From positions 485-64,484 of the forward strand of contig JAZLAQ010000007.1 of NCBI GenBank assembly GCA_045613285.1: a DNA stretch of 64,000 nt, given 5' to 3'. Of the stretch, positions 1-64,000 are shown one piece after another (positions within the stretch are counted from its first letter, which is position 1; each line of letters begins with the position of its first letter). Origin of the DNA: Alphaproteobacteria bacterium (GTDB lineage Bacteria > Pseudomonadota > Alphaproteobacteria > CAAHEQ01 > UBA3637). Below the pieces are notes generated by a model. That model made no database searches, was not told where the DNA came from, and worked only from the letters and a program-made list of their open reading frames with translations. Made by a program: the position numbers and the translations under genes.

Positions 1-2
1 AG

Positions 3-1223
3 GAAATTTGTTGGGATTGTCCAGAAGGTCGGAAGTGTGAAAATTCGGTTATTGTGAGAGGAACTTGGTTTAATTGGGATCATTGTTCTAAATTCGAAGA
101 TAATGCTTGTCATACCTGTGAAGGTCGGAAGCCTGGCGATATTCCGCTGAACAAGAATCAAAGTTCGTTAGCAGCATGTTGTAAGGCTGTCGGTGCAGAG
201 GTCTGTGGCGATGTGTGTTGTAGACCTGGAGAAGAATGCTTTAACGGTTCCTGCTGTAATCCGGCAACAAACACTTACAGAGATCAATGTGATAATGTCA
301 AAAACGGTTGTAAGAAGGATGAACCGTTATGTCCAAACGGATGTGATGAAAACGGTAAGTGTAATGAGTGTAAAGATGGCAAACCAAAGGAAATCAGATA
401 TTTTGGTGTTTCAGGACAATGTTGTAGCTTTTCTGATTATGCCTTCGTCTGTCCGGAAGATCCGCGTCCAGGCGTAGATCCCGAACTGGCATATAAAGAA
501 TGTGTTGCAAAGGCACCTTTGGGTACATGTTGTCAGCAGGTTGATTTTATTAATAAGGGGAATGAACTCACATGTTGTTCGGATGAAACGTATTTTGGAA
601 AGAATATAGGTACATGCTGTGCAGATAAAACGTATTTTGATATAGGTACTTGCTGTGCAGATGCAACCTATGCTGAATCGAATCAAACAACGTGTTGTCA
701 GCAAGATGAAGAAGGTTATTCTAAATGCATAGGGGATGAGTGTACGGAAGCAGGACAATGTGCCGGTCCAGATACCTATTGTAACTTTGATAAAGATAAA
801 GAAAAAGGTAAATGTGAGCCATTGGTTGATAAAGCGATGAATTGGTATAGTGCAGAGAGCTATTGTAATGCCAAAGGTAAATCGTTAGGATCAAAGGGTA
901 GCTGTTTCTGTTACTTTGAAAAAAGCGCTTTTGATGCCGCAAAAAAACGGACGCTTGCAGCTTATGATGAAAGGTACGATGCAGAGGTTGAACGTTGGAA
1001 CAATGGTGAAAGAGAAAAAGAACCTGTGTATAAGGTAGATCCGAAGTATACAGCACCAACATCGTGTCTTGGTAAATTTGGTTCTGGTGCCAATTATTGG
1101 TTGAGTGGTGAGTGTGATGGCAAATGTACAAATGCTGTTGGAACAGGTGTAGATCCGACATATGGTGGAAAAATTGAAGGTACGACTTGTACGTCCGTCA
1201 AATGGCATCCGTATTGTATGTAA
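3..1223 (+). CDS. Cys-rich surface protein with C-terminal C-type-lectin-like domain (5' partial)
   Basis: The frame is open to the window edge (EICWDCPEGRKCENS...). It has many CC/CxxC motifs and tandem GTCCADxTY repeats. The C-terminal MNWYSAESYC...YWL...PYCM pattern parallels the protein at 36520-37215. Confidence 0.7.
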   Translation, partial: EICWDCPEGRKCENSVIVRGTWFNWDHCSKFEDNACHTCEGRKPGDIPLNKNQSSLAACCKAVGAEVCGDVCCRPGEECFNGSCCNPATNTYRDQCDNVKNGCKKDEPLCPNGCDENGKCNECKDGKPKEIRYFGVSGQCCSFSDYAFVCPEDPRPGVDPELAYKECVAKAPLGTCCQQVDFINKGNELTCCSDETYFGKNIGTCCADKTYFDIGTCCADATYAESNQTTCCQQDEEGYSKCIGDECTEAGQCAGPDTYCNFDKDKEKGKCEPLVDKAMNWYSAESYCNAKGKSLGSKGSCFCYFEKSAFDAAKKRTLAAYDERYDAEVERWNNGEREKEPVYKVDPKYTAPTSCLGKFGSGANYWLSGECDGKCTNAVGTGVDPTYGGKIEGTTCTSVKWHPYCM

Positions 1224-1229
1224 AGGTGT

Positions 1230-1885
1230 GACCTGCGGGGATAAAGTCCTCCGTTGGGCTGGAATATTGCAAGGACTTTATGTGTTTGGTGGACCCTCGG
1301 GTTGCGTTATTGCTTGCCCGAGGATGACATTCCCGCACAGGTGTTAAGAGATTACTTCGTCATTGCGAACGCAGTGAAGCAATCCCCCTTTCTCGTCATT
1401 GCGAGGGCGTTAGCCCGTGGCAATCTTTTGGAAATACGGCGTCAATGTCAAGAGATTACTTCGTCGTTGCACTCCTCGTAATGACAGGAGAGGTCAAGAG
1501 ATTACTTCGTCATTTCGAACTCAGTGAAGCAATCCCCCTTTCTCGTCATTGCGAGGGCGTTAGCCCGTGGCAATCTTTTGGAAATACGGCGTCAATGTCA
1601 AGAGATTACTTCGTCGCATTTCTCCTCGTAATGACAGTTGAATCATCGTCATTGCGAACATAGTGAAGCAATCTGTTGAGAGATTGCCACGGGCTGATGC
1701 CCTCGCAATGACGGGGAATGTCAAGAGATTACTTCGTCGCTTTGCTCCTCGTAATGACAGTTGAATCATCGTCATTGCGAACGCAGTGAAGCAATCTGTT
1801 GAGAGATTGCCACGGGCTGATGCCCTCGCAATGAGGGGGAATGTTAAGAGATTACTTCGTCGCTTTGCTCCTCGTAATGACAGGA
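1230..1885. repeat. Cluster of CGTC-type REP/RPE-like palindromic repeats
   Basis: Alternating CGTCATTGCGA...GCAATC and GAGATT(A/G)C...CG(T/C)AATGAC units are arranged in ~120-150 bp higher-order repeats. The same family occurs at 63592-64000. Confidence 0.85.
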
Positions 1886-1979
1886 GAGGTTTAAAGTGGG
1901 AATTAAATTTTAAAATCCTATCTGTCGTATGCCAGTTGTGGTTTAGAATACAATAATGATTTTAGGATAATGTTATGTT

Positions 1980-2008
1980 AAAAACCACCGAAAAGGTCGG
2001 TGGTTTTT
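1980..2008. terminator. Bidirectional intrinsic terminator downstream of rne
   Basis: AAAAACCACCGA-AAAGG-TCGGTGGTTTTT hairpin with A/T tails. Confidence 0.8.
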
Positions 2009-2033
2009 GATAAGGTATCCTCGAAAAATAATA

Positions 2034-4184
2034 TCAACCCATCAGGCGATTCCACCAACCACCCCGTTTTTCCGGTTTTGTTTCTTTTTCAATAATGGCC
2101 GGTACAGGATTTTCTTCAATCTTAGCCGGTACTTTATCGGTATGAACAGCCGGCAAATTTTCGGTCGGTTGGGATGTTTTCCCCCGTCCTTGTTTTTTTC
2201 TTTTACGATCCCGGTATTTACTCTTGCCGTTTTTTTTGTTTGTTTCTGTTTGTTCAGTTTCAGTCAAGGATGCTTGTTCCACAATCGTGAAGTTTTCCGG
2301 TGTGGATTCGGGTTTCACTTCATCCTTGCTCTTGTTTTTATCGGCTTCGTGCTGATCATTTAATGCAGCCTGTTCCGCAGCCAATTGCTTTTGTTTCCGT
2401 TTCCAATCCTTTTTATGATGATGACGGTTATGTTCCCGATTGGTCGTTGTTTCACTTTCGGTAGATTCTTCACGTGTCGCCTTGATAATCGCATCAATGG
2501 ATTGAGCTTTATCACTGTTTTTATCAGGGCGGAATGTGGCCGGCGGTACTTGAATCGGTGTTCTGTCCCCATTGTCACGCAAACGTTCCAGTTTGAAACC
2601 GGATGCTTTTAATAAAGTGCTATCGGATTGAACCTGTAAGCGAACTTGATATCTATCCTCAATAGAGTTTAATGTTGACCGTTTAATGTTTAAAACATAT
2701 TCAGCAACAGTCAACGGTAAAGACATTACCAAAGTTGTCTTGGTATTGCGGGCAGCGGCTTCTTCCAATATATGTAAAGCATGCATAGCACTTGATTCAA
2801 CAGAACGAACCATGCCTTTTCCCCCACAGTGTGGGCATACCCGATAACTGCTTTCCAAGAAACTGGAATGCAATCTTTGACGTGACATTTCCATTAAACC
2901 AAACCCTGAGATTTTGCCGATTTGAATACGGGCCCGATCTTTCTTTAAAGCTTCTTTTAACCGGCGTTCAACAGCTGCATTATTGCGGGCTTCATCCATA
3001 TCAATAAAGTCAATCACAATTAAACCTGCCATGTCACGTAACCGCAATTGGCGAGCCAGTTCATCACAGGTTTCCAAATTTGTCCGTAAGGCGGTTTCTT
3101 CTATATTATGTTCCCGTGTAGCACGTCCCGAATTGACATCAACGGCAACTAAGGCTTCGGTTTGGTCAATTACTAAATAACCACCGGAACGTAACTGAAC
3201 AACATTGCTGTGAATGGATTCTAACTGTGTTTCAACCTGATATTCCTGAAATAACGGTAAGTGGCCCTTGTACAGCTTTATTTTTTTTACTTGAGATGGC
3301 ATTAAAATTTTCATAAAAGTTTTAGCACTTTTGAAAATATTTTCGCCGGCAACAATGATTTCATCCGTGTCAGGTGTAAAAACATCCCGCAAAGATCTTT
3401 TGACAATGTCACCTTCCCGATGTATTAGCTTTGGGGCAATGGATGCCAGTGTATCTTTACGAATTTGCATCCATGTTTTCATCAAATAGTCATAATCCCG
3501 TTTGATTTCAGATTTTGTCTTGCCTTGCCCTGCGGTGCGGATAATGACACTCATCCCATCAGGTATTGGCAGTTTGTCAACAATAGCCCTTAATGTTTTG
3601 CGTTCTTTGGCGTTGCTGATTTTTCGGGATACACCACCCCCCTTTGCATTATTGGGCATTAAAACGCTGTATCGGCCGGCCAAAGATAAATAGGTTGTCA
3701 GTGCTGCCCCTTTATTGCCACGTTCTTCTTTGACAACTTGAACCAACATAACCTGACCCTGACGGATCACTTCCTGAATCTTGTATCGGCGGTAAAAGTG
3801 TGAACGTGGACGGATAATTTCTTCTGTCTCAATGTCGTTTGTTTGTTCCGTATCTTCGTTTTCTTCTGTTTCCCGTTCATCTTTTTCCGCGATGGCTTCG
3901 GCTTTGATTTGTGCTTTTATGGCTTCACGATCAGCAACAGGAATCTGATAGTAATCCGGCTGAATTTCACCAAAAGCCAAAAAACCATGACGATTTCCGC
4001 CGTATTCAACAAAGGCGGCTTGTAAAGATGGTTCGACCCGAACAATTTTTGCTAAATAAATATTCCCTTTAATTTGTTTTTTTGTAGACGTGTCAACATC
4101 GAATTCTTCTAATCTCCCGTCTTCCAATACCACGACACGAGTTTCTTCGGAATGTGTCGCATCAATAAGCATTTGTTTTGACAT
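2034..4184 (-). CDS. rne: Ribonuclease E (Rne/Rng family)
   Basis: MLIDATHSEETRV, GNIYLAKIVRVEPSLQAAFV, DVNSG and IVIDFIDM motifs; C-terminal GGWWNR typical of alphaproteobacterial RNase E. Confidence 0.95.
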   Translation of the reverse strand: MSKQMLIDATHSEETRVVVLEDGRLEEFDVDTSTKKQIKGNIYLAKIVRVEPSLQAAFVEYGGNRHGFLAFGEIQPDYYQIPVADREAIKAQIKAEAIAEKDERETEENEDTEQTNDIETEEIIRPRSHFYRRYKIQEVIRQGQVMLVQVVKEERGNKGAALTTYLSLAGRYSVLMPNNAKGGGVSRKISNAKERKTLRAIVDKLPIPDGMSVIIRTAGQGKTKSEIKRDYDYLMKTWMQIRKDTLASIAPKLIHREGDIVKRSLRDVFTPDTDEIIVAGENIFKSAKTFMKILMPSQVKKIKLYKGHLPLFQEYQVETQLESIHSNVVQLRSGGYLVIDQTEALVAVDVNSGRATREHNIEETALRTNLETCDELARQLRLRDMAGLIVIDFIDMDEARNNAAVERRLKEALKKDRARIQIGKISGFGLMEMSRQRLHSSFLESSYRVCPHCGGKGMVRSVESSAMHALHILEEAAARNTKTTLVMSLPLTVAEYVLNIKRSTLNSIEDRYQVRLQVQSDSTLLKASGFKLERLRDNGDRTPIQVPPATFRPDKNSDKAQSIDAIIKATREESTESETTTNREHNRHHHKKDWKRKQKQLAAEQAALNDQHEADKNKSKDEVKPESTPENFTIVEQASLTETEQTETNKKNGKSKYRDRKRKKQGRGKTSQPTENLPAVHTDKVPAKIEENPVPAIIEKETKPEKRGGWWNRLMG

Positions 4185-4418
4185 TTATGTAATTCCTTTA
4201 ATTCTGATTTAATATTCACAGGGAAGTTGTCTCCCTGACAGCTCGATAAAAACAGAGAGACACCTTTGAAAAGAGGTATGTAAGTGAAAAAGTCTGACAT
4301 TTTAAATTCTCCGTTTTTAAAAAAATATTTGGGCAACCGCTTTTTTTGGTTGCATTTTGTATTATATCGTTATATGAATAAATAAGCAAGTTTTTTTTAA
4401 TCGACAGGTAACTTTTTT

Positions 4419-5552
4419 ATGAAATGTTTAAAGATTTTACTTTTTATACTGATGACGTGGTCATTTAGTCTGTTTGGAAATGCCGCTGAAATTAAAGATA
4501 TACGGTTGGCTGCCAATGCAGAAAATACTGTTCGATTTGTGGCAGAATTATCAAAAGAAGTTTCACCTGTTGTATCACATCTGAAAAATCCGACGCGACT
4601 GGTTATTGATTTTCCTAAAATCGATTTTTCGACTACTTTAAAAAAACCGACACCGGTATCGTTTGTGAATGCTGTTCGGACAGGAGTTCCTGAAAAAGGG
4701 GTATCCAGAATTGTGTTGGAATTACCGTCAAATGAAGTGTCTGAGAATCATTTTATCTTGAAACCACAAAGCGGTAAAGAGTGGCGGTTCGTGTTGGATT
4801 TATCCTTAAAAGGTAAGGCAAAAGTCTCTGTTGATAAAAAAACAGAAAGTGTGTCTCCCGTAAAAAAAATGCAAAAAGTTATTGTTTTGGATCCTGGTCA
4901 TGGGGGACAGGATCCTGGGGCTATTTCCAATTCCGGTTATTATGAAAAAGACATAGTTTTGAAAATGGCAAAAGAAACAAAAAAATTATTGGAACAAGAA
5001 GGTTATAAAGTCATTTTAACCCGTGATAAAGATGTTTTTATCCCCTTGCGGGGACGGATTAAAAAAGCCCATCAGTCCAAAGCAGATTTGTTTATTTCAA
5101 TTCATGCGGATAGTGCGAAAAATAAGTCAGCAAGAGGGTTGTCTGTTTACACTATTTCAGAGCGGGCTTCGGACGCAGAGGCTGCCGCTTTGGCTGAACG
5201 AGAAAATCGGGCAGATATCAGTACGGCTATTGATTTGTCCGATATAGATCCCAGTGCCGGAAACGTATTGTTGGATCTGGAAAAAACGGATACGATGAAT
5301 AAATCTTCCATCTATGCGGAAATCGTTGTAGATGAAATGAAAAAGAAAGTCCAGTTGGTTCCAAAGGCACACCGATTTGCTGGTTTTGTTGTGTTAAAAT
5401 CTCCCAGTATCCCTTCTGTTCTGTTGGAATTGGGCTACTTGTCTAATAAAACGGAAGATAAAAATCTGCAGAAAGAATCTTATCGGAAATCTTTGGCTGA
5501 ATCATTGGTAAAAGCGGTTAAAGTTTATTTTACCAAACATGATGATGAATAA
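4419..5552 (+). CDS. amiC: N-acetylmuramoyl-L-alanine amidase (AMIN + Amidase_3)
   Basis: Signal peptide, AMIN-like PTRLVIDF, VLDPGHGGQDPGA, FISIHAD, LELGYLSN; divergent from rne. Confidence 0.92.
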   Translation: MKCLKILLFILMTWSFSLFGNAAEIKDIRLAANAENTVRFVAELSKEVSPVVSHLKNPTRLVIDFPKIDFSTTLKKPTPVSFVNAVRTGVPEKGVSRIVLELPSNEVSENHFILKPQSGKEWRFVLDLSLKGKAKVSVDKKTESVSPVKKMQKVIVLDPGHGGQDPGAISNSGYYEKDIVLKMAKETKKLLEQEGYKVILTRDKDVFIPLRGRIKKAHQSKADLFISIHADSAKNKSARGLSVYTISERASDAEAAALAERENRADISTAIDLSDIDPSAGNVLLDLEKTDTMNKSSIYAEIVVDEMKKKVQLVPKAHRFAGFVVLKSPSIPSVLLELGYLSNKTEDKNLQKESYRKSLAESLVKAVKVYFTKHDDE

Positions 5553-5553
5553 A

Positions 5554-6366
5554 CTATCGGGATTTTTTATCAAACAAATTGAAGTTTAAAAAACCTTTTG
5601 GTGTTAGGGATTGAATGGTTTTTTCATTCTTTTCATTACGCCATGAAACCGGTTTGTCCCCATAGGCTTCGTAAATATCACTTTGGTAGACATCCAGAGG
5701 TGTTTTTCCTTGATTTTTAATCGAAACGTCTGCCCCTTTTTGTATCAGCAGTTTTATCATTTCCGAATCACGGATTTTAGCCATGGCATGTAAAGGTGTT
5801 TCCCGCTCACCGGATATGATAGAAATATTCGGATTAGCGCCGGCATTGAGTAGTTTTTGAATTTGTTTTTTTTGAATATCAGTAGCGTATCCGTTCCTTT
5901 TTAAAAGTGTGTAATTGTTGATAGCTTGTGCCAGTGGAGAACGTGTATTGTCTTCATCTGCATTGCCGGTCTGATAAAATCCGATGTTTGGATCAACACC
6001 GGATGTCAGGCATTTATCCAAAAGTTCCATATCGTTGTTCATAATCGCTATTTTTAATGGGGAAGGCCCTGGTAAAGGATTTGACATATAGATATGATTT
6101 TTGAAATCGGGATTTTTTAGGGCTGTATCTAAATCAACATCTTGTCGTAGAACGCGTCCACCAGATAGAGGTTTGCGAATTTGCCATTTAAGTTTATCTT
6201 GGACATTTGTTTTTTCCTGAGTCATTGATTCCAAAACAGTTTGGGAAGTATTTTCTTGTATTTGGGGTATTGGTTCAGGTTCTGATTGTACTGCTTGTGT
6301 TTGGGCTAATGTGGTACCAGTAATAACAGCGGAAGCTATGGAAGCCAGGTATGTTTTAACAGACAT
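5554..6366 (-). CDS. Ankyrin-repeat protein, possibly exported
   Basis: SPLKIAI, SPLAQAI, TPLHAMA...LLIQKGADV...GKTPLD ankyrin motifs; N-terminal signal-like segment. Confidence 0.8.
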   Translation of the reverse strand: MSVKTYLASIASAVITGTTLAQTQAVQSEPEPIPQIQENTSQTVLESMTQEKTNVQDKLKWQIRKPLSGGRVLRQDVDLDTALKNPDFKNHIYMSNPLPGPSPLKIAIMNNDMELLDKCLTSGVDPNIGFYQTGNADEDNTRSPLAQAINNYTLLKRNGYATDIQKKQIQKLLNAGANPNISIISGERETPLHAMAKIRDSEMIKLLIQKGADVSIKNQGKTPLDVYQSDIYEAYGDKPVSWRNEKNEKTIQSLTPKGFLNFNLFDKKSR

Positions 6367-6460
6367 TAGATAATCCCTCCTATATTAGGTACAGTATAAC
6401 ACAATTTTAAAAAAATAGCAAATTTTATTGAAAACAGAAGCCTGATGTCAGATTTTGAAT

Positions 6461-8090
<1,630 letters not shown>

Positions 8091-8139
8091 TTATAAATAT
8101 ACAATAAAAAAATTATATCAGAAAAAGGATAAAATTTCA

Positions 8140-8880
8140 ATGGTAAATGAAAAAGAAAAAAAAGGAAATTGGTTTTCGGAATTAAAAGGGATACTCTGGG
8201 CTGTTCTAATTGCCTTATTTTTGCGGTCAGTGGCATTTGAACCGTATAATATTCCGTCAAGTTCTATGGTGCCGACTTTGTTGGTTGGTGATTATTTGGT
8301 TGTAACAAAATATGATTATGGGTATTCCAAACACTCTTTCCCATTTTCTTTGCCGATTATTCCGAAAGGGCGTATCTTTTCAAATGAACCAAAACAGGGG
8401 GATGTGGTTGTTTTTAAGGTGCCGACAAACAATAGTGTTGATTATATTAAGCGGGTTATCGGATTGCCAGGGGATAAAGTGCAAATGATAAACGGTCGCT
8501 TGTTTATCAATGATAAAGTGGTTGAACGGAAAAAAATAGGTGAAGAAGATTGGACAATTGAAGACGAAGGACTGGTTCATTATACAAAATATCTGGAAAT
8601 ATTGCCGAATGGAACAGAACATTTGATTTATGAACAATCAGATACAAAAATACAGGATAATACGGAAGCGTTTTTTGTACCAGAGGGACATTATTTCATG
8701 TTGGGGGATAATCGGGATAATTCCAAGGATAGTCGCTGGTTCCGTTTTGTTCCTTTCCAAAATTTAATTGGAAAAGCTCGATTTATCTTTTATTCCAATA
8801 ACGGGAAAGGGGATGTCTGGCAATTTTGGAAGTGGAAAGAGTCTCTGCGATTGGACCGTTTCTTTGAAGGGATTATATAA
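8140..8880 (+). CDS. lepB: Signal peptidase I
   Basis: IPSSSMVPTL, YIKRVIGLPGD, GDNRDNSKDSR; start placed at MVNEKE after an AAGGA RBS. Confidence 0.95.
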   Translation: MVNEKEKKGNWFSELKGILWAVLIALFLRSVAFEPYNIPSSSMVPTLLVGDYLVVTKYDYGYSKHSFPFSLPIIPKGRIFSNEPKQGDVVVFKVPTNNSVDYIKRVIGLPGDKVQMINGRLFINDKVVERKKIGEEDWTIEDEGLVHYTKYLEILPNGTEHLIYEQSDTKIQDNTEAFFVPEGHYFMLGDNRDNSKDSRWFRFVPFQNLIGKARFIFYSNNGKGDVWQFWKWKESLRLDRFFEGII

Positions 8881-9518
8881 TGACAGATATTCAAAACTTA
8901 TTTCAGAATAAACAATTATTGAATCAGGCATTGCAATTGTCCCGTAACGGAAAACGGGCCGGTTATGAACGATTGGAATTTTTGGGTGATCGGGTTATTG
9001 GTCTGGTAGTGTCGGAAATGTTATATCGCATTTTCCCAAAAGAACAAGAAGGAGCTTTAGCAAAACGTTTTGTTGCTCTGGTTCGGGAAGAAACTTTAGC
9101 TGATGTAGCACGACAAATCGGATTGGATGTGTTGATGAATACAAATGAAGATGAGTTAAGACATAACAATTCTGTTTTGTCGGATTTATGCGAATCGGTT
9201 ATGGCTGCACTTTATTTGGATAAGGGGTTGGATATCGTTAAAGAATTTATGGAGCCAATCTGGATGCCTTTGATACGCGCGGATATTAAAATACCGCAGG
9301 ATTCAAAATCAACTTTGCAGGAATGGGCACAAAAAAAACACAAACAATTACCGGTCTATCAGTTATTGGAACGGTCCGGTCCAGATCATCAGCCCGTGTT
9401 TACTGTTTCCGTAACTGTCGGTAAAAAAACGGTTGTCGGAACGGGAAATAATAAAAAATTGGCAGAACAGGCGGCAGCCGAAACTTTTTTGAAGGAATAC
9501 AAAAATGGATATAAATAA
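8880..9518 (+). CDS. rnc: Ribonuclease III
   Basis: ERLEFLGD signature, C-terminal dsRBD, lepB-rnc-era synteny. Confidence 0.93.
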   Translation: MTDIQNLFQNKQLLNQALQLSRNGKRAGYERLEFLGDRVIGLVVSEMLYRIFPKEQEGALAKRFVALVREETLADVARQIGLDVLMNTNEDELRHNNSVLSDLCESVMAALYLDKGLDIVKEFMEPIWMPLIRADIKIPQDSKSTLQEWAQKKHKQLPVYQLLERSGPDHQPVFTVSVTVGKKTVVGTGNNKKLAEQAAAETFLKEYKNGYK

Positions 9519-10404
9519 ACAACATTTTGCTTTTGTAGCTGTTCTGGGCGCACCAAATGCTGGTAAGTCAACGCTTGTTAATCGGTTGGTTGGGGCAAAA
9601 GTGTCTATTGTTTCGCCTAAGGTTCAGACAACTCGATCCCGTATTCGGGGGATTTTGGTCGATGAACAAACGCAACTGATTTTAGTTGATACGCCGGGGA
9701 TTTTTAAACCCAGTCGACGTTTGGATAGGGCTATGGTAGCTTCAGCATGGACGGAAGCAGAAGATTCGGATATTCGAATGTTATTGCTTGATGTTAGTAA
9801 AGGTATAGATAAAAATACAAAAAATATCATTCAAAATTTGGTAAAAAATAAACAAAAATGTATTCTGGTTTTGAATAAAATAGATTTGGTTGCCAAAGAT
9901 AAATTATTACCTTTGATTGCAGAATTAAATCAATATCCGATTTTTACGGAAACTTTTATGGTGTCGGCCGAAACAGGGGAAAATACGGAAGAATTGAAAA
10001 ATTATTTAGTGTCATTGGCTCCAAAAGGTATGTGGATGTTTCCGGACGATCAGTTGTCTGATTTACCTAATCGTTTGTTTGCTGCAGAAATTACACGAGA
10101 AAAATTGTTTATGCATTTACAACAGGAGTTACCGTATACTTTAGCTGTGGAAACGAATTCTTTTCAGGAGCAAAAAAACGGTATTCGAATTGAACAAACA
10201 ATCTATGTGGAACGTACCGGACAAAAATCAATTATATTAGGAAAAAGCGGTTCAATGATTAAAAAAATCGGATTAGCTGCACGAATGGAATTAGAACGGC
10301 TATTCGAACAAAAAATACATTTATTCCTGTTTGTTAAAGTTAAGGAGAACTGGCAGGAAGATCCCAGTCAGTATTCGGATTGGGGGTTGGATTTTAATGC
10401 CTGA
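9505..10404 (+). CDS. era: GTPase Era
   Basis: GAPNAGKS, QTTR, DTPG and NKID motifs, followed by a KH domain. Confidence 0.96.
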   Translation: MDINKQHFAFVAVLGAPNAGKSTLVNRLVGAKVSIVSPKVQTTRSRIRGILVDEQTQLILVDTPGIFKPSRRLDRAMVASAWTEAEDSDIRMLLLDVSKGIDKNTKNIIQNLVKNKQKCILVLNKIDLVAKDKLLPLIAELNQYPIFTETFMVSAETGENTEELKNYLVSLAPKGMWMFPDDQLSDLPNRLFAAEITREKLFMHLQQELPYTLAVETNSFQEQKNGIRIEQTIYVERTGQKSIILGKSGSMIKKIGLAARMELERLFEQKIHLFLFVKVKENWQEDPSQYSDWGLDFNA

Positions 10405-11080
10405 GTTTACCGAAGAAAAAGGATTAGTTCTGTCGTCTAAACGATTGGGGGAGCGATCTTGTATTTTATCGGTACTGACGGAAAAAAACGGTCGGTATTT
10501 AGGAGTCTATCAGAAACAAAAACCTCCTGAAATCGGAACACTGGTTTCTGTCCGTTGGCGGGCCAGATTGGCAGAACAAATGGGAACTTTCTATCTGGAA
10601 GAAGTTACATCTTTTAGTATTCCTTTTTTAGATGATAAAAAAAGACTGGCTTGTTTGTTATCAATCTGTCTATTATTGCACGAGTTATTACCTGAACGAC
10701 AAATTTTTTCGGATTTATATCATTCCGTTTTGGATTTTTTGAATGATTTGTCAAAGACGGATTTTTTAAAAAAATATGTTCTGTTGGAAAAAGAATTATT
10801 AGGTGAAATCGGTTTTGGTTTGGATACCTCTTGTTGTGCCGGCGGAGGGAATTCTGATGATTTGTTTTATGTATCTCCTAAAACAGGCCGGGCCGTTAGT
10901 AGGGAAAAAGGAAGACCATATCATGATAAGTTATTATTGCTACCCCGTTTTTTATGGTGTAATTCAGAAGCAACAGATATGGATATTCAATTAGGATTAA
11001 AGTTGACAGGATATTTTTTGCAAACTTTTGCCTTAAAAAAAATGCTTCCGAAAATTCGGGAGCAATTAATGGTCCTTTAA
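10397..11080 (+). CDS. recO: DNA repair protein RecO
   Basis: WRARLAEQMG, GFGLD..C, YVSPKTGRAVS; follows era. Confidence 0.9.
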   Translation: MPEFTEEKGLVLSSKRLGERSCILSVLTEKNGRYLGVYQKQKPPEIGTLVSVRWRARLAEQMGTFYLEEVTSFSIPFLDDKKRLACLLSICLLLHELLPERQIFSDLYHSVLDFLNDLSKTDFLKKYVLLEKELLGEIGFGLDTSCCAGGGNSDDLFYVSPKTGRAVSREKGRPYHDKLLLLPRFLWCNSEATDMDIQLGLKLTGYFLQTFALKKMLPKIREQLMVL

Positions 11081-11280
11081 TGGGTGTATATGAGACTAAA
11101 TATTTTATTTTCATATAGTTGTATTTTATTGATGGTTTATTTTATTAGCTCTGTCCGAATGATTTTATCAAATTAATTTTTTGTAATTTCATTTAATTTT
11201 AAAATAGAATTATTGGAAACGGTTCGATAAATTTGTAACTTTTTATTGAAAAAAAACGTGGCTTATGATATAATCTGCTT

Positions 11281-11814
11281 ATGGAAAAAGAAAAATTACT
11301 ATTGTTGTCTTGTTGTGCCCCTTGTTCGGTTGGTGTTATTCAGGATTTACATCAAAGCGGTATGGATTTTTCGGTTTTGTTTTATAATCCTAATATTCAA
11401 CCTTTTTCGGAATATCAAAAACGGTGTGAAGAAAATAGAAAAGTATGTTTAGAGCTGGGAGTTCCTTTTATTGAATTACCCTATGATAATGAAATATGGC
11501 AACGGGAAACAGCTGGTCTTGAAAATGAACCAGAACGGGGAAAACGGTGTGATAGATGCTTCTTTTTAAGGTTGAAAAAAACAGCCCAATATGCAAAAAA
11601 ACACGGATTTACTCGATTTTCTTCCGTTTTGGGAATTTCCAGATACAAAGATTTTGAACAGGTTTGTCGGGCAGGACAATTGGCAGGTCAGACGGAAAAT
11701 ATAATCTATGATGATACAAACTGGCGAAAAAACGGTGGGGAAGAAAAAGCTAACCGCTTGGCCAAAGAAAAGAATCTTTATCGGCAAAATTATTGTGGTT
11801 GTCGCCCCAGATAA
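11281..11814 (+). CDS. queH: Epoxyqueuosine reductase QueH (DUF208)
   Basis: CCAPCS, FYNPNIQP, EPERGKRCDRC, YRQNYCGC. Confidence 0.92.
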   Translation: MEKEKLLLLSCCAPCSVGVIQDLHQSGMDFSVLFYNPNIQPFSEYQKRCEENRKVCLELGVPFIELPYDNEIWQRETAGLENEPERGKRCDRCFFLRLKKTAQYAKKHGFTRFSSVLGISRYKDFEQVCRAGQLAGQTENIIYDDTNWRKNGGEEKANRLAKEKNLYRQNYCGCRPR

Positions 11815-11887
11815 AACCTGCTTTGGTTGATTTTTTCTTGCCTTTGACAGACATGTGCCTATCTTTTTAGATAAGAGGAGGTGTCTG

Positions 11888-12745
11888 ATGAAAAAAGAAA
11901 TTATTGTTGCCGGCGGATGCTTTTGGGGAGTACAAAGTGCTTTTGATAAAGTTAATGGTGTTTTAGAAACAGAAGTCGGATATATCGGCGGTCATTTAAA
12001 AAATCCAACTTATAGAGATGTTTGTTCGGATAAAACCGGTCATTTAGAAGCTGTTAAAATTATTTATGATACAAAACAAATATCATTGGAAGAATTATTA
12101 GATATATTTTTTATGATACATGATCCGACAACGCTTAATAAGCAGGGTGTTGATATCGGTTCGCAGTATCAGTCAGCTTTGTTTTACCAGAATGAAGCAG
12201 AAAAAAAAGAAATAAGAAAAAGTATCAGAAAAAATCAAAAGTATTTTATAAAGCCGATTGTAACAGTTGTTCGAGAAAAAAGCGTTTTTTATCCGGCTGA
12301 ACATGAACATCAAAAGTATTTGCAAAAGCAGGGGGAAAAAACAAGTCGTTGTGTGGAAATTAATAAAGAAACTTTTCTGCAACAAAAATTGACACCTGAT
12401 CAATACTGGGTCATGCGGGGGCGTGGAACAGAAGCTCCCTTTTCCGGAGAATATCTGTACAATACGGAAAAAGGGGTTTATCGATGTGCGGCATGTGGTC
12501 AGAAATTATTTTTATCCGATTACAAGTTTTCTTCTGAATGTGGGTGGCCGGCCTTTGATAATTCGTTGCCGGAAACGCTGGTTATAAAGAAAGATTTTAG
12601 TCATTTTATGATAAGAGATGAGGTTATTTGTCGCCAGTGTGGTTCTCATTTAGGACATTTATTCTGTGACGGTCCAACAAAAACCGGTGTGAGATATTGC
12701 ATCAATTCTGTAGCTTTAATGTTTGTTCCTCAAAAACAAAAATAA
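11888..12745 (+). CDS. msrAB: Bifunctional methionine sulfoxide reductase MsrA/MsrB
   Basis: AGGCFWG (MsrA) and GWPAF...HLGH.F.DGP..TGVRYCINS (MsrB). Confidence 0.93.
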   Translation: MKKEIIVAGGCFWGVQSAFDKVNGVLETEVGYIGGHLKNPTYRDVCSDKTGHLEAVKIIYDTKQISLEELLDIFFMIHDPTTLNKQGVDIGSQYQSALFYQNEAEKKEIRKSIRKNQKYFIKPIVTVVREKSVFYPAEHEHQKYLQKQGEKTSRCVEINKETFLQQKLTPDQYWVMRGRGTEAPFSGEYLYNTEKGVYRCAACGQKLFLSDYKFSSECGWPAFDNSLPETLVIKKDFSHFMIRDEVICRQCGSHLGHLFCDGPTKTGVRYCINSVALMFVPQKQK

Positions 12746-12810
12746 AATACTTGATTTTTAGTTTTGGTTTCGGGTATAATAGACGTAAATTCTGAGATAA
12801 GGAGGTTTAT

Positions 12811-13773
12811 ATGTCCGAAAAAAAAGAAATGAAAGAAGAAGCTATACCGGTTCAAGAAGTTAAAACAAAAACAATTTCGGTAAAGCGTTTTATTCGTTCA
12901 CTTATTGTGGTTATTTTATCTTTCATCTGTGTTTTTATAGGGGTGTTGATTGATCAATTGCATACGCCGTTAGAGGATTTTCATCCGACGTTTACAAATG
13001 AACAAAAAGCCCAAATGTCTTTCCCAGAAAAAGTGGCTATACAAGAAGTTAAGATTGAAAAAACAATTGAAAAAGTGAAACCAGAACCCCAAAAAACAAA
13101 AACAGATTCTGTCGAAAGTATGGGGATGGATTATCCGCCTTTGAACATGCAAAGTAAGGTATCTGAAACTACAACAGAAGATGCTTTACCTGTGATTGAA
13201 GAAAAGAATCCAGCAAAGGAAATGCCCAAGGTTGTTTCTCCGGTTGAACTGACACAAAATAAAAAATCAGATTTAAAAGTTCGGGATATACTGCAATTAA
13301 GGGATAATTTAAATGAGGGTAAATCTTGCTTTTTGGATTTGCAAAAGTTGTTGAAGATAAATCTATCCGGTCAGGAAAAAAAATTGTTAAATGATATTAT
13401 GCCAGTTTGTTTAACAAATGGACAGGCGTTTTTGGATTTAAACAAGGTTTTCTATGCCAATAAGAAAAAAGCATTAATGACTTATTATAAAGAAAATAAT
13501 CCCAAATGGTTGGCGTATACGAAAGTAGTCGCTTCTATGATTGTGGAAGTGCGACGTATAAACCCTAAAAAACAGACGCCAAAGAATATTATGTTTATGG
13601 CTGAAAATGCATTGGAAGTTCGGAATTTCGAAAAAACAATTCAAATGATACAAAAATTACCAAAGTCAATACAGTTGGATTTTACGCCATTTGTTCAGTT
13701 GGCAACAGAATATATTAAAGCACAAGAAGCAACAGAACAGTTGATTTTATCTTTCGAAAGAAAAGGAGAATAA
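12811..13773 (+). CDS. Single-TM membrane protein, possibly mitofilin/COG4223-like
   Basis: N-terminal TM and helical C-terminus; lies directly upstream of the hemY-like gene, as COG4223 does in alphaproteobacteria (synteny-based inference). Confidence 0.5.
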   Translation: MSEKKEMKEEAIPVQEVKTKTISVKRFIRSLIVVILSFICVFIGVLIDQLHTPLEDFHPTFTNEQKAQMSFPEKVAIQEVKIEKTIEKVKPEPQKTKTDSVESMGMDYPPLNMQSKVSETTTEDALPVIEEKNPAKEMPKVVSPVELTQNKKSDLKVRDILQLRDNLNEGKSCFLDLQKLLKINLSGQEKKLLNDIMPVCLTNGQAFLDLNKVFYANKKKALMTYYKENNPKWLAYTKVVASMIVEVRRINPKKQTPKNIMFMAENALEVRNFEKTIQMIQKLPKSIQLDFTPFVQLATEYIKAQEATEQLILSFERKGE

Positions 13774-13776
13774 GTC

Positions 13777-14961
13777 ATGTTGAAATTTATTTCTATTTTA
13801 ATCAGTTTTATTGTTGCCGGATTTTTGATGGTTCATGACACATGGATGATAACAATCACAGCCTTTGGATTCCAAGTTAAGACATCGTTGGTTACTTTAT
13901 TGGTTTGTTTGGTTCTGTTTTGTTATTTATTATGTTTGTTGAAAAAACCATTCCATTGGATAAGAGGATGTCAGACTTGGTATCAGAAAAGAAGACAAAA
14001 TCAAAAAGAAACATTCCTATTATTGGCATTACGTACTGTTTTGGATCAGAATAGCCAGATAAAAAAGCAATTACTTAAGCAAAAAAACAGTTTTTTTGAT
14101 AAAAAGTCAAATGAAAATATTGTATTAACGGCTTTGTTGGATCCTTCAACGCATACGTTTGAGCAATTGTTACATCGGGAAGGAACTGAGTTGGCCGGAA
14201 TTCGAGGTTTGTCGCAGTATGCCCAAAAAAAAGGAGATTTAACAGAAGTTAATCGGCTTTTGCAAAAAGCTATTCAAAAACATCCGGATGAAATTTGGGT
14301 TTGGGAATCTTTATGGGAAAATCAGGTTCTGTTGAATGATTGGTCAGAAGCATTGAAAACACTTGATTGGTTATTGGATAACAAATGTCTGGATAAAAAA
14401 ACATATCAAGACAGAAAATCTTTACTATTGTTGAAATTGGGACGTGTTAAGGATGCCTATAAATTGAATCCTAAAAATATTCCTATCGTTTTGGCTTATA
14501 TCAAAGAGGAACCCGCGAAAGCATTGTCTGTGATAACAAATGTTTGGGAACATGATCCTTGTTGGGCTTTGTTTTCGGATTTTGAAAAAACAATATCTGA
14601 TGAAAAAACGGCAACGCAAATGAAAAGGGTTGAAAAATTGGTCAAAAATAATCCGGAAAATAAGTTTTCTCTGATGGCTTTGGCACAAATCGCTATGAAT
14701 AATGAGTTATGGGGTGTCGCCAAAGAATACTTAACACAATATTTAAATGCATATCCGTTGACAGGACAAGTCGCCAGAATGATGGCTTTGGTTGAACGGG
14801 AAGGGTGGCATCATGAAGAAGAAGCCAAACAATGGGATGAAAAATCTTTGACGACTCAACAAGATTTATCTTGGGGATGTGATAACTGTGGGCATCTGAC
14901 GGAACAATGGGATGTTGTTTGTCCGAATTGTAATGCTTTTGGACGAATTTATCATCCTTAA
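13777..14961 (+). CDS. HemY-like TPR membrane protein
   Basis: Two N-terminal TMs, TPR-like helices, LWGVAKEYL, C-terminal WxCxxCG...W..VCPxC. Confidence 0.75.
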   Translation: MLKFISILISFIVAGFLMVHDTWMITITAFGFQVKTSLVTLLVCLVLFCYLLCLLKKPFHWIRGCQTWYQKRRQNQKETFLLLALRTVLDQNSQIKKQLLKQKNSFFDKKSNENIVLTALLDPSTHTFEQLLHREGTELAGIRGLSQYAQKKGDLTEVNRLLQKAIQKHPDEIWVWESLWENQVLLNDWSEALKTLDWLLDNKCLDKKTYQDRKSLLLLKLGRVKDAYKLNPKNIPIVLAYIKEEPAKALSVITNVWEHDPCWALFSDFEKTISDEKTATQMKRVEKLVKNNPENKFSLMALAQIAMNNELWGVAKEYLTQYLNAYPLTGQVARMMALVEREGWHHEEEAKQWDEKSLTTQQDLSWGCDNCGHLTEQWDVVCPNCNAFGRIYHP

Positions 14962-15713
14962 TAATGATATTTATCTTTGAGTCTGTTCCGATAAGTTTTA
15001 TTTGGTATTAGATTGATAAGTATCTTTTTTGTCCACCAGAAAATTAAATCAGTTAAAGGTTGCTTTAGCCGGTAGGGTGTTATTAGCCGATTAAGTTTTT
15101 TTGTATTGATTGCGTACGGGCGAGCTCCTTGTTTCGTAGACGCGTAATAGGCATGTATACGGGTGATATTATCACTGATATACTCTGTTTTGGTTTGTGA
15201 TGGTGGACAATTAGTTAAATATAAAAGATCGATTTTAGAATTGGGAAAAACATTTCGTACTTTTTCCATGCTGGAGGTCAGTTCTGATGCTGAAAAGTTT
15301 TTCTTTTGATCAGGGGGTTCTATGAAAACCAATAAAACAGTTTTTGATGCTTTGATATTGTCGAACAGACGTTTAATTCGTCTTTCATATTTTTGACGGA
15401 CAATCGGATAGCTTTCGTTGAACGGAGTACCAGTTGGAAAATCATGGTTAAAAATCAATTGATTTCGTTTATTCAGATAGACATCGCATAAGTTATTTTT
15501 ATCTCCGTTATTTTCATTTTTAAATATCAGGTCACCTTTGTCTATAAAGTGGGCAAAGTTTGTCGATAAAAATTCGGATCGGGCAATAAAATCCGAACCG
15601 GCAATCCAGTCAAAAGGACCGGATGATTTACGAAGTCCTTTACGAATTAAAACAGAAGCACAGGAACAAGCCCCACCCATGGAAAAAATAAAATGATAGT
15701 ACTTTTTTTGCAT
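14958..15713 (-). CDS. Putative papain-like cysteine peptidase (DUF1796)
   Basis: SMGGAC, LRKSSGPFDW, FNHDF, KYERRIKR. Confidence 0.8.
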   Translation of the reverse strand: MQKKYYHFIFSMGGACSCASVLIRKGLRKSSGPFDWIAGSDFIARSEFLSTNFAHFIDKGDLIFKNENNGDKNNLCDVYLNKRNQLIFNHDFPTGTPFNESYPIVRQKYERRIKRLFDNIKASKTVLLVFIEPPDQKKNFSASELTSSMEKVRNVFPNSKIDLLYLTNCPPSQTKTEYISDNITRIHAYYASTKQGARPYAINTKKLNRLITPYRLKQPLTDLIFWWTKKILINLIPNKTYRNRLKDKYHY

Positions 15714-15879
15714 AAAAAATCCTTTCGTATAGAATTTAACCAAAGTTTTAAAAAAAAATCAATATTTTTCCGAATTAAAAAAATATTATAAAATGTAAAA
15801 AAAACTTGCATTTGCTTTTTTTGTTCGGTATCATACAAAATTATGGTATAGTATTTTATTCATAAACAAAGGGTGTCAT

Positions 15880-18800
15880 ATGTTAAAAAAAATCGTTTAT
15901 TCTTCGTTGCTTGTTGGTTTTTTTGCAAGTCAGTTTTCCGGGGCTGTATGGGCAGAAAGTCATTCAGTTAAATCTTCAAGAGTGTATCAGGCTTATTTGA
16001 CGGCAGCTGCGAAGGGTGATTTTTCCCGTTTGGAACAATTGAAAAGTATTGCTTCTGTTGATGTTGTTAATGAAAAAGGTGATACCGCACTTTGTACGGC
16101 AATCAAAACTAAAAATGTGACGGCTTATAATGCCTTGATAGCCATTGGTGCGGATAAGGACCATGCCTGTATAGATGCTTTGTCAGACAGACAAAAAAAA
16201 TCTTTTTGTGAGAATAAAGGTATAACGGATAATTCTTTGTGCAGAAGAATACCAGTTGAAGCGGGTATGTCTACAACGAATATTGCTATGAATACTGCTG
16301 GTGCTGTTTTATTGACTGGTGGTGCTGTGGCTGCTATTGCCGGCGGTGGCGGCGGTGGTGGCGGAAGCAGTGGCGACGGAGAAAATGGTGGTGAAGGTGG
16401 TGGTGAAAATCCACCGCCCCCACCACCAGTAGACGCCTGTGCCGGTATTGAATGTGGAGAACACGGTAGTTGTTCAGATGGCGTTTGTGTTTGTCAGGAT
16501 GGATATTCAGGAACGAATTGTGATGTTCCGCCGACAGGTGGCGAAGATCCGGATGATCCCGATGGGCCGATCGATTCGGAAATTACGATTGAGGATTGTG
16601 AAGCCGGTACATACTTTGACGGTGAAAAATGTGTTTTTTGTGCTGAAAATCAATATTCTGGGCCGGCATCAGATACCTGTCAGGCTTGTCCGGAAGGTAG
16701 TAAAAGCAGTGCTGGTTCAGCCGCTTGTACCGCTTGTTTAATGGGAGAAACATGTCATTGTCAGACTGGATATGTTTGGAATCCAGCCGTCGGTACCTGT
16801 ATGGAAAATATGGCTAAGAATGATTGTTTGGGTGGTCGAAAAATTGAAACGGGTGCTGGTATCCAATGTATTTGTGATGATGGATATAAATTGGTTGAGG
16901 GAACCTGTGTAAAACCGGTGGGAGATGATTTTAATACCGGGGACAGTAAAAATGAAACAACGATTGATTTGTCTGATTCTTCCAGTGGTACGGTATTAAC
17001 GACACTTGCCGTAACGGCGGCACCTGAAATACGATATGGTATGGTTGCTGAATTGGGGGGGAGTGCTGAAAATACATCAAGTGGTGTCATTGTCGGTACA
17101 TCTGATACTGAAATGGTCGGAATGTTGGCAAATGGTGTCGGTGTTCGAGAAGATAGTGGGGTTTACACACCTGCAACGGCGGCCAATAAAGGGGAAATAT
17201 CATTGACAGAAGAAACGAGTGCCGGTCAAGGGGTGACCGGTATGCTGGCCTCTGCCGGTGCAACCATTTATAATGCCGGAAACATTGAATTGACGACAAA
17301 ATCTGTATCGGATTCTTATGGAATGAGAGCGGTCGGTTATTGGGAAAATGGTAGTAATCCGGTTGATACTGGCTATGATTTAATTAATGACGGAACAATT
17401 ACGCTGAATGCTCAGGAAAAGACAAAAGATTTATACGGTATGTACGCCTTAAAACGCGATATTGTCAATAATGGTTTGATACAGACATTCTTTTCCAATC
17501 TGGACACGGTTAATACCGTTGTTGGTAATGTCGTCGGCATGTTCAGTAATCAAGAATTAGTCAATAACGGTGCTATTACTTTGGTTCGAACCGATTCAGG
17601 GACGGATGCTAATTTGAATTTTAATGCCATGCAGGTATCACAAGACGCAATATTGACCAATAAAGGTTATGTAAAGGATGAGGTGACCGGTAAAGAACAG
17701 GGGTTGATTTCTTTGGATGTTAAAGGAATGCCTTATTTTGTGCGGGGTATGTATGGTGAAAAAGCCAATAATACTTTACTGAATGAAGGAAAAATTCAAA
17801 TTACCGGCTCAGCAATGACAAAAGGTGTAACCGGTGATTTCGGTGGTATTTATGCTATGTCCGCCGGACAAGGGGGAAGTGTCACCAATAAAGGGATGAT
17901 TTATTTAGGAACAACCGTTTATGACGATAATAAACAGTCTTGGGTTATGAATACGTTTGATGAAACATCCGGTACGTACATCCCTGTTCGAGATTCTTTG
18001 AAATTGACAGGGGACTATGCCTTTATGACGGCTATGCATGGAGAGGTGAATACAACGCTGGATAATCAGGGGCGTATCGTTTTGGATTTGGAACCGGGAC
18101 AGTCTAATTTGGCGTTGTCCAGTTATATTATGCGGAATAATACAGGGTCTATTACCAATTCAGGTTTAATTGCCGTTAATTTGTCTTCGGATACAGTAAA
18201 AGAAGTTTTCGGTAGTAGTATTTTATCCATTATGAGAACAAATTTAGGTAAGACCTTAGGTAATAAAGGAACTATTCGAATAGATACCGATGTCAGTAAT
18301 TTGAACATAGATGTTTTTTCATCTAATGGCAAGTTGGTTGCCGATAATTATGAAGGTGGTCGGATTGATGTTAACACAAAAGGGGATGGTGTCTGGATTG
18401 ATGTCTTTGGAATATCCGGTGAAGCCAGAAATGATGGGGAAATTTCTATTGTTCAGGATGGGGCATACGGTGTTATCAAGGCTGTTGGTGGTGGACAGGG
18501 TGAAACCGGTACGACGACTATTACTTTGAAAAATGGTGAAGAAACAACTATTACCGGTTTTGAAAGCGGATTTGGTTATAATAAGGGTTTGATTACTATT
18601 AATATGGATGGTGATTCTTCTGCTGATTATGCTAAGGCTATGAGTGGAACGGAAATTAACAATTTAAATAACATCACTATCAAGTCAACAAATAAAACAA
18701 GCAAATCTTATTTTGGAACAATGGTGGGTATGGATTTAGCCTATAGCTCGGATACTGGAAAGGAATTAATCAAATCTTCCAATGGTACAATCGGTAATAA

Positions 18801-21800
18801 AAAGGAAAGTTCCATTATTGCAATTGACATGAAAGGCTCCGGTTTAATCTATGGGGTAGATGTTGTCTCGGCTGGATATAGTAAGGATTCAAGAAATAAT
18901 GATTTCTATAATACCGGTATTATAGATATTAAATTGGATGCTGATGAAAAAGATACCACAACAAATGTTATCGGCATTCGCAATTCAATGGATTTTTCAT
19001 CTTTGACTTTGGATCCGGTTAATCCGTCGGCTTTTGTGGTTAATAGTGATTTCCGAATTGGTCGGGTTATCAATGATGGTACGATTAGCATCAATGCCCA
19101 AAATGTATCAGCCGGTCAGGGGATCTATGTTGAAACCGGATTGGATGGGGTTAGTCGGTATTTGCCGTATGATATTGCCGGTATGGTAACAAATGGTGTT
19201 GCCGTCAATAATGGTACAATTAGAATTATTACTTCCGATGAAACGGGTAACGCCACAGGTTCAGCCCGTAGTGTAGGTATTTTGGCTTATGATGGTGGCG
19301 TCGGTATCAATAATGGGGAAATCTACTTTACCGGTAAAGAGGGTAGTTTTGTCGGATTGTATGGTACCGGATATCGGGATATGACTTATGTCAATGGCAG
19401 TGATATTCATCACGCCACTAAACGGGAACGTCAATACGCAACGGTTTATAATAACGGAGCTATTTATATCAATGATAAAACTTTTGATGGTAAGGCTTCC
19501 GGTAAAAATGAATCCGATGCTGTTTATGGGGATAACAATGCCATTTTATCGGATGCTTATGATAAACTAAATGATAAGTATATACCAACCTCATGGACAG
19601 AAAGTTATAAAGTTGACAGTGATGGTTTGGAAACAGATAAAAATAATCCAAGTGCCCCGAAAGAACCTTTGGCAAATATTCAGGGGGGCAAAACAGATGT
19701 TGAAAATCGGGGAGCCTATGTTCAAACGGATATGACTGAAATCGGTTTAGGTGGAACAGGTACTATCGTTTTGGATTCGACAACGGCCTCTGTCGGAACA
19801 GACGGCATTGTTAAGACATACAAAACTATACCGTTGAATAACTGGATTTTTAACGGAACGGAAAAGAAACCTGTTCAATGGGATATTGCGACAACTTTGG
19901 GTACCGGTACAATTGATGTGACCAATTTGAATGGAACGACAACAAAACTGCCTTTTGATGCCATTGGTTTTGCAACGAATGGCTATGCTTTGAATAAGGG
20001 TCATATGGTAATTAATGCCACGGGTAATGGGCGGGTTGCCGGTTTGGTTGCCTATGACGGTGGTGTTGTTGAAAACAAAGGGACGATAACCATTATCGGT
20101 GAAAATCGAAATAATGTGACGGCTTTGTATGCTACAGGATATCGGGATATTCATTTGATGGATACGGTTAATGTGGATGAATCAACAACACAAGATATCG
20201 TTGTTGCCGAAATTAGACAGCATTCGACCATGCATAACAGTGGTGTTATCCAACTGAAAGAAAAACTAGAGGATAAGGACCCTGAGATTGTTCGTTCAGG
20301 AGATAAAGCTTATATTGATTATGCAAATGATGGTGATGTTATGAACGCCGGTGGTGGTCTTATTCATGACACAAAAGGTGCCTATAATATGGATGCCTTT
20401 GGGTACGTTTATAAAAAAGATCAAAACGGATATGTGGATTATGAAAATCCGCAAAAGGTCAGTTCTTCTTTGTCATCGGTAACGGATAATGATAAGATTG
20501 CCCCGAACAATAATAAGTTAGAAAGTACGGTTGTGTCAGATACAACATTATCAGTACCGGTAACCGTTTTGAATCAGGGTGTTAATTATGTGTCAGAAAC
20601 AGGCGGTGTTTTTGCTGCAGAAGGAACACAGGTTGTTGGTGATGTCTTGGGTGGTGTAACTTTGGTTCAAGGCACAAATGAAGATAAATATGTATCTGTC
20701 GGACGGGGGGAAGGAGCTGTTATCGGTAACGGTGATACATCCCGTTTGGGGATTGGTTCTATGTCGGCTATGTTTACCGCCGATTGGGCTAAAAATACTT
20801 CCAATGAAAACGGAATGGATATCGTTATGACACGCCGGAACTTTAATGAGTTGACAGATAACGGGTCTTTGGCTCAATTCTTGGAAAACAACTATGCTTT
20901 GGCGAATAATACAGAGTTCTTTGATGTTCTGAAAGGGGCTGAAACGGTTCATGCTTTCCAAAATACGTTGGGTGGTATGACAGGATTGGATAACTTCAAT
21001 CGCTTTGCATCCGAAGATTTGACAGTTATGCGGGAAATGAATTTGGCTATGAATAAAACGATGTTTGCCAATAATGAGTCTGCTTTGTTTGAAACACAAG
21101 GTCAGGTATCCCAATTCGCATTCCGGAATAATAAATCCAGTAATGCTTCTTTCGCTTTGGCTAATAAACGTATTTCACCACGGGTGAAGGTGGGTTATGC
21201 TATGTCGGTCAGTAATCTCCGGACGGATGATGATCATAACAACAGTCGGACTAATACAATGTATCAAGTCGCTATGCCGATTAGTTATATGCAAGGCGGT
21301 GTTCAGTTGATTACAACGCCGGCCGTAGGATTTGCCCGTGGTCATTATGGTCGGACGGGATATGACAATACAAATTATAACGGCTATATTGAAAAACGGA
21401 CAGTTTCGTTGATGAATGAAGCTCGCTATCCGATTTCTGTCGCCGGATTTGAATTGGCTCCGACAATCGAATTTAATGCCATTGCTTATAACCAAAAGGG
21501 TGGTGAAGATAATAAAGCCTATAGCCTGACTGTTGAATCGGATAATAATCTATCCATTGAAGCCGGTATCGGATTGTATGCTACAAAAGATTTCGGTTTG
21601 GGACATGATAGTCGGTTTAACCTGAACGCCGGTGTTATGATGTATCGGGAATTTGCTGATCCGTATAACATTAAACTGGGCATGCAAGGTATGGAAGGAA
21701 CGTTTAACCTCTTTGATGATAAACAAAGAGATTATCGTGGGGTGGCAACCTTTGGTTTTGATTATACGGTTGGGAATATGGATATCTATGGTGCCGTTCA

Positions 21801-21861
21801 GCATTACATGGAAACAGAAAACCATACGAATATTAAAACCGGATTGAAATATGCATTCTAA
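15880..21861 (+). CDS. Large autotransporter-like adhesin (ankyrin, EGF/Cys-rich, beta-helix passenger, beta-barrel)
   Basis: Signal peptide, ankyrin-like GDTALCTAI, EGF-like CGEHGSCSDGVCVCQDGYSGTNC, many NxGxI repeats, C-terminal barrel ending GLKYAF. Confidence 0.85.
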   Translation: MLKKIVYSSLLVGFFASQFSGAVWAESHSVKSSRVYQAYLTAAAKGDFSRLEQLKSIASVDVVNEKGDTALCTAIKTKNVTAYNALIAIGADKDHACIDALSDRQKKSFCENKGITDNSLCRRIPVEAGMSTTNIAMNTAGAVLLTGGAVAAIAGGGGGGGGSSGDGENGGEGGGENPPPPPPVDACAGIECGEHGSCSDGVCVCQDGYSGTNCDVPPTGGEDPDDPDGPIDSEITIEDCEAGTYFDGEKCVFCAENQYSGPASDTCQACPEGSKSSAGSAACTACLMGETCHCQTGYVWNPAVGTCMENMAKNDCLGGRKIETGAGIQCICDDGYKLVEGTCVKPVGDDFNTGDSKNETTIDLSDSSSGTVLTTLAVTAAPEIRYGMVAELGGSAENTSSGVIVGTSDTEMVGMLANGVGVREDSGVYTPATAANKGEISLTEETSAGQGVTGMLASAGATIYNAGNIELTTKSVSDSYGMRAVGYWENGSNPVDTGYDLINDGTITLNAQEKTKDLYGMYALKRDIVNNGLIQTFFSNLDTVNTVVGNVVGMFSNQELVNNGAITLVRTDSGTDANLNFNAMQVSQDAILTNKGYVKDEVTGKEQGLISLDVKGMPYFVRGMYGEKANNTLLNEGKIQITGSAMTKGVTGDFGGIYAMSAGQGGSVTNKGMIYLGTTVYDDNKQSWVMNTFDETSGTYIPVRDSLKLTGDYAFMTAMHGEVNTTLDNQGRIVLDLEPGQSNLALSSYIMRNNTGSITNSGLIAVNLSSDTVKEVFGSSILSIMRTNLGKTLGNKGTIRIDTDVSNLNIDVFSSNGKLVADNYEGGRIDVNTKGDGVWIDVFGISGEARNDGEISIVQDGAYGVIKAVGGGQGETGTTTITLKNGEETTITGFESGFGYNKGLITINMDGDSSADYAKAMSGTEINNLNNITIKSTNKTSKSYFGTMVGMDLAYSSDTGKELIKSSNGTIGNKKESSIIAIDMKGSGLIYGVDVVSAGYSKDSRNNDFYNTGIIDIKLDADEKDTTTNVIGIRNSMDFSSLTLDPVNPSAFVVNSDFRIGRVINDGTISINAQNVSAGQGIYVETGLDGVSRYLPYDIAGMVTNGVAVNNGTIRIITSDETGNATGSARSVGILAYDGGVGINNGEIYFTGKEGSFVGLYGTGYRDMTYVNGSDIHHATKRERQYATVYNNGAIYINDKTFDGKASGKNESDAVYGDNNAILSDAYDKLNDKYIPTSWTESYKVDSDGLETDKNNPSAPKEPLANIQGGKTDVENRGAYVQTDMTEIGLGGTGTIVLDSTTASVGTDGIVKTYKTIPLNNWIFNGTEKKPVQWDIATTLGTGTIDVTNLNGTTTKLPFDAIGFATNGYALNKGHMVINATGNGRVAGLVAYDGGVVENKGTITIIGENRNNVTALYATGYRDIHLMDTVNVDESTTQDIVVAEIRQHSTMHNSGVIQLKEKLEDKDPEIVRSGDKAYIDYANDGDVMNAGGGLIHDTKGAYNMDAFGYVYKKDQNGYVDYENPQKVSSSLSSVTDNDKIAPNNNKLESTVVSDTTLSVPVTVLNQGVNYVSETGGVFAAEGTQVVGDVLGGVTLVQGTNEDKYVSVGRGEGAVIGNGDTSRLGIGSMSAMFTADWAKNTSNENGMDIVMTRRNFNELTDNGSLAQFLENNYALANNTEFFDVLKGAETVHAFQNTLGGMTGLDNFNRFASEDLTVMREMNLAMNKTMFANNESALFETQGQVSQFAFRNNKSSNASFALANKRISPRVKVGYAMSVSNLRTDDDHNNSRTNTMYQVAMPISYMQGGVQLITTPAVGFARGHYGRTGYDNTNYNGYIEKRTVSLMNEARYPISVAGFELAPTIEFNAIAYNQKGGEDNKAYSLTVESDNNLSIEAGIGLYATKDFGLGHDSRFNLNAGVMMYREFADPYNIKLGMQGMEGTFNLFDDKQRDYRGVATFGFDYTVGNMDIYGAVQHYMETENHTNIKTGLKYAF

Positions 21862-21878
21862 CTGAAAAGGAAAAAAAT

Positions 21879-22532
21879 ATGAAAAAAACATTATATTTAT
21901 CATTAGTACTGGGAATGGCTTTGTCCGGTCAGGTTTTGGCTGACGGGATGGCTTCCGAACAGATTAACGAAAATTACAACGCAAAAAGTCGGGATGAAAT
22001 TATCCAAAAATATAAAAAGGCACCTGCTGTTCAAAAAACAAAAGAATGCAAAAAAACTTTTTATGTTACACCACGGATTGGTGGAAGTTATGTAAACTTT
22101 TTAGAATCCGGTGAAGATGATTTTGACGGATTGGGATTAACCGGTAATATTGCGGTTGGGGCTTATCTGGGTAATAACTTCCGTGTTGATGCTGAAGTCG
22201 GTTATCATGGTAAACGTGAAGTTGCGGAAGAATTCGGTTCTGATGTTGATTATAAACAGTTAGATGTTATGTTAAACGGTTATTATGATATTAAAACAGA
22301 TGGGGAATTGGTTCCTTTCGTTGGGGTTGGTGCCGGTTGGTATAAATCTAAATTTACGGCAGACAAACAATCTGATACAGATCGGGTCGTTGGTGTCTCA
22401 GTAGCCGGTGGTGCAACCTATCCGATAACGGATGCTATCGCTGCTGAAGGTATGGTACGGGCAAAATACTTATTCCATACAGAAAATGCCTTGAATGTAG
22501 ATGCATTGGCTGGTTTGAGATTCAGTTTTTAA
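21879..22532 (+). CDS. Small outer-membrane beta-barrel protein (opacity/OmpA-like)
   Basis: Signal peptide, FRVDAEVGY, MLNGYYD, PFVGVGAG, terminal GLRFSF. Confidence 0.85.
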   Translation: MKKTLYLSLVLGMALSGQVLADGMASEQINENYNAKSRDEIIQKYKKAPAVQKTKECKKTFYVTPRIGGSYVNFLESGEDDFDGLGLTGNIAVGAYLGNNFRVDAEVGYHGKREVAEEFGSDVDYKQLDVMLNGYYDIKTDGELVPFVGVGAGWYKSKFTADKQSDTDRVVGVSVAGGATYPITDAIAAEGMVRAKYLFHTENALNVDALAGLRFSF

Positions 22533-22553
22533 TTTTGAATGAAAGGAAAAAAT

Positions 22554-23270
22554 ATGAAAAAAGGATTTTTACTCTCTTTATTATTGGGTGTTGCTTTCGT
22601 TGGTGAAGTACATGCAGCCGGTTGGAACTATGCTTCACAAGGCACGCGTCCGCAATATCAACAGCAAGTTGTTAAAAGAACGCAGGCCAGACAACCGGAA
22701 ACAAAAACGGCTTACCGTAGCAACGCTCAGTCAAAGGTTCGTTATCAAGGGACTTCTGCCAGAAAATCAGGAAAACATAATCGAAATGCTAATAAATTCT
22801 ATGTGACACCTCGTTTGGGGTTCAGTTATGTGAATTTTTTGGATTCAGGGGATCTGGATGTATCCGGATTTGGCTTGGCGGGTAGTGTTGCTGCCGGTAT
22901 GTATCTGAATAATAATATTCGTTTAGATGCCGAAATTGGTTATCACTTTGAACGGGAAGTTGCTGAAGAGTACGGTATATCGTTGGATTACAGTCAAATG
23001 GATTTTATGGTTAACGGTTATTACGATATTCAAACAAAAGGTCCTTGGACACCGTTTATTGGTGCTGGCTTGGGATTATTTAATACAGAATTGTCCGTAG
23101 AAGATTATAGTGCCTCGGAAACGGTTTTTGGCGTTTCTATTGCCGGTGGTGCCAGTTATGCGATCACGGATAAAGTATCTGCTGAAGGTATGCTTCGCGG
23201 TAAATATCTGTTTGATGAAGGGGCAGCAGTCAATTTAGACGCTTTGGTTGGTCTGAGATTTAGTTTTTAA
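22554..23270 (+). CDS. Small outer-membrane beta-barrel protein, paralog of the upstream gene
   Basis: Same motifs (FYVTPRLG, NGYYD, PFIGAGLG, GLRFSF). Confidence 0.85.
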   Translation: MKKGFLLSLLLGVAFVGEVHAAGWNYASQGTRPQYQQQVVKRTQARQPETKTAYRSNAQSKVRYQGTSARKSGKHNRNANKFYVTPRLGFSYVNFLDSGDLDVSGFGLAGSVAAGMYLNNNIRLDAEIGYHFEREVAEEYGISLDYSQMDFMVNGYYDIQTKGPWTPFIGAGLGLFNTELSVEDYSASETVFGVSIAGGASYAITDKVSAEGMLRGKYLFDEGAAVNLDALVGLRFSF

Positions 23271-23291
23271 TTTTAAATGAAAGGAAAAAAT

Positions 23292-23606
23292 ATGAAAAAA
23301 ACATTTTTATTGACAGCTATTTGTTTGGCTATGTTCGGATTGAGCGGATGTGTTAGACATGAATTAAGTTTGGCTCATACAACGGATATATCAACTGTTG
23401 ATTTTGGAGCAACACGTTTTAAAAAAGGAACGTCTTGCGCTAATTATTTATTCCCCTTTATATTTGGTGGATTGCCGTTAGGCGGGGAAGACAGATTTTT
23501 AGATGCTGTCCAAGACGGTCGGATTTCTCGTGTTAAATTTGCAGAAAATAGAGAAACAAGTTATATTGTCTTTGGGCAAAGATGTATTGATGTTTATGGA
23601 CTATAA
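23292..23606 (+). CDS. TRL-like family lipoprotein
   Basis: Lipobox LSGC; GTSC...G.IS.V...FG..C..VYG pattern. Confidence 0.65.
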   Translation: MKKTFLLTAICLAMFGLSGCVRHELSLAHTTDISTVDFGATRFKKGTSCANYLFPFIFGGLPLGGEDRFLDAVQDGRISRVKFAENRETSYIVFGQRCIDVYGL

Positions 23607-23623
23607 AGGTTTCTTCTTGTAAT

Positions 23624-23655
23624 AAAAAACACCCCTGTTTATCAGGGGTGTTTTT
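23624..23655. terminator. Bidirectional intrinsic terminator
   Basis: AAAAACACCCCTG-TTTAT-CAGGGGTGTTTTT. Confidence 0.85.
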
Positions 23656-23693
23656 AAATAAACAAAAAATAATCGGAAAACCGGTGTTATTTT

Positions 23694-24413
23694 TTATTCT
23701 TCTATTTTAGGTGGTGTCTGTTGCAGTTTATTGATATAGATTAGGCTGAATGTGGCAATAATACCTGCACACATAATACAGTACCAAAAATTAATAACTG
23801 AACCGACAGTAAACAAAATACAGTTTAATGTAATTAGAGAAAACCAACCGATTTGTGCGGCTTTTTTTATACGAATTTTATCTGACGGAATCTTAATACT
23901 CCATACGAAAAGACGTGTTAAGCCGACAGTTAGCCATAATCCTAACCAAAGTGCTGTAAAAATAAGAACAAAAAATGCACCAACGGTATTTAAAAAAGCC
24001 TCTTGAAAAAGGGCTGATAAAAATTCTTTGTCAATGATTGTTTCTTGTACAGGGAGATCTGCTTCCTGTAGTTGATTTTGATAATTGATGTAGAATTTCT
24101 TTTTTGATAAGAACAAACCATCCCGTTCAAGAGGAAGAGCAAAATCATCTTGTTTTGTGTTGATTTCCAATACAAGATTTAAGGGAAGTTCTTGTTGAAA
24201 AACAGTATCAGCAGGGCTTTTAACAGTTTTGTCCTGTATTTCAATAACGGGAATAGAATCAAAAAGAACCTGTGTTTCCGGTTGATTAAGTGCTATATTG
24301 CCTAGGATATAAAAAACTATTGAAAATAAAAGAGACAGTCCTAAAAATAGAAGAGTCGTCTTTCCCGCTGTTACCGGGTTTCCTTTTTGTAAATATGTTG
24401 TTAATTTATCCAT
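23694..24413 (-). CDS. Hypothetical multi-pass membrane protein (DUF1189-like architecture)
   Basis: One N-terminal TM, a soluble loop and three C-terminal TMs; GGAG RBS. Confidence 0.6.
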   Translation of the reverse strand: MDKLTTYLQKGNPVTAGKTTLLFLGLSLLFSIVFYILGNIALNQPETQVLFDSIPVIEIQDKTVKSPADTVFQQELPLNLVLEINTKQDDFALPLERDGLFLSKKKFYINYQNQLQEADLPVQETIIDKEFLSALFQEAFLNTVGAFFVLIFTALWLGLWLTVGLTRLFVWSIKIPSDKIRIKKAAQIGWFSLITLNCILFTVGSVINFWYCIMCAGIIATFSLIYINKLQQTPPKIEE

Positions 24414-24479
24414 AAAAACTCCTATTGATTAAAAAAGGGCAGGTACAATCACCCGCCCCTTTTAGAGAAAATAAAAAAC

Positions 24480-24824
24480 TTATTTCTTTACGCCGTAGTA
24501 CGGTTTGGCTGATACTTTCTTAGCCGGTAATTTGTCAGTCAAAACAGACTTTACCAAAGTTTTCTTGACCAATTCTTTTTTTGCAATCATCGGTTCCATA
24601 GAGACGGAAAGAGAAGCTGATTTCAAAGAAGAAGATTTACTTGAAATCTTCTTGCAAGAAGATTTTACAACCTTTTTGGCAACCGGTTTTTTTTCTAAAC
24701 CATACAATTCTTGGCAAGCCAAGTTCCAGAATTCTTGTTCACGGCCTTCCGGACAACCGGCTTTTTGCCAGATATAATAAGCAGCAACACGAATGTGTTC
24801 GTCATTGAAGATGTGTTTCGTCAT
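24480..24824 (-). CDS. DUF2934 domain protein with Lys/Ser-rich tail
   Basis: IRVAAYYIWQKAGCPEGREQEFWNLA; AAAGGAG RBS. Confidence 0.8.
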   Translation of the reverse strand: MTKHIFNDEHIRVAAYYIWQKAGCPEGREQEFWNLACQELYGLEKKPVAKKVVKSSCKKISSKSSSLKSASLSVSMEPMIAKKELVKKTLVKSVLTDKLPAKKVSAKPYYGVKK

Positions 24825-24913
24825 GAATAATACTCCTTTAATTAAAGACACAAGTCAATATAACACTCTTTTTTTTTAAATGCAACACTTTATTTTACTT
24901 TTTTGAAAAATAT

Positions 24914-26221
24914 TTAAGTGTTTTCAGGAAGTTTGAAGCGTAAAACAGATAAGGGAGGGAGTAAAGATAAAATTTCCTGTGAAACAGGCACCCGAATGGA
25001 TTGTCCCAATCGACCTGAAGAAATACTGGAAACTTCTTGACCGTTAATATCATTGTAAAGTTCTGTAATTTCTAATTTTATTGGTGAAAATTGGGAGGGT
25101 GAAAGAGCTTCTAATATCATCCCTTTTTCAATTTTGTGCTTTACTTCTATAATCAAAAAGTTATCCTGATGGCGACGAACAACGCCGGCAAAACGCCATT
25201 GTCCGGTGCTGGCGGATACATCATAACTTTGTGCTTCTGGTCCTGCATTTCCGTCTAAGAATCCAACGGTGTATCCACGGGATTGCAGTGTCATAATTTC
25301 GTCCATATATTTATCAGCCTGCCAATCAGACGGATTTTGAAACCAGTCATCAATGGCTTGTCTGTATGTACGGGTAGTGATGGCAACATAGTATTCTGAT
25401 TTATTACGACCTTCTATTTTAAAAGAATCTATTCCAACGGGTAATACTTCATTTAAACGAGGAAGCCAACATAAATCACGAGAGTTCATAATGTAAGTTC
25501 CGTGTTCATCTTCGTCAATTTGCAAAAACTGATTAGGGCGATTTTCTTCCTCAATAAAATAAGTAGTATCATCCGACGGTTTTTGTTTAGGTAAATCTTG
25601 ATAGGTTTTATATCGCCACCGGCATGTATGGGCACAATTTCCCTTGTTTGCACTGCGTCCTGTCATAAAATTAGATAAAAGACATCGACCTGAGTAACTG
25701 ACGCATAAAGCTCCATGTACAAATGTTTCTAATCGGATATCAGGATGGTCTTGTCGAATCTCTTGTATTTCAGATAAAGGCACCTCTCGACCGAGAACAC
25801 ATAAAGAAGCCCCTTGATTTTTCCAAAAACTCACCGTTAAAGAAGAGCAGACATTGGCCTGTGTAGAAATGTGGCGAGGAATATGTGGAACACGTTCTTT
25901 TAAAAGGGCAAAAACACCTGGGTCTGCTACAATAACACCATCCGGATTGAGTTCTTTTAATTGTTCAATGAAAAAATCCAGATTTGGAATATCTCTATTA
26001 TGTGTGAATAAATTGATAGTCAGATAAACTTTTTTGCCGATTGAATGCGCATATTCAATACCTTGCTTCATTTCCGGTAAGGTAAAAGAGGTCTTGTTGC
26101 GCAAAGAAACAGTCGGCATACCGGCATAAACAGCATCAGCACCGTACATAAAAGCCGTTTTTAACCTGTCCAGAGAACCGGCAGGGAGTAACAATTCGGG
26201 CTTATTCAGATTTTTGTTCAT
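24914..26221 (-). CDS. U32 family protein (TrhP/YegQ-like tRNA hydroxylation)
   Basis: PELLLPAG, GADAVYAG, HISTQAN, HGALCVSYSGRCLLS, FKIEGR. Confidence 0.88.
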   Translation of the reverse strand: MNKNLNKPELLLPAGSLDRLKTAFMYGADAVYAGMPTVSLRNKTSFTLPEMKQGIEYAHSIGKKVYLTINLFTHNRDIPNLDFFIEQLKELNPDGVIVADPGVFALLKERVPHIPRHISTQANVCSSLTVSFWKNQGASLCVLGREVPLSEIQEIRQDHPDIRLETFVHGALCVSYSGRCLLSNFMTGRSANKGNCAHTCRWRYKTYQDLPKQKPSDDTTYFIEEENRPNQFLQIDEDEHGTYIMNSRDLCWLPRLNEVLPVGIDSFKIEGRNKSEYYVAITTRTYRQAIDDWFQNPSDWQADKYMDEIMTLQSRGYTVGFLDGNAGPEAQSYDVSASTGQWRFAGVVRRHQDNFLIIEVKHKIEKGMILEALSPSQFSPIKLEITELYNDINGQEVSSISSGRLGQSIRVPVSQEILSLLPPLSVLRFKLPENT

Positions 26222-27035
26222 TGGTTTGTTGTTGTTGTTTTAAAAAAGATAGGAGCATCGGTAAGGGTAATGGACGGGAAAAAATAAAACCTTGTCCGAA
26301 ATCGCAATTATTTTCTTTCAGCCATTGTTCTTGTTCGGGGCGTTCAATTCCTTCGGCCAATACAAGTAGATTTAGGGCATGTCCTAAATCAATCATCATA
26401 CGGGTGATGGATTGATTGGCTTGTTTATCAAAAAGCGTATTGATAAAATCACCGTCGATTTTTAATTTATCGGCTTCTAAATCTTTAACATAGTTTAATG
26501 ATGCATGACCGCTACCAAAATCGTCAATGGAAATACGAATCCCTTGTTTCTTTAAATTCTTTAATGTCTGAATTTCAACACCGGATTTACTGAGAGCATT
26601 TGTTTCTGTTAGTTCGCATTCTAATTGTTCGGGTAAGATACGAAATTCATCCATTGCTTCATCCAATAATGTCAATAATGACGGATTTCGTAATTGTGAC
26701 GCCGATAGATTGATGGACAAAAATAAGTCTGTAAATCCATTATCGCGGAGAGTCCTTAAATCTTTAAATGTCTGTTTAAATAAAAAAGGTGTAAAGTCAT
26801 TGATAATGCCTGTTTCTTCCAGTTTAGGAATAAATTCATTTGGGGGGATAATTCCATTGGGACTTTCCCAGCGGATAAGAGCTTCTATTCCACGGACGGA
26901 ACCGGTCTTTAAATCCCATTCCGGCTGATAATAAAAGACAAATTCATTATTGGTTAGGGCCCGTCGTAAATCAGTTGCACCGATAATTCTTTTTTTAGGG
27001 GCAAAAACTTTTTGTAAGAATGTTAAAAGTGACAT
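26202..27035 (-). CDS. Stand-alone EAL domain c-di-GMP phosphodiesterase
   Basis: YYQP, EALIRW, ELTE, IDDFGSG, LAEGIE, GQGF. Confidence 0.9.
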   Translation of the reverse strand: MSLLTFLQKVFAPKKRIIGATDLRRALTNNEFVFYYQPEWDLKTGSVRGIEALIRWESPNGIIPPNEFIPKLEETGIINDFTPFLFKQTFKDLRTLRDNGFTDLFLSINLSASQLRNPSLLTLLDEAMDEFRILPEQLECELTETNALSKSGVEIQTLKNLKKQGIRISIDDFGSGHASLNYVKDLEADKLKIDGDFINTLFDKQANQSITRMMIDLGHALNLLVLAEGIERPEQEQWLKENNCDFGQGFIFSRPLPLPMLLSFLKQQQQTNEQKSE

Positions 27036-27204
27036 TTTAAACCTCTCTTTTTTCTTTTTGTTAAACCGAATAATTCATTTATACACTTTTTTTTTCAAAA
27101 AAGCACGTTTTTTTTAAAAAAAGAATACACTTTTTTAATTTTTTCGTCTATAATAGCCCACGAACGAAACGCAAAATGTAAAAAAAAGAAAGGAAGCATA
27201 AGAA

Positions 27205-28737
27205 ATGTTAAGACCAAAACCCGTTGTTCTCTGTATCTTAGATGGTTGGGGATATCGCGCGGAAAAAGAAAATAACGCTATTGAAATGGCAAAAACGCCA
27301 GTTTGGGATAATCTGATACAAAACTATCCGACGGCAATGATACAAACTTCTGGATTAAATGTGGGGTTGCCTGATGGACAAATGGGAAATTCGGAAGTTG
27401 GACACACTAATTTAGGAGCCGGTCGTGTTGTCATGCAGGATTTGCCGAGAATTGATTCGGCTATTTCGGATGGTTCTTTGGCGGAAAATCCGGTTTTGGC
27501 AGGTTTGATTGCCAAATTAAAAGAAAATAATGGTGTTTGCCACTTGATGGGGTTACTGGGACCTGGTGGTGTTCATGCTAAACAAAGTCATATCGTTGCA
27601 CTGGCGCGTATTTTAAGTGACGCTGGTGTTCGAGTTGTTATTCATGGATTCTTGGATGGGCGGGATACACCGCCGGATTCGGCAAAAGGATTTGTGGCAG
27701 AATTAGAAAAAGATATTGAAAATTTACCTTTGGTTTCGATAGGAACATTGGGTGGGCGTTATTATGCGATGGATCGGGATAACCGGTGGGAACGGGTGGA
27801 TAAAGCTTACAGAGCTTTAGTGGATGCGGATGCCCCCCGTTTTGCAACAGCAGAACAAGCTGTTTCCGAATCGTATAATCAACAGGTGTATGATGAATTT
27901 ATGTTACCGGCTGTTATCGGAGATTATCAGGGTATGCAGGATGGTGATGCCGTCATTATGGCAAATTATAGATCTGATCGAGCACGAGAAATAACACGTA
28001 TGTTATTACAACCTGATTTTGAATTGGCTATACGTTGTCGGGTGGTTCATTTTTCTGAAGCGGTTGCTATGACGGAATATTCTGTCGAACATAATCAATG
28101 GTTAAAGGTTTTATTTCCGCCGGAAGATTTAAAAAATATATTTGGGGAAGTTGTGGCTGAAGCCGGTTTGACACAGTTGCGGATCGCTGAAACTGAAAAG
28201 TATGCCCATGTAACTTTCTTTTTTAACGGTGGAAAAGAAACGTTGTTCCCGAATGAAGAACGAATTTTGATTCCCAGTCCTAAGGTGGCAACTTATGATT
28301 TAAAACCTGAAATGTCCGCCTATGAAGTAACTGACAAATTAATTGAAGCTATTCAGTCAGATAAATTTGATGTTATTATTGTCAATTATGCAAATGGTGA
28401 TATGGTTGGTCATACTGGTGTATTGGATGCCGCGATTCGGGCTGTTGAAGCTGTTGATGCATGTGTCGGTCGGGTCGTTGATGCCGTTCGGGGAAAGGGT
28501 GGTGTTGTTTTTATTACAGCAGATCACGGTAATGCCGAACAGATGAAAGACCCGGTTAAAGGAACTCCTTATACGGCACATACGGCCACACCGGTTAAGG
28601 CTGTTTTGGTTAATGGTCCGGCCGATGTTAAGTTGGATGACGGTCGCTTGTGCGATGTTGCCCCGACATTATTGTCTTTGTTGGGATTGACACAGCCACC
28701 AGAAATGACTGGACATTCTTTGATTAAAAAGGGGTAA
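27205..28737 (+). CDS. gpmI: 2,3-BPG-independent phosphoglycerate mutase
   Basis: LDGWG, GQMGNSEVGH, AETEKYAHVTFF, DMVGHTG, TADHGNAE. Confidence 0.97.
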   Translation: MLRPKPVVLCILDGWGYRAEKENNAIEMAKTPVWDNLIQNYPTAMIQTSGLNVGLPDGQMGNSEVGHTNLGAGRVVMQDLPRIDSAISDGSLAENPVLAGLIAKLKENNGVCHLMGLLGPGGVHAKQSHIVALARILSDAGVRVVIHGFLDGRDTPPDSAKGFVAELEKDIENLPLVSIGTLGGRYYAMDRDNRWERVDKAYRALVDADAPRFATAEQAVSESYNQQVYDEFMLPAVIGDYQGMQDGDAVIMANYRSDRAREITRMLLQPDFELAIRCRVVHFSEAVAMTEYSVEHNQWLKVLFPPEDLKNIFGEVVAEAGLTQLRIAETEKYAHVTFFFNGGKETLFPNEERILIPSPKVATYDLKPEMSAYEVTDKLIEAIQSDKFDVIIVNYANGDMVGHTGVLDAAIRAVEAVDACVGRVVDAVRGKGGVVFITADHGNAEQMKDPVKGTPYTAHTATPVKAVLVNGPADVKLDDGRLCDVAPTLLSLLGLTQPPEMTGHSLIKKG

Positions 28738-28740
28738 GTT

Positions 28741-29910
28741 GTGATTAAGGTTCCTGTTTTATTTTTGTTATTGATGACAACTTTTTCGGTTGGTGCTGCA
28801 CCGACTCAGTCAGATTTGCATCAATTAGAACAAAAAATAAAGCAGGAACAAAAAGCTCAAAAAGAAATCAGTCGGAAGGCCGATGAAGTTTCTGATGAGG
28901 TTAAAAGTGTTCAGAAACAAATGGTCCGGTTAGCCCAAAATCTGAGAGAAAAAGAAGATGATTTGTCACGATTGGAAAAAAGACAGGAACAAATTATTAG
29001 TCGTCAAGCCGAGTTGCAAGATAAATTAAAGTTAACAGAAGGACAAAAAGTACGGTTGATATCTGGTTTTCAGACGTTGGCCTTGCGTCCGAAAGAGTTG
29101 GCTTTGATACAAAATAAAACGCCTTTGAATACTGTTCGTAGTCAGATGATTATGGGATACAGTTTGCCTGTTATAAACGGTATTAATCAACAGACACGGG
29201 ATGACTTGTCTGAATTATCCCAGATACAGGAAGAATTAAAAGAACAAATTGTTCAGATTAAATCGGCTCAGTTACAATTGTCAGAACAAACTGAACAAAT
29301 GAATAAGTTATTACAACAAAAATATTTGTTACAGGCTCAATATCAAGTTTCTCAACAACAGGCTAAACAGCGTGTTGAAAACTTAGGAAGTCAGGCTAAG
29401 GATTTAAAGGATTTACTTAATCGTTTGGAAGAAGAAAAAAAACAGGCGACTCAAGTAGCGATTCGGTATATGCAGGAAAATCGGCCTGATTTTGAAAAAA
29501 CGATTCAACAAACAAAAACAAATGTATCTGATTTCTCGAAAATAAAAGGCCGTTTACCGTATCCGATTAGTGGAAAAATTACGACGCGTTTCGGAACTCA
29601 AATGGTTGGTGGTGGACACACAAAAGGTGTTACGATATCCGGACGGTTATCTGCCCATGTGACAGCGCCTTTTGACGGAACGGTTCTGTTTGCCGGTCCT
29701 TTTAAAAGTTATGGTTCTTTGGTTATTTTGGACCACGGAAATAATTATTTATCTTTGCTGGCTGGTATGAATGCTGTTTATGCTTCTGTCGGTCAAACGG
29801 TTTTAGCAGGAGAACCTGTTGGGCAAATGGGAAATAAAAAGTCAGAGCTTTATGTTGAAATTCGACAAGGTGGTCAGGCTGTGGACCCAGAACCTTGGTT
29901 TGTTAAATGA
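28741..29910 (+). CDS. envC: Murein hydrolase activator EnvC (coiled coil + degenerate M23)
   Basis: Signal peptide, long coiled coil, LYVEIRQGGQAVDPEPW; gpmI-envC-ctpA synteny. Confidence 0.85.
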   Translation: MIKVPVLFLLLMTTFSVGAAPTQSDLHQLEQKIKQEQKAQKEISRKADEVSDEVKSVQKQMVRLAQNLREKEDDLSRLEKRQEQIISRQAELQDKLKLTEGQKVRLISGFQTLALRPKELALIQNKTPLNTVRSQMIMGYSLPVINGINQQTRDDLSELSQIQEELKEQIVQIKSAQLQLSEQTEQMNKLLQQKYLLQAQYQVSQQQAKQRVENLGSQAKDLKDLLNRLEEEKKQATQVAIRYMQENRPDFEKTIQQTKTNVSDFSKIKGRLPYPISGKITTRFGTQMVGGGHTKGVTISGRLSAHVTAPFDGTVLFAGPFKSYGSLVILDHGNNYLSLLAGMNAVYASVGQTVLAGEPVGQMGNKKSELYVEIRQGGQAVDPEPWFVK

Positions 29911-29920
29911 TGGAGGGGTT

Positions 29921-31261
29921 ATGAAATATTTTCAATATGTATCGGGGATTGTTTTGGGGTTATTATTGTCATCTTCGGTTTTTGCCGATATTCAAGATAA
30001 GACTGAACCGGTAAAAAAACAAAAAGATCCATATGTCTTGATGGAGTTATTTGGGGCAACATATAATGCAATTAAGTCAGATTATGTGGAAGAACCAGAT
30101 GACGAAAAATTGATGGAAAATGCTATTAACGGTATGTTATCAGCATTAGATCCGCATTCCGGCTTTTTAAATGAAGAAACTTTTGAAGAAATGGAAACAC
30201 AAACAAAAGGTGAATTTGGTGGTTTGGGTATTGAAATTACTTCGGATAAAGGTTTTATTCGGGTTATGGCTCCAATTGATGATACGCCGGCTTTTAAAGC
30301 GGGGATACAAACAGGGGATCACATTACACATATTGACGGATTGTCGGTTGTTGGGTTGACATTAAATGAAGCTGTCAAAAAAATGCGAGGTAAAATCGGT
30401 ACAGAGGTAACATTGACAATTTCCCGTCAGGAACAAGAACCCTTTGATGTGACTATTAAACGGGATAATATAAAGATTGAACCGGTTAAATATGAGGAAA
30501 AAGGAAATGTCGGCTATGTCCGTATTGTCAGTTTTAGTGAAAAAACAGCCGATAAAACGAAAAAAGCCGTTCAGGATTTAATGAAAAAAATAGGCCCTAA
30601 AAAAATACACGGCTTTGTTTTGGATTTAAGAAATAATCCCGGTGGTTTATTGGATCAGGCCGTTGATGTTTGCGATTTGTTTCTGACAGAAGGGGAAATT
30701 GTATCCACCCGTTCCAGAAAACCGGAAGATACAATGCGTTTTTCTGCAACGGCCGGTGACATATCAGAGGGATTGCCGATCTTAGTTTTAATTAATGAAG
30801 GTTCAGCTTCTGCTTCGGAAATTGTTGCCGGAGCTTTACAAGATCATCGCCGGGCACTTGTGGTTGGGTTAAAGTCTTTTGGCAAGGGTTCAGTTCAAAC
30901 TGTTCGTTCTATTCCGGGATTTGGTGGTATTAAAATGACAACGGCTCGTTATTATACGCCTTCGGGAAATTCTATTCAGGCAAAAGGTATTACACCGGAT
31001 ATTGTGATTCCGAGGGCAAATATTGAAGAATTGCCTGAAATAAAAGGATTCTCTGAAAATAATCTGCCTCAAGCCATTTCCGCGGAGGTTGGTAAAAAGG
31101 CGTCTGAAACAGATAAAATTAAAAGTAAAAAGGTAGCAGATACGTTGAAAAATAAAAAAACGGATAAAGCGGAAGAAGATGAAAAGAATAAAAAAGATTA
31201 TCAGTTAGATCGGGCAATTGATATCTTGAATGCAATTTATTTGACTCAACAGGTAAAGTAA
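29921..31261 (+). CDS. ctpA: Carboxy-terminal processing protease (S41)
   Basis: LDPHS, GEFGGLGIE (PDZ), DLRNNPGG, SASASEIVAGALQD, GKGSVQT. Confidence 0.93.
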   Translation: MKYFQYVSGIVLGLLLSSSVFADIQDKTEPVKKQKDPYVLMELFGATYNAIKSDYVEEPDDEKLMENAINGMLSALDPHSGFLNEETFEEMETQTKGEFGGLGIEITSDKGFIRVMAPIDDTPAFKAGIQTGDHITHIDGLSVVGLTLNEAVKKMRGKIGTEVTLTISRQEQEPFDVTIKRDNIKIEPVKYEEKGNVGYVRIVSFSEKTADKTKKAVQDLMKKIGPKKIHGFVLDLRNNPGGLLDQAVDVCDLFLTEGEIVSTRSRKPEDTMRFSATAGDISEGLPILVLINEGSASASEIVAGALQDHRRALVVGLKSFGKGSVQTVRSIPGFGGIKMTTARYYTPSGNSIQAKGITPDIVIPRANIEELPEIKGFSENNLPQAISAEVGKKASETDKIKSKKVADTLKNKKTDKAEEDEKNKKDYQLDRAIDILNAIYLTQQVK

Positions 31262-31275
31262 AAAGGAGACTATCA

Positions 31276-31758
31276 GTGACAAAAGGCTATCGTCCTAATG
31301 TGGGTATGATGATTATCAATTCGGAAAAAAAAGTCCTGTTGGGACTTCGGATGCATTCGGAAAATCAACCCTATCGATATCAAATGCCGCAAGGAGGAAT
31401 TGATAAAGGAGAAAAACCAGTAGAGGCTGTCTATCGGGAAATGCATGAAGAAGTCGGATTGCATCCCGAAGATGTTCGTTTTATCGCATCCACACGTCAA
31501 TGGTATAAATATGATTTGCCGGAAGTAGCCCGTAAAAAGAGAACAATTCGAGGGCAACGTCAAAAATGGTTTTTGTTTTTATTGGTGGCTGATGAAAGTC
31601 GTATCAATTTAAAAACAGATAAAATCCAGGAATTTGAAGATTATAAATGGTATGATTTAGACGAGATTATGGAAACGGTTATCCCGTTTAAACGAACAGT
31701 TTATGAACAAGTAATCAAGGAATTTCGTCCCTTTATTGAACATTTGAAAACAAATTAG
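31276..31758 (+). CDS. rppH: RNA pyrophosphohydrolase
   Basis: YRPNVG, QMPQGGID...REMHEEVG Nudix box, GQRQKWF. Confidence 0.9.
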   Translation: MTKGYRPNVGMMIINSEKKVLLGLRMHSENQPYRYQMPQGGIDKGEKPVEAVYREMHEEVGLHPEDVRFIASTRQWYKYDLPEVARKKRTIRGQRQKWFLFLLVADESRINLKTDKIQEFEDYKWYDLDEIMETVIPFKRTVYEQVIKEFRPFIEHLKTN

Positions 31759-32459
31759 GCATTTCTTAATTTTCTGTCTTGTAGTTTTTTTGCAATCATT
31801 TGTTGATAAGTTGTATCCTGTGTTTGTCTGTTCTCTAAGTTTTTATCACTTTTATCTTGTTCTTTTTGTTTGTGAATAGTGTCGGCAGGTACGGAATTTT
31901 CTTTTAATATTTTAATCATAACCGAATCAAAGTGTTTACCACTTTCTTTTGATAAGATTTTTGCGTTTTTTGCCAATTCGGAACTGGTATCTGCTATTTC
32001 ATTACCAACACTACCATCTTGTCCTGCTTCTTTTAAATCTCGCAAAGCTCTTTCCGAATGGCCGGATTGTATGTCTGAAACAGCCTCTTTTGTTGTAGCG
32101 GATGCTTTGTTTTTGTTCAGTTCACGAATACTTTGCCGAATACGTTCGCGGGCTTTTTCCATTTTTTTTAATCGTTGGGCATCTTTGTCAAATAAAGCCA
32201 TATCCAAGCCTTGTTTTCGAGCTTGTTCCAGTTGTTCTTTTAATTTGTCCGGATTTTTTTCAGAATGAATCCGTGTAATTGTTTTTTTATCTGCTTCTTT
32301 GATTCTGGTTTTGGATTGACGGATTTTTTGTAATGCTTCCTGTCGTCGGAATTGCAGATTTTTTGCTTGTTTTTGTTTTGTTATCAAACGATTTGAATGG
32401 GAAGAAATATACTTTCTCCTTGTTCTTTCAAGCGCTTCTTTTTGTTTGGATTTTAACAT
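31755..32459 (-). CDS. Hypothetical basic coiled-coil protein
   Basis: 234-aa ORF with a GGGAGG RBS; no recognised motif. Confidence 0.7.
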   Translation of the reverse strand: MLKSKQKEALERTRRKYISSHSNRLITKQKQAKNLQFRRQEALQKIRQSKTRIKEADKKTITRIHSEKNPDKLKEQLEQARKQGLDMALFDKDAQRLKKMEKARERIRQSIRELNKNKASATTKEAVSDIQSGHSERALRDLKEAGQDGSVGNEIADTSSELAKNAKILSKESGKHFDSVMIKILKENSVPADTIHKQKEQDKSDKNLENRQTQDTTYQQMIAKKLQDRKLRNA

Positions 32460-32590
32460 GGTATTTCCTCCCTTCTTAATTTAATTATATCACAAAAATT
32501 AAATTTGTCCAGAAAAGCGTTGATTTTTAATTTTATTTTATGATATAATGCAAAGTGTCTTATTCATTAATATTATTATTTGGGGTTTTT

Positions 32591-33553
32591 ATGAGTACAG
32601 TAAAAGAAAAATTTATATTGCTGCAGGACTATATCAATACACAAATTATTGGTCAAAAAAGTTTGGTTCAAAAATTATTGTTGGCAATGTTATGTAATGG
32701 GCATTTGTTGGTAGAAGGTCTGCCGGGATTGGCTAAGACAAAGGCGATAAAGGTATTGTCTCGGGTTATTGATGCTGGTTCACAACGAATTCAGTTTACG
32801 CCGGATTTATTGCCTTCAGACATTACGGGAAGTGATGTGTATCGTCCGGAAATGAATTGTTTTTCCTTTAAAAAGGGACCAATTTTTAATAATTTGATTT
32901 TAGCTGATGAAATCAATCGGGCACCGGCAAAAGTTCAATCTGCTTTGTTGGAAGCAATGGGGGAATTTCAAGTAACTGTCGGGAATGAGACTTATATGTT
33001 ACCTGATTTGTTTATGGTTATGGCTACGCAAAACCCGATTGAACAAGAAGGTACTTATAATTTACCGGAAGCCCAATTGGATCGTTTTTTGATGTATATT
33101 CGAATTGAATATCCGGATGTAGATGCCGAACGCAAAATTTTAAAATTGGTTCAATCGGAAGAAAAAAAACAAAAACCGGCTTATTTTGAAAAAATAACAC
33201 AGGAACAAATTTTTCAAGCACGTCAAGAAGTATTGGATATCTATATGTCACCGGAATTGGAAGAATATTTAATCCAGTTCATTATGGCAACACGTCAACC
33301 GGCTGCTTATGGTGAAGAAGTCGCAAAACTTATTCAATTTGGCGCTAGTCCACGTGGTACTATTGCTTTGGATTTGGTCGCCCGTGCTTCCGCTTGGTTG
33401 GCAGGTCGGGATTATGTTGTTCCGTCTGACATACAAAATGCTATTTTGGATGTCTTGCGTCATCGTATTATTTTGTCTTTTGAAGCAAAAGCAGCCCGTA
33501 TGACAACAGATGATGTTTTGAAAAAATTATTGGCGCTAGTTCCATTACCATAA
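32591..33553 (+). CDS. MoxR family AAA+ ATPase
   Basis: EGLPGLAKT, RIQFTPDLLPSD, DEINRAPAKVQSALLEAM, ATQNPIEQEGTY. Confidence 0.95.
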   Translation: MSTVKEKFILLQDYINTQIIGQKSLVQKLLLAMLCNGHLLVEGLPGLAKTKAIKVLSRVIDAGSQRIQFTPDLLPSDITGSDVYRPEMNCFSFKKGPIFNNLILADEINRAPAKVQSALLEAMGEFQVTVGNETYMLPDLFMVMATQNPIEQEGTYNLPEAQLDRFLMYIRIEYPDVDAERKILKLVQSEEKKQKPAYFEKITQEQIFQARQEVLDIYMSPELEEYLIQFIMATRQPAAYGEEVAKLIQFGASPRGTIALDLVARASAWLAGRDYVVPSDIQNAILDVLRHRIILSFEAKAARMTTDDVLKKLLALVPLP

Positions 33554-33565
33554 AGGGAAAGTTAA

Positions 33566-34477
33566 TTGAAAAATCAAAGTCCGGTTCAGGTTGATGAGAA
33601 AAGTTTATTGTCAGTGAAAGAACTGACCTATGACGTTTTATTAAAAGAAAACAGAAACCAGGCTTATTCTCATTCCGGATCTGCAAAATCTCCCTTTCGG
33701 ACAAGAGGTCTTGATTTTCAAGAGATAAGAGCCTATCAACAAGGGGATGATATTCGGCAGATTGACTGGAAAACAACAGCAAAACACGGTGGAAAACCTT
33801 ATACAAAATTATATACAGATGAAAAAGAACAACCTGTTTATTTTGTCTGCGATTTAAGAGGGTGTATGAAATTTGCTTCCCACGGTGTTTTTAAATCCGT
33901 TATTGTCGCCCGTCTGGCAATGTTTTTGGCTTTTTTGGCAGAACGTCGACAAGATCGTATTGGTTCTATCGTTTTATTGGAAAACGAAATCAAACAGAGT
34001 GATTTGCAAAGCAATGGCGGATCAATGGCTTTGATGTCGGATATTTTAGCCGGTGGTAGTGCAATACCGAGACAGCCGGATTCAACAACTTTGGAAGATG
34101 CTTTATCTCAGTTAGCAAAGGAAGTTAAAATCGGTGCTAAGATTTTTGTTTTAAGTGATATGCATGATTTGACAGAAGGTGCGATTGAAATATTAAAACG
34201 AATCAGCTTTCGTAGGACAATTTCCTTGATACAGGTTTATGATAAGTTGGAACAAGAAATGCCCGCTGGTATTTGGGCTTTAACGGATGGTTTTCAAGTA
34301 TCTGTTGCCAATATGATGGGGCAAAGGTCTCGAGATGAGTTTCACGAAAGATTTAAAAAACAATCTGATTTGATACAAAAGACTGTTGATAGAAACAGTT
34401 GGGGATACTTATCAATACAAACAACAGATGATTATATCTTGAAAATTATTTCGTTTGTTCAAATGGGGGGATTGTAA
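33566..34477 (+). CDS. DUF58 domain protein
   Basis: GLDFQEIRAYQQGDDIRQIDWKTTA; follows moxR. Confidence 0.9.
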   Translation: MKNQSPVQVDEKSLLSVKELTYDVLLKENRNQAYSHSGSAKSPFRTRGLDFQEIRAYQQGDDIRQIDWKTTAKHGGKPYTKLYTDEKEQPVYFVCDLRGCMKFASHGVFKSVIVARLAMFLAFLAERRQDRIGSIVLLENEIKQSDLQSNGGSMALMSDILAGGSAIPRQPDSTTLEDALSQLAKEVKIGAKIFVLSDMHDLTEGAIEILKRISFRRTISLIQVYDKLEQEMPAGIWALTDGFQVSVANMMGQRSRDEFHERFKKQSDLIQKTVDRNSWGYLSIQTTDDYILKIISFVQMGGL

Positions 34478-34962
34478 TGGAAAATATAGATTTGTCCGGA
34501 TTGAAAGACATCCACATCCCCGTGGAACCTTTTTGGTGGCCGCCTGCAATTGGGTGGATGATTCTTATCGGTAGTATTTTTTTTGGGATTATGATTGGGG
34601 TTGTTGCTTATCTCATTTGGCGAAAGCAACCAAAACAATATGCTTTACGAAAATTAAAACGGATTTACAAATCCAGTCAGAATACAATTCTGATGGCCAG
34701 ACAGGTTTCTGTTTTATTGAAAAGGGTGGCTTTATTAAAGTATCCTCGGGAAAAGGTTGCCTCTTTATCAGAGAAAAAATGGATAGATTTTTTACTAAAA
34801 CAAACAAATAAAGCACTGACAACGGAACAAGTTAATCTGCTAGCCAGTTCTACATATATGAGAGAGGATACGGCCGTTTCTCTGGCGAGACGTGATTTAT
34901 ATCAGGCTTCGGCATTGGCTATTGTAAAACTATTTAAAAATGCGGGGAAAAAATATGATTAG
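34477..34962 (+). CDS. DUF4381 domain protein
   Basis: LKDIHIP..WWPPAIGW, a TM segment, LLKRVAL..YPR..VASL...W..FL. Confidence 0.85.
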   Translation: MENIDLSGLKDIHIPVEPFWWPPAIGWMILIGSIFFGIMIGVVAYLIWRKQPKQYALRKLKRIYKSSQNTILMARQVSVLLKRVALLKYPREKVASLSEKKWIDFLLKQTNKALTTEQVNLLASSTYMREDTAVSLARRDLYQASALAIVKLFKNAGKKYD

Positions 34963-35734
34963 TACACAAAATATTCAAAATGCTGTTTCTTTGTTAGGAC
35001 AAAATCAACAAAATTGCCTGATTAATGCAATACCAGAACCAATCCAAAAAATTGAAAACGAATCAACGGAAAAACAAAGTGGTATTTCATTGTTGGTATC
35101 TATGGATTATGTGTCTTTATCAGGGCATGAAAAAAATCGGGATGTGTTGATACGGCGTGTTATTCAGTCTAAAAAGGAAATTTATTTGGATGTGTTGGTT
35201 ATGAATATTCGTATGCCACGTTTGATCAAGGTTTCCAATATTCGGGAAATACGGGATATTACCAGTGGTCATATTTATACGAATCCTTGTGAGTTTATTC
35301 AAAATAGATTGGGTGTTGATGTTGGAATACCTAAACAGGAAACATTAAATAATGAAAACGGTTTTAAATTAGTCATTGAAAGATGCTCTCATGAAATGGT
35401 TGTCCTGATGTATCTGACGGCATTGGATGGTCATCGTGATAAAAGGGAACGTGAAAAAGTATTAGAATATATTCAAACCAGAACATCTGATTTAACCTAT
35501 GAACAGGATGAGTTGAATGAGTATCTGGTTTCGTTGGCACCGGATGAAGTTTGTTTTTCTTCGGCTTTATCTCATGTATTGAATAAAGGTCAAAAGGTTG
35601 TTCAGCCCTTTTTGGAAACAGTGTTAGAGGTAATTATGGCAAATGGTAAAATTGATGACAAAGAAAGGGCTTTTTTAATACGGATAATGGATCTGTTGGA
35701 ACAAGATGGATATGAAATTTCATTGCCGATATAA
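34955..35734 (+). CDS. Putative WYL-like + TerB-like fusion protein
   Basis: MDYVSLSG..KNRDV...RMPRLIKVSNIREIRDITSG (degenerate WYL-like) followed by ALDGHRDKRE...MANGKIDDKE (TerB-like). Confidence 0.6.
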   Translation: MISTQNIQNAVSLLGQNQQNCLINAIPEPIQKIENESTEKQSGISLLVSMDYVSLSGHEKNRDVLIRRVIQSKKEIYLDVLVMNIRMPRLIKVSNIREIRDITSGHIYTNPCEFIQNRLGVDVGIPKQETLNNENGFKLVIERCSHEMVVLMYLTALDGHRDKREREKVLEYIQTRTSDLTYEQDELNEYLVSLAPDEVCFSSALSHVLNKGQKVVQPFLETVLEVIMANGKIDDKERAFLIRIMDLLEQDGYEISLPI

Positions 35735-35808
35735 AATTTACTTGACTTTCATAAAAAAAAACGATATACTGGGTCACAGTTTAACTAAACAGAATAAGGA
35801 AAAATACT

Positions 35809-35976
35809 ATGGCAAAACCGACAACAGTTAAAATCAAATTGGAAAGTAAAGCCGGAACAGGTACTTTCTACACAGCTAAAAAGAATCCTCGGACAAAAAC
35901 AGAAAAACTGTCTTTCCGTAAATATGACAAAAAAACCCGTAAACATGAAGTTTTCGGAGAAAAGAAAATTAAATAA
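35809..35976 (+). CDS. rpmG: 50S ribosomal protein L33 (missing from the ORF track)
   Basis: Translates [55 protein letters not shown]; TAAGGA RBS. Confidence 0.95.
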
Positions 35977-36052
35977 GTTTTTTTGAGATGAGGGGGACCT
36001 ACACAGTGTGTGGGTCTCTTTTTCGTCTGATATTTAAAATAAGGAGAATAAA

Positions 36053-36439
36053 ATGCAACAATGTATCAAATCTAAAGTACAAAAATATATGAATTCTTTG
36101 CGGTGTGCAGATGTTGAAGGCATAAAAGAATGTTTGGATACGGAAACGGTCAATATTTCAGTTGTTTATCGGGCTTTTGATCTGTTTATGGGACGGGAAT
36201 GTTGGCAAGAAGCTGAACGGGTTGTTTCTTTTTCGACTTGGAATCCGAATTATACAGTTATAGATGGTTTGTTGCCAGAAGATCGTGCTGCCTTGTATGG
36301 TAAAAAGAAATTGGCTTTATCTATTATCAAGCACCCGAATTATAATGCCGATTTTGGACATCGGAAAAACAATGGTGGCCCATTTGCTGAAAAATTAAAA
36401 CAATGGTTGAAAAAAAGTAAGGTAAAAACACGTTCATAA
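36053..36439 (+). CDS. Hypothetical protein (possibly degenerate ankyrin-like)
   Basis: 128-aa ORF with a strong TAAGGAG RBS; weak NPN..DG..P...A..YG motif. Confidence 0.65.
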   Translation: MQQCIKSKVQKYMNSLRCADVEGIKECLDTETVNISVVYRAFDLFMGRECWQEAERVVSFSTWNPNYTVIDGLLPEDRAALYGKKKLALSIIKHPNYNADFGHRKNNGGPFAEKLKQWLKKSKVKTRS

Positions 36440-36519
36440 TCAATACATTAAAAGATGCAGGGTCGGTTTATGCCGACCTTTTTTTATATAAAAATAATAA
36501 TGAATTTTCAAACATTAAA

Positions 36520-37215
36520 ATGCCGTATAAACAAACGATAACCGAATCCGGATGGAGTATGGTGGAAATGCTAGGTGTTCTGGCAATTATCGGGGTATTG
36601 TCTATCGGTGGGATAGCGGGCTATACCTATGCCATGAACAAAAGTAAAGCCGAAGCCTTAAACGGTTCCGCCGTTGCCAGTGGTGGTGGGGATGCCTGTA
36701 CTTTAATCGCCAGTAATTGTGCCAGTGGTGCTTTGGCGGAAGGTGAATGTGCCTGTGCCCCGGCAACAGAAGGACAAACCTGTACCGACCATACCACAAA
36801 CGAATGCGGATTGGGATATTATTGTCAGTTCGAGCCATTAGATTGTGATGATACAAAAGGTGGTAATCCCAATGGTGTTTGTACCGCCGTTGGCAGAGGT
36901 TTTAACGCTGGGGCTTATTTAAAGGGTCCCGTAATGGATTGGTGGAGTGCATACAGTTGGTGTAAAGGGAATGGCATGGAACCGGTAACGGGGAAAATAG
37001 CCGGTATACGGTTAAATAGATATTATGACAACAGGGATGGTAATGGACTCCTTTATCAATACTTTAGAGAAGGTATTGGATTTTGGACGGGACATGACAA
37101 AGGCGATTCCTGTCGCGCGTGGTACGTTTACGCTAACGCTGACGACGAGGGCGTCGACAACGTCGGTCGCTACGCCTACGACGGCTACAGCGACTGCCGC
37201 GCTTTGTGTCAGTAG
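36520..37215 (+). CDS. Type IV pilin-like, Cys-rich, C-type-lectin-like protein; putative DGR target
   Basis: Prepilin-like ESG/WSMVEMLGVLAIIGVLSIGG, Cys-rich linker, MDWWSAYSWC...FWT...AWYV...RALC CLec-like tail. Confidence 0.8.
   Translation: MPYKQTITESGWSMVEMLGVLAIIGVLSIGGIAGYTYAMNKSKAEALNGSAVASGGGDACTLIASNCASGALAEGECACAPATEGQTCTDHTTNECGLGYYCQFEPLDCDDTKGGNPNGVCTAVGRGFNAGAYLKGPVMDWWSAYSWCKGNGMEPVTGKIAGIRLNRYYDNRDGNGLLYQYFREGIGFWTGHDKGDSCRAWYVYANADDEGVDNVGRYAYDGYSDCRALCQ
37108..37215 (+). other. Putative DGR variable region (VR)
   Basis: Of the 26 codons at 37123-37200, 21 end in C and 25 end in C/T, in an otherwise AT-rich window. The peptide follows the AWxV...V....R...ALC scaffold of CLec-type DGR VRs. 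Confidence 0.7.
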
Positions 37216-37355
37216 TGCGTGTTCGGCTTTTTAAAATAATTTAATAATTGTCGGGGGTATTGCTCGGGATTATTAAAAACAAACCGGTATTGATTTCTTT
37301 GGTACCGGTTTTGTATGTGAAAAAAGGAATGTAGAACCTTATTTAAAGGGAAAAA

Positions 37356-39143
37356 TTATTCATCCCCGATTTTGAGGGCTTGGATAAAGGCGTTCTGTGG
37401 GATTTCAACCTGTCCGAATTGACGCATCCGCTTTTTACCTTCCTTCTGCTTTTCCAACAGTTTCCGTTTTCGGGTAATGTCCCCGCCGTAACATTTGGCT
37501 GTCACATCCTTGCGGAAAGCAGCAATATCTTCACGGGCAATAATCTTGCCACCGATACTGGCCTGAATGGGAATCTTGAATTGGTGTCTGGGAATTAAAT
37601 CCTTTAAGCGTTCGCAAATCTGACGACCGCGTCTTTCGGCTTGGGAACGGTGGGCTAAAAATGCCAAAGCGTCAACCTGTTCCCCATGAACCATGATGTT
37701 GACACGTACCAAATCACTGGCATTATAATCGCCCAGTTCGTAGTCAAAGCTGGCATACCCGCGGGAAATGGATTTTAATCGATCGTAAAAGTCAAAAACA
37801 ATTTCATTCAATGGCAGTTCGTAAACAGCCATTGCCCGATCCCCGACATAAGTCAAATCTTTTTGGATACCCCGTCGTTCCGTACAAAGTTGCAAAATAC
37901 CACCCAGATATTCATCCGGTGTCATAATGGTTGCCCGAACCCAAGGTTCTTCAATGCGAGCAATACGGCTGACATCCGGCATATCTGCGGGATTATGCAT
38001 TGTCATCATATCCCCGTTTGTCAGGTATACTTTATATGCTACCGACGGTGCCGTTGTGATTAAATCCAAATTAAATTCACGGGATAGGCGTTCCTGAATA
38101 ATCTCCATGTGAAGCAAGCCCAAGAAACCACACCGAAAGCCTTGCCCTAAAGCCATGGACTTGTCCGGTGTAAACTGAAAACTGGCGTCATTGAGTTGTA
38201 GTTTTGCCAAAGATTCTTTTAATAATTCGTAATCACTCATATCCACAGGGAACAGAGAACAAAACACAACGGATAAACTGGGTTTGAAGCCGGGCAGAGC
38301 CTTTTGTGTCGGTCTTTTTTCGTCCGTTATCGTATCGCCGACACGGGTTTCACCAATAGATTTGATACCGCAAATAATAAAACCGAGTTCTCCGGTCTTG
38401 ATTTCATCCGTATCTACCATTTTCGGTGTGAAATAACCACATCTATCCACTTTATAAACGGCTTTGGTGGCCATCATCTGAATGGACATACCCTTTTTTA
38501 AAACACCGTCCACAATACGGGCCAATACAACAATACCTAAATAAGGGTCGTACCAAGAATCAACCAACATTGCTTTTAACGGTGCGTCGTTGTCCCCTGT
38601 TGGTGCCGGCAATCGGTTGACAATAGTATCTAAAACCGAATCAATGCCTATTCCAGTTTTTGCAGAAATCAATGGGGCATCAGTGGTATCAATGCCGATA
38701 ACATCTTCTATCTGAGCCTTTATTCGTTCCGGTTCGGCAGCCGGTAAATCAATTTTATTAATGACGGGTAGAATTTCATGATTTGCATCCAATGCCTTGT
38801 AAACATTGGCAAGAGTTTGCGCTTCTACCCCTTGTGAAGCATCCACAACCAATAAAGAGCCTTCACAGGCCGATAATGAACGACTGACTTCGTAGCCAAA
38901 GTCAACATGCCCCGGGGTGTCAATCAGGTTTAAAATATAATCTTTGTATTTTAAACGAACGGTTTGGGCCTTTATGGTAATGCCTCGTTCTCGCTCGATA
39001 TCCATATTATCCAGCAGTTGGGCTTTCATTTCCCGTTCGGAAACAGCGCCGCATTTTTGAATCAGTCGATCTGCTAAAGTGGATTTGCCGTGGTCAATAT
39101 GGGCAACAATTGAAAAATTACGAATATGTGATAAATCTGACAT
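37356..39143 (-). CDS. lepA: Elongation factor 4 (LepA)
   Basis: [52 protein letters not shown]. Start placed at MSDLSH, not at 39470. Confidence 0.97.
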
Positions 39144-39293
39144 CTTATTTCCTTTTTGACGGCATTTTATCAGAAAATACAAAAAAAAGCAAGATAGAAA
39201 TCTGTACGAATGGAAAATGTTTTTACAAAAAACTTGCCAAATAATAAAATATATGATAAAATATGTTCGAATTTTAGCTGAAGGGATGTAAGT

Positions 39294-40112
39294 ATGCAAA
39301 AAAGAGTTTGCTTTGTTGAAAATAACGGTCGGATGATGAAAACTGTATTTGAAATAGATGAACAAGGCAGAATCCAAGGTTCGTGTAAATTTTATGACGA
39401 AAATGAAAAAATGGTTGCCGATATGCATTGTGTTGATGGTGTTACAGAAGGTATCGGTAAAAAATATCATCCGAATGGTGTGTTATGTAGTGAAACAGAA
39501 TATCATGCCGGTGAAATAGATGGAGTGGAAAAACTATATGACGAAAAAGGGAATATGTTCGCACAACTGACTTATGAACATAACCAATTGCATGGTCCTG
39601 TGTGTTTATATGATCCGAATGGTCGGGTTGTGGAAAAAACATACTATAAACAAGGGAAAAAAGATGGATTGCATATAGAGTATGCACCGAACGGGGCAGT
39701 TCTTAAAATGGTTTCTTATGCAAATGATTTGTTAGAAGGAGTATCGGAAGAGTATGAATTTGACGGTAGATTATGCCGTAAAGAATATTATAAGCAGGGT
39801 AGAAAAAACGGTCCTTATGTTTCTTATCATGAAAATGGGCAGTTGTTGAAAAAAGGTTTCTATCGCTATGATATTTTCTGTGGTCCTTATGAAGAGTATT
39901 TTAAAAATGGTAAATTGTTCAGAAAAGGGACTTATGTAGATGAAAAGTTGTATTCTGATGAAGCTTATGAAAAGTTGAAAGAACAAGAACGAAAAAAACT
40001 TAATTTGAAATTATTGACATTGAATGAATGGAAAAAACCGACTGAGGAACGAAAAAAAATTAAAAGGCAGTTGGTTTTAGAATACAGATTAGATTTCCCG
40101 AAAACTCGATAA
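39294..40112 (+). CDS. MORN-variant repeat protein (YwqK-like)
   Basis: Repeated YxxGxxxG...Y.xNG units. Confidence 0.85.
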
Positions 40113-40197
40113 ATAAAAAATGCCGGCAGAAATGCCGGTTTTTTACTCTTTTGTTAAAAAAGAAAATCCCCCAAAAGAACGAGGGATTTTTCTTTAA

Positions 40198-40272
40198 TGG
40201 CTCCAGCGGTAGGGCTCGAACCTACGACCGATCGGTTAACAGCCGATTGCTCTACCACTGAGCTACGCTGGA
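40198..40272 (-). tRNA. tRNA-Asn (GTT)
   Basis: Reverse complement TCCAGCGTAGCTCAGTGGTAGAGCAATCGGCTGTTAACCGATCGGTCGTAGGTTCGAGCCCTACCGCTGGAGCCA folds as a cloverleaf with CCA. Confidence 0.96.
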
Positions 40273-40341
40273 ACAATATAAAACTATTTACACTAAAAAA
40301 ATGAAAAAATCAAGTCTTTTTTTTATAAATAGTGTTTTTTT

Positions 40342-40416
40342 TGGAGGCCGGTACCGGAATCGAACCAGTATAAAAGGATTTGCAGTCCTCTGCATAAGCC
40401 ATTCTGCCAACCGGCC
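40342..40416 (-). tRNA. tRNA-Cys (GCA)
   Basis: Reverse complement GGCCGGTTGGCAGAATGG...GGACTGCAAATCC...GGTTCGATTCCGGTACCGGCCTCCA. Confidence 0.95.
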
Positions 40417-40536
40417 ACTTTAAAACGAAACTACTATCGCATTTTTTTTATCAATAGTCAAGAAAAAAGAGAAAAAACTTGAATTTTTTTTTCAAATTGT
40501 CTATTCTTGGGATAATTTAAGATTAAGGAGTCCTTT

Positions 40537-41892
40537 ATGAAAACAAGTTTTATTGCTTTATTTTGTGCTGTTTATGCTTTTTCGCCGGCTGTATTTGCCG
40601 ATTCGCTGTCGGATGTGTTGGCTTATACGTATGAAAATAGTTTGAATTTATCTGCGAATCGAGCGGGGTTGAAGGCGGTTGATGAAACGGTAGCTCAGGC
40701 CAAGTCTGGTTACCGTCCTAAAGTAATGGCAGAAGGCAGTCTGGCACGTAGTAATTATGAGAATACATATGCAGATGCTTTGTTTAGTCAGGAATCTTAT
40801 TTGACGCCGTCTGAAATTTCTTTATCTTTTACGCAGCCTGTTTTTTCAGGATTGAGCACAGTTAATGCAGTGAAGTCCGCTGAAAATAATGTTAAGTCCG
40901 GGCGAGCTAATTTGTTGAATACGGAACAAATGGTTTTATTGGATGCAACGGCTGTTTATATGGATGTTATTCGGGATGAAGCGGTTTTGAAGTTGCAAAT
41001 CAATAATGAAAAAGTTTTAAAACAGCATTATGAATCCTATAAAAAACAACTGGAAGCCGGTGCATTGACCAGAACGGATGTGGCTCAGGCTGAGGCTCGT
41101 CTAGCGGGGGCAACGGCACAACGGATTGCAGCAGAAGGACAGTTGCAAATTTCAAAAGCTAACTTTTTTAGTGTTGTGGGACAGGAACCACACAATTTAA
41201 CGGATATGAGGGATATTGCTTTTTTACCACCGGAAAGTTTAGAAGATGCTATTAATCAAGCGTTGCTGAATAATCCAAAAATTAAAGCTGCCGAATATGC
41301 TACAAATGCTGCTGAATCGTTAGTTAAAGCTAAAAAAGGGACTCTATTGCCATTGATTAGTCTAGGGGGCGTTGTCGGTCGGCAAAAAGAACAGTTGTCT
41401 GTTGAAAAATCAGATTTTTGGCAAATTGGAGCAAATCTGACTGTTCCGTTATTTCAGTCCGGTAAAGAATATGCTGATATTCGAGAAGCTCGTCAATTGG
41501 AAAATAAGTTCCGTATTTTGTGGGCAAAAACGATGCAGGATGTACGGGCTGAAACAACAGCGGCTTGGGAAAAATATTCTTCTGTTAAAGCACAAATCAG
41601 CTCTATTGAAAAACAGATTAAGGCTTCTGAAATTGCTTTAAATGGTGTTATTCGGGAAGCGAATGTGGGGTCTCGGACGGTTCTGGATGTTTTGGATGCT
41701 GAGCAGGAACATTTGGATAATCAAGTATCTTTGGTAAAAGCACATCGGGAAGAAATCGTGTCAGCTTTTACTTTGATGGCAACTGTTGGAAAAATGAATC
41801 CGGAAGGATTAGGTTTGGATGTTCAGTCTTATGATCCGACTGTCTATTATGAAAGTGTCAAAAATAAGTGGTTCGGTTATGGAATTGATTAG
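40537..41892 (+). CDS. tolC: TolC family outer membrane protein
   Basis: Signal peptide, TRTDVAQAEARLA, GSRTVLDVLDAEQE, C-terminal YDP..YY..VKNKWFG. Confidence 0.92.
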   Translation: MKTSFIALFCAVYAFSPAVFADSLSDVLAYTYENSLNLSANRAGLKAVDETVAQAKSGYRPKVMAEGSLARSNYENTYADALFSQESYLTPSEISLSFTQPVFSGLSTVNAVKSAENNVKSGRANLLNTEQMVLLDATAVYMDVIRDEAVLKLQINNEKVLKQHYESYKKQLEAGALTRTDVAQAEARLAGATAQRIAAEGQLQISKANFFSVVGQEPHNLTDMRDIAFLPPESLEDAINQALLNNPKIKAAEYATNAAESLVKAKKGTLLPLISLGGVVGRQKEQLSVEKSDFWQIGANLTVPLFQSGKEYADIREARQLENKFRILWAKTMQDVRAETTAAWEKYSSVKAQISSIEKQIKASEIALNGVIREANVGSRTVLDVLDAEQEHLDNQVSLVKAHREEIVSAFTLMATVGKMNPEGLGLDVQSYDPTVYYESVKNKWFGYGID

Positions 41893-41900
41893 GAGTTTAT

Positions 41901-42314
41901 ATGCAGGAAACAGAACCTGAAGAATTACCGATGGATGTTGTCTTGAATGAAATTCGGCAAATGTTATTGGCGGATACAGAAGAAAAACAATCAGAGGAAT
42001 CATCGAAAGATATAACGGAGACAGAAGAAGTTTTTTTTGAAGACGTATCAGTTATTACAGATGTTCCTAAAAAAGATAGTAAACAGGAAGAGTATTTTTT
42101 GTTGACTCCCGAAATGAGATGCGATTTGGTAGAGAATAAAATAGAATTGTCTGATATCATTCAAAAACGGACGCAACAGGTTATGGATAAATTAAATCAA
42201 CAAAAAAGCATTGATAATTCGGAAGTTGTTTTATCGCCGGCTTTAGAAAGTTGGTTAAATCAAAATTTACCGACACTGATTGAAAAAGCAATTGCTGAAA
42301 AATTATCAAAATAA
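41901..42314 (+). CDS. PopZ-like (DUF2497) polar organizer
   Basis: MDVVLNEIRQML N-terminal helix, acidic linker, PALESWLNQNLPTLIEKAI; follows tolC. Confidence 0.7.
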   Translation: MQETEPEELPMDVVLNEIRQMLLADTEEKQSEESSKDITETEEVFFEDVSVITDVPKKDSKQEEYFLLTPEMRCDLVENKIELSDIIQKRTQQVMDKLNQQKSIDNSEVVLSPALESWLNQNLPTLIEKAIAEKLSK

Positions 42315-42376
42315 AATTGCCTTTTAAATAAAAAAGGTGTATAATGCCCTATCATTATTTAACGAAAGGGTTTGTT

Positions 42377-44089
42377 ATGCGTCAATCAAAACTGATATCA
42401 AAAAAACACAAAGAAAAACCATCAGAAGCACAACTGATTAGTCATATCTATCTGTTACGGGGCGGGTATGTTCGTCCGGTTGCAAATGGTATTTATTCTT
42501 TGTTGCCGCCGGCTGTTCGTATTCAGGAAAAAATTGAGAAAATAATTCGTGAAGAAATGAATAAAATTGATGGGCAAGAAGTGAAAATGCCTGTTGTTTT
42601 ACCTCGTGAATTATGGGATGAAAGTGGCAGATGGGATGCTGTGGAAAGTGAATTGTTACGGTTTCGGGATAGAACCGGACATGATATGTTGTTGGCGATG
42701 ACGCATGAAGAAGGGGTGACGGCTTTGGCGAGAACGGAGGTCAGCAGTTATAAAGAATATCCCTTTATGTTATATCAGATACAAACAAAGTTTCGAGATG
42801 AGGCGCGTTCCCGCGGTGGCCTGATACGGGTACGGGAGTTTACGATGAAGGATGCGTATTCTTTCCATACATCGCAAGAAGATTTAGATGAATATTATGA
42901 AAAATGTGCGATTGCTTATGATAATATCTTTCGCCGCTGTGGTGTTCCGGAAGTCGTTTCAATTCAGTCTGATAGTGGTATGATGGGAGGGAAAGTTGCC
43001 CATGAATACCAGTTATTGACTGATTCTGGTGAAGACCGAGTTATTGTTTGTGATTTTTGTCATACTTATGCTAATGATGAAGTGGCAGTCGCCGATTATA
43101 CAGTACCAGTAGAAGAATTAAAGTTTTTAGAAGAATTTGAAACGCCAAATACAAAAACAATTGAAGATTTATCTGTTTTAACCGGTATGCCTAAATCAAA
43201 AATGGCAAAAATTGTTTTTTATACAACAGAAAAAGGACAAACTGTTGCCGTTATGATACGGGGCGATTTGGAAGTAAATGAATGCAAACTGGCTAAAGTT
43301 TTAAAATGTTTATTTAACTTTGCTACGGATGATGAAGTTTATTCGGTTGGTGCTGTTCCGGGCTTTGCCAGTGGGATGAATCTGACTTGTCCGGTATATG
43401 TGGATAAATCGGTTGCTTTGGGTTATAATTTAATTTGTGGGGCAAACAAAGAAGGCTATCACTTGAAAAACTTTAATTTGTCCCGTGATATACCGAAAGC
43501 TGAAATTGTTGATATTGCCACAGTTCGTGATGGGGATGTTTGTCCGAAATGTGGGCAGAAATTACGGTTGTCCCGCGGGATAGAAGTTGGTAATATCTTT
43601 AAATTGGGAACCAAGTATACGGAATCTATGAAAATGACGTACACTGATGAAAATGGTCAGGAACAAACGCCGATTATGGGATGCTATGGTATCGGAGTCG
43701 GTCGTTTGTTGGCTTCTGTTATTGAAGTCCGTCATGATGATTATGGTCCAATTTGGCCTTTACCTATTGCACCTTGGCAGGTTCAGTTAAACGTTATGGG
43801 TGGAGCAAATCCGGAAATCCAAAAAACAGCTGATGAGATTTATCAACAATTGGAAAATGTCGGTGTTGAAGTTTTATATGATGATCGGGGATTATCTGCG
43901 GGTATCCAGTTTGCAGAAGCAGATTTGATGGGGATTCCTTTCCGAGTTGTTGTAGCACCACGTTCTTTTGCTGAAGGAAAAGTAGAATTCAAACGACGGG
44001 GTATAAAAGAAGGTGTCCTGGTCGATATTTCGAACATTACATCATTCATTCAAAAAGAAATTAAACAGGAAATGGAAAAATATCGATGA
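42377..44089 (+). CDS. proS: Proline--tRNA ligase (long form with editing insertion)
   Basis: QIQTKFRDE, REFTMKDAYSF, GIEVGNIFKLGTKY, MGCYGIG. Confidence 0.96.
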   Translation: MRQSKLISKKHKEKPSEAQLISHIYLLRGGYVRPVANGIYSLLPPAVRIQEKIEKIIREEMNKIDGQEVKMPVVLPRELWDESGRWDAVESELLRFRDRTGHDMLLAMTHEEGVTALARTEVSSYKEYPFMLYQIQTKFRDEARSRGGLIRVREFTMKDAYSFHTSQEDLDEYYEKCAIAYDNIFRRCGVPEVVSIQSDSGMMGGKVAHEYQLLTDSGEDRVIVCDFCHTYANDEVAVADYTVPVEELKFLEEFETPNTKTIEDLSVLTGMPKSKMAKIVFYTTEKGQTVAVMIRGDLEVNECKLAKVLKCLFNFATDDEVYSVGAVPGFASGMNLTCPVYVDKSVALGYNLICGANKEGYHLKNFNLSRDIPKAEIVDIATVRDGDVCPKCGQKLRLSRGIEVGNIFKLGTKYTESMKMTYTDENGQEQTPIMGCYGIGVGRLLASVIEVRHDDYGPIWPLPIAPWQVQLNVMGGANPEIQKTADEIYQQLENVGVEVLYDDRGLSAGIQFAEADLMGIPFRVVVAPRSFAEGKVEFKRRGIKEGVLVDISNITSFIQKEIKQEMEKYR

Positions 44090-44478
44090 AGGAAATAGGT
44101 ATGGCAGTTGTTGTGCATGATGGAAAAATACTGATTGCACAGCGTAAAAAAACAATGCGTCAAGGTGGATTGTGGGAATTCCCAGGTGGAAAGATGGAAA
44201 ATGGTGAAACACCACAAGCCTGTATTAAAAGAGAGTTTATGGAAGAATTGGAAATGCCTGTTGAAGTTGGTGATTTCCTGATGGAAATGACTTATACTTA
44301 TCCGGAAATCGGTTCGTTCCATTTTAATACATTTTGGGCAACCTGCCAGAATACACAGATTTCTAAATTGGACGCCCATGAACAGATTGCTTGGGTATCT
44401 GTTTCGGAATTGGATAATTATGAATTTTGCCCTGCCGATATACCGTTGGTTGAGAAATTAAAAGAGATATCATTTTAA
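44086..44478 (+). CDS. MutT/NudG-like Nudix hydrolase
   Basis: WEFPGGKMENGETPQACIKREFMEEL. Confidence 0.88.
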   Translation: MKEIGMAVVVHDGKILIAQRKKTMRQGGLWEFPGGKMENGETPQACIKREFMEELEMPVEVGDFLMEMTYTYPEIGSFHFNTFWATCQNTQISKLDAHEQIAWVSVSELDNYEFCPADIPLVEKLKEISF

Positions 44479-45192
44479 AACTCGATAAACGGTTAAGATA
44501 CGAATTTCCTTGGCACCGGCTTTGCGGAGAATTTTGGAACAGGTACTGACAGTTAGACCTGTTGTGAAAACGTCATCTACAATCAAGATCGTTTTATTTT
44601 GAATGGCCTTGGCATTTGTAACCCGAAAAGCATTTTTAATGTTTCTTTCCCGTTCTCTTGGTGTTAGATGTCCTTGACTGGCAGTTGCTTTTATTCGGCG
44701 TAAAATATCTGTTCGAAACGGAATATGTATCTTTTGAGATAAAGCATAGCCTAACAGACCGGCTTGATTATAACGGCGTTTGATTCGTCTGGTCCAATGT
44801 ATCGGTATGGGAACAATAAAATCTACATTTTTATATAAATCAGAAGATACTTGATTTAAAAATTTTAAAAATAACGGTATATGACTGGTACGATCCCCGT
44901 GCTTATAAGATAAAATCAATTGCTTGGAAAAGTTATCATATTCTAAAATGGAACGAGCAAACCGAAATGGCGGTTTTTGTTTTAGACAAGAACCGCAAAT
45001 TAGGTTTTCCGATGAAACATACTCAAAAGGTCGTCCGCAAATTTGACAACAGGGGCTAGTGATAAAATTCAGTTGTTTATAACAGGAACAGCATAATGTG
45101 TGAATTGTTTCAACCTCTTGATGACAAATCGGACAAGTAGGTGGACATAATAAATCTAAAATAAAAGTAAACAGGTTGTGTAATTTTTTCAT
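44470..45192 (-). CDS. comF: ComF family competence protein
   Basis: N-terminal CxxC zinc ribbons, RYNQA, IVDDVFTTG PRTase motif. Confidence 0.9.
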   Translation of the reverse strand: MKKLHNLFTFILDLLCPPTCPICHQEVETIHTLCCSCYKQLNFITSPCCQICGRPFEYVSSENLICGSCLKQKPPFRFARSILEYDNFSKQLILSYKHGDRTSHIPLFLKFLNQVSSDLYKNVDFIVPIPIHWTRRIKRRYNQAGLLGYALSQKIHIPFRTDILRRIKATASQGHLTPRERERNIKNAFRVTNAKAIQNKTILIVDDVFTTGLTVSTCSKILRKAGAKEIRILTVYRVLK

Positions 45193-45256
45193 TTTTTCTT
45201 GAAATTTGAATTAAATAAAAGTATATATAATTATTAGCAAAGAGGCAAGTTAAAAA

Positions 45257-46006
45257 ATGATAAATTCAATTCTTAAAAGAAAAAATCAACCTGATATTGC
45301 GTATTCTTGGGAAAAAGGTAACGAAAATTTAGCAGTTGTCTATCTGCACGGTTGGTCTGCTCAACGTAATAGTGTCAAAGGAAATACCTTATTAAAGGTG
45401 GCTCAAAAGTATAAATGTCATTACTTATCTTTGGATTATACGGCACATGGTGAATCAGGTGGAAATCCTAGTGATTTCACAGTTGGTCAGGGAATACAGG
45501 ATGTGTGGGATGTTATTCAGGCAACTGTTCAAGATATGCCGGTCATTCTGGTTGGGAACTCTATCGGTGGTTGGATAGGACTTTATCTGGCACAACAATA
45601 TGAACAAGTAGTTGGTTTTTTAGGATTGGCTCCAGCACCTGATATTACGCAGTATGTTTGGGATAAATTATTACCTGATTATGTTAAATCTGAAATTGTT
45701 AAAGGGCATATTTTTGGTCCGTCCCCTGAAACAATGGGCTTTTGCTTTACCCAAAAATTATTTCAAGATGGGGAAAAACATTTTCTGTTGGAAAAAGAAA
45801 TAGATTTTAACGGTCCCGTCCGAATGATGATCGGGGATAAAGACGATCGGGTTGATATTCAACGACTGTATAAAATAAAGGATAGGTTGACGTCTCAAAA
45901 TGTGAGTATTACCTTAATGAAGGGTAGTAACCATCATTTGGGTGAGCAACGGGACTTACGAATGATGCAAACCCTTTTGTCTGATTTAATTCAAGAGGTT
46001 TTATAA
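45257..46006 (+). CDS. Alpha/beta hydrolase
   Basis: YLHG, DYTAHGES, GNSIGG, APAPD, catalytic His near the C-terminus. Confidence 0.88.
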   Translation: MINSILKRKNQPDIAYSWEKGNENLAVVYLHGWSAQRNSVKGNTLLKVAQKYKCHYLSLDYTAHGESGGNPSDFTVGQGIQDVWDVIQATVQDMPVILVGNSIGGWIGLYLAQQYEQVVGFLGLAPAPDITQYVWDKLLPDYVKSEIVKGHIFGPSPETMGFCFTQKLFQDGEKHFLLEKEIDFNGPVRMMIGDKDDRVDIQRLYKIKDRLTSQNVSITLMKGSNHHLGEQRDLRMMQTLLSDLIQEVL

Positions 46007-46497
46007 TGAATAGTACTTTATTACAAAAAACAACACGTCTTTTATTTTTATTATTTTTAACTAATTTGGTTGGATATATTGGTGGAACATTTGTAACACC
46101 AGATGCTTTGGTTTGGTATTCTTCACTGATACAATCAAATTTAACACCACCAAATATGTGGTTTGGTATTGTTTGGACTATATTGTATTTTATGATGGCT
46201 GTTTCGGCTTGGTTAATATGGGGTAAAGCATCGCCAAGGCCTTTTGTTATGCAGTTGGCTTTTAATCTGTTATGGCCATTTTTTTTCTTTTATCTGAAAA
46301 ATCCGATTTTAGCGTGGTTTGATGTTTTGATTATGATATTTTTTATTATTTGGACAATCAGAATTTTTTGTCGGGTTTCAAAAGTAGCGGCTTGGTTGAT
46401 GGTACCGGTATTGTTATGGAGTTGCTTTGCAATGTATCTGACAACAATTGTTGTCGTGTATAATACGGAAGTAGGTATCTGGTTAGGGCTGATTTGA
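46006..46497 (+). CDS. tspO: TspO/MBR family protein
   Basis: WY..L....LTPP..FGIVWTILY, QLAFNLLW. Confidence 0.88.
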   Translation: MNSTLLQKTTRLLFLLFLTNLVGYIGGTFVTPDALVWYSSLIQSNLTPPNMWFGIVWTILYFMMAVSAWLIWGKASPRPFVMQLAFNLLWPFFFFYLKNPILAWFDVLIMIFFIIWTIRIFCRVSKVAAWLMVPVLLWSCFAMYLTTIVVVYNTEVGIWLGLI

Positions 46498-46552
46498 TAA
46501 TAATTTGAGATGCAATAAAAAAAGATGACCGAATGGCCATCTTTTTTACATT

Positions 46553-46732
46553 TTATCGTTCGTTTCCTTTATCCGGAACGGAAATATTTTTATCCGGTGC
46601 TTCAATTAGTTGAGCAATTGGTGTTTCCGATAAAGAAGTTCCCTTATGATATCCACGGACTTCATCACGGTTTTCAATACCGCAATCAAAAACAATACTG
46701 TTTTTAAAATCTTGAGATTTCAATTGTTTCAT
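46553..46732 (-). CDS. Small hypothetical protein (59 aa, missing from the ORF track)
   Basis: AAAGGAGG RBS then MKQLKSQDFKNSIVFDCGIENRDEVRGYHKGTSLSETPIAQLIEAPDKNISVPDKGNER; hairpin terminator at 46517-46548. Confidence 0.65.
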   Translation of the reverse strand: MKQLKSQDFKNSIVFDCGIENRDEVRGYHKGTSLSETPIAQLIEAPDKNISVPDKGNER

Positions 46733-46833
46733 GGTAAACCTCCTTTTTTGTCAAACTTTTTTATTCCTTATACTTTTAGCCTAACATAACTTTTTAAAAG
46801 TGTCAAGCCTATTTTTGGTAAAAAAAGAAAAAA

Positions 46834-48348
46834 TCAATCTTTTTTGAACCGGTGGGAGTGATGGAAAGATAAAGCCTCGCTGATATGAATAGTTTGGATA
46901 ATTTCATTTTCATCTAAATCCGCAATTGTACGGGCTACGCGTATCATTCTGTGATATCCTCGTCCGGACAACATCATTTTACGTGCTCCTTCCATTAATA
47001 ATTTTTCCGCCTCTTTGGTCATGGGGGCGATTTGTTCTAAAATACTACCATCTGCCTCGGCATTATTGTGAATTTTTAGTTCATGAAAACGGTTGGCAGC
47101 AAAGGCATGTGCTTTTTCAACACGTTTTCGAATATCTGATGAACTTTCACCGGAACTTTGATTCCCTAGCTCCCAAGGCTGAATGAGGGGAACTTCAATC
47201 TGTAAATCTATTCTATCCATCATTGGACCTGAAATCTTGGATTGATATTCTTCTGCACAGCGTGGTGCCCGTGAACATTCATGACCTGCTACACCTAAAT
47301 AACCGCATTTACATGGATTCATGGCTGCTACCAGTTGAAAACGAGCCGGATAGGTGACATGCATATTAGCCCGTGCAACTGAAACAACACCTGTTTCTAT
47401 TGGTTGACGTAGTGCTTCCAGTGTCTGACGGGAAAATTCCGGTAATTCATCCAAAAATAAAACACCGCGATGTGCCAAAGAAATCTCACCTGGTTTGGCT
47501 TTTAATCCACCACCAACCATTGCTGGTGTAGAGGCCGAATGGTGAGGATTCCGATAAGGGCGGTTCGTTACCAGTTGTCCGTCGTGTAAAAGACCGGCAA
47601 TGGAATGAATTTGACTAACCTCTAAAACTTCGGATTGGCTCATCGGTGGCAAAATGGACGGCAATCGGGATGCCAACATGGATTTACCACTACCTGGTGG
47701 ACCAATCATCAATAGATTGTGACCGCCGGCTGCTGCAATTTCCAAGGCCCGTTTAGCGTGCTCTTGACCACGAATATCTTTCATATCCGGTAGGATAGGG
47801 GCTTCCAATTTTTTATCCTGAATCGGCGGTGAAAGAAGTTGACGTCCTTTAAAGTGATTAAGTAAAGTAAGAAGATTGCCTGATTCGTAGACAGATGTAT
47901 TGCCTGACCAGAGAGCTTCACCCCCTTGCCCAGCGGGACAGATAAAACCAAGTTCATGACGGTTAGCGGTGATGGCGGCTGGTAAAATGCCGGAAACTGG
48001 TCTGATGGAACCGTCAAGTCCCAGTTCGCCCATCATCATAAAATTATGAATTTCTTCTGGCGGAATGATGCCCATGGCACCCATTAGAGCCATTGCAATA
48101 GGCAGGTCATAGTGAGTCCCTTCCTTTAAAACGTCGGCAGGTGCTAGATTGACTGTAATGTGGGACGCTGGTAAAGACAATCCTAATGCATGTAAAGCGG
48201 CACGGACTCGTTCTTTACTTTCTGTAATGGCTTTATCTGCCAAACCGACAATTGAAAATGACGGAAGACCATTCGTAATTTGAACCTCAATTTCAATTTT
48301 TAAAACATGAATGCCGGCAAAGGCAACAGAACGTGTAACCGATAACAT
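46834..48348 (-). CDS. comM: YifB/ComM Mg-chelatase-like AAA+ ATPase
   Basis: VNLAPAD..KEGTHYDLPIA, GPPGSGKSMLA, PGEISLAHRGVLFLDE. Confidence 0.92.
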   Translation of the reverse strand: MLSVTRSVAFAGIHVLKIEIEVQITNGLPSFSIVGLADKAITESKERVRAALHALGLSLPASHITVNLAPADVLKEGTHYDLPIAMALMGAMGIIPPEEIHNFMMMGELGLDGSIRPVSGILPAAITANRHELGFICPAGQGGEALWSGNTSVYESGNLLTLLNHFKGRQLLSPPIQDKKLEAPILPDMKDIRGQEHAKRALEIAAAGGHNLLMIGPPGSGKSMLASRLPSILPPMSQSEVLEVSQIHSIAGLLHDGQLVTNRPYRNPHHSASTPAMVGGGLKAKPGEISLAHRGVLFLDELPEFSRQTLEALRQPIETGVVSVARANMHVTYPARFQLVAAMNPCKCGYLGVAGHECSRAPRCAEEYQSKISGPMMDRIDLQIEVPLIQPWELGNQSSGESSSDIRKRVEKAHAFAANRFHELKIHNNAEADGSILEQIAPMTKEAEKLLMEGARKMMLSGRGYHRMIRVARTIADLDENEIIQTIHISEALSFHHSHRFKKD

Positions 48349-49005
48349 TTACCACCGCGGAATATTATGGTTGTATTGCCATTGCCCCTGTCCGGGATAA
48401 TCCGTTGGGGATAAAACCTCCCGATAACCAGCAAATTGTGGTTTGTCTTGCAGTCGAATATATCCTTGTTGTTGATAGTTAGTTAAACAAATCGTATCAG
48501 TGGATAAGCATTGTACATACATATTAGGATAATTTATGTTTTGCAGAGTTATCATAACAGCGGGCGCGACAATCGGCTGAGGTGTTGTCGGTTGAGGCAT
48601 AATGGGTTGAATGGCAACCGGTTGTATAACAGGCTGTGGAGCCGGTGCTTCAATATAAACCTTTTGTTCCGGAATTTCAATAACAATACCATCTTCCAAT
48701 TGTATCGGTTGAGCCGGTTGAATAAAGGTTGGTTGTGGTTCATTATTTTGTGTTGGAGAAACAATAGGTTCTATTGATTCTTGTGTAAATGCATCTTCTG
48801 TAGAAATAAAATCTGTTTGTTCCCCATCGTTAAAAAATGCTATATCATCCGATTCTTCAACGGGATAAATATCATCTTCAACATAGAAAGAATCATCTTC
48901 TTCGTAATACGGATTGTTGTTATCAAAATAAAATGTGTCATTCATCTGTGATGTGGTACATCCATATAAAAATAAAGGGAGTAAAAATAGATTTATTTTT
49001 TTCAT
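48349..49005 (-). CDS. Hypothetical lipoprotein (acidic, Pro/Gln-rich)
   Basis: MKKINLFLLPLFLYGC lipobox; GAGG RBS. Confidence 0.7.
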   Translation of the reverse strand: MKKINLFLLPLFLYGCTTSQMNDTFYFDNNNPYYEEDDSFYVEDDIYPVEESDDIAFFNDGEQTDFISTEDAFTQESIEPIVSPTQNNEPQPTFIQPAQPIQLEDGIVIEIPEQKVYIEAPAPQPVIQPVAIQPIMPQPTTPQPIVAPAVMITLQNINYPNMYVQCLSTDTICLTNYQQQGYIRLQDKPQFAGYREVLSPTDYPGQGQWQYNHNIPRW

Positions 49006-49095
49006 TTGAACCTCATGTTTTTGAAATTGAAAAAAGTATAGCAAAAAAAAATCGCAAAAGAAAGTGTTTTTTTAATTTTTTTTAGAAAAAAGAAG

Positions 49096-49124
49096 TTGCA
49101 CACAAATGAAAAATCATGTATAAT
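49096..49124 (+). promoter_or_regulatory. Sigma70-like promoter of recA
   Basis: TTGCAC-17 bp-TATAAT. Confidence 0.65.
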
Positions 49125-49166
49125 CTGACAACATCTTAACCTCTAAAATCAATAAGGAGAAAAGTT

Positions 49167-50192
49167 ATGGAAAAAGATAAAGCATTGGAAGCAGCCCTCT
49201 CACAAATTGAACGGGCTTTTGGCAAAGGGTCTATTATGCGTTTGGGACAACAGGGAAATGCTGTTGAAATTCCGGCTATTTCAACCGGTTCTTTGGGGTT
49301 GGATATGGCATTGGGAATTGGTGGTATGCCCAAGGGTCGGATTGTGGAAGTTTATGGCCCAGAAAGTTCGGGTAAGACAACTTTGGCTTTGCATGTCGTG
49401 GCAGAAGCCCAAAAAAAAGGTGGTACATGTGCTTACATTGATGCTGAACATGCTTTAGATCCTGTCTATGCAAACAAATTAGGGGTAAATATTAATGAGT
49501 TGTTGATTTCTCAGCCGGATACAGGGGAACAAGCATTGGAAATCGCTGACACATTGGTTCGGTCTGGTACTATTGATGTTTTGGTTGTAGATTCAGTGGC
49601 CGCTTTGGTTCCAAAAGCTGAATTGGAAGGGGAAATGGGGGATTCTCATGTGGGATTGCAGGCCCGATTAATGAGTCAGGCTCTTAGAAAAATTACGGCT
49701 TCGGTGGCGCGGGCTAATACTTTGGTTATATTCATAAACCAAATTCGTATGAAAATTGGAGTTATGTTTGGAAATCCGGAAACAACAACCGGTGGTAATG
49801 CTTTGAAGTTCTATGCTTCCGTTCGATTGGATATCCGTCGTATCGGGGCTATTAAAGACCGTGAAGATGTTATCGGTAATCAGACCCGTGTCAAGGTTGT
49901 TAAAAATAAAGTTTCTCCACCGTTTAAAACGGTTGATTTTGATATCCTTTATGGTGAAGGAATTTCAAAAACAGGTGAATTAATAGATTTAGGTGTAAAA
50001 GCCGGTATTGTTGAAAAAGCAGGGGCTTGGTTCTCTTGTAAAGGAGAACGAATTGGGCAGGGCCGTGAAAACGCTAAGCAATATTTGAAAGAGCATCCGG
50101 AGTTAGCAGATGAAATTGAACGAGCTATTCGGAATGATGTAAAAGATTTAACGCAAAAAATGTTAGATGGAGAAGTTGCCGCCGCAGAATAA
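49167..50192 (+). CDS. recA: Recombinase A
   Basis: [44 protein letters not shown]. Confidence 0.99.
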
Positions 50193-50262
50193 GAAATTGC
50201 CGGAACAAGAATTTGTGTCCGGCCGATGGTCGGACACTTTGTTTATCAATCAGAGGTATAAA

Positions 50263-52911
50263 ATGAGTCAAAATATTACAAATCAAATCAGAAAAACATT
50301 TATCAATTATTTTCAAAAAAATGATCATGTTATCGTACCGGCCAGTTCTTTGGTCCCGAAAAATGATCCAACACTGATGTTTACAAATTCGGGAATGGTT
50401 CAGTTTAAAAATTACTTTACTGGTGCTGAACAAGCTCCTTTCCCACGGGCAGCAACCGTTCAAAAATCCGTTCGTGCCGGTGGTAAACACAATGATTTGG
50501 ATAATGTCGGATATACAGTCAGACATCACACGTTCTTTGAAATGTTGGGTAACTTTTCATTTGGGGATTACTTTAAAGAAAAAGCAATTTATTATGCTTG
50601 GGATTTGCTGACAAAAGAAATCGGATTAGATAAAAGCAAGTTATGTGTAACGATTTTTCATAATGATGACGAAGCCTTTAATTTGTGGAAAAAAATAGCC
50701 GGTTTAAGTGATAATGATATTATCAGAATTGCAACAAAAGATAACTTTTGGCAAATGGGGGATACGGGGCCTTGCGGACCGTGTTCGGAAATATTTTATG
50801 ACCATGGAGATAAATATTGGGGTGGACGACCAGGTACCCCCGAAGAAGATGGAGATCGGTTTATTGAAGTATGGAATTTAGTTTTTGACCAGTTTGAAGA
50901 TTTACCTGATGGACAGCGGATTGAAATCCCTAAAAAATGTATCGATACCGGTTCGGGATTGGAACGATTGAGTGCTATTTTACATGGTACCAATGATAAC
51001 TTTCAAATAGACATCTTTAAAGATTTGATTGAACAGTCGGCCAGCATTGCCGGTGTTGATCCATATGGTGAACATAAAACATCTTTGCGCGTTATCGCAG
51101 ACCATTTGCGGTCAACATCATTCCTGTTGGCAGATGGTGTGATGCCGTCTAATGAAGGACGAGGATATGTGTTGCGCCGGATTATGCGTCGGGCTATGCG
51201 TCACGCACATTTAATCGGATGTAAGGAACCTTTGATGTATCAGTTGGTTCCGTCTTTGATAAAAACAATGGGTGAAGCTTATCCGGAATTAGAAGCTAAT
51301 AAATCATTGATTACGGATTCCTTAAAATTAGAAGAAGAACGCTTTAAACAGACGCTGGATAAAGGATTAAAATTGTTGGCAGAGGAAACGGAACATTTAT
51401 CTGCCGGTGATTCTTTAAATGGACAGACTGCTTTTAAATTATATGACACCTATGGCTTCCCATTGGATTTGACACAGGATGCTTTGCGGGCAAAGAATAT
51501 ATCGGTTGATGTGGATGGATTTGAGTTGGCTATGGCTCGACAAAAAGCGGAAGCTCGTAAATCTTGGGCTGGTTCTGGGGACAGTGCTGATGATAAAATG
51601 TGGTTTCGTTTAGCCGAAAAATTAGGGGCTACAGAATTCTTAGGGTATTCTGAAAATAAAACAGAAGGGCAGATTCTAGCCTTGGTACAGGATGGAAAAG
51701 AAGTTAGTGAAGTGTCCGTTGGACAGAATGTTTCCATTGTTACCAATCAGACACCCTTTTATGGCGAAATGGGAGGACAGGTTGGTGATACCGGCTCAGT
51801 GAAAACAGAGCAGGCTTTTGTTGAAATTACTAACACCGTCCGTCAGGCTGATTCGTCTTTAATTGTTCATATCGGCGTTGTTAAAATGGGAACTTTAAAG
51901 GTTGGTGATGTTGGTACATTTGAAATTGACAATAACCGGCGGAGTGATATTCGGGGACACCATTCGGCAACACACTTGTTGCAGGCGGCTCTACAAAAAG
52001 TTTTGGGTGACAGTGTTCACCAAAAGGGGTCTTTGGTAACGCCGGATTATTTCCGTTTTGACTTTACTTATAGCAAAGCTATGACAAAAGATGAATTGCG
52101 TCAGGTAGAAAACCTTGTAAACCGGATGATTATGCAAAACGAACTTGTTTCAACCACTTTAATGACTCCGGAAGAGGCTATTAAACAGGGGGCTATGGCT
52201 CTGTTTGATGAAAAATACGGAAAAATTGTACGGGTCGTTTCCATGGGGCAGAGCGAGAATAGACTGTCTTGTGAATTATGTGGTGGAACACATGTGTCGG
52301 CAACCGGTGATATTGGTTCTTTCCGAATCTTGTCGGAAGGGGCGGTTTCTTCCGGTGTTCGACGTATTGAAGCTGTTGTCGGACGGGCTGCTATACAAAA
52401 AATGCAGGAAAACGCAGACTTATTAGGGGATTTATCATCTTTATTGAAAGTAACTTCTCTATCCGATATGCATGCAAAAGTTAAGTCGCTGATGGAAGAT
52501 AAAAGACAGGCAGAAAAAGAAATCGCAGATTTGCGACGTCAGGTTGCCATGGGCGGTAGTCAGGCTCAGACAAATGATATTGTTGTTGTCGGAGACGTTA
52601 AATTTATTGGTAAAGTCCTGCCAGATACACCAGCCAAGGAATTAAAACCATTGGTTGATGAATTTAAGAAAAAAGTCGACTCTGGTGTGGTGGCTTTGGT
52701 TTCCGGTTGTGATGGAAAGGTATCTGTTGTTATTGGTGTAACAGATGATTTAACAAGTCGTTTTAATGCAGTTGATATGGTTCGTTTGGCTTCTGAAATC
52801 GTTGGTGGTAAAGGTGGTGGTGGTCGACCGGATATGGCACAGGCCGGTGGCTCCGATACTTCAAAAATGAATGATGTTCTGTCTGCTGTTCAAAATTATC
52901 TGAAGGGATAA
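50263..52911 (+). CDS. alaS: Alanine--tRNA ligase
   Basis: DPTLMFTNSGMVQFK, HHTFFEMLGNFSFGDYFK, HSATHLL, ELCGGTH, GGGRPDMAQAGG. Confidence 0.98.
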   Translation: MSQNITNQIRKTFINYFQKNDHVIVPASSLVPKNDPTLMFTNSGMVQFKNYFTGAEQAPFPRAATVQKSVRAGGKHNDLDNVGYTVRHHTFFEMLGNFSFGDYFKEKAIYYAWDLLTKEIGLDKSKLCVTIFHNDDEAFNLWKKIAGLSDNDIIRIATKDNFWQMGDTGPCGPCSEIFYDHGDKYWGGRPGTPEEDGDRFIEVWNLVFDQFEDLPDGQRIEIPKKCIDTGSGLERLSAILHGTNDNFQIDIFKDLIEQSASIAGVDPYGEHKTSLRVIADHLRSTSFLLADGVMPSNEGRGYVLRRIMRRAMRHAHLIGCKEPLMYQLVPSLIKTMGEAYPELEANKSLITDSLKLEEERFKQTLDKGLKLLAEETEHLSAGDSLNGQTAFKLYDTYGFPLDLTQDALRAKNISVDVDGFELAMARQKAEARKSWAGSGDSADDKMWFRLAEKLGATEFLGYSENKTEGQILALVQDGKEVSEVSVGQNVSIVTNQTPFYGEMGGQVGDTGSVKTEQAFVEITNTVRQADSSLIVHIGVVKMGTLKVGDVGTFEIDNNRRSDIRGHHSATHLLQAALQKVLGDSVHQKGSLVTPDYFRFDFTYSKAMTKDELRQVENLVNRMIMQNELVSTTLMTPEEAIKQGAMALFDEKYGKIVRVVSMGQSENRLSCELCGGTHVSATGDIGSFRILSEGAVSSGVRRIEAVVGRAAIQKMQENADLLGDLSSLLKVTSLSDMHAKVKSLMEDKRQAEKEIADLRRQVAMGGSQAQTNDIVVVGDVKFIGKVLPDTPAKELKPLVDEFKKKVDSGVVALVSGCDGKVSVVIGVTDDLTSRFNAVDMVRLASEIVGGKGGGGRPDMAQAGGSDTSKMNDVLSAVQNYLKG

Positions 52912-52917
52912 GAAAAC

Positions 52918-53304
52918 GTGCGAAAATCTAGATATAATTGTTATCATTATTTATATCCGGAAAAAAAAGAGGCCATTCGGTTAAACTTAGCCCGTTCGTA
53001 TTTGAAGGCCGGTCAGCGTCGTAAAAGAACGTTTCGGATGAGTTTTGTAGCAAGTTTACTGTGGATGAGTTGGGTAGTTACTCTACCATCACCTGGTGCC
53101 AGTAAAAGTGTTTTACCTTATTTATCGGCGATGGTAGTAGCTAGCTGTATTGTGGAAACGGCCAAGAAAAGCTTAAAAAGAAATTTTGAACAACAACAGG
53201 AAGCCAAATCTTTATATCATCGGGTAACAAAGTGCCAGACTCAGGATGAATTTTATCAGATAATGCATAAAGTGAATAGGCATTTTGCTGTGCATTCGTA
53301 TTAA
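52918..53304 (+). CDS. Hypothetical membrane protein
   Basis: 128-aa ORF with two hydrophobic segments, immediately after alaS. Confidence 0.55.
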   Translation: MRKSRYNCYHYLYPEKKEAIRLNLARSYLKAGQRRKRTFRMSFVASLLWMSWVVTLPSPGASKSVLPYLSAMVVASCIVETAKKSLKRNFEQQQEAKSLYHRVTKCQTQDEFYQIMHKVNRHFAVHSY

Positions 53305-53353
53305 AAAAATATTTCGAAAATATTTTTACAAGGTGGTTTATTTTGGATAGGGG

Positions 53354-53382
53354 TTGCTATTTTAAAATAAATCGGTTATAAT
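53354..53382 (+). promoter_or_regulatory. Sigma70-like promoter of RNA module 1
   Basis: TTGCTA-17 bp-TATAAT. Confidence 0.7.
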
Positions 53383-53388
53383 TTATAT

Positions 53389-53595
53389 TACAGGGATTGC
53401 CCATCCCTGTGTGGATTTAGAAATCCAATATCATCACGGGCAGAGGAGGGATTTATCTCCTTTTTTGTCATAGGGCATTCACTCGTCGCAGGGTGGATGC
53501 CTGCCAAATAGGGTTTTGCCTGAATAGGCAGGACTATTTTTCGTGATGATTGTAGTTTCTAACATCCACCCGCTGATTTAAATCGGCGGGTTCTT
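53389..53595 (+). ncRNA. C4/CI-like antisense module 1 (target hairpins + three-way-junction RNA at 53491-53571)
   Basis: Stems GGGTGGATG/CATCCACCC, CCTGCC/GGCAGG and ACTA/TAGT. CGTGATGAT and TTTCTAA are complementary to ATCATCACG (53430-53438) and TTAGAAA (53417-53423). Confidence 0.7.
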
Positions 53596-53633
53596 GTTTA
53601 ACAAGGTTGGGATTTGTATGGAAAATAAATATC

Positions 53634-53662
53634 TTGCGAAAAAACAGAAAATCATCTATACT
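53634..53662 (+). promoter_or_regulatory. Sigma70-like promoter of RNA module 2
   Basis: TTGCGA-17 bp-TATACT, at the same offset from the first hairpin as in module 1. Confidence 0.65.
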
Positions 53663-53668
53663 GATGTG

Positions 53669-53884
53669 GCAAGAATAGCCGATTCTTGTTGTGGGTTTCA
53701 ACGCCCTATGATTTATACGGATAAAACAGAGATACTTTTGTCTCTCTGGTATTTTATCGGGCATACCATCTATGTGTTGGGTGGATGCTTGCTGAATATT
53801 GTTTTTAATTTAATAGGCAAGACTATTTTTCGTATAAATCATAGTGTTGAACATCCACCCGCTGATTTTATCGGCGGGTTCTTT
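53669..53884 (+). ncRNA. C4/CI-like antisense module 2 (three-way-junction RNA at 53779-53860)
   Basis: Same scaffold with compensatory changes. CGTATAAATCATAG and GTTGAA are complementary to CTATGATTTATACG (53706-53719) and TTCAAC (53697-53702). Confidence 0.7.
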
Positions 53885-53904
53885 GGAATGAAAGCGAGGT
53901 AGTT

Positions 53905-54363
53905 TTGGCAATTTGTACTTTCTTTGGACATAGATTTTTAGTCTTTGGAACCGGTTTGATACGGGAGCCATTGGAAAATAAGATTCGGGATTTAATAGTC
54001 AATCATCAGGTCGATACTTTTTGGTGTGGTGGTAAAGGGAGTTTTGATTCGCTTGTTTTGGAAACATTAAAGAAATTAAAACAGGAATTTTTCCCCCATA
54101 TTCAGATTACTTTAGTATTAGCAAACATACCAACCAATAAAGAAATTTATCAGTCTTATCAGCGGGCTTACGATACAATCTTTTATCCTGATGGTATAGA
54201 AGGATTGCCCCGATTTGGTATTTTTCGACGAAACCGTTGGATGGCTGAAAACACAGATTATGTTATCTGTTATGTCCGAACAGAACAAGGCGGTGCCTAT
54301 GATTCAATGAAATACGCCCAAAAAAAAGGAAAGACAATTTTTAATTTAGGTGCTAATCATTAA
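53905..54363 (+). CDS. DUF1273/YspA-like SLOG family protein
   Basis: CTFFGHR, GGKGSFD, RNRWM, GGAY...YA.KKGK.I.NL; TTG start after a GAGGT RBS. Confidence 0.75.
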   Translation: MAICTFFGHRFLVFGTGLIREPLENKIRDLIVNHQVDTFWCGGKGSFDSLVLETLKKLKQEFFPHIQITLVLANIPTNKEIYQSYQRAYDTIFYPDGIEGLPRFGIFRRNRWMAENTDYVICYVRTEQGGAYDSMKYAQKKGKTIFNLGANH

Positions 54364-55612
54364 AAGTATCTTTAAAAATTTCAATAAATTTTGTATAACC
54401 GGACTTATTTAATTGTTCTTTCTGGAATTTGGCATTGCTGTTTCGAGTGGTAACCAAAACACGAACGCCTGTCTGTCGCAGTGTGTTAGCTTGGGCTAAT
54501 ATATCACCGATTTTTGATTTATCGGCTTTCTTATCAATTAAAAAGGCAGTGTTTTCCGTTTGTGTTTGTACCTGAAAATTATTGTCCTTTAAAACAGCCA
54601 AAATTCGTTCTAAACCGATGGAAAAACCACAGGCAGGAACAGGACGTCCTAAATATTTACCTATCATTTTATCATACCGGCCACCACCAGCAACAGATAA
54701 ATGGAAGGCTTCTAATTCAACTTCAAAAATCGGTCCGGTATAGTATCCCATGCCACGAACCAATGTCGGATCAAAAACAATTTGTCCTTTATTTTCCAAT
54801 AAACGAGTTGTTGTTTGAATAATTGTATCCAAATCAGATATCATTGATGTATCGCTGATGGTCAATCCTTTTTGTTCTAAATAATTGGCGACTGATGTCG
54901 GTTTGTCTCCTAAATCCGAATAGAGAGAAACATATTTGTTGACGGAATCTTCATCAAATCCTTCTGTCAACAGAGTTTGTTTAACACCGTCCAGACCGAT
55001 TTTATCCATCTTATCCAAAATAATGAATACAATATCCAGTTTTTCTTCTGGTAAACCGCAGAATAAAGCCATTTCCTTTAACAACCGCCGATCGTTGATG
55101 CGAACTTTGAAACTTCCTAAATTCAGTCGGTAAAGCATTTCGGATGTTGCCGATATCAATTCAATTTCTGCCAAATTTGAGGAATCGCCCAATATGTCAA
55201 TATCACATTGTGTGAACTGGCGAAAGCGTCCTTTTTGCGGACGGTCAGCCCGAAAAGATGGTCCCATTTGAAAAGCTTTGAACGGGTTCGGTAATTTGTC
55301 GCTATTGTTTGCGTAAAAACGGGCCAGTGGTACTGTTAGATCATATCTTAAACCAAAATCGCACATATCTTCAGTCGATGTGGCGTTTGCCAATTTTTCG
55401 CCTCGCTTTAAAATTTTAAATATAAGTTGTTCGTTTTCGCCCCCTTCTTTATTCGTCAGATTTTCAATATGCTCAATCAATGGTGTTTCGATTAAATCAA
55501 ATCCGTATGTGCGATATGTATCTTTGATTAAACGCATAACATATTCACGAATAACCATATCCTCCGGTAATTGTTCCGGCATTCCTTTGACAGGCGTTTT
55601 GATAAATTGCAT
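54353..55612 (-). CDS. hisS: Histidine--tRNA ligase
   Basis: LRYDLTVPLAR, RADRPQKGRFRQFTQCDID, LVRGMGYYTG, GGGRYD. Confidence 0.95.
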   Translation of the reverse strand: MQFIKTPVKGMPEQLPEDMVIREYVMRLIKDTYRTYGFDLIETPLIEHIENLTNKEGGENEQLIFKILKRGEKLANATSTEDMCDFGLRYDLTVPLARFYANNSDKLPNPFKAFQMGPSFRADRPQKGRFRQFTQCDIDILGDSSNLAEIELISATSEMLYRLNLGSFKVRINDRRLLKEMALFCGLPEEKLDIVFIILDKMDKIGLDGVKQTLLTEGFDEDSVNKYVSLYSDLGDKPTSVANYLEQKGLTISDTSMISDLDTIIQTTTRLLENKGQIVFDPTLVRGMGYYTGPIFEVELEAFHLSVAGGGRYDKMIGKYLGRPVPACGFSIGLERILAVLKDNNFQVQTQTENTAFLIDKKADKSKIGDILAQANTLRQTGVRVLVTTRNSNAKFQKEQLNKSGYTKFIEIFKDTFND

Positions 55613-55694
55613 ATTTGGCCCCTTTCTTCTGAAAAATAAAGTGCACTTATACTAGCATATTTTTTTGTAAAATTCAAGTCAGAAAAATATTATT

Positions 55695-57389
55695 CTAGCT
55701 ACCAATGAGTTGATAAGAGGGCCATTCGCCGGTTGCTGTTCTGTCCAAGGAAAGAAGTGGTTCATTCATGAGAGTTCTGTAAATCCAATAATTGACAATA
55801 ATTCGTTCTACAAAACTGCGTGTTTCACGGGATGGAATACTTTCTAAAAATAATAACGGGTCATTACAATTCATTTTTTTCTTCCACTTGATGAGATTGC
55901 CGGGGCCGGCATTATAGGCAACGGATAAAAACATCAGATTATTCCCGACCGCCGGCATATTCATTAGTTTTAATAAATAATTTTGTCCAAGTGATAAATT
56001 GTAGGCAGGATCTTTCAACAGTTGTTTTTTATAAGGATATTGAAGTGTATTGGCTAATTCACGGGCAGTATCCGGCATCAGTTGCATTAAACCTAATGCA
56101 CCGGCCGAGCTTTCAGCCCGATGGTTAAAACAGGATTCTTGACGGACAAAGGCATAAACAAGAGCTTTATCGACTTTCCATCCGTCTTTGGGAATCCAAT
56201 TCGGTGCTGGATAGCGGGTGCTGTTGTCTCCTAAAGTACCGGTTAATCCCAATAAATCGGCATCAAACCCTTGTTGCTGGGAAATCATCAGTAAAATCCC
56301 TTTTGCTTCCGAATCGGCTTCTAAATACAATTTTGATAATTCTTGAGTTGCCCATTCGTCTTTTCCTATTTGCTTTAGGGCATAATATCTTTCTAATGCC
56401 GGATGTGAAAAATTTCCGCCGACATCATCGGTTGGGAGTGCTGGTTCATCCCAAACATGGTTTAGATCTTGAGCTAATAAGCGCATCGCTAAAATACCGT
56501 AAAATATCCGTTGATATTTAGCAGCCTTTTCTAAGTATGGGCGGACTTTGTCATATGTTCCTGTTTTTAAAAAACAACGAGCGGCCCAAACGGAAGCAGA
56601 AGCTTCTAGTAAAGGATATGTCTTTTTGTGGTTTGCTGCTTGCGTAAAATAGAGGCCGGCCTGTTCATATTTTTCCTGACGCCAGCTGACAAGTCCAGCC
56701 ACCCAATAAGCTTGTGGAATTTTATCACCGGAATGTTTTAACGCCTGTAAAATAAATGACAGTGCTAGTTCATCTTCTCCGTCAATAAAATATGAAAAAG
56801 CCAATGCCGTACGCGCCGAATCATGATCGGTGTATGAAAACAGATTTTGGGCTTCTTTGGATTCAACGAGTTGACGGGCATTTAATGTTTTACCACGATT
56901 AATATAGCGGTAAATCTGAGACATTATCTTTTTTGCTTGTTTCCTACGTTCTAGAGATAAATAAGAAAAACTGTTATCTCGTATCAGATCAATCGGTTCT
57001 GGACGATAAACGGCAGAGCATGTACCGACGTGTCCTCCGAACAACCCTTTAGGCTTTTTTTTAGGAAGATCGGCTTTTTTTTGTTTTCCTAAAATATAGA
57101 TATCACCGGCCAAAGGTAAATCTGAATATTTTTTTAGCCAATTTTTGATTTCATTTTTGCCTGTCCTATAGACAGAAGAAAAATAACGGTCATATAAAAT
57201 ATAGCCTGTCAGTAAATCGTTTTCTAATTTTTTTTGCTGATTTTCTGCTTCCTGAAAACGGGATTGTTCCTGTAAAGTAAATATTTTTTGATAGGTTTTA
57301 ATATCAGAATCAGACAAAATCGGCATGGCTGACACAATCCCGATTCGTCCAAGTAAAAAAATTAGACAGGCAATTGAGCAAAATCTCAT
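55695..57389 (-). CDS. Soluble lytic transglycosylase (SLT domain)
   Basis: RQESCF, GALGLMQLMPDTA, AYNAGPG, ETRSFV. Confidence 0.9.
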   Translation of the reverse strand: MRFCSIACLIFLLGRIGIVSAMPILSDSDIKTYQKIFTLQEQSRFQEAENQQKKLENDLLTGYILYDRYFSSVYRTGKNEIKNWLKKYSDLPLAGDIYILGKQKKADLPKKKPKGLFGGHVGTCSAVYRPEPIDLIRDNSFSYLSLERRKQAKKIMSQIYRYINRGKTLNARQLVESKEAQNLFSYTDHDSARTALAFSYFIDGEDELALSFILQALKHSGDKIPQAYWVAGLVSWRQEKYEQAGLYFTQAANHKKTYPLLEASASVWAARCFLKTGTYDKVRPYLEKAAKYQRIFYGILAMRLLAQDLNHVWDEPALPTDDVGGNFSHPALERYYALKQIGKDEWATQELSKLYLEADSEAKGILLMISQQQGFDADLLGLTGTLGDNSTRYPAPNWIPKDGWKVDKALVYAFVRQESCFNHRAESSAGALGLMQLMPDTARELANTLQYPYKKQLLKDPAYNLSLGQNYLLKLMNMPAVGNNLMFLSVAYNAGPGNLIKWKKKMNCNDPLLFLESIPSRETRSFVERIIVNYWIYRTLMNEPLLSLDRTATGEWPSYQLIGS

Positions 57390-58075
57390 TGGTTTAACGG
57401 AACAAGTTGAACACGTTTTTGACAAGCTTCCAAAGATAATTTACCCATCTTACATTCTTTAACTTCGTACTGTGGTAAAGCATCCATAGCAGTGCATTCA
57501 GGACCAATCATAAAAAACGGACGTTCTTGTTTTGCTTTCTTTTTAACGCCGTTAAAAGTTAAAGAATTGGCGTTACCGTTATAAGAAACCTCTAAAGTTA
57601 AAACATCCAATGTTTGGTTTGTCTTGTTTGTCAAAACAAAGTCGGCGCCGCAATAAGACATATTTCTTGCATAAGGCAGAACAGCGTTTACATTTTGGAT
57701 TTCAATTTGTAAATTTCCTTCATCCCCAGTTTCTTCAGTTGTGTTTTCATCTTCGGATTGTTCTGAAATATCCTGTGTTTCAGAATTTGTTGAAGCAATA
57801 TTGTTTGTGGAATTATCTGTGGCGGATAGGGGATTATCTTCAAATAAATTAAATTCTTCAAATATTGGTTCTTCGTTGTCTTTAAAATCTGATACAAATA
57901 AATCAATTTTTCCTTTTGGAATATCAGTCGGCTCTTCCGAAACAATCGGTTGAGGTTGCTCTACCGGCTGTGTAACTTTGAACTGTCCCTGTAATTCAGG
58001 GAAAAGTACATTCGTTTGTGCTAAAACGGGAGTGTTGAATAAAATTAAAGAAATACCGAATAAAAGTTTTTTCAT
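57386..58075 (-). CDS. Hypothetical exported acidic protein
   Basis: Signal peptide MKKLLFGISLILFNTPVLA; AAGGAG RBS; C-terminal domain with 4 Cys. Confidence 0.7.
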   Translation of the reverse strand: MKKLLFGISLILFNTPVLAQTNVLFPELQGQFKVTQPVEQPQPIVSEEPTDIPKGKIDLFVSDFKDNEEPIFEEFNLFEDNPLSATDNSTNNIASTNSETQDISEQSEDENTTEETGDEGNLQIEIQNVNAVLPYARNMSYCGADFVLTNKTNQTLDVLTLEVSYNGNANSLTFNGVKKKAKQERPFFMIGPECTAMDALPQYEVKECKMGKLSLEACQKRVQLVPLNQ

Positions 58076-58200
58076 GTTTGTCTCCTTATACAGTTTCAAA
58101 TTGACAATGAATTAAAAATAGGATAGTATATCTAATATTCTATTTTAAACCAATAATAAAAAAATGACAACCTTTTTATTTGCTTTTAGGAGTTTTTTTT

Positions 58201-59070
58201 ATGAAAAAAGTGACTTTGATTGCTCCGTCTTCTCCGGAAAATGCATTGACACCGGCCACAATTGCTTTATTGAAAGACAGGTTTGAAGGATGGGGATATC
58301 GGCTTCATTTGGGAACCCATATCATGGATGAAGATAGATATCTGGCAGGTTTTGATGCTGACCGGGCAAAGGATATTATGGATGCTTTTGAAGATGATGA
58401 AACGGATATCATTATGACCATTCGAGGGGGGTATGGTAGTCCTCGGTTATTGGATAAATTGGACTATGAGTCAATTAGGCGACACAAAAAACCATTTTTT
58501 TCATTTAGTGACGGGACGGCTTTACAAATGGCTTTATATGCTTGTGCCGGTGTTGAAGGGTATACCGGTATGCAGGGAAATTTTTTGTGGAAAAATATTC
58601 CGGAAAGTCTGATCAAATCATTTGAAACTGTTTTGAACGGACAAAAATTAAACTGGAGCGGACTATCCGTGCAAGTTGGTGGACAAGTAGAAGGTGTTAT
58701 GATTGGTGGAAATCTGGTTGTTTTGGAATCCCTTGTGGGGACACCCTATTTTCCTAACATGAGCGGTAAAATTTTGTTATTGGAAGAAGTTAATGAAGAA
58801 CCTTATAAAGTAGATAGGATGTTGGCTCATTTGCGATTAGCCGGTGTTTTAGATGAAGTTGCCGGTGTCGTTTTAGGGGATTTTTCTACGTGTGTTTCGG
58901 ATAATCAAAAAAAAGAAAATATTGATGTTGTTTTAGCGGATTATTTCGGTGGTTTGAAAGTCCCTGTCGTGTGTCAGGCTCCCTATGGACATCGGAATGG
59001 TCAATCTGTGTTTCCGGTTGGAAAACGAGTATTATTAAATGCAGATACAGGAATAATAAAGGAAATTTAA
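58201..59070 (+). CDS. ldcA: LD-carboxypeptidase (S66)
   Basis: IAPSS, RGGYG, FSDGT, GGNL, LEEVNE.PY..DRML, YGH. Confidence 0.88.
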   Translation: MKKVTLIAPSSPENALTPATIALLKDRFEGWGYRLHLGTHIMDEDRYLAGFDADRAKDIMDAFEDDETDIIMTIRGGYGSPRLLDKLDYESIRRHKKPFFSFSDGTALQMALYACAGVEGYTGMQGNFLWKNIPESLIKSFETVLNGQKLNWSGLSVQVGGQVEGVMIGGNLVVLESLVGTPYFPNMSGKILLLEEVNEEPYKVDRMLAHLRLAGVLDEVAGVVLGDFSTCVSDNQKKENIDVVLADYFGGLKVPVVCQAPYGHRNGQSVFPVGKRVLLNADTGIIKEI

Positions 59071-61332
59071 ATGAAAACAGAATTATTGGCACCTGCCGGT
59101 GATATTGAAGCGGCATATAGTGCTTTTTATTATGGGGCAGATGCAGTTTATTTGGGGTTACGGCAGTTTTCGGCACGGGCAGAAGCTGTCAATTTTGCGC
59201 CTGAAGAATTAGATGAAATAACGGCTTATGCCCATGCAAACGGGAAAAAGGTTTATGTAACCGTTAATACGGTGATACAGGAAAACGAATTGCCGAACCT
59301 GATGGAAATATTGAAGGTTTGTGATAAATGTCGGGTAGATGCCGTTATCGTTCAGGATTTGGGTGTTGCCAGATTGGTCAGACAGTTATTCCCGAATTTG
59401 GAGTTACATGCCAGTACTCAGATGGCTGTTCATAATTTATCGGGGGCGTTGGCTCTAAAAAAAATGGGTTTTCGACGGGTTGTTTTGGCACGTGAATTGT
59501 CTTTGAATGAAATACAATATATTAAAAACGAATCCGGATTGGAAATAGAGGTTTTTGTTCATGGTGCCTTATGTTATTCATATAGCGGATTGTGTCTGTT
59601 TTCATCTTTAACAACCGGTCGCAGTGCCAATCGGGGAAAATGTGTCTATTCTTGTCGAGATATCTTTCGTCTGAATGGTCGGCAATATCATCCCTTTTCA
59701 ATGAAAGATTTGGCTCTGGAAAAAGATATTCTGAAATTGGAAGGAATTTCGTTGAAAATTGAAGGGCGTAAGAAAAATGCTTTGTATGTTGGGGCAGTGA
59801 CGGATTATTACCGTCGTATTTTAGATACGGGTAAAATGAATATAGGCCTGACGGATAATTTAAAACAGATTTTTGCAAGACCTTGGACAAAACTGCACTT
59901 TAACGGGCGCAGAAAAGATGTAACAGAACCTGATTTTGTCGGTCATCGTGGATTGGAAATTGGCACTGTTGATAAAGTTTTTAATCAAACAATTACCTTT
60001 AAACCTAATCGATCTATTGCCCGTTATGATGGTGTCCAGATAGATGTTATCGGTCAGGAAAAACCGTTTGGATTCTCAGTAGAAAAGTTGACGGTGAACG
60101 GGAAAAAGGTTTTTGAGGTACCGGCGGGACAAACTGTTATATTGACATTGCCGCCACGGCATCCTTTTATCCAAAAAGGAAGTGTTGTTTATTTAGCATC
60201 TTCTACACGGGTTAAAGGGGCTTATCCTTATACAAAACCGCGTCCGAATGAGTTTAAAAACAGAACGGATATTGAAGTTAGTATTTATGTCCAACCAGAT
60301 AAAATAACGGCTTGTACGGATGGGGCGGTTGCAGAAATTCAGGAAAGTTTTGCGAAAGCCAAAAATGTACAGAAAGTTTCTGAAAGTATTCAAAAGGCTT
60401 TTGAAAAAACAGGGGATACACAGTTGTCTTTAAAAGAACTGACAATACAGAATCCGGATGATTTGTTTGTACCGGCTTCTGTTTTGAACGAACTAAGACG
60501 GCAGTTATATGGAAAAATCAGTGTTCCGGAGAAAAAAATTATCTTGCCAGATACACCTTTGTTAAAACGCAAGAAAAAAACAGAACCGCTTTGGATTATG
60601 AAAACGGATGATTTGAATTTGGTAGAAAAAATATCTGAGTTTGACGAGTTGATATTTGTTCTGACATCAACAATGACACCGCATGATTTGGAAAAATTAC
60701 CAAAAGATAAAATTAGGTTAGCTCTGCCAGCGGTAATGCGACCGGAACAAGTGTGGAAAAAAACAGTGGATTCCTTTATATCGGCGGGATATCAAAAATG
60801 GGAAATCGGAAATCCGGCTGGTTTTGCCTTGTTGCCTAAATCGGTGGATGTAACACTGGATAGTACAATTACGATGATGAATACGCAGGCTGTTGAACAG
60901 GCTTTGGAAAACGGTGTTTCCCGTATTACTTTTTCGGTGGAAGATACCGGTGATAATATTAAAGCATTGTCCGAAAAGACAAAACAGACAGCATTTGTTT
61001 TGTATCAGGATATTCCGCTGTTTATATCGGATAACTGTGTACGGGAAAATGATTGTCGGATGTGTGATAAAAAGCGTTTAGAAACCGAATTGATGAACGG
61101 TAAAGGGCAGTATCGTCTGATATCCGAACGGTGTCAAACGGTTGTTATATCGGAGCAGGCTTTTGCTGTTCCACCAAAGGAAAGAAATTTATCGGCGGGG
61201 GCTTACCGAATAGATTTCTGTTATCGCCATTATACGGTACAACAGGCACTGTCCATTATCGAAAATATTAAAAATGGTCGATCTGTTCCCCGAACAAACA
61301 GTGGTAATTTTGATAAACAGTTTGCAAAGTAG
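59071..61332 (+). CDS. Long U32 family protein with DUF3656 (RlhA-like)
   Basis: ELLAPAG, HASTQM, HGALCYSYSGLCLFSS, LKIEGR, KTGDT...LNELRR. Confidence 0.85.
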   Translation: MKTELLAPAGDIEAAYSAFYYGADAVYLGLRQFSARAEAVNFAPEELDEITAYAHANGKKVYVTVNTVIQENELPNLMEILKVCDKCRVDAVIVQDLGVARLVRQLFPNLELHASTQMAVHNLSGALALKKMGFRRVVLARELSLNEIQYIKNESGLEIEVFVHGALCYSYSGLCLFSSLTTGRSANRGKCVYSCRDIFRLNGRQYHPFSMKDLALEKDILKLEGISLKIEGRKKNALYVGAVTDYYRRILDTGKMNIGLTDNLKQIFARPWTKLHFNGRRKDVTEPDFVGHRGLEIGTVDKVFNQTITFKPNRSIARYDGVQIDVIGQEKPFGFSVEKLTVNGKKVFEVPAGQTVILTLPPRHPFIQKGSVVYLASSTRVKGAYPYTKPRPNEFKNRTDIEVSIYVQPDKITACTDGAVAEIQESFAKAKNVQKVSESIQKAFEKTGDTQLSLKELTIQNPDDLFVPASVLNELRRQLYGKISVPEKKIILPDTPLLKRKKKTEPLWIMKTDDLNLVEKISEFDELIFVLTSTMTPHDLEKLPKDKIRLALPAVMRPEQVWKKTVDSFISAGYQKWEIGNPAGFALLPKSVDVTLDSTITMMNTQAVEQALENGVSRITFSVEDTGDNIKALSEKTKQTAFVLYQDIPLFISDNCVRENDCRMCDKKRLETELMNGKGQYRLISERCQTVVISEQAFAVPPKERNLSAGAYRIDFCYRHYTVQQALSIIENIKNGRSVPRTNSGNFDKQFAK

Positions 61333-61373
61333 AATAAAGATGTTATATGGATAAAAAAAGAAAGGAATATAAA

Positions 61374-62180
61374 ATGAAAAAATTAAAATTTATTTTAAAA
61401 TGTTTTGTGTATTTATTGATTATTTTGATAGCTTTGGTTGTTGGTGTGTATTTCTTTTTAGGAACGATAGTGGAAAAAGCGATTGTTAATGTTGTTCCGC
61501 AGGTTACACAGACAACGGCAAATGTAGATAAGGTGGATTTATCTCTGTTGAGCGGTCGGGTTGAAATTTTAGGATTAAAAATCGGTAATCCCAAAGGGTA
61601 CAGTGATAACAATATTTTTGAATTGGGTAAAATTTTAGTGACTTTTGAACCGAAGTCTGTTTTAACGGATAAAATAGTTGTTAATTCGGTGGAAATTGTT
61701 GGGACAGGGGTATCTGCCGAATTGAAAGACTTAAAGAGTTTGGATACAAATGTCAGTCAGTTACAAAAGAATATTGAATCGTATTTGGGATCTTCAGAAC
61801 AGAAAAATATACCAGAAAAAGAAAACCCAAAAACAGCTGAAAAAACAAAGTCAGGTAGTGGTAAAAAAGTTGTTATTAAAGATTTAAAAATAAATGATAC
61901 TAATGCTTCTTTTGGTGTTTCTGGTAAAACGGTAACAATTCCGTTGCCTGATATCCATAAAACCGGAATCGGTGAAGGAAAAGAAAATAAATCTTTCGCT
62001 GAAATTGTAGCGGATATTTTGAATATGATTTCTTGGGAATCTGTTAAGGCAACGGGAACTGCTGTCAAAGATTTAACCAAACAAGGCATTAGTGAAGTTA
62101 AAAATATGATACAAGAAAACAAGGCATCTTTGGAAGAAAAAACGAAGGGTGCTATTCAGGGATTAAAAGGCTTGTTTTGA
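61374..62180 (+). CDS. AsmA-like membrane-anchored protein
   Basis: N-terminal TM, LSLLSG...GL.IGNPKGY, IPLPDIH..GIG. Confidence 0.7.
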   Translation: MKKLKFILKCFVYLLIILIALVVGVYFFLGTIVEKAIVNVVPQVTQTTANVDKVDLSLLSGRVEILGLKIGNPKGYSDNNIFELGKILVTFEPKSVLTDKIVVNSVEIVGTGVSAELKDLKSLDTNVSQLQKNIESYLGSSEQKNIPEKENPKTAEKTKSGSGKKVVIKDLKINDTNASFGVSGKTVTIPLPDIHKTGIGEGKENKSFAEIVADILNMISWESVKATGTAVKDLTKQGISEVKNMIQENKASLEEKTKGAIQGLKGLF

Positions 62181-62265
62181 TAAAAAAATCAGAATAACCC
62201 TTGACAAAACGGACTTCCGTTCATACCTGTTCAATGTTGTTTTTAGTTAAAAAAAAGGGGGAAAA

Positions 62266-62535
62266 ATGACAAAAACAGAAATGAATACGGAAAATAAATT
62301 GACGCCGGAAGAAAAAAAATTATTGAAAAGCGAAGTTAAAAAAGCTTGGCAAGAGTTTCCTATGGAAATGAAAAAGTTTTTAATTGAAGTAAAAAAAGAA
62401 AAATTAAAGGCTTTGTACATGATTGAAGGTTGGGCAAAAGACAACGGACATCAGACAATATTGGATTTAATATCACGCAAGATTGCCCATAAAGAAGAAA
62501 AAATTAAACAATTAGAATCAGAATTAAATTCATAA
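62266..62535 (+). CDS. Hypothetical small basic protein
   Basis: 89-aa ORF with a purine-rich RBS and an upstream TTGACA promoter-like element. Confidence 0.65.
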   Translation: MTKTEMNTENKLTPEEKKLLKSEVKKAWQEFPMEMKKFLIEVKKEKLKALYMIEGWAKDNGHQTILDLISRKIAHKEEKIKQLESELNS

Positions 62536-62557
62536 ATTCAGAAAGGAGGATACCCAA

Positions 62558-62803
62558 ATGCTAGCAGAAACAAAACCCTATCAAAAAAAAGACTATGATT
62601 TGGGAAACGGAATTTTTTTGTCTCAACGGCAGGTGGGTGTCCTGCAACAACTGGGGTTGGGATTATCAAATAAGCAAATTGCCCATAAATTAGGTGTAGC
62701 CGAACCGACAGTTAAAATGCATGTCAGTGCATTATTACGGTCCTTTGGTGTTCAAAATCGGCTTCAAATTCTGTTAAAAGCAAAAGAAAAAGGGTTTATA
62801 TAA
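62558..62803 (+). CDS. Stand-alone LuxR-type HTH regulator
   Basis: LSQRQVGVL..L..GLSNKQIA.KL.VAEPTVKMHVS.LL..FGV.NR. Confidence 0.88.
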   Translation: MLAETKPYQKKDYDLGNGIFLSQRQVGVLQQLGLGLSNKQIAHKLGVAEPTVKMHVSALLRSFGVQNRLQILLKAKEKGFI

Positions 62804-62937
62804 TAAAAAAATAGTATAGTTTTTTCTTTGTTTTCAATGTGTTATATGATACTATATTGACAATGTCAGAAAAATATGATATAATGACATTGTATAAGGA
62901 TAAAGATCCATAACACTTTTTAACAAGGAGGTAACCC

Positions 62938-63363
62938 ATGAGTATTAAAAATTTATTAGCGGGGGCAACTTTAACCGGAGCTGTATTGTTTGGTGGTGCA
63001 GCAGAAGCGCGTCCGCATCATCATCATCATCACAAACCCAGCAAAGGTCATCAAGTTGCTGAAATTGTCCACTCTGTGGCACATGTGGTTGATGCTATAA
63101 CACCGGACGTGGTTGTAACACCAGTGACACCTGTTGTGACACCACCGACTGTGGTAACAACAACCACGACTACACCATCGACTGTGGTAACAACACCAAC
63201 ACCTGTTGTGACAACACCGACTGTAGTAACAACGACGGCACCTGTTGTTGTAACGCCAGTTATCGATCCATTGACAAAACGTCAAATTAAACGTGATATC
63301 GACCGGCGTCATGATGCTGTCCGTCGGCATATGTTAAAACATACACACAGACGTTGTCGTTAG
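62938..63363 (+). CDS. Exported His-rich, Pro/Val/Thr-repeat protein
   Basis: Signal peptide ending AEA, a His6 run and PVVTT repeats; AAGGAGG RBS; upstream TTGACA...GATATAAT element. Confidence 0.75.
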   Translation: MSIKNLLAGATLTGAVLFGGAAEARPHHHHHHKPSKGHQVAEIVHSVAHVVDAITPDVVVTPVTPVVTPPTVVTTTTTTPSTVVTTPTPVVTTPTVVTTTAPVVVTPVIDPLTKRQIKRDIDRRHDAVRRHMLKHTHRRCR

Positions 63364-63370
63364 AAGAATA

Positions 63371-63402
63371 AAAAACGCCTTGATTTTCATCAGGGCGTTT
63401 TT
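63371..63402 (+). terminator. Intrinsic terminator
   Basis: AAAAACGCCTTGAT-TTTC-ATCAGGGCGTTTTT. Confidence 0.8.
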
Positions 63403-63591
63403 CATATGTAAACATAAACGACGTATATTTCCATAACATAAGGAAATTATTGATTCCTAAAATCCGATTTACATTCGGTAGTCTTGTTACAAGTTCCGTA
63501 AATATATACCAGATCAGTAATCAACTTTATCAAAGTAACATAATTTTTTTTAGATTGCAAGTATAAAATTATTTTTTTAAAATTATTCCAC

Positions 63592-64000
63592 CGTCATTAC
63601 GAGGAGCAGAGCGACGAAGTAATCTCTTGACCTTAACCGTCATTACGAGGAGTGTAGCGACGAAGTAATCTCTTGACGCTGACGGTGTGCCTTTTATGAG
63701 ATTGCTTCACTGCGTTCGCAATGACGGGATACTTTATACAAAGACGGGGAAGGATGTTATGAGATTGCCACGGGCTAATGCCCTCGCAATGACGGAGAAG
63801 GATGTTATGAGATTGCCACGTCCTGACGGACTCGCAATGACGGGGGAGGATGTTATGAGATTGCCACGTCCTGACGGACTCGCAATGACGAAGCACTTTA
63901 TACAATGACGGGAGAAGGATGTTATGAGATTGCCACGTCCTGACGGACTCGCAATGACGGTGGACCTTATACAATGACGGGGGACTTTATACAATGACAG
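63592..64000. repeat. Cluster of CGTC-type REP/RPE-like repeats (runs off the window)
   Basis: Two CGTCATTACGAGGAG..GCGACGAAGTAATCTC units, then five GAGATTGC...CGCAATGACG units, plus short CTTTATACAATGACG-type units. Confidence 0.85.

Follow-up and report, generated by a model that had tools for sequence, protein, structure and literature searches.

An open reading frame (ORF) of the window, the whole 64,000-nucleotide stretch of alphaproteobacterial DNA that was analysed, ends in a tail that is supported by sequence comparison as a genuine variable region (VR) of the type written by a diversity-generating retroelement (DGR). The ORF (36520..37215, forward strand) encodes 231 amino acids, in which a prepilin-type signal is followed by a Cys-rich stalk and then by a C-type-lectin-like domain carrying the VR at its terminus. 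This VR is probably an orphan that is static at present, its DGR having since been lost or never having been imported.

Organization of the gene and its product

The gene and the DNA immediately downstream contain the following features, all on the forward strand.

36520..36660, forward: prepilin-type leader (M1-G12) and hydrophobic N-terminal helix from W13, a motif read in the sequence
36553-36555, forward: G12, after which cleavage is predicted
36568-36570, forward: Glu at +5 relative to this cleavage site
36697..36900, forward: Cys-rich stalk of residues 60-127, bearing CTDHTTNECGLGYYCQF...C...GVC; the alignment of homologues has conserved Cys, Gly and Tyr columns here
36901..37212, forward: predicted C-type-lectin-like domain, residues 128-231, with the DWWSAYSWCKGNG motif (AF2 model, VIA-align and Foldseek)
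37114..37232, forward: DGR-type VR (codon pattern and homology to VRs with a verified template repeat; the 5' limit, placed without such a repeat, is approximate)
37201..37230, forward: conserved 3' end of the VR, an IMH-like element (30-mer shared with other genes)
37240..37277, forward: imperfect hairpin 3' of the VR (DNA folding)
37279..37314, forward: second hairpin followed by a T run, terminator-like (sequence and DNA folding)

The N-terminus reads MPYKQTITESG/WSMVEMLGVLAIIGVLS, where the slash marks the prepilin-type cleavage site with Gly at -1, Glu at +5 and a hydrophobic helix. About 30 paralogous copies of this N-terminus (GRSMVEMLGVLAI...) are present in the genome, which is 1.27 Mb in size, and 24 of the 24 family genomes searched carry it in 3-68 copies each. 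The genome also encodes a prepilin peptidase (PF01478, 57.2 bits), T2SSE ATPases (PF00437, 220 bits) and a secretin (PF00263, 39.4 bits), and homologues of the window protein are named 'type II secretion system protein' in one source. The motif, the paralogues and the genes for processing and assembly agree with the prepilin-like N-terminus of the original prediction and support its assignment as a putative prepilin-type anchor. The protein may be displayed on a pilus and act as an adhesin.

The window protein resembles type IV pilins and type II secretion system (T2SS) pseudopilins of the GspG type in its G/xxxxE motif and hydrophobic helix, and in the peptidase, T2SSE ATPase and secretin encoded alongside it. 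Unlike them, it is devoid of the head of about 103 residues that its homologues have, and its match to Pfam N_methyl (E 0.16, 12 bits) falls below the cut-off of 21.2. It also has W at +1 (R in the homologues), where F or M is usual in type IV pilins and pseudopilins.

Copies of the prepilin N-terminus lie, for example, at 36550-36660 of the window and at C23:27847-27978, C29:85-228 and C27:21306-21449 elsewhere in the genome, and numerous contigs of the assembly terminate within such genes.

The closest homologue, P0002 (334 aa), is 72% identical to the window protein. Alignment places the residues missing from the latter, which form the pilin head of P0002 and of most homologues, at the junction KSKA/EAL, and a globular pilin head was not found after its N-terminal helix. 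It is because of these missing residues that the prepilin N-terminus almost abuts the Cys-rich part; the nearly direct joint noticed in the sequence is thereby confirmed by alignment with P0002. The loss takes the form of an in-frame internal deletion at window positions 36655-36665. Apart from this, a Logan contig of run X4 (depth 2.7) fuses 36727 to 37215 at a 4-nt microhomology and omits 487 nt, the whole Cys-rich and lectin part; it could represent a deletion allele or an assembly chimera.

Structure of the lectin-like domain

Searches of Pfam, NCBIfam and PDB sequences with the window protein matched no family, and Protein Atlas gave leads only below 0.9 (InvE_AD and Lcl_C). The AF2 model, built on a 29-row alignment, has a mean pLDDT of 76.5; it is confident over residues 60-231 and below 50 over residues 6-57. 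Values of 89-97 are reached over most of residues 128-231, and the stalk, to which no fold was assigned, has values of 68-90. When the model was compared with 48,161 chains by VIA-align, all 50 of the 50 matches listed were C-type-lectin-like and covered model residues 128-231, with Z of 6.3-8.9, which is middling by the tool's own note, although the list is uniform. The top match was 8oks_B (Z 8.9, rmsd 2.8, 87 residues aligned). Foldseek also placed this structure first (8oks_A, E 0.0097), followed by C-type lectins, none of them at E<=0.001. The model and both structural comparisons point to a C-type-lectin-like domain, as had been proposed from the sequence, and the assignment of this fold to the predicted structure of the VR-bearing domain is supported.

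The best structural match is the C-terminal domain of Bdellovibrio bacteriovorus Bd2740 (PDB 8oks), but its sequence is only 9-12% identical to that of the window domain. Because its Z lies within about 1 of that of many animal C-type lectin domains, the similarity shows that the fold is common to both, but not that the two proteins are specifically related.

Codon signature of the variable region

The tail had been singled out by its codons, and the 26 codons at 37123-37200 do read as quoted: 21 of them are NNC, including the final 11 in a row. Third-position C rises from 22% in codons 1-200 to 68% in codons 201-231, and the GC content of the tail is 61%, whereas the window averages 38.3% and the 1.27-Mb genome 36.9%. 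At the 22% of the preceding codons, the binomial probability of at least 21 NNC codons out of 26 is 3e-10. A scan of the genome in six frames found at least 21 NNC codons in 108 of 2,534,504 windows of 26 codons, in 12 listed places.

The VR comprises 21 variable codons, all NNC except for one NNT, so that 42 first and second positions are mutable, and every variable codon retains C at its third position (T in the single NNT codon). They are set in the fixed scaffold GCG TGG. GTT. GCT. GCT.. GAG. GTC.... CGC ... GCT TTG TGT CAG TAG. The closing GCT TTG TGT CAG TAG and the GC-rich tail behind it, TGCGTGTTCGGC (37216-37227), are both as originally described.

Most of the other NNC-rich places in the genome translate as Thr/Asn/Ser-rich runs (frame translations, with gene status not assumed). 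Windows with 21-24 NNC codons out of 26 in some frame are also found at C9:17084-17353 (reverse strand), C7:391-468 (reverse strand) and C5:326-403.

Fixed scaffold and free positions in homologues

With residues 60-231 as the query, 28 homologues were found, mainly on short metagenome contigs; the wider family, searched for in 1.84 billion proteins at E<=0.001, has 72 cluster representatives. In the lectin body, DWWSAYSWCKGNG and FWTGHD are conserved across the alignment. The last ~35 residues fit the scaffold SC.AW.V.A.S..E.V....R.....ALCQ, and the positions between are free. In eight subfamily genes, the codons GCG TGG, GTT, GCT, TCT, GAG, GTC and CGC are invariant, and those in between almost always end in C, with up to four different bases at their first two positions. 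Over 406 pairs of homologues, mean identity is 58% in the lectin body versus 29% in the tail. Even pairs with 84-89% identity in the body share just 36-58% of the tail, which is near the floor set by the scaffold residues.

The homologous tails thus do not differ equally at scaffold and third positions, a comparison chosen as a test of DGR origin. Variability is confined to positions of the template-adenine type, as judged indirectly from eight homologous VRs and the verified template of a relative described below. The pattern of scaffold and NNC codons in homologues, together with homology to VRs whose differences from their templates are at adenines only, supports the DGR-type VR that had been proposed. 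It is very improbable that the NNC run has another source, namely a choice of amino acids (Tyr, Asp, Asn and Gly), local codon bias or recombination between paralogues. The paralogue family is large and would permit gene conversion, and a cognate template was found nowhere searched. Selection on amino acids, however, does not predict third positions that stay C in columns where positions 1 and 2 take up to four bases. The variable residues are moreover those that NNC can encode, conservation reaches into non-coding DNA, and the homologous VRs with adenine-only mismatches lie beside Avd and a reverse transcriptase.

Horizontal transfer of the lectin gene was considered and rejected. Over the five comparisons covered, the DNA of the body shows 74-84% identity with copies in another genus, and lepA is 74-76% identical; this gap is too small to warrant a claim of transfer. 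In nine genomes of the same genus, the flanks on the rpmG side and the lepA side lie on different contigs, and therefore synteny does not distinguish insertion from loss.

Conserved 3' element and hairpins

The 30-mer at 37201-37230 extends 15 nt beyond the stop codon. Exactly this sequence recurs at two genes in a genome from another genus (G075:C2 and G075:C26), and it has two further copies with small changes. Conservation of the DNA ends about 15-20 nt past the stop, and the 100 nt beyond it are only about 50% alike. The segment 37198-37320 folds at -15.2 kcal/mol (z = -3.15), and 1 of 200 shuffled sequences was as stable. The imperfect hairpin reported past the stop is present at 37240-37277. 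The 30-mer, kept past the stop across genes and genera and with hairpins behind it, is a candidate IMH-type element; judging its function and telling IMH from IMH* require a template repeat.

At about 1590-1700 of locus L131 (G075:C10, about 14744-14860), a VR-like fragment, AWVVDVFSYVDAVSDYTRDGGLYPTLCQE, stands by itself, accompanied by a terminator hairpin and by the conserved 3' element. The remainder of the gene is absent there, and the fragment adjoins an apparent tRNA gene end.

DGR cassettes in related genomes

The reverse transcriptase (RT) domain RVT_1 is present in 23 of the 80 genomes of family species, among them 4 of the 9 further genomes that belong to the genus of the window. 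At 7 of the 10 RT loci fetched, there is a pair of repeats of 100-119 bp whose mismatches lie almost all on one base of one copy (11/11, 9/10, 16/16, 16/16, 23/23, 20/21 and 25/25). Adenine-biased repeat pairs were not found at the other three (L083, L084 and L088). Next to these repeat pairs are the RT (RVT_1, 65-68 bits) and an Avd-like gene, which scores 51.9 bits with PF22296 and, with NF033474, E 1e-15, short of the cut-off.

At locus L086 of genome G081, a cassette of avd, template repeat (TR) and RT adjoins a gene homologous to that of the window. The protein targeted there has 427 aa, shares the prepilin N-terminus, Cys-rich part and lectin domain of the window protein, and ends in ...YALCR. 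The TR codons AAC GTG AAC AAC AAC AAT CGC AAC AAC align with GGC GTC GAC AAC GTC GGT CGC TAC GCC of the window. Within the AAC run, the L086 VR exceeds its TR by 3 nt, and such an offset can explain the variation in VR length among homologues. In the same genus as the window, the targets of the DGRs at L081 and L082 are secreted proteins of 131-136 aa with the related tail ..AY.V.LSSGAV....R.....ALC.

Directly upstream of the L086 target, positions 3927-4580 contain a serine-recombinase-like ORF with a YCRVST motif. A 104-bp direct repeat, 96% identical, lies between target and avd (6232-6335 and 6472-6575). A different, second DGR type was seen at L087 (repeats at 9449-9567 and 11075-11193), L089 and L090, in genomes G011, G012 and G023. 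Its order is TR, RT and a 652-aa target, with 20-25 adenine-only mismatches, and the target has its VR close to the N-terminus, at about residues 56-95, ahead of a region that resembles a P-loop ATPase.

Search for a cognate retroelement

According to the original prediction, a DGR located elsewhere in the genome diversifies the gene in trans. This part was not borne out, as RT, Avd and TR were all not found in the assembly, a 35-contig draft rated 99.78% complete. PF00078 (RVT_1) gave no match at E<=1, although control genomes responded, and neither did PF22296 (bAvd). By tblastn, the best E values were 0.5 with the RTs and 0.18 with the Avds of three relatives each. The TRs of relatives found nothing in this genome by blastn, and a blastn search for a TR-like copy of the VR matched only the VR itself. 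A gapless scan that tolerates adenine differences found no TR, the best other place being identical at 41 of 126 bases. The near-copy beside RT and avd genes that had been suggested as a check was therefore sought in the genome, and none was found.

Beyond this genome, no AAC-type version of the VR scaffold was found across the 80 family genomes, self-comparison of 18 loci around subfamily homologues revealed no adenine-biased repeat pair that would be a local TR, and two specific TR patterns had 0 matches in IMG/VR. A 15-base pattern with 69 matches in IMG/VR was discarded as chance, because no more than 36 of the 95 further bases agreed, where about 24 are expected. RT was also not found in G075 (MAG SUVA01) and G074, which carry the closest homologues. 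The original prediction was to count as refuted if the genome and close relatives lacked an A-rich template and a DGR-class RT and if reads showed no A-specific polymorphism; this holds only in half, because the assembly yielded neither template nor RT, but DGRs are present in close relatives.

That a draft of 35 contigs lacks the cassette is not proof that the organism does. A working avd-TR-RT cassette on an unassembled or unbinned stretch of chromosome, on a plasmid or on a phage could act on the gene in trans and diversify it by way of the conserved 3' element, and remote targets are known for DGRs. The cassettes of relatives are often found on contigs of only 2-6 kb or at the edges of contigs; by their coordinates, 11 of 28 RT matches are within about 1.6 kb of a contig end and could readily drop out of an assembly or bin. 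Consistently, many contigs of this genome end in the repeated prepilin N-terminus. The VR itself is intact, and its terminal 30-mer is identical at genes of two genera, as expected of a recognition element kept by use. G075, G074 and G073 have intact-looking VRs yet no RT, which could mean systematic loss in assembly instead of repeated biological loss. However, this genome contains no RT, Avd or TR even in fragmentary form, and the missing AAC-type scaffold copy in the family genomes and IMG/VR also argues against a cassette overlooked by assembly. Such a cassette is rather unlikely, and the unbroken assembly of the VR and its near-identity in an independent sample, described below, also speak against it.

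Present state of the variable region

The VR sits in the middle of a 64.9-kb contig as one sequence and was assembled without a break. Other samples were compared through Logan contigs from four runs of four studies, in which uncovered parts carry no meaning; the highest share of sampled words of the stretch in a sequencing run was 0.13. In run X2, an independent gut sample, one contig of 413 nt (depth 3.56) covers 37082-37400. Within the VR, it differs from the window by 37135 A>T, 37179 C>T and 37196 G>A and by a 6-nt insertion behind 37127; of the 42 mutable first and second positions, these changes touch 2. Over the 168 nt that follow the VR, there are four substitutions and two single-base indels. 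On this single low-depth contig, divergence in the VR equals that in the flank, and thus no rewriting separates the two strains. A nearly unchanged VR in an independent sample argues against ongoing diversification, including that by a cassette missing from the assembly, and the VR appears frozen as far as one contig at depth 3.56 tells.

Five other genes of this genome with this lectin tail have 12, 6, 4, 3 and 1 NNC codons out of 27, compared with 20 of 27 here. This looks like a decay series, in which low scorers may never have been targets. One of them, at C9:41220-42416, is a second prepilin-lectin gene with 12 of 27 NNC codons and a degraded 3' element (3 mismatches in 30), and its tail is likely a decayed VR. 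In the window gene, third-position C is intact in a genome of 37% GC, which means that the last write was recent; this is equally compatible with a cassette that is still present.

Proposed mechanism

The preferred reading of the window gene as an orphan VR can be summarized in a working model. The product would be a secreted or pilus-type surface protein with a C-terminal C-type-lectin-like domain that binds a ligand. The last ~35 codons and about 17 nt past the stop would have been written by a DGR, in which reverse transcription of a template RNA rich in AAC makes errors at adenines, and the resulting cDNA takes the place of the VR. NNC codons would thereby be left at the positions that form the binding surface. 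The orphan VR would keep the last version written and would now change by ordinary mutation. The cassette may have been lost recently, or the gene may have come without it.

A bolder alternative assumes a single DGR, perhaps mobile or multicopy, that is systematically missed by metagenome-assembled genomes and serves arrays of prepilin-lectin genes in trans across several genera of these gut Alphaproteobacteria with reduced genomes via the 30-nt element. This is an unlikely conjecture. If true, the intact VRs without RT in this genome (G000) and in G075, G074 and G073 would be live remote targets and not fossils.

Relation to known DGR systems

Neither lectin-type nor remote DGR targets are new, nor are DGR-diversified adhesins on pili. 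Variable proteins with a C-type lectin fold include Mtd of Bordetella phage BPP-1, TvpA of Treponema denticola and LdtA of Legionella. The window protein is similar to these in its C-terminal VR within a CLec-type domain, in NNC codons where a template has AAC, in the conserved 3' element with a downstream hairpin, and in the avd-TR-RT cassettes of its relatives. Unlike them, its domain is compact, with about 105 residues behind a Cys-rich stalk, the protein matches no family in Pfam, NCBIfam or PDB, and no cognate TR or RT was found in the genome.

DGR-diversified tip adhesins have been described for type V pili of Bacteroides (bioRxiv 10.1101/2024.11.15.621889). These also belong to a gut bacterium and place a diversified binding domain on a pilus subunit, as proposed for the window protein. 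Type V pilins are, however, described there as of the lipoprotein type, with a signal sequence, a lipobox and cleavage at Arg, whereas the window protein has an N-terminus of the prepilin-peptidase type (type IV pilus and type II secretion class) and its host is an alphaproteobacterium with a reduced genome. Another source mentions G-type pilin DGR targets as scarce (PMC11661182). A partial literature search found no report of prepilin-type DGR targets in gut Alphaproteobacteria.

The window gene adds a small, previously unmodelled family of lectin-type DGR targets on a prepilin-type anchor, hosted by gut Alphaproteobacteria of 1-2 Mb. This suggests that these bacteria with small genomes depend on variable surface lectins to attach, a role that has been proposed for other small-genome symbionts (PMC10221324). 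The gene is also a concrete case of VRs that have outlived, or have been parted from, their retroelement. DGR surveys begin from the RT and would therefore miss VR genes without one, such as ORF 36520-37215.

Follow-up and report, generated by a model that had tools for sequence, protein, structure and literature searches.

We identified two tandem units of ~288 bp each (unit 1, 53354-53600; unit 2, 53634-53886) in the 64,000-nt stretch of alphaproteobacterial DNA that was analysed (the window) and assigned them to a large RNA family that is absent from Rfam and occurs in small-genome gut/rumen Alphaproteobacteria, where it stands before dozens of accessory genes. The explanation we favor, with a probability of about 0.7, is that each unit is a divergent leader riboregulator of the C4/CI/IsrK type and that the pair serves as the 5' control region of the SLOG gene at 53905-54363. 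Each unit carries a promoter-like site, a 5' hairpin, a bipartite target (a and b), a further hairpin, a core and a 3' hairpin, in this order (Table 1). The core is a three-way junction of ~81 nt that holds b' in a loop and a' in a junction strand, both complementary to the target.

All of the elements that an earlier note, made from the sequence of the window, had listed for the two units were present where it had placed them. Its description of a common order of parts in two ~285-bp units was borne out by the alignment of unit 1 with unit 2 (mean column identity, 79%), as was the compensatory nature of the 5' hairpin, whose stem letters differ between the units while the pairing is kept. The direct repeats between the units (66 nt at 79% and 27 nt at 81%) were spaced 288-289 bp apart, and inverted repeats joined the target and guide arms within each of them (53411-53438 with 53542-53569 in unit 1, 28 nt at 71%; 53706-53724 with 53826-53844 in unit 2, 19 nt at 89%). 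The inverted-repeat scan also recovered the closing stem GGGTGGATG/CATCCACCC of the core with 9 of 9 positions paired in both units, and guide and target matched perfectly over 9+7 nt in unit 1 and 14+6 nt in unit 2. The region contained 10 promoter-like sites, which alone are weak evidence because shuffled sequence gave 5.4 +/- 2.2. Terminator-like sites numbered 3 versus 1.1 +/- 1.0 expected and were all in unit 1 (53442-53463, 53512-53535 and 53568-53591); unit 2 has counterpart hairpins in its predicted fold, but their T-runs are below the threshold of the terminator scan.

Table 1. Features of the two units and of the gene downstream (positions in the window)
Feature	Position	Strand	Evidence or remark
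Unit 1 promoter-like site TTGCTA-17-TATAAT	53354..53382	+	10/12 matches; hexamer pair similarly placed in most homologous units
Unit 1 5' hairpin (P1) ACAGGGAT/ATCCCTGT, loop UGCCC	53390..53410	+	Inverted repeat, predicted fold
Unit 1 target region	53412..53438	+	Inverted repeat; covariation with guide
Unit 1 target a, TTAGAAA, presented by small hairpin	53417-53423	+	
Unit 1 target b, ATCATCACG, single-stranded, 3' of target a	53430-53438	+	
Unit 1 attenuator-like hairpin P3 with T-run	53442..53466	+	Terminator-like site 53442-53463 plus T-run
Unit 1 pre-core element GGGCATTCACTC	53473..53484	+	12-bp hairpin with core 5' strand in MFE fold
Unit 1 core RNA, three-way junction	53491..53571	+	88.1 bits, E 2.8e-16; fold -31.6, z -3.7
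Unit 1 core stems: closing, GGGTGGATG/CATCCACCC; hairpin, CCTGCC..GGCAGG; short ACTA/TAGT around b' loop			
Unit 1 guide b', CGTGATGAT	53542-53550	+	Loop of ACTA/TAGT stem
Unit 1 guide a', TTTCTAA	53556-53562	+	Junction strand
Unit 1 3' hairpin ACCCGCTGA/TCGGCGGGT, T-rich tail	53568..53600	+	Terminator-like; overlaps last 4 nt of closing stem
Unit 2 promoter-like site TTGCGA-17-TATACT	53634..53662	+	9/12 matches
Unit 2 5' hairpin (P1) GCAAGAAT/ATTCTTGT	53669..53689	+	Predicted fold; compensatory versus unit 1
Unit 2 target region	53693..53719	+	Inverted repeat (19 nt, 89%); covariation with guide
Unit 2 target a, TTCAAC, presented by hairpin	53697-53702	+	
Unit 2 target b, CTATGATTTATACG, 3' of target a	53706-53719	+	
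Unit 2 hairpin P3 CAGAGA..TCTCTG, then GGTATTTTATC	53727..53759	+	Predicted fold; not flagged by terminator scan
Unit 2 pre-core element GGGCATACCATC	53759..53770	+	Pairs with core 5' strand in MFE fold
Unit 2 core RNA, three-way junction as in unit 1	53779..53860	+	82.6 bits, E 4.6e-15; fold -22.5, z -3.6
Unit 2 guide b', CGTATAAATCATAG	53831-53844	+	
Unit 2 guide a', GTTGAA	53846-53851	+	
Unit 2 3' hairpin ACCCGCTGA/TCGGCGGGT, tail TCTTTGG	53857..53886	+	Predicted fold; not flagged by terminator scan
Cargo gene, 152-aa YpsA-type SLOG protein	53905..54363	+	TTG start, GAGG 7 nt upstream

Following a suggestion of the earlier note, a covariance model of the core was built and run on the genome of origin, its relatives and phage contigs. 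The search returned 6 core copies in the genome itself and 404 matches across the order, where 67 of 80 genomes were positive (the same 80 genomes made up the family-level set), with 3 to 36 units per ~1-Mb genome and the maximum of 36 in one genome of 1.1 Mb. Other families of the class had core matches in 6 of 119 genomes. The core family was also present in three IMG/VR contigs, one of which carries tape-measure, J-like tail and endolysin genes. Pattern-scan matches in cyanobacteria (5) and Saprospiraceae (1) were simple repeats of the GGGTGGATGGGTA type and were left out of all counts. One genome of the same genus (G007) has two leaderless cores in tandem; no target for them was found in that genome, where pattern searches returned the guides' own reverse complements only. 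A reverse transcriptase was encoded near a family member in one locus group only. We found no description of this RNA family in Alphaproteobacteria in the literature; the supplements of PMC5737381, which deal with c4-2, may show how widely c4-like motifs had been traced before.

Guides and targets change together across the family. Among the 18 long-range guide-target pairs, 83.4% of the cells were paired versus 61.2% after shuffling, a level reached in none of 500 shuffles, and a slid control gave 33-45%. Cells with a change on both sides numbered 150 versus 45.8, and compensatory changes were seen in 15 of the 18 pairs. The earlier note had proposed that the unpaired segments behave like specificity determinants and co-vary with each unit's own target, and had named loss of this covariation in homologs as a point against its reading; the covariation is kept across homologs. 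The architecture was repeated in 112 distinct units from many genomes. The median complementary run was 10 nt between a guide and its own leader versus 6 nt to foreign leaders. The guides also outpace the scaffold that carries them: in 31 core pairs whose scaffolds are 95% or more identical, guide identity is only 68%. In one genome with 30 units (G072), all 30 (b', a') combinations are different and 24 of the 30 guides ranked their own target first of 30; in three exceptions the own pairing was weak in the searched window (ranks 10, 22 and 25).

The folding predictions suggest that each unit can adopt more than one structure. Whole-unit folds had z-scores of -9.7 (unit 1) and -7.4 (unit 2), and the predicted closed folds had energies of -97.5 and -82.9 kcal/mol, respectively. 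In the preferred fold predicted for the whole transcript, the guide sits on its own target, an anti-core hairpin forms and the 3' hairpin is complete; the excised core is predicted to prefer a C4-like junction that leaves a' and b' exposed. Four pairings are mutually exclusive: that of the guide with the target; those of the core 5' strand with either the pre-core element or the core 3' strand; and that of the core 3' strand with the 3' hairpin. The pre-core element and the core 5' strand could form the alternative, 'anti-core' hairpin, and the former pairs with its own core strand at -18.4 kcal/mol versus -12.9 kcal/mol for foreign ones; in 87 of 112 units, the own strand is favored by 3 kcal or more. 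A consensus fold from 38 cores gave the three-way junction, in agreement with single-sequence folds; the closing stems and the P_b stem have compensatory variants across subfamilies, and the first core hairpin has a conserved AAUA/AAUA internal loop. The 3' hairpin, which in the predicted closed fold forms with or without a trans partner bound, is kept in homologs, and the T-run behind it is present in some and missing in several. Only some homologs have a T-run after the hairpin between target and core. Of 66 units, 60 open the closing stem with GGG and 53 have RCC after it. C4 itself is cut out of a longer transcript by RNase P at GG(U/A), and its tail after the stem ends in CC. From its sequence, the GG start and RCC tail of the core are compatible with excision by RNase P, for which a candidate cut of the precursor lies at the G before GGUGGAUG.

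By analogy with P4 t1/seqA/CI and Gifsy-1 IsrK/STnc1160, the choice among the exclusive folds would decide whether transcription continues into the cargo gene, and in some relatives it may also govern translation of the cargo. Autoregulation would come from a stable RNA product that acts on new transcripts of its own unit. This product could be the excised core, whose GG start and RCC tail resemble those of RNase P substrates, or else a short leader RNA, and its effect on the cargo could be repression or activation. The fast-changing two-part address (a, b) would prevent cross-talk among the 3 to 36 units of a cell. The tandem pair would then have arisen by duplication of one unit and a change of address, so that transcripts of the SLOG gene would start at the proximal promoter and also arrive by read-through from the distal one. 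Points against this model are that the 3' hairpin of the closed fold forms with or without a trans partner, that T-runs are missing in some units, that three units of G072 pair weakly with their own target, and that neither an Rfam C4-type match nor a second target downstream was found.

A purely cis-acting leader (an attenuator, a thermosensor or a protein- or ligand-binding element), in which the target-guide duplex is an ordinary long-range helix and no RNA acts in trans, would account for many of the same observations. The most stable predicted fold of the whole unit is cis-paired, the partner of every guide lies ~100 nt upstream in its own transcript, the genome has no second target elsewhere, the units stand directly before genes and the conserved AAUA/AAUA loop could be a binding site. 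We nevertheless consider this explanation rather unlikely. It leaves unexplained why the addresses are the fastest-changing part of a near-fixed scaffold and why the 30 units of one genome have differing (b', a') combinations that place their own target first. Further, the core has RNase P-like termini and folds alone into the C4 topology, and IsrK, a look-alike that has been studied by experiment, acts both in cis and in trans (PMC4825925).

The riboregulator model extends to a bolder proposal, which we put forward tentatively, that the units form an address-coded network in which the stable C4-like RNA or short leader RNA of each acts in trans only on transcripts sharing both a and b. A private, orthogonal RNA feedback loop would then control each of the genes concerned (pilin-like, lipoprotein, autotransporter or SLOG), and selection against cross-talk would drive the addresses apart. 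Cores that stand in tandem or lack a leader ('orphans') could serve as spare addresses against incoming phages that bear such cassettes.

We searched for targets of the two guides beyond their own leaders. The genome (99.8% complete) contained no further convincing bipartite target for either guide. When the criteria were loosened to 8 nt or more of b with 6 nt or more of a, three extra sites appeared for unit 1 and one for unit 2. Their duplexes are weaker (-13.8 to -20.6 kcal/mol versus -23.9 and -29.5 kcal/mol for the own targets), and three of the four fall within open frames that span 125-202 codons; we judged them to be chance matches. On strain variation, scanning metagenomes for a 26-nt guide string of each unit (two scans) gave no match. 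The earlier note had suggested that the two units may be an array of guide-like antisense RNAs that the host retains, with each member silencing a separate phage or satellite immunity group in trans, and had expected matching targets in phages. None that resembled a leader was found in IMG/VR, where the unit 1 target had no match and the unit 2 target had one, in coding-like sequence with no core nearby, and blastn found nothing matching the array among 50,697 phage records. Instead, each unit targets its own leader and heads a cargo gene: both have a complete leader and target directly before the cargo, as do single units elsewhere, and most family members head chromosomal pilin-like, lipoprotein and SLOG genes. 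The diversity of the addresses, the family members in phage contigs and prophage-like loci and the tandem leaderless cores without a target in their own genome do fit an anti-phage role, and a study of Acinetobacter baumannii puts forward the same idea for the C4-like sRNAs of that species (PMC5320573). On balance, we regard the array hypothesis as very improbable.

The cargo gene is one of many that family units precede directly on the 5' side, typically with the start codon 30-55 nt past the 3' hairpin. The commonest cargo is a YpsA-type SLOG gene, which follows 28 of 66 units when cargo is identified by N-terminal motif (read by eye), and other cargoes include pilin-like proteins, lipoproteins, an endonuclease I-like protein and a POMP autotransporter. 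At seven other loci, the RNA precedes homologs of the SLOG cargo studied here. The protein encoded at 53905-54363 scored 26.2 bits against Pfam YpsA (PF06908), just below the cut-off of 27.7, and five of eight homologs matched that family at E<=0.001 (best, 3.3e-8). Its structure model (pLDDT 91.8) had as best PDB fold match B. subtilis YpsA (2NX2; TM 0.78, E 1.7e-7), with DprA and ShosA next in rank. Searching PDB sequences with a profile made from the SLOG alignment gave no match at E<=0.01. Pfam and the YpsA-like fold of the predicted structure together identify the cargo as a YpsA-type SLOG protein. The pairing of a C4-like RNA with such a protein recalls c4-icd of P1, a parallel that we infer by analogy. 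In Bacillus, overexpressed YpsA is reported to stop cell division (PMC6459960, PMC7376506).

The locus itself is surrounded by housekeeping genes, in line with the earlier note, which placed it outside any prophage; the neighbors are recA, alaS, hisS and genes for an SLT transglycosylase, an LD-carboxypeptidase and a U32 peptidase. The cassette (two units and the SLOG gene) was absent downstream of alaS in the seven same-genus genomes examined. Four of those had no core, SLOG or hisS match in the 4.4-5.1 kb downstream of alaS and so no empty site could be defined there; another (G003) has a different unit and a lipoprotein gene downstream of alaS. This patchy occurrence, and the presence of related cassettes next to HU genes in phage contigs, could be taken to mean that the pair is left over from a prophage moron or immunity region, is decaying and no longer has a function. 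Such decay is hard to reconcile with the retention of the promoter-like hexamers and all helices in both units, with perfect guide-target matches (9+7 and 14+6 nt) and with an intact SLOG frame whose model reaches a pLDDT of 91.8. Further, the address divergence between the units needs selection because the changes match on the guide and target sides. We give the idea of a remnant little credence.

In some genomes the cassettes head roughly one gene per 30 kb, mostly genes for surface proteins and YpsA-like SLOG proteins. In Gammaproteobacteria, C4, CI and IsrK are known as isolated devices of phage immunity. The same design, invisible to the Rfam models, now appears in an uncultured alphaproteobacterial order as a 5' control cassette of general use. 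If the addresses work in trans, they would provide, ready-made, orthogonal two-key RNA switches that share one scaffold, with bearing on RNA engineering and on the individual control of paralogous surface-protein genes; if the network exists, it would amount to a natural collection of orthogonal riboregulators, dozens in number, built on that scaffold. The more than 400 copies with matched guide-target pairs are also a data set for testing target choice by C4-type RNAs, a question that, to our knowledge, was left open for the a1/b1 sites of P1.

Type III toxin-antitoxin systems have short tandem RNA repeats that are cut by an adjacent protein of a constant family. We rejected this candidate on the grounds of the 288-bp units with their own promoter-like sites and the unrelated cargoes across the family. 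A T-box or other riboswitch was rejected for want of an Rfam match, and a retron or DGR RNA was set aside with a reverse transcriptase nearby in a single locus group.

The earlier note had assigned the units a C4/CI-type architecture, and in this it was right: the core has the topology of the Rfam C4 consensus and the leader resembles c4-a1b1 with an isrK-like hairpin. Formal membership, for which it had suggested cmsearch with the Rfam C4, c4-a1b1 and c4-2 models, does not hold. The C4 model (RF01695) had no match at the gathering threshold in the window or at E<=10 in 53200-54000, none at E<=1 in six homologous loci and none at E<=10 in the whole genome; c4-a1b1 (RF03163), c4-2 and isrK (RF01394) likewise had no match at E<=10. 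The same C4 model scored the positive control, P1 c4, at 68.8 bits (cut-off, 45), and the P1 control reached 51.0 bits with c4-a1b1 and 35.1 bits with isrK. In the reverse direction, our core model missed P1 c4 and found nothing in the P4 genome. Common descent with C4 is unproven and convergence is possible because no covariance model matched either way.

The closest likeness is to the immI region of P1 and P7 (clan CL00128), which runs from a promoter through a hairpin, a hairpin with a in its loop, the b segment and a U-run hairpin to a junction RNA of ~80 nt. As in P1 C4, b' lies in a large loop, a' in a junction strand and the tail ends in CC. The spacing before the core is comparable (a1/b1 at 88/74 nt in P1, a/b at 74/61 nt in unit 1) and, as in P1/P7, the address segments vary among relatives. 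Unlike in P1 C4, the closing stem is 9 bp rather than about 17, and no counterpart of the a2/b2 target lies downstream, where the cargo has its ribosome-binding site: the longest run of guide complementarity to the unit's own 130 nt downstream averaged 5.90 nt versus a background of 5.87 nt for the downstream sequence of other units (62 units). The P1 mechanism of ribosome-binding site occlusion is thus inapplicable as such. The cargoes are YpsA-like SLOG, pilin-like or lipoprotein genes and not icd/ant, and the family is chromosomal and massively multicopy, with phage-contig members that head genes other than icd or an antirepressor.

In satellite phage P4, the order is seqA, t1, CI RNA (seqB) and seqC, with complementary sites on either side of the RNA (seqA and seqC) and a CI-dependent terminator ahead of its gene, and CI is cut from the leader of the operon that it controls. 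The units resemble this arrangement in having a complementary target upstream and, in unit 1 though not in all relatives, a terminator-like hairpin before the core; they differ from it in lacking a seqC-like downstream site. The mechanism proposed for P4 combines transcription termination with autoregulation, as summarized in PMC4825925. The same report describes Gifsy-1 IsrK/STnc1160 of Salmonella, whose leader stops at a terminator or reads through, with a processed stable RNA downstream, and whose long transcript folds in cis, by base pairing of the leader to sequence further downstream, and is inactive while the short form acts in trans (PMC4825925). The very stable closed folds predicted here (-97.5 and -82.9 kcal/mol) are reminiscent of that long form. 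Unlike in IsrK, whose target, as described there, is in a small ORF coupled to antirepressor translation, the partner here is a C4-like core, and the cargo comes after the 3' hairpin; the RF01394 model had no match. The many chromosomal C4-like sRNAs of A. baumannii, which are processed at GGW out of longer transcripts, offer a parallel for the copy number, and 'Group 1' of that report shares with our family many C4-shaped copies per genome and variation in the address loops (PMC5320573). The Group 1 RNAs described there are recognised by the Rfam C4 model, unlike these, and the family described here stands apart from them in that each copy has its own upstream target, lies directly 5' of a gene and is more densely distributed, with up to 36 copies in 1.1 Mb.

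The region at 53340-53910 comprises two units arranged head to tail, each about 288 bp long, with 79% mean column identity in a pairwise alignment and direct-repeat families spaced at 288-289 bp. Each unit carries a promoter-like pair and a 5' hairpin whose stem sequence is unlike between the units while its pairing is kept, as judged from inverted repeats and folds. A small hairpin presents target segment a (6-7 nt), segment b (9-14 nt) lies a few bases 3' of it, and one more hairpin is located between b and the core, a three-way junction of 81-82 nt. The closing stem of the core (GGGTGGATG/CATCCACCC) shares its last four bases with a 3' hairpin (ACCCGCTGA/TCGGCGGGT). Within the core, the exact complement of b lies in a loop closed by a short ACTA/TAGT stem, and that of a lies in the strand linking this stem to the closing stem; the two are 9 + 7 nt long in unit 1 and 14 + 6 nt in unit 2. 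The terminator scan flagged three sites, all of them in unit 1; the counterparts in unit 2 fold, but their T-runs are weaker. The parts that the earlier note had listed (promoter, hairpins, target and junction core) are present in both units, and its structural reading was right. The pre-core region of unit 1 has a 9-nt stretch (TCATAGGGC) perfectly complementary to GCCCTATGA in the target region of unit 2; the match belongs to inverted repeat I2 (27 nt, 70%), and about one such match per 800 nt is expected by chance. Two ORFs overlapping unit 2 were taken as spurious, given that its conservation and compensatory changes are those of a structured RNA.

Features of the array, of its surroundings and of homologous loci (window coordinates unless a locus or contig is named)
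Feature	Location	Strand	Remark
Start of longest alaS frame to recA stop	50167-50192		26 nt
Unit 1	53354-53600		
Promoter-like pair, unit 1	53354-53382		10/12 matches (promoter scan)
Folded transcript, unit 1	53389-53600		
Target in closed fold, unit 1	53412-53438		pairs with guide
Pre-core TCATAGGGC, unit 1	53471-53479		
Guide in closed fold, unit 1	53542-53569		pairs with target
Unit 2	53634-53886		
Promoter-like pair, unit 2	53634-53662		9/12 matches (promoter scan)
Target-region GCCCTATGA, unit 2	53704-53712		
ORF over unit 2	53594-53902	+	102 aa, taken as spurious
ORF over unit 2	53534-53764	-	76 aa, taken as spurious
Cargo gene	53905-54363		152 aa
Other units of the same genome	C20:33029-33113; C23:49067-49148; C34:259-341; C1:40618-40707		
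Retroelement	L018 9443-15805		
WYL-WCX regulator gene	L017 2439-3407	-	
WYL-WCX regulator gene	L020 6936-7871	-	
Leaderless cores	L137 (G007:C4) 1204-1283; 1303-1382		19 nt apart

An Rfam 15 scan of the window at gathering thresholds returned two tRNAs and nothing else. The earlier note had proposed a search with the C4, c4-a1b1 and c4-2 models, yet these and isrK left 53200-54000 unmatched even at E≤10, although the P1 immI region, our positive control, scored 68.8 bits with C4, 51.0 with c4-a1b1 and 35.1 with isrK. Six homologous loci were likewise without a match to any of the four models, and RF01695 had none over the whole genome of the window. BLAST recovered a third copy in this genome and showed 4 of 40 relatives to have copies as well, and a conserved-ends pattern retrieved 3 IMG/VR contigs and 55 loci in the species-genome collection. 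Six of the 55 (L032, L044, L048, L075 and L078 from cyanobacteria, L080 from a Saprospiraceae) were dropped as chance pattern matches to inverted arrays of short, simple GGGTGGATGGGTA-like repeats, which are unrelated to the core family. The titles of the remaining 49 named uncultured Alphaproteobacteria MAGs in 44 cases, from the guts of humans, ruminants and other animals; the others were Rhodospirillaceae (2), Proteobacteria (1), 'uncultured bacterium' (1) and Ruminococcus (1).

The covariance model R1, built from 38 cores with distinct guides and scanned over the genome and its relatives as the earlier note had advised, uncovered a large family. It found 6 copies in the 1.27-Mb genome of the window and 404 matches in 67 of the 80 genomes of its family, which is the whole order (46/54 among those of good quality), with a maximum of 36 copies in one 1.1-Mb genome (G072). 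Outside the family, in a sample of the class with one genome per family, 6 of 119 other families were positive, all with genomes of 0.9-2.0 Mb. The closing stem was invariant in the first alignment, since the search pattern had fixed it; among lower-scoring R1 matches it co-varies as GGGCGGAUG/CAUCCGCCC, GGUUGGAAG/CUUCCAACC, UGGUGGGUG/CACCCACCG and GACUGGAUG/CAUCCAGUC, and so does the short second stem of the core (CUA/UAG, CCGU/ACGG, CCAU/AUGG). The units are a large family absent from Rfam.

The claim that the unpaired segments co-vary with each unit's own target was borne out. In an alignment of 38 whole units, the 18 long-range pairs taken from unit 1 were standard pairs in 83.4% of cells versus 61.2% after shuffling (none of 500 shuffles reached the observed value), and sliding one partner by 1-3 columns lowered the paired cells to 33-45%. 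Both sides had changed in 150 cells versus 45.8 expected, and 15 of the 18 pairs had compensatory changes. Independently of any alignment, the longest perfect guide complement in a unit's own leader had a median of 10 nt (at least 8 nt in 49/62 units), versus 6 nt in foreign leaders (at least 8 nt in 5.6%); in the cases with short runs, G-U pairs break the run. When the guides and targets of the 30 units of G072 were paired all against all, the own target gave the best duplex for 24 guides and ranked 2, 2, 3, 10, 22 and 25 for the remainder, with mean energies of -18.7 (own) versus -11.1 kcal/mol (cross).

These addresses are also distinctive. G072 has 27 distinct b' loops and 23 distinct a' junctions, combined differently in each of the 30 units; some units have one key in common and differ in the other, a pattern also present among four grouped units of a single contig (L042 and L072). 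The guide columns are the most variable of the core (1.06 and 0.94 bits versus 0.66 elsewhere) and are only 68% identical in the 31 core pairs with at least 95% scaffold identity. A leader acting purely in cis is the less likely explanation of the units; indirect signs of a trans-acting component are that addresses evolve faster than any other part, that no two units of a genome have the same two-key address, and that the relatives studied elsewhere act in trans.

The full transcript of unit 1 was predicted to adopt a closed fold (-97.5 kcal/mol, z -9.7) that retains the 5' hairpin and the complete 3' hairpin, pairs target with guide, and pairs the pre-core element (GGGCAUUCACUC) with the 5' strand of the core. 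Unit 2 folds alike (-82.9 kcal/mol, z -7.4), and the excised cores fold as three-way junctions (-31.6 and -22.5 kcal/mol for units 1 and 2; z about -3.7). Pairing between pre-core and core is conserved and tracks the closing-stem variant across 112 distinct units, with a mean energy of -18.4 kcal/mol for the own core strand versus -12.9 for foreign ones and an advantage of at least 3 kcal in 87 units. Together, the closed whole-unit fold, the excised junction and the conserved pre-core pairing point to four mutually exclusive helices in the modeled unit, a hallmark of a switch. In 5 of 63 units (L017, L018, L019, L058 and L073), all before SLOG genes, 7-9 nt of the 5' strand of the closing stem (GGGTGGAT) recur as a copy at the RBS just before the ATG, about 36-40 nt past the core; the far-upstream control region had no such copies. 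Because of this copy, the core 3' strand could mask the RBS in these five units, whose 3' hairpins appear by eye to be without a T-run.

Among 66 distinct units, the distance from the 3' hairpin to the start of the next ORF downstream is usually about 30-55 nt. Relatives of the window's 152-aa protein, recognized by eye from an N-terminal C-x-F-[FLI]-G-[HN] motif, make up 28 of these cargoes, and BLAST confirmed the kinship for 8 ORFs at 7 loci (30-54% identity). The protein scored 26.2 bits with Pfam YpsA, slightly below the cut-off, and 5 of 8 homologs match; its AlphaFold model (pLDDT 91.8) has B. subtilis YpsA as best PDB match (2NX2, TM 0.78), followed by DprA and ShosA. Profile and model thus identify it as a predicted YpsA-type SLOG protein. 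Further cargoes are small lipoproteins, type IV pilin-like proteins, a 62-76-aa protein, an endonuclease I-like secreted protein and signal-peptide proteins. Three of the four other units in the window's genome form a subfamily with the GGUUGGAAG/CUUCCAACC closing stem, preceding one lipoprotein gene and two type IV pilin-like genes, and one unit lies about 120 nt upstream of a 794-aa POMP-repeat autotransporter. The G072 cargoes include several pilin-like proteins and several of about 380-420 aa with a common N-terminal '...TAGSSGSADAAPRMT...' motif.

Tandem arrangements are common and of two kinds. In one, a block of RNA and gene occurs three times (L029; the group L033, L060, L088 and L089); in the other, two RNA units without an intervening gene are followed by a SLOG gene (the window and L072; L042 has the same layout). 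Locus L137 carries two cores that have neither their own leader nor their own target; downstream of them lie a complete third unit and a lipoprotein gene. Pattern searches of its 96%-complete genome for bipartite targets of these two cores found only the reverse complements of the guides themselves.

The window array lies in the order recA, alaS, an unknown 128-aa ORF, array, 152-aa gene, hisS (other strand), followed by genes for an SLT transglycosylase, an LD-carboxypeptidase and a U32 peptidase, with no phage genes within about 7 kb. Compared with seven same-genus genomes with orthologous alaS, the cassette is particular to the window's genome at this position; one of the seven has a different unit downstream of alaS, 5' of a lipoprotein gene, and the four extended further had no SLOG gene, hisS or core in the 4.4-5.1 kb downstream of alaS. 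The longest alaS frame overlaps recA; its real start is probably further downstream, because relatives align only from residue 17-33 onward.

With a probability of about 70%, we read the units as a divergent C4/CI/IsrK-type leader riboregulator that would gate the YpsA-like gene and that was duplicated in the window with a new address. The earlier note had instead envisaged a host array aimed at phages, which is unsupported: in a strict search of this 99.8%-complete genome the own leader is the only strong bipartite match of each guide. A loose search added four sites of weaker pairing, of which three fall within long open frames; as for the matching phage targets then foreseen, IMG/VR yielded no leader-like one and cultured-phage records no blastn match. 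On a phage contig (L026), units follow tail, endolysin and HU genes and precede unknown genes, with a SLOG gene nearby, and the order at L018, L019 and L023 is HU, RNA, SLOG and, directly after the cassette, a diversity-generating retroelement. In L018, the latter comprises a 197-aa Avd-like protein (weak NCBIfam DivGenRetAVD match), a template-like stretch ('...CASWSASSNENENVRCVNY...' frame) and, from reading the translations, a 359-aa reverse transcriptase (YMDD) and a 649-aa AAA-type protein. By the same reading, the template recurs in the N-terminal part of the last (CASWSASSNDYGDVRCVY), which would place the variable region N-terminally and downstream of the reverse transcriptase. WYL-WCX regulator genes adjoin the cassettes at L017 and L020; near one of them lie a PD-(D/E)XK nuclease and an ankyrin-repeat gene, and at the other an endonuclease I gene comes directly after SLOG; these may be accessory or defence-island contexts.

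In the Rfam C4 consensus, the closing stem and a first hairpin are followed by another hairpin whose loop has 12 nt, by a single strand of 7 nt, and by the 3' strand with a tail that ends in CC; that of c4-a1b1 has a hairpin followed directly by one with a1 in its loop, to which the isrK model adds a terminator hairpin. Comparing these layouts and the distances before the core (88 nt for a1 and 74 nt for b1 in the P1 record, 74 nt for a and 61 nt for b in unit 1) gives the same topology and order of parts in P1 and in our units. The units differ from P1 in their 9-bp closing stem, in covariance models that match in neither direction and in having no second target downstream (mean guide run 5.90 nt in the own downstream region, background 5.87). 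The missing target rules out P1-type RBS occlusion as such and points to leader-directed mechanisms as in P4 and Gifsy-1. Pairing of the P4 RNA with seqA is accompanied by termination at t1, hence autoregulation. This leader-directed control is also summarised in PMC4825925, which describes for Gifsy-1 a read-through transcript locked in cis in an inactive fold (-85.66 kcal/mol) that short IsrK opens in trans, with the processed RNA STnc1160 located downstream. For a single genome carrying many chromosomal C4-like RNAs there is a precedent in A. baumannii, where they are processed at GG and vary in the address loops (PMC5320573). In our family, GGG opens the stem in 60 of 66 units and RCC comes after it in 53, features of the sequence that fit RNase P-type processing.
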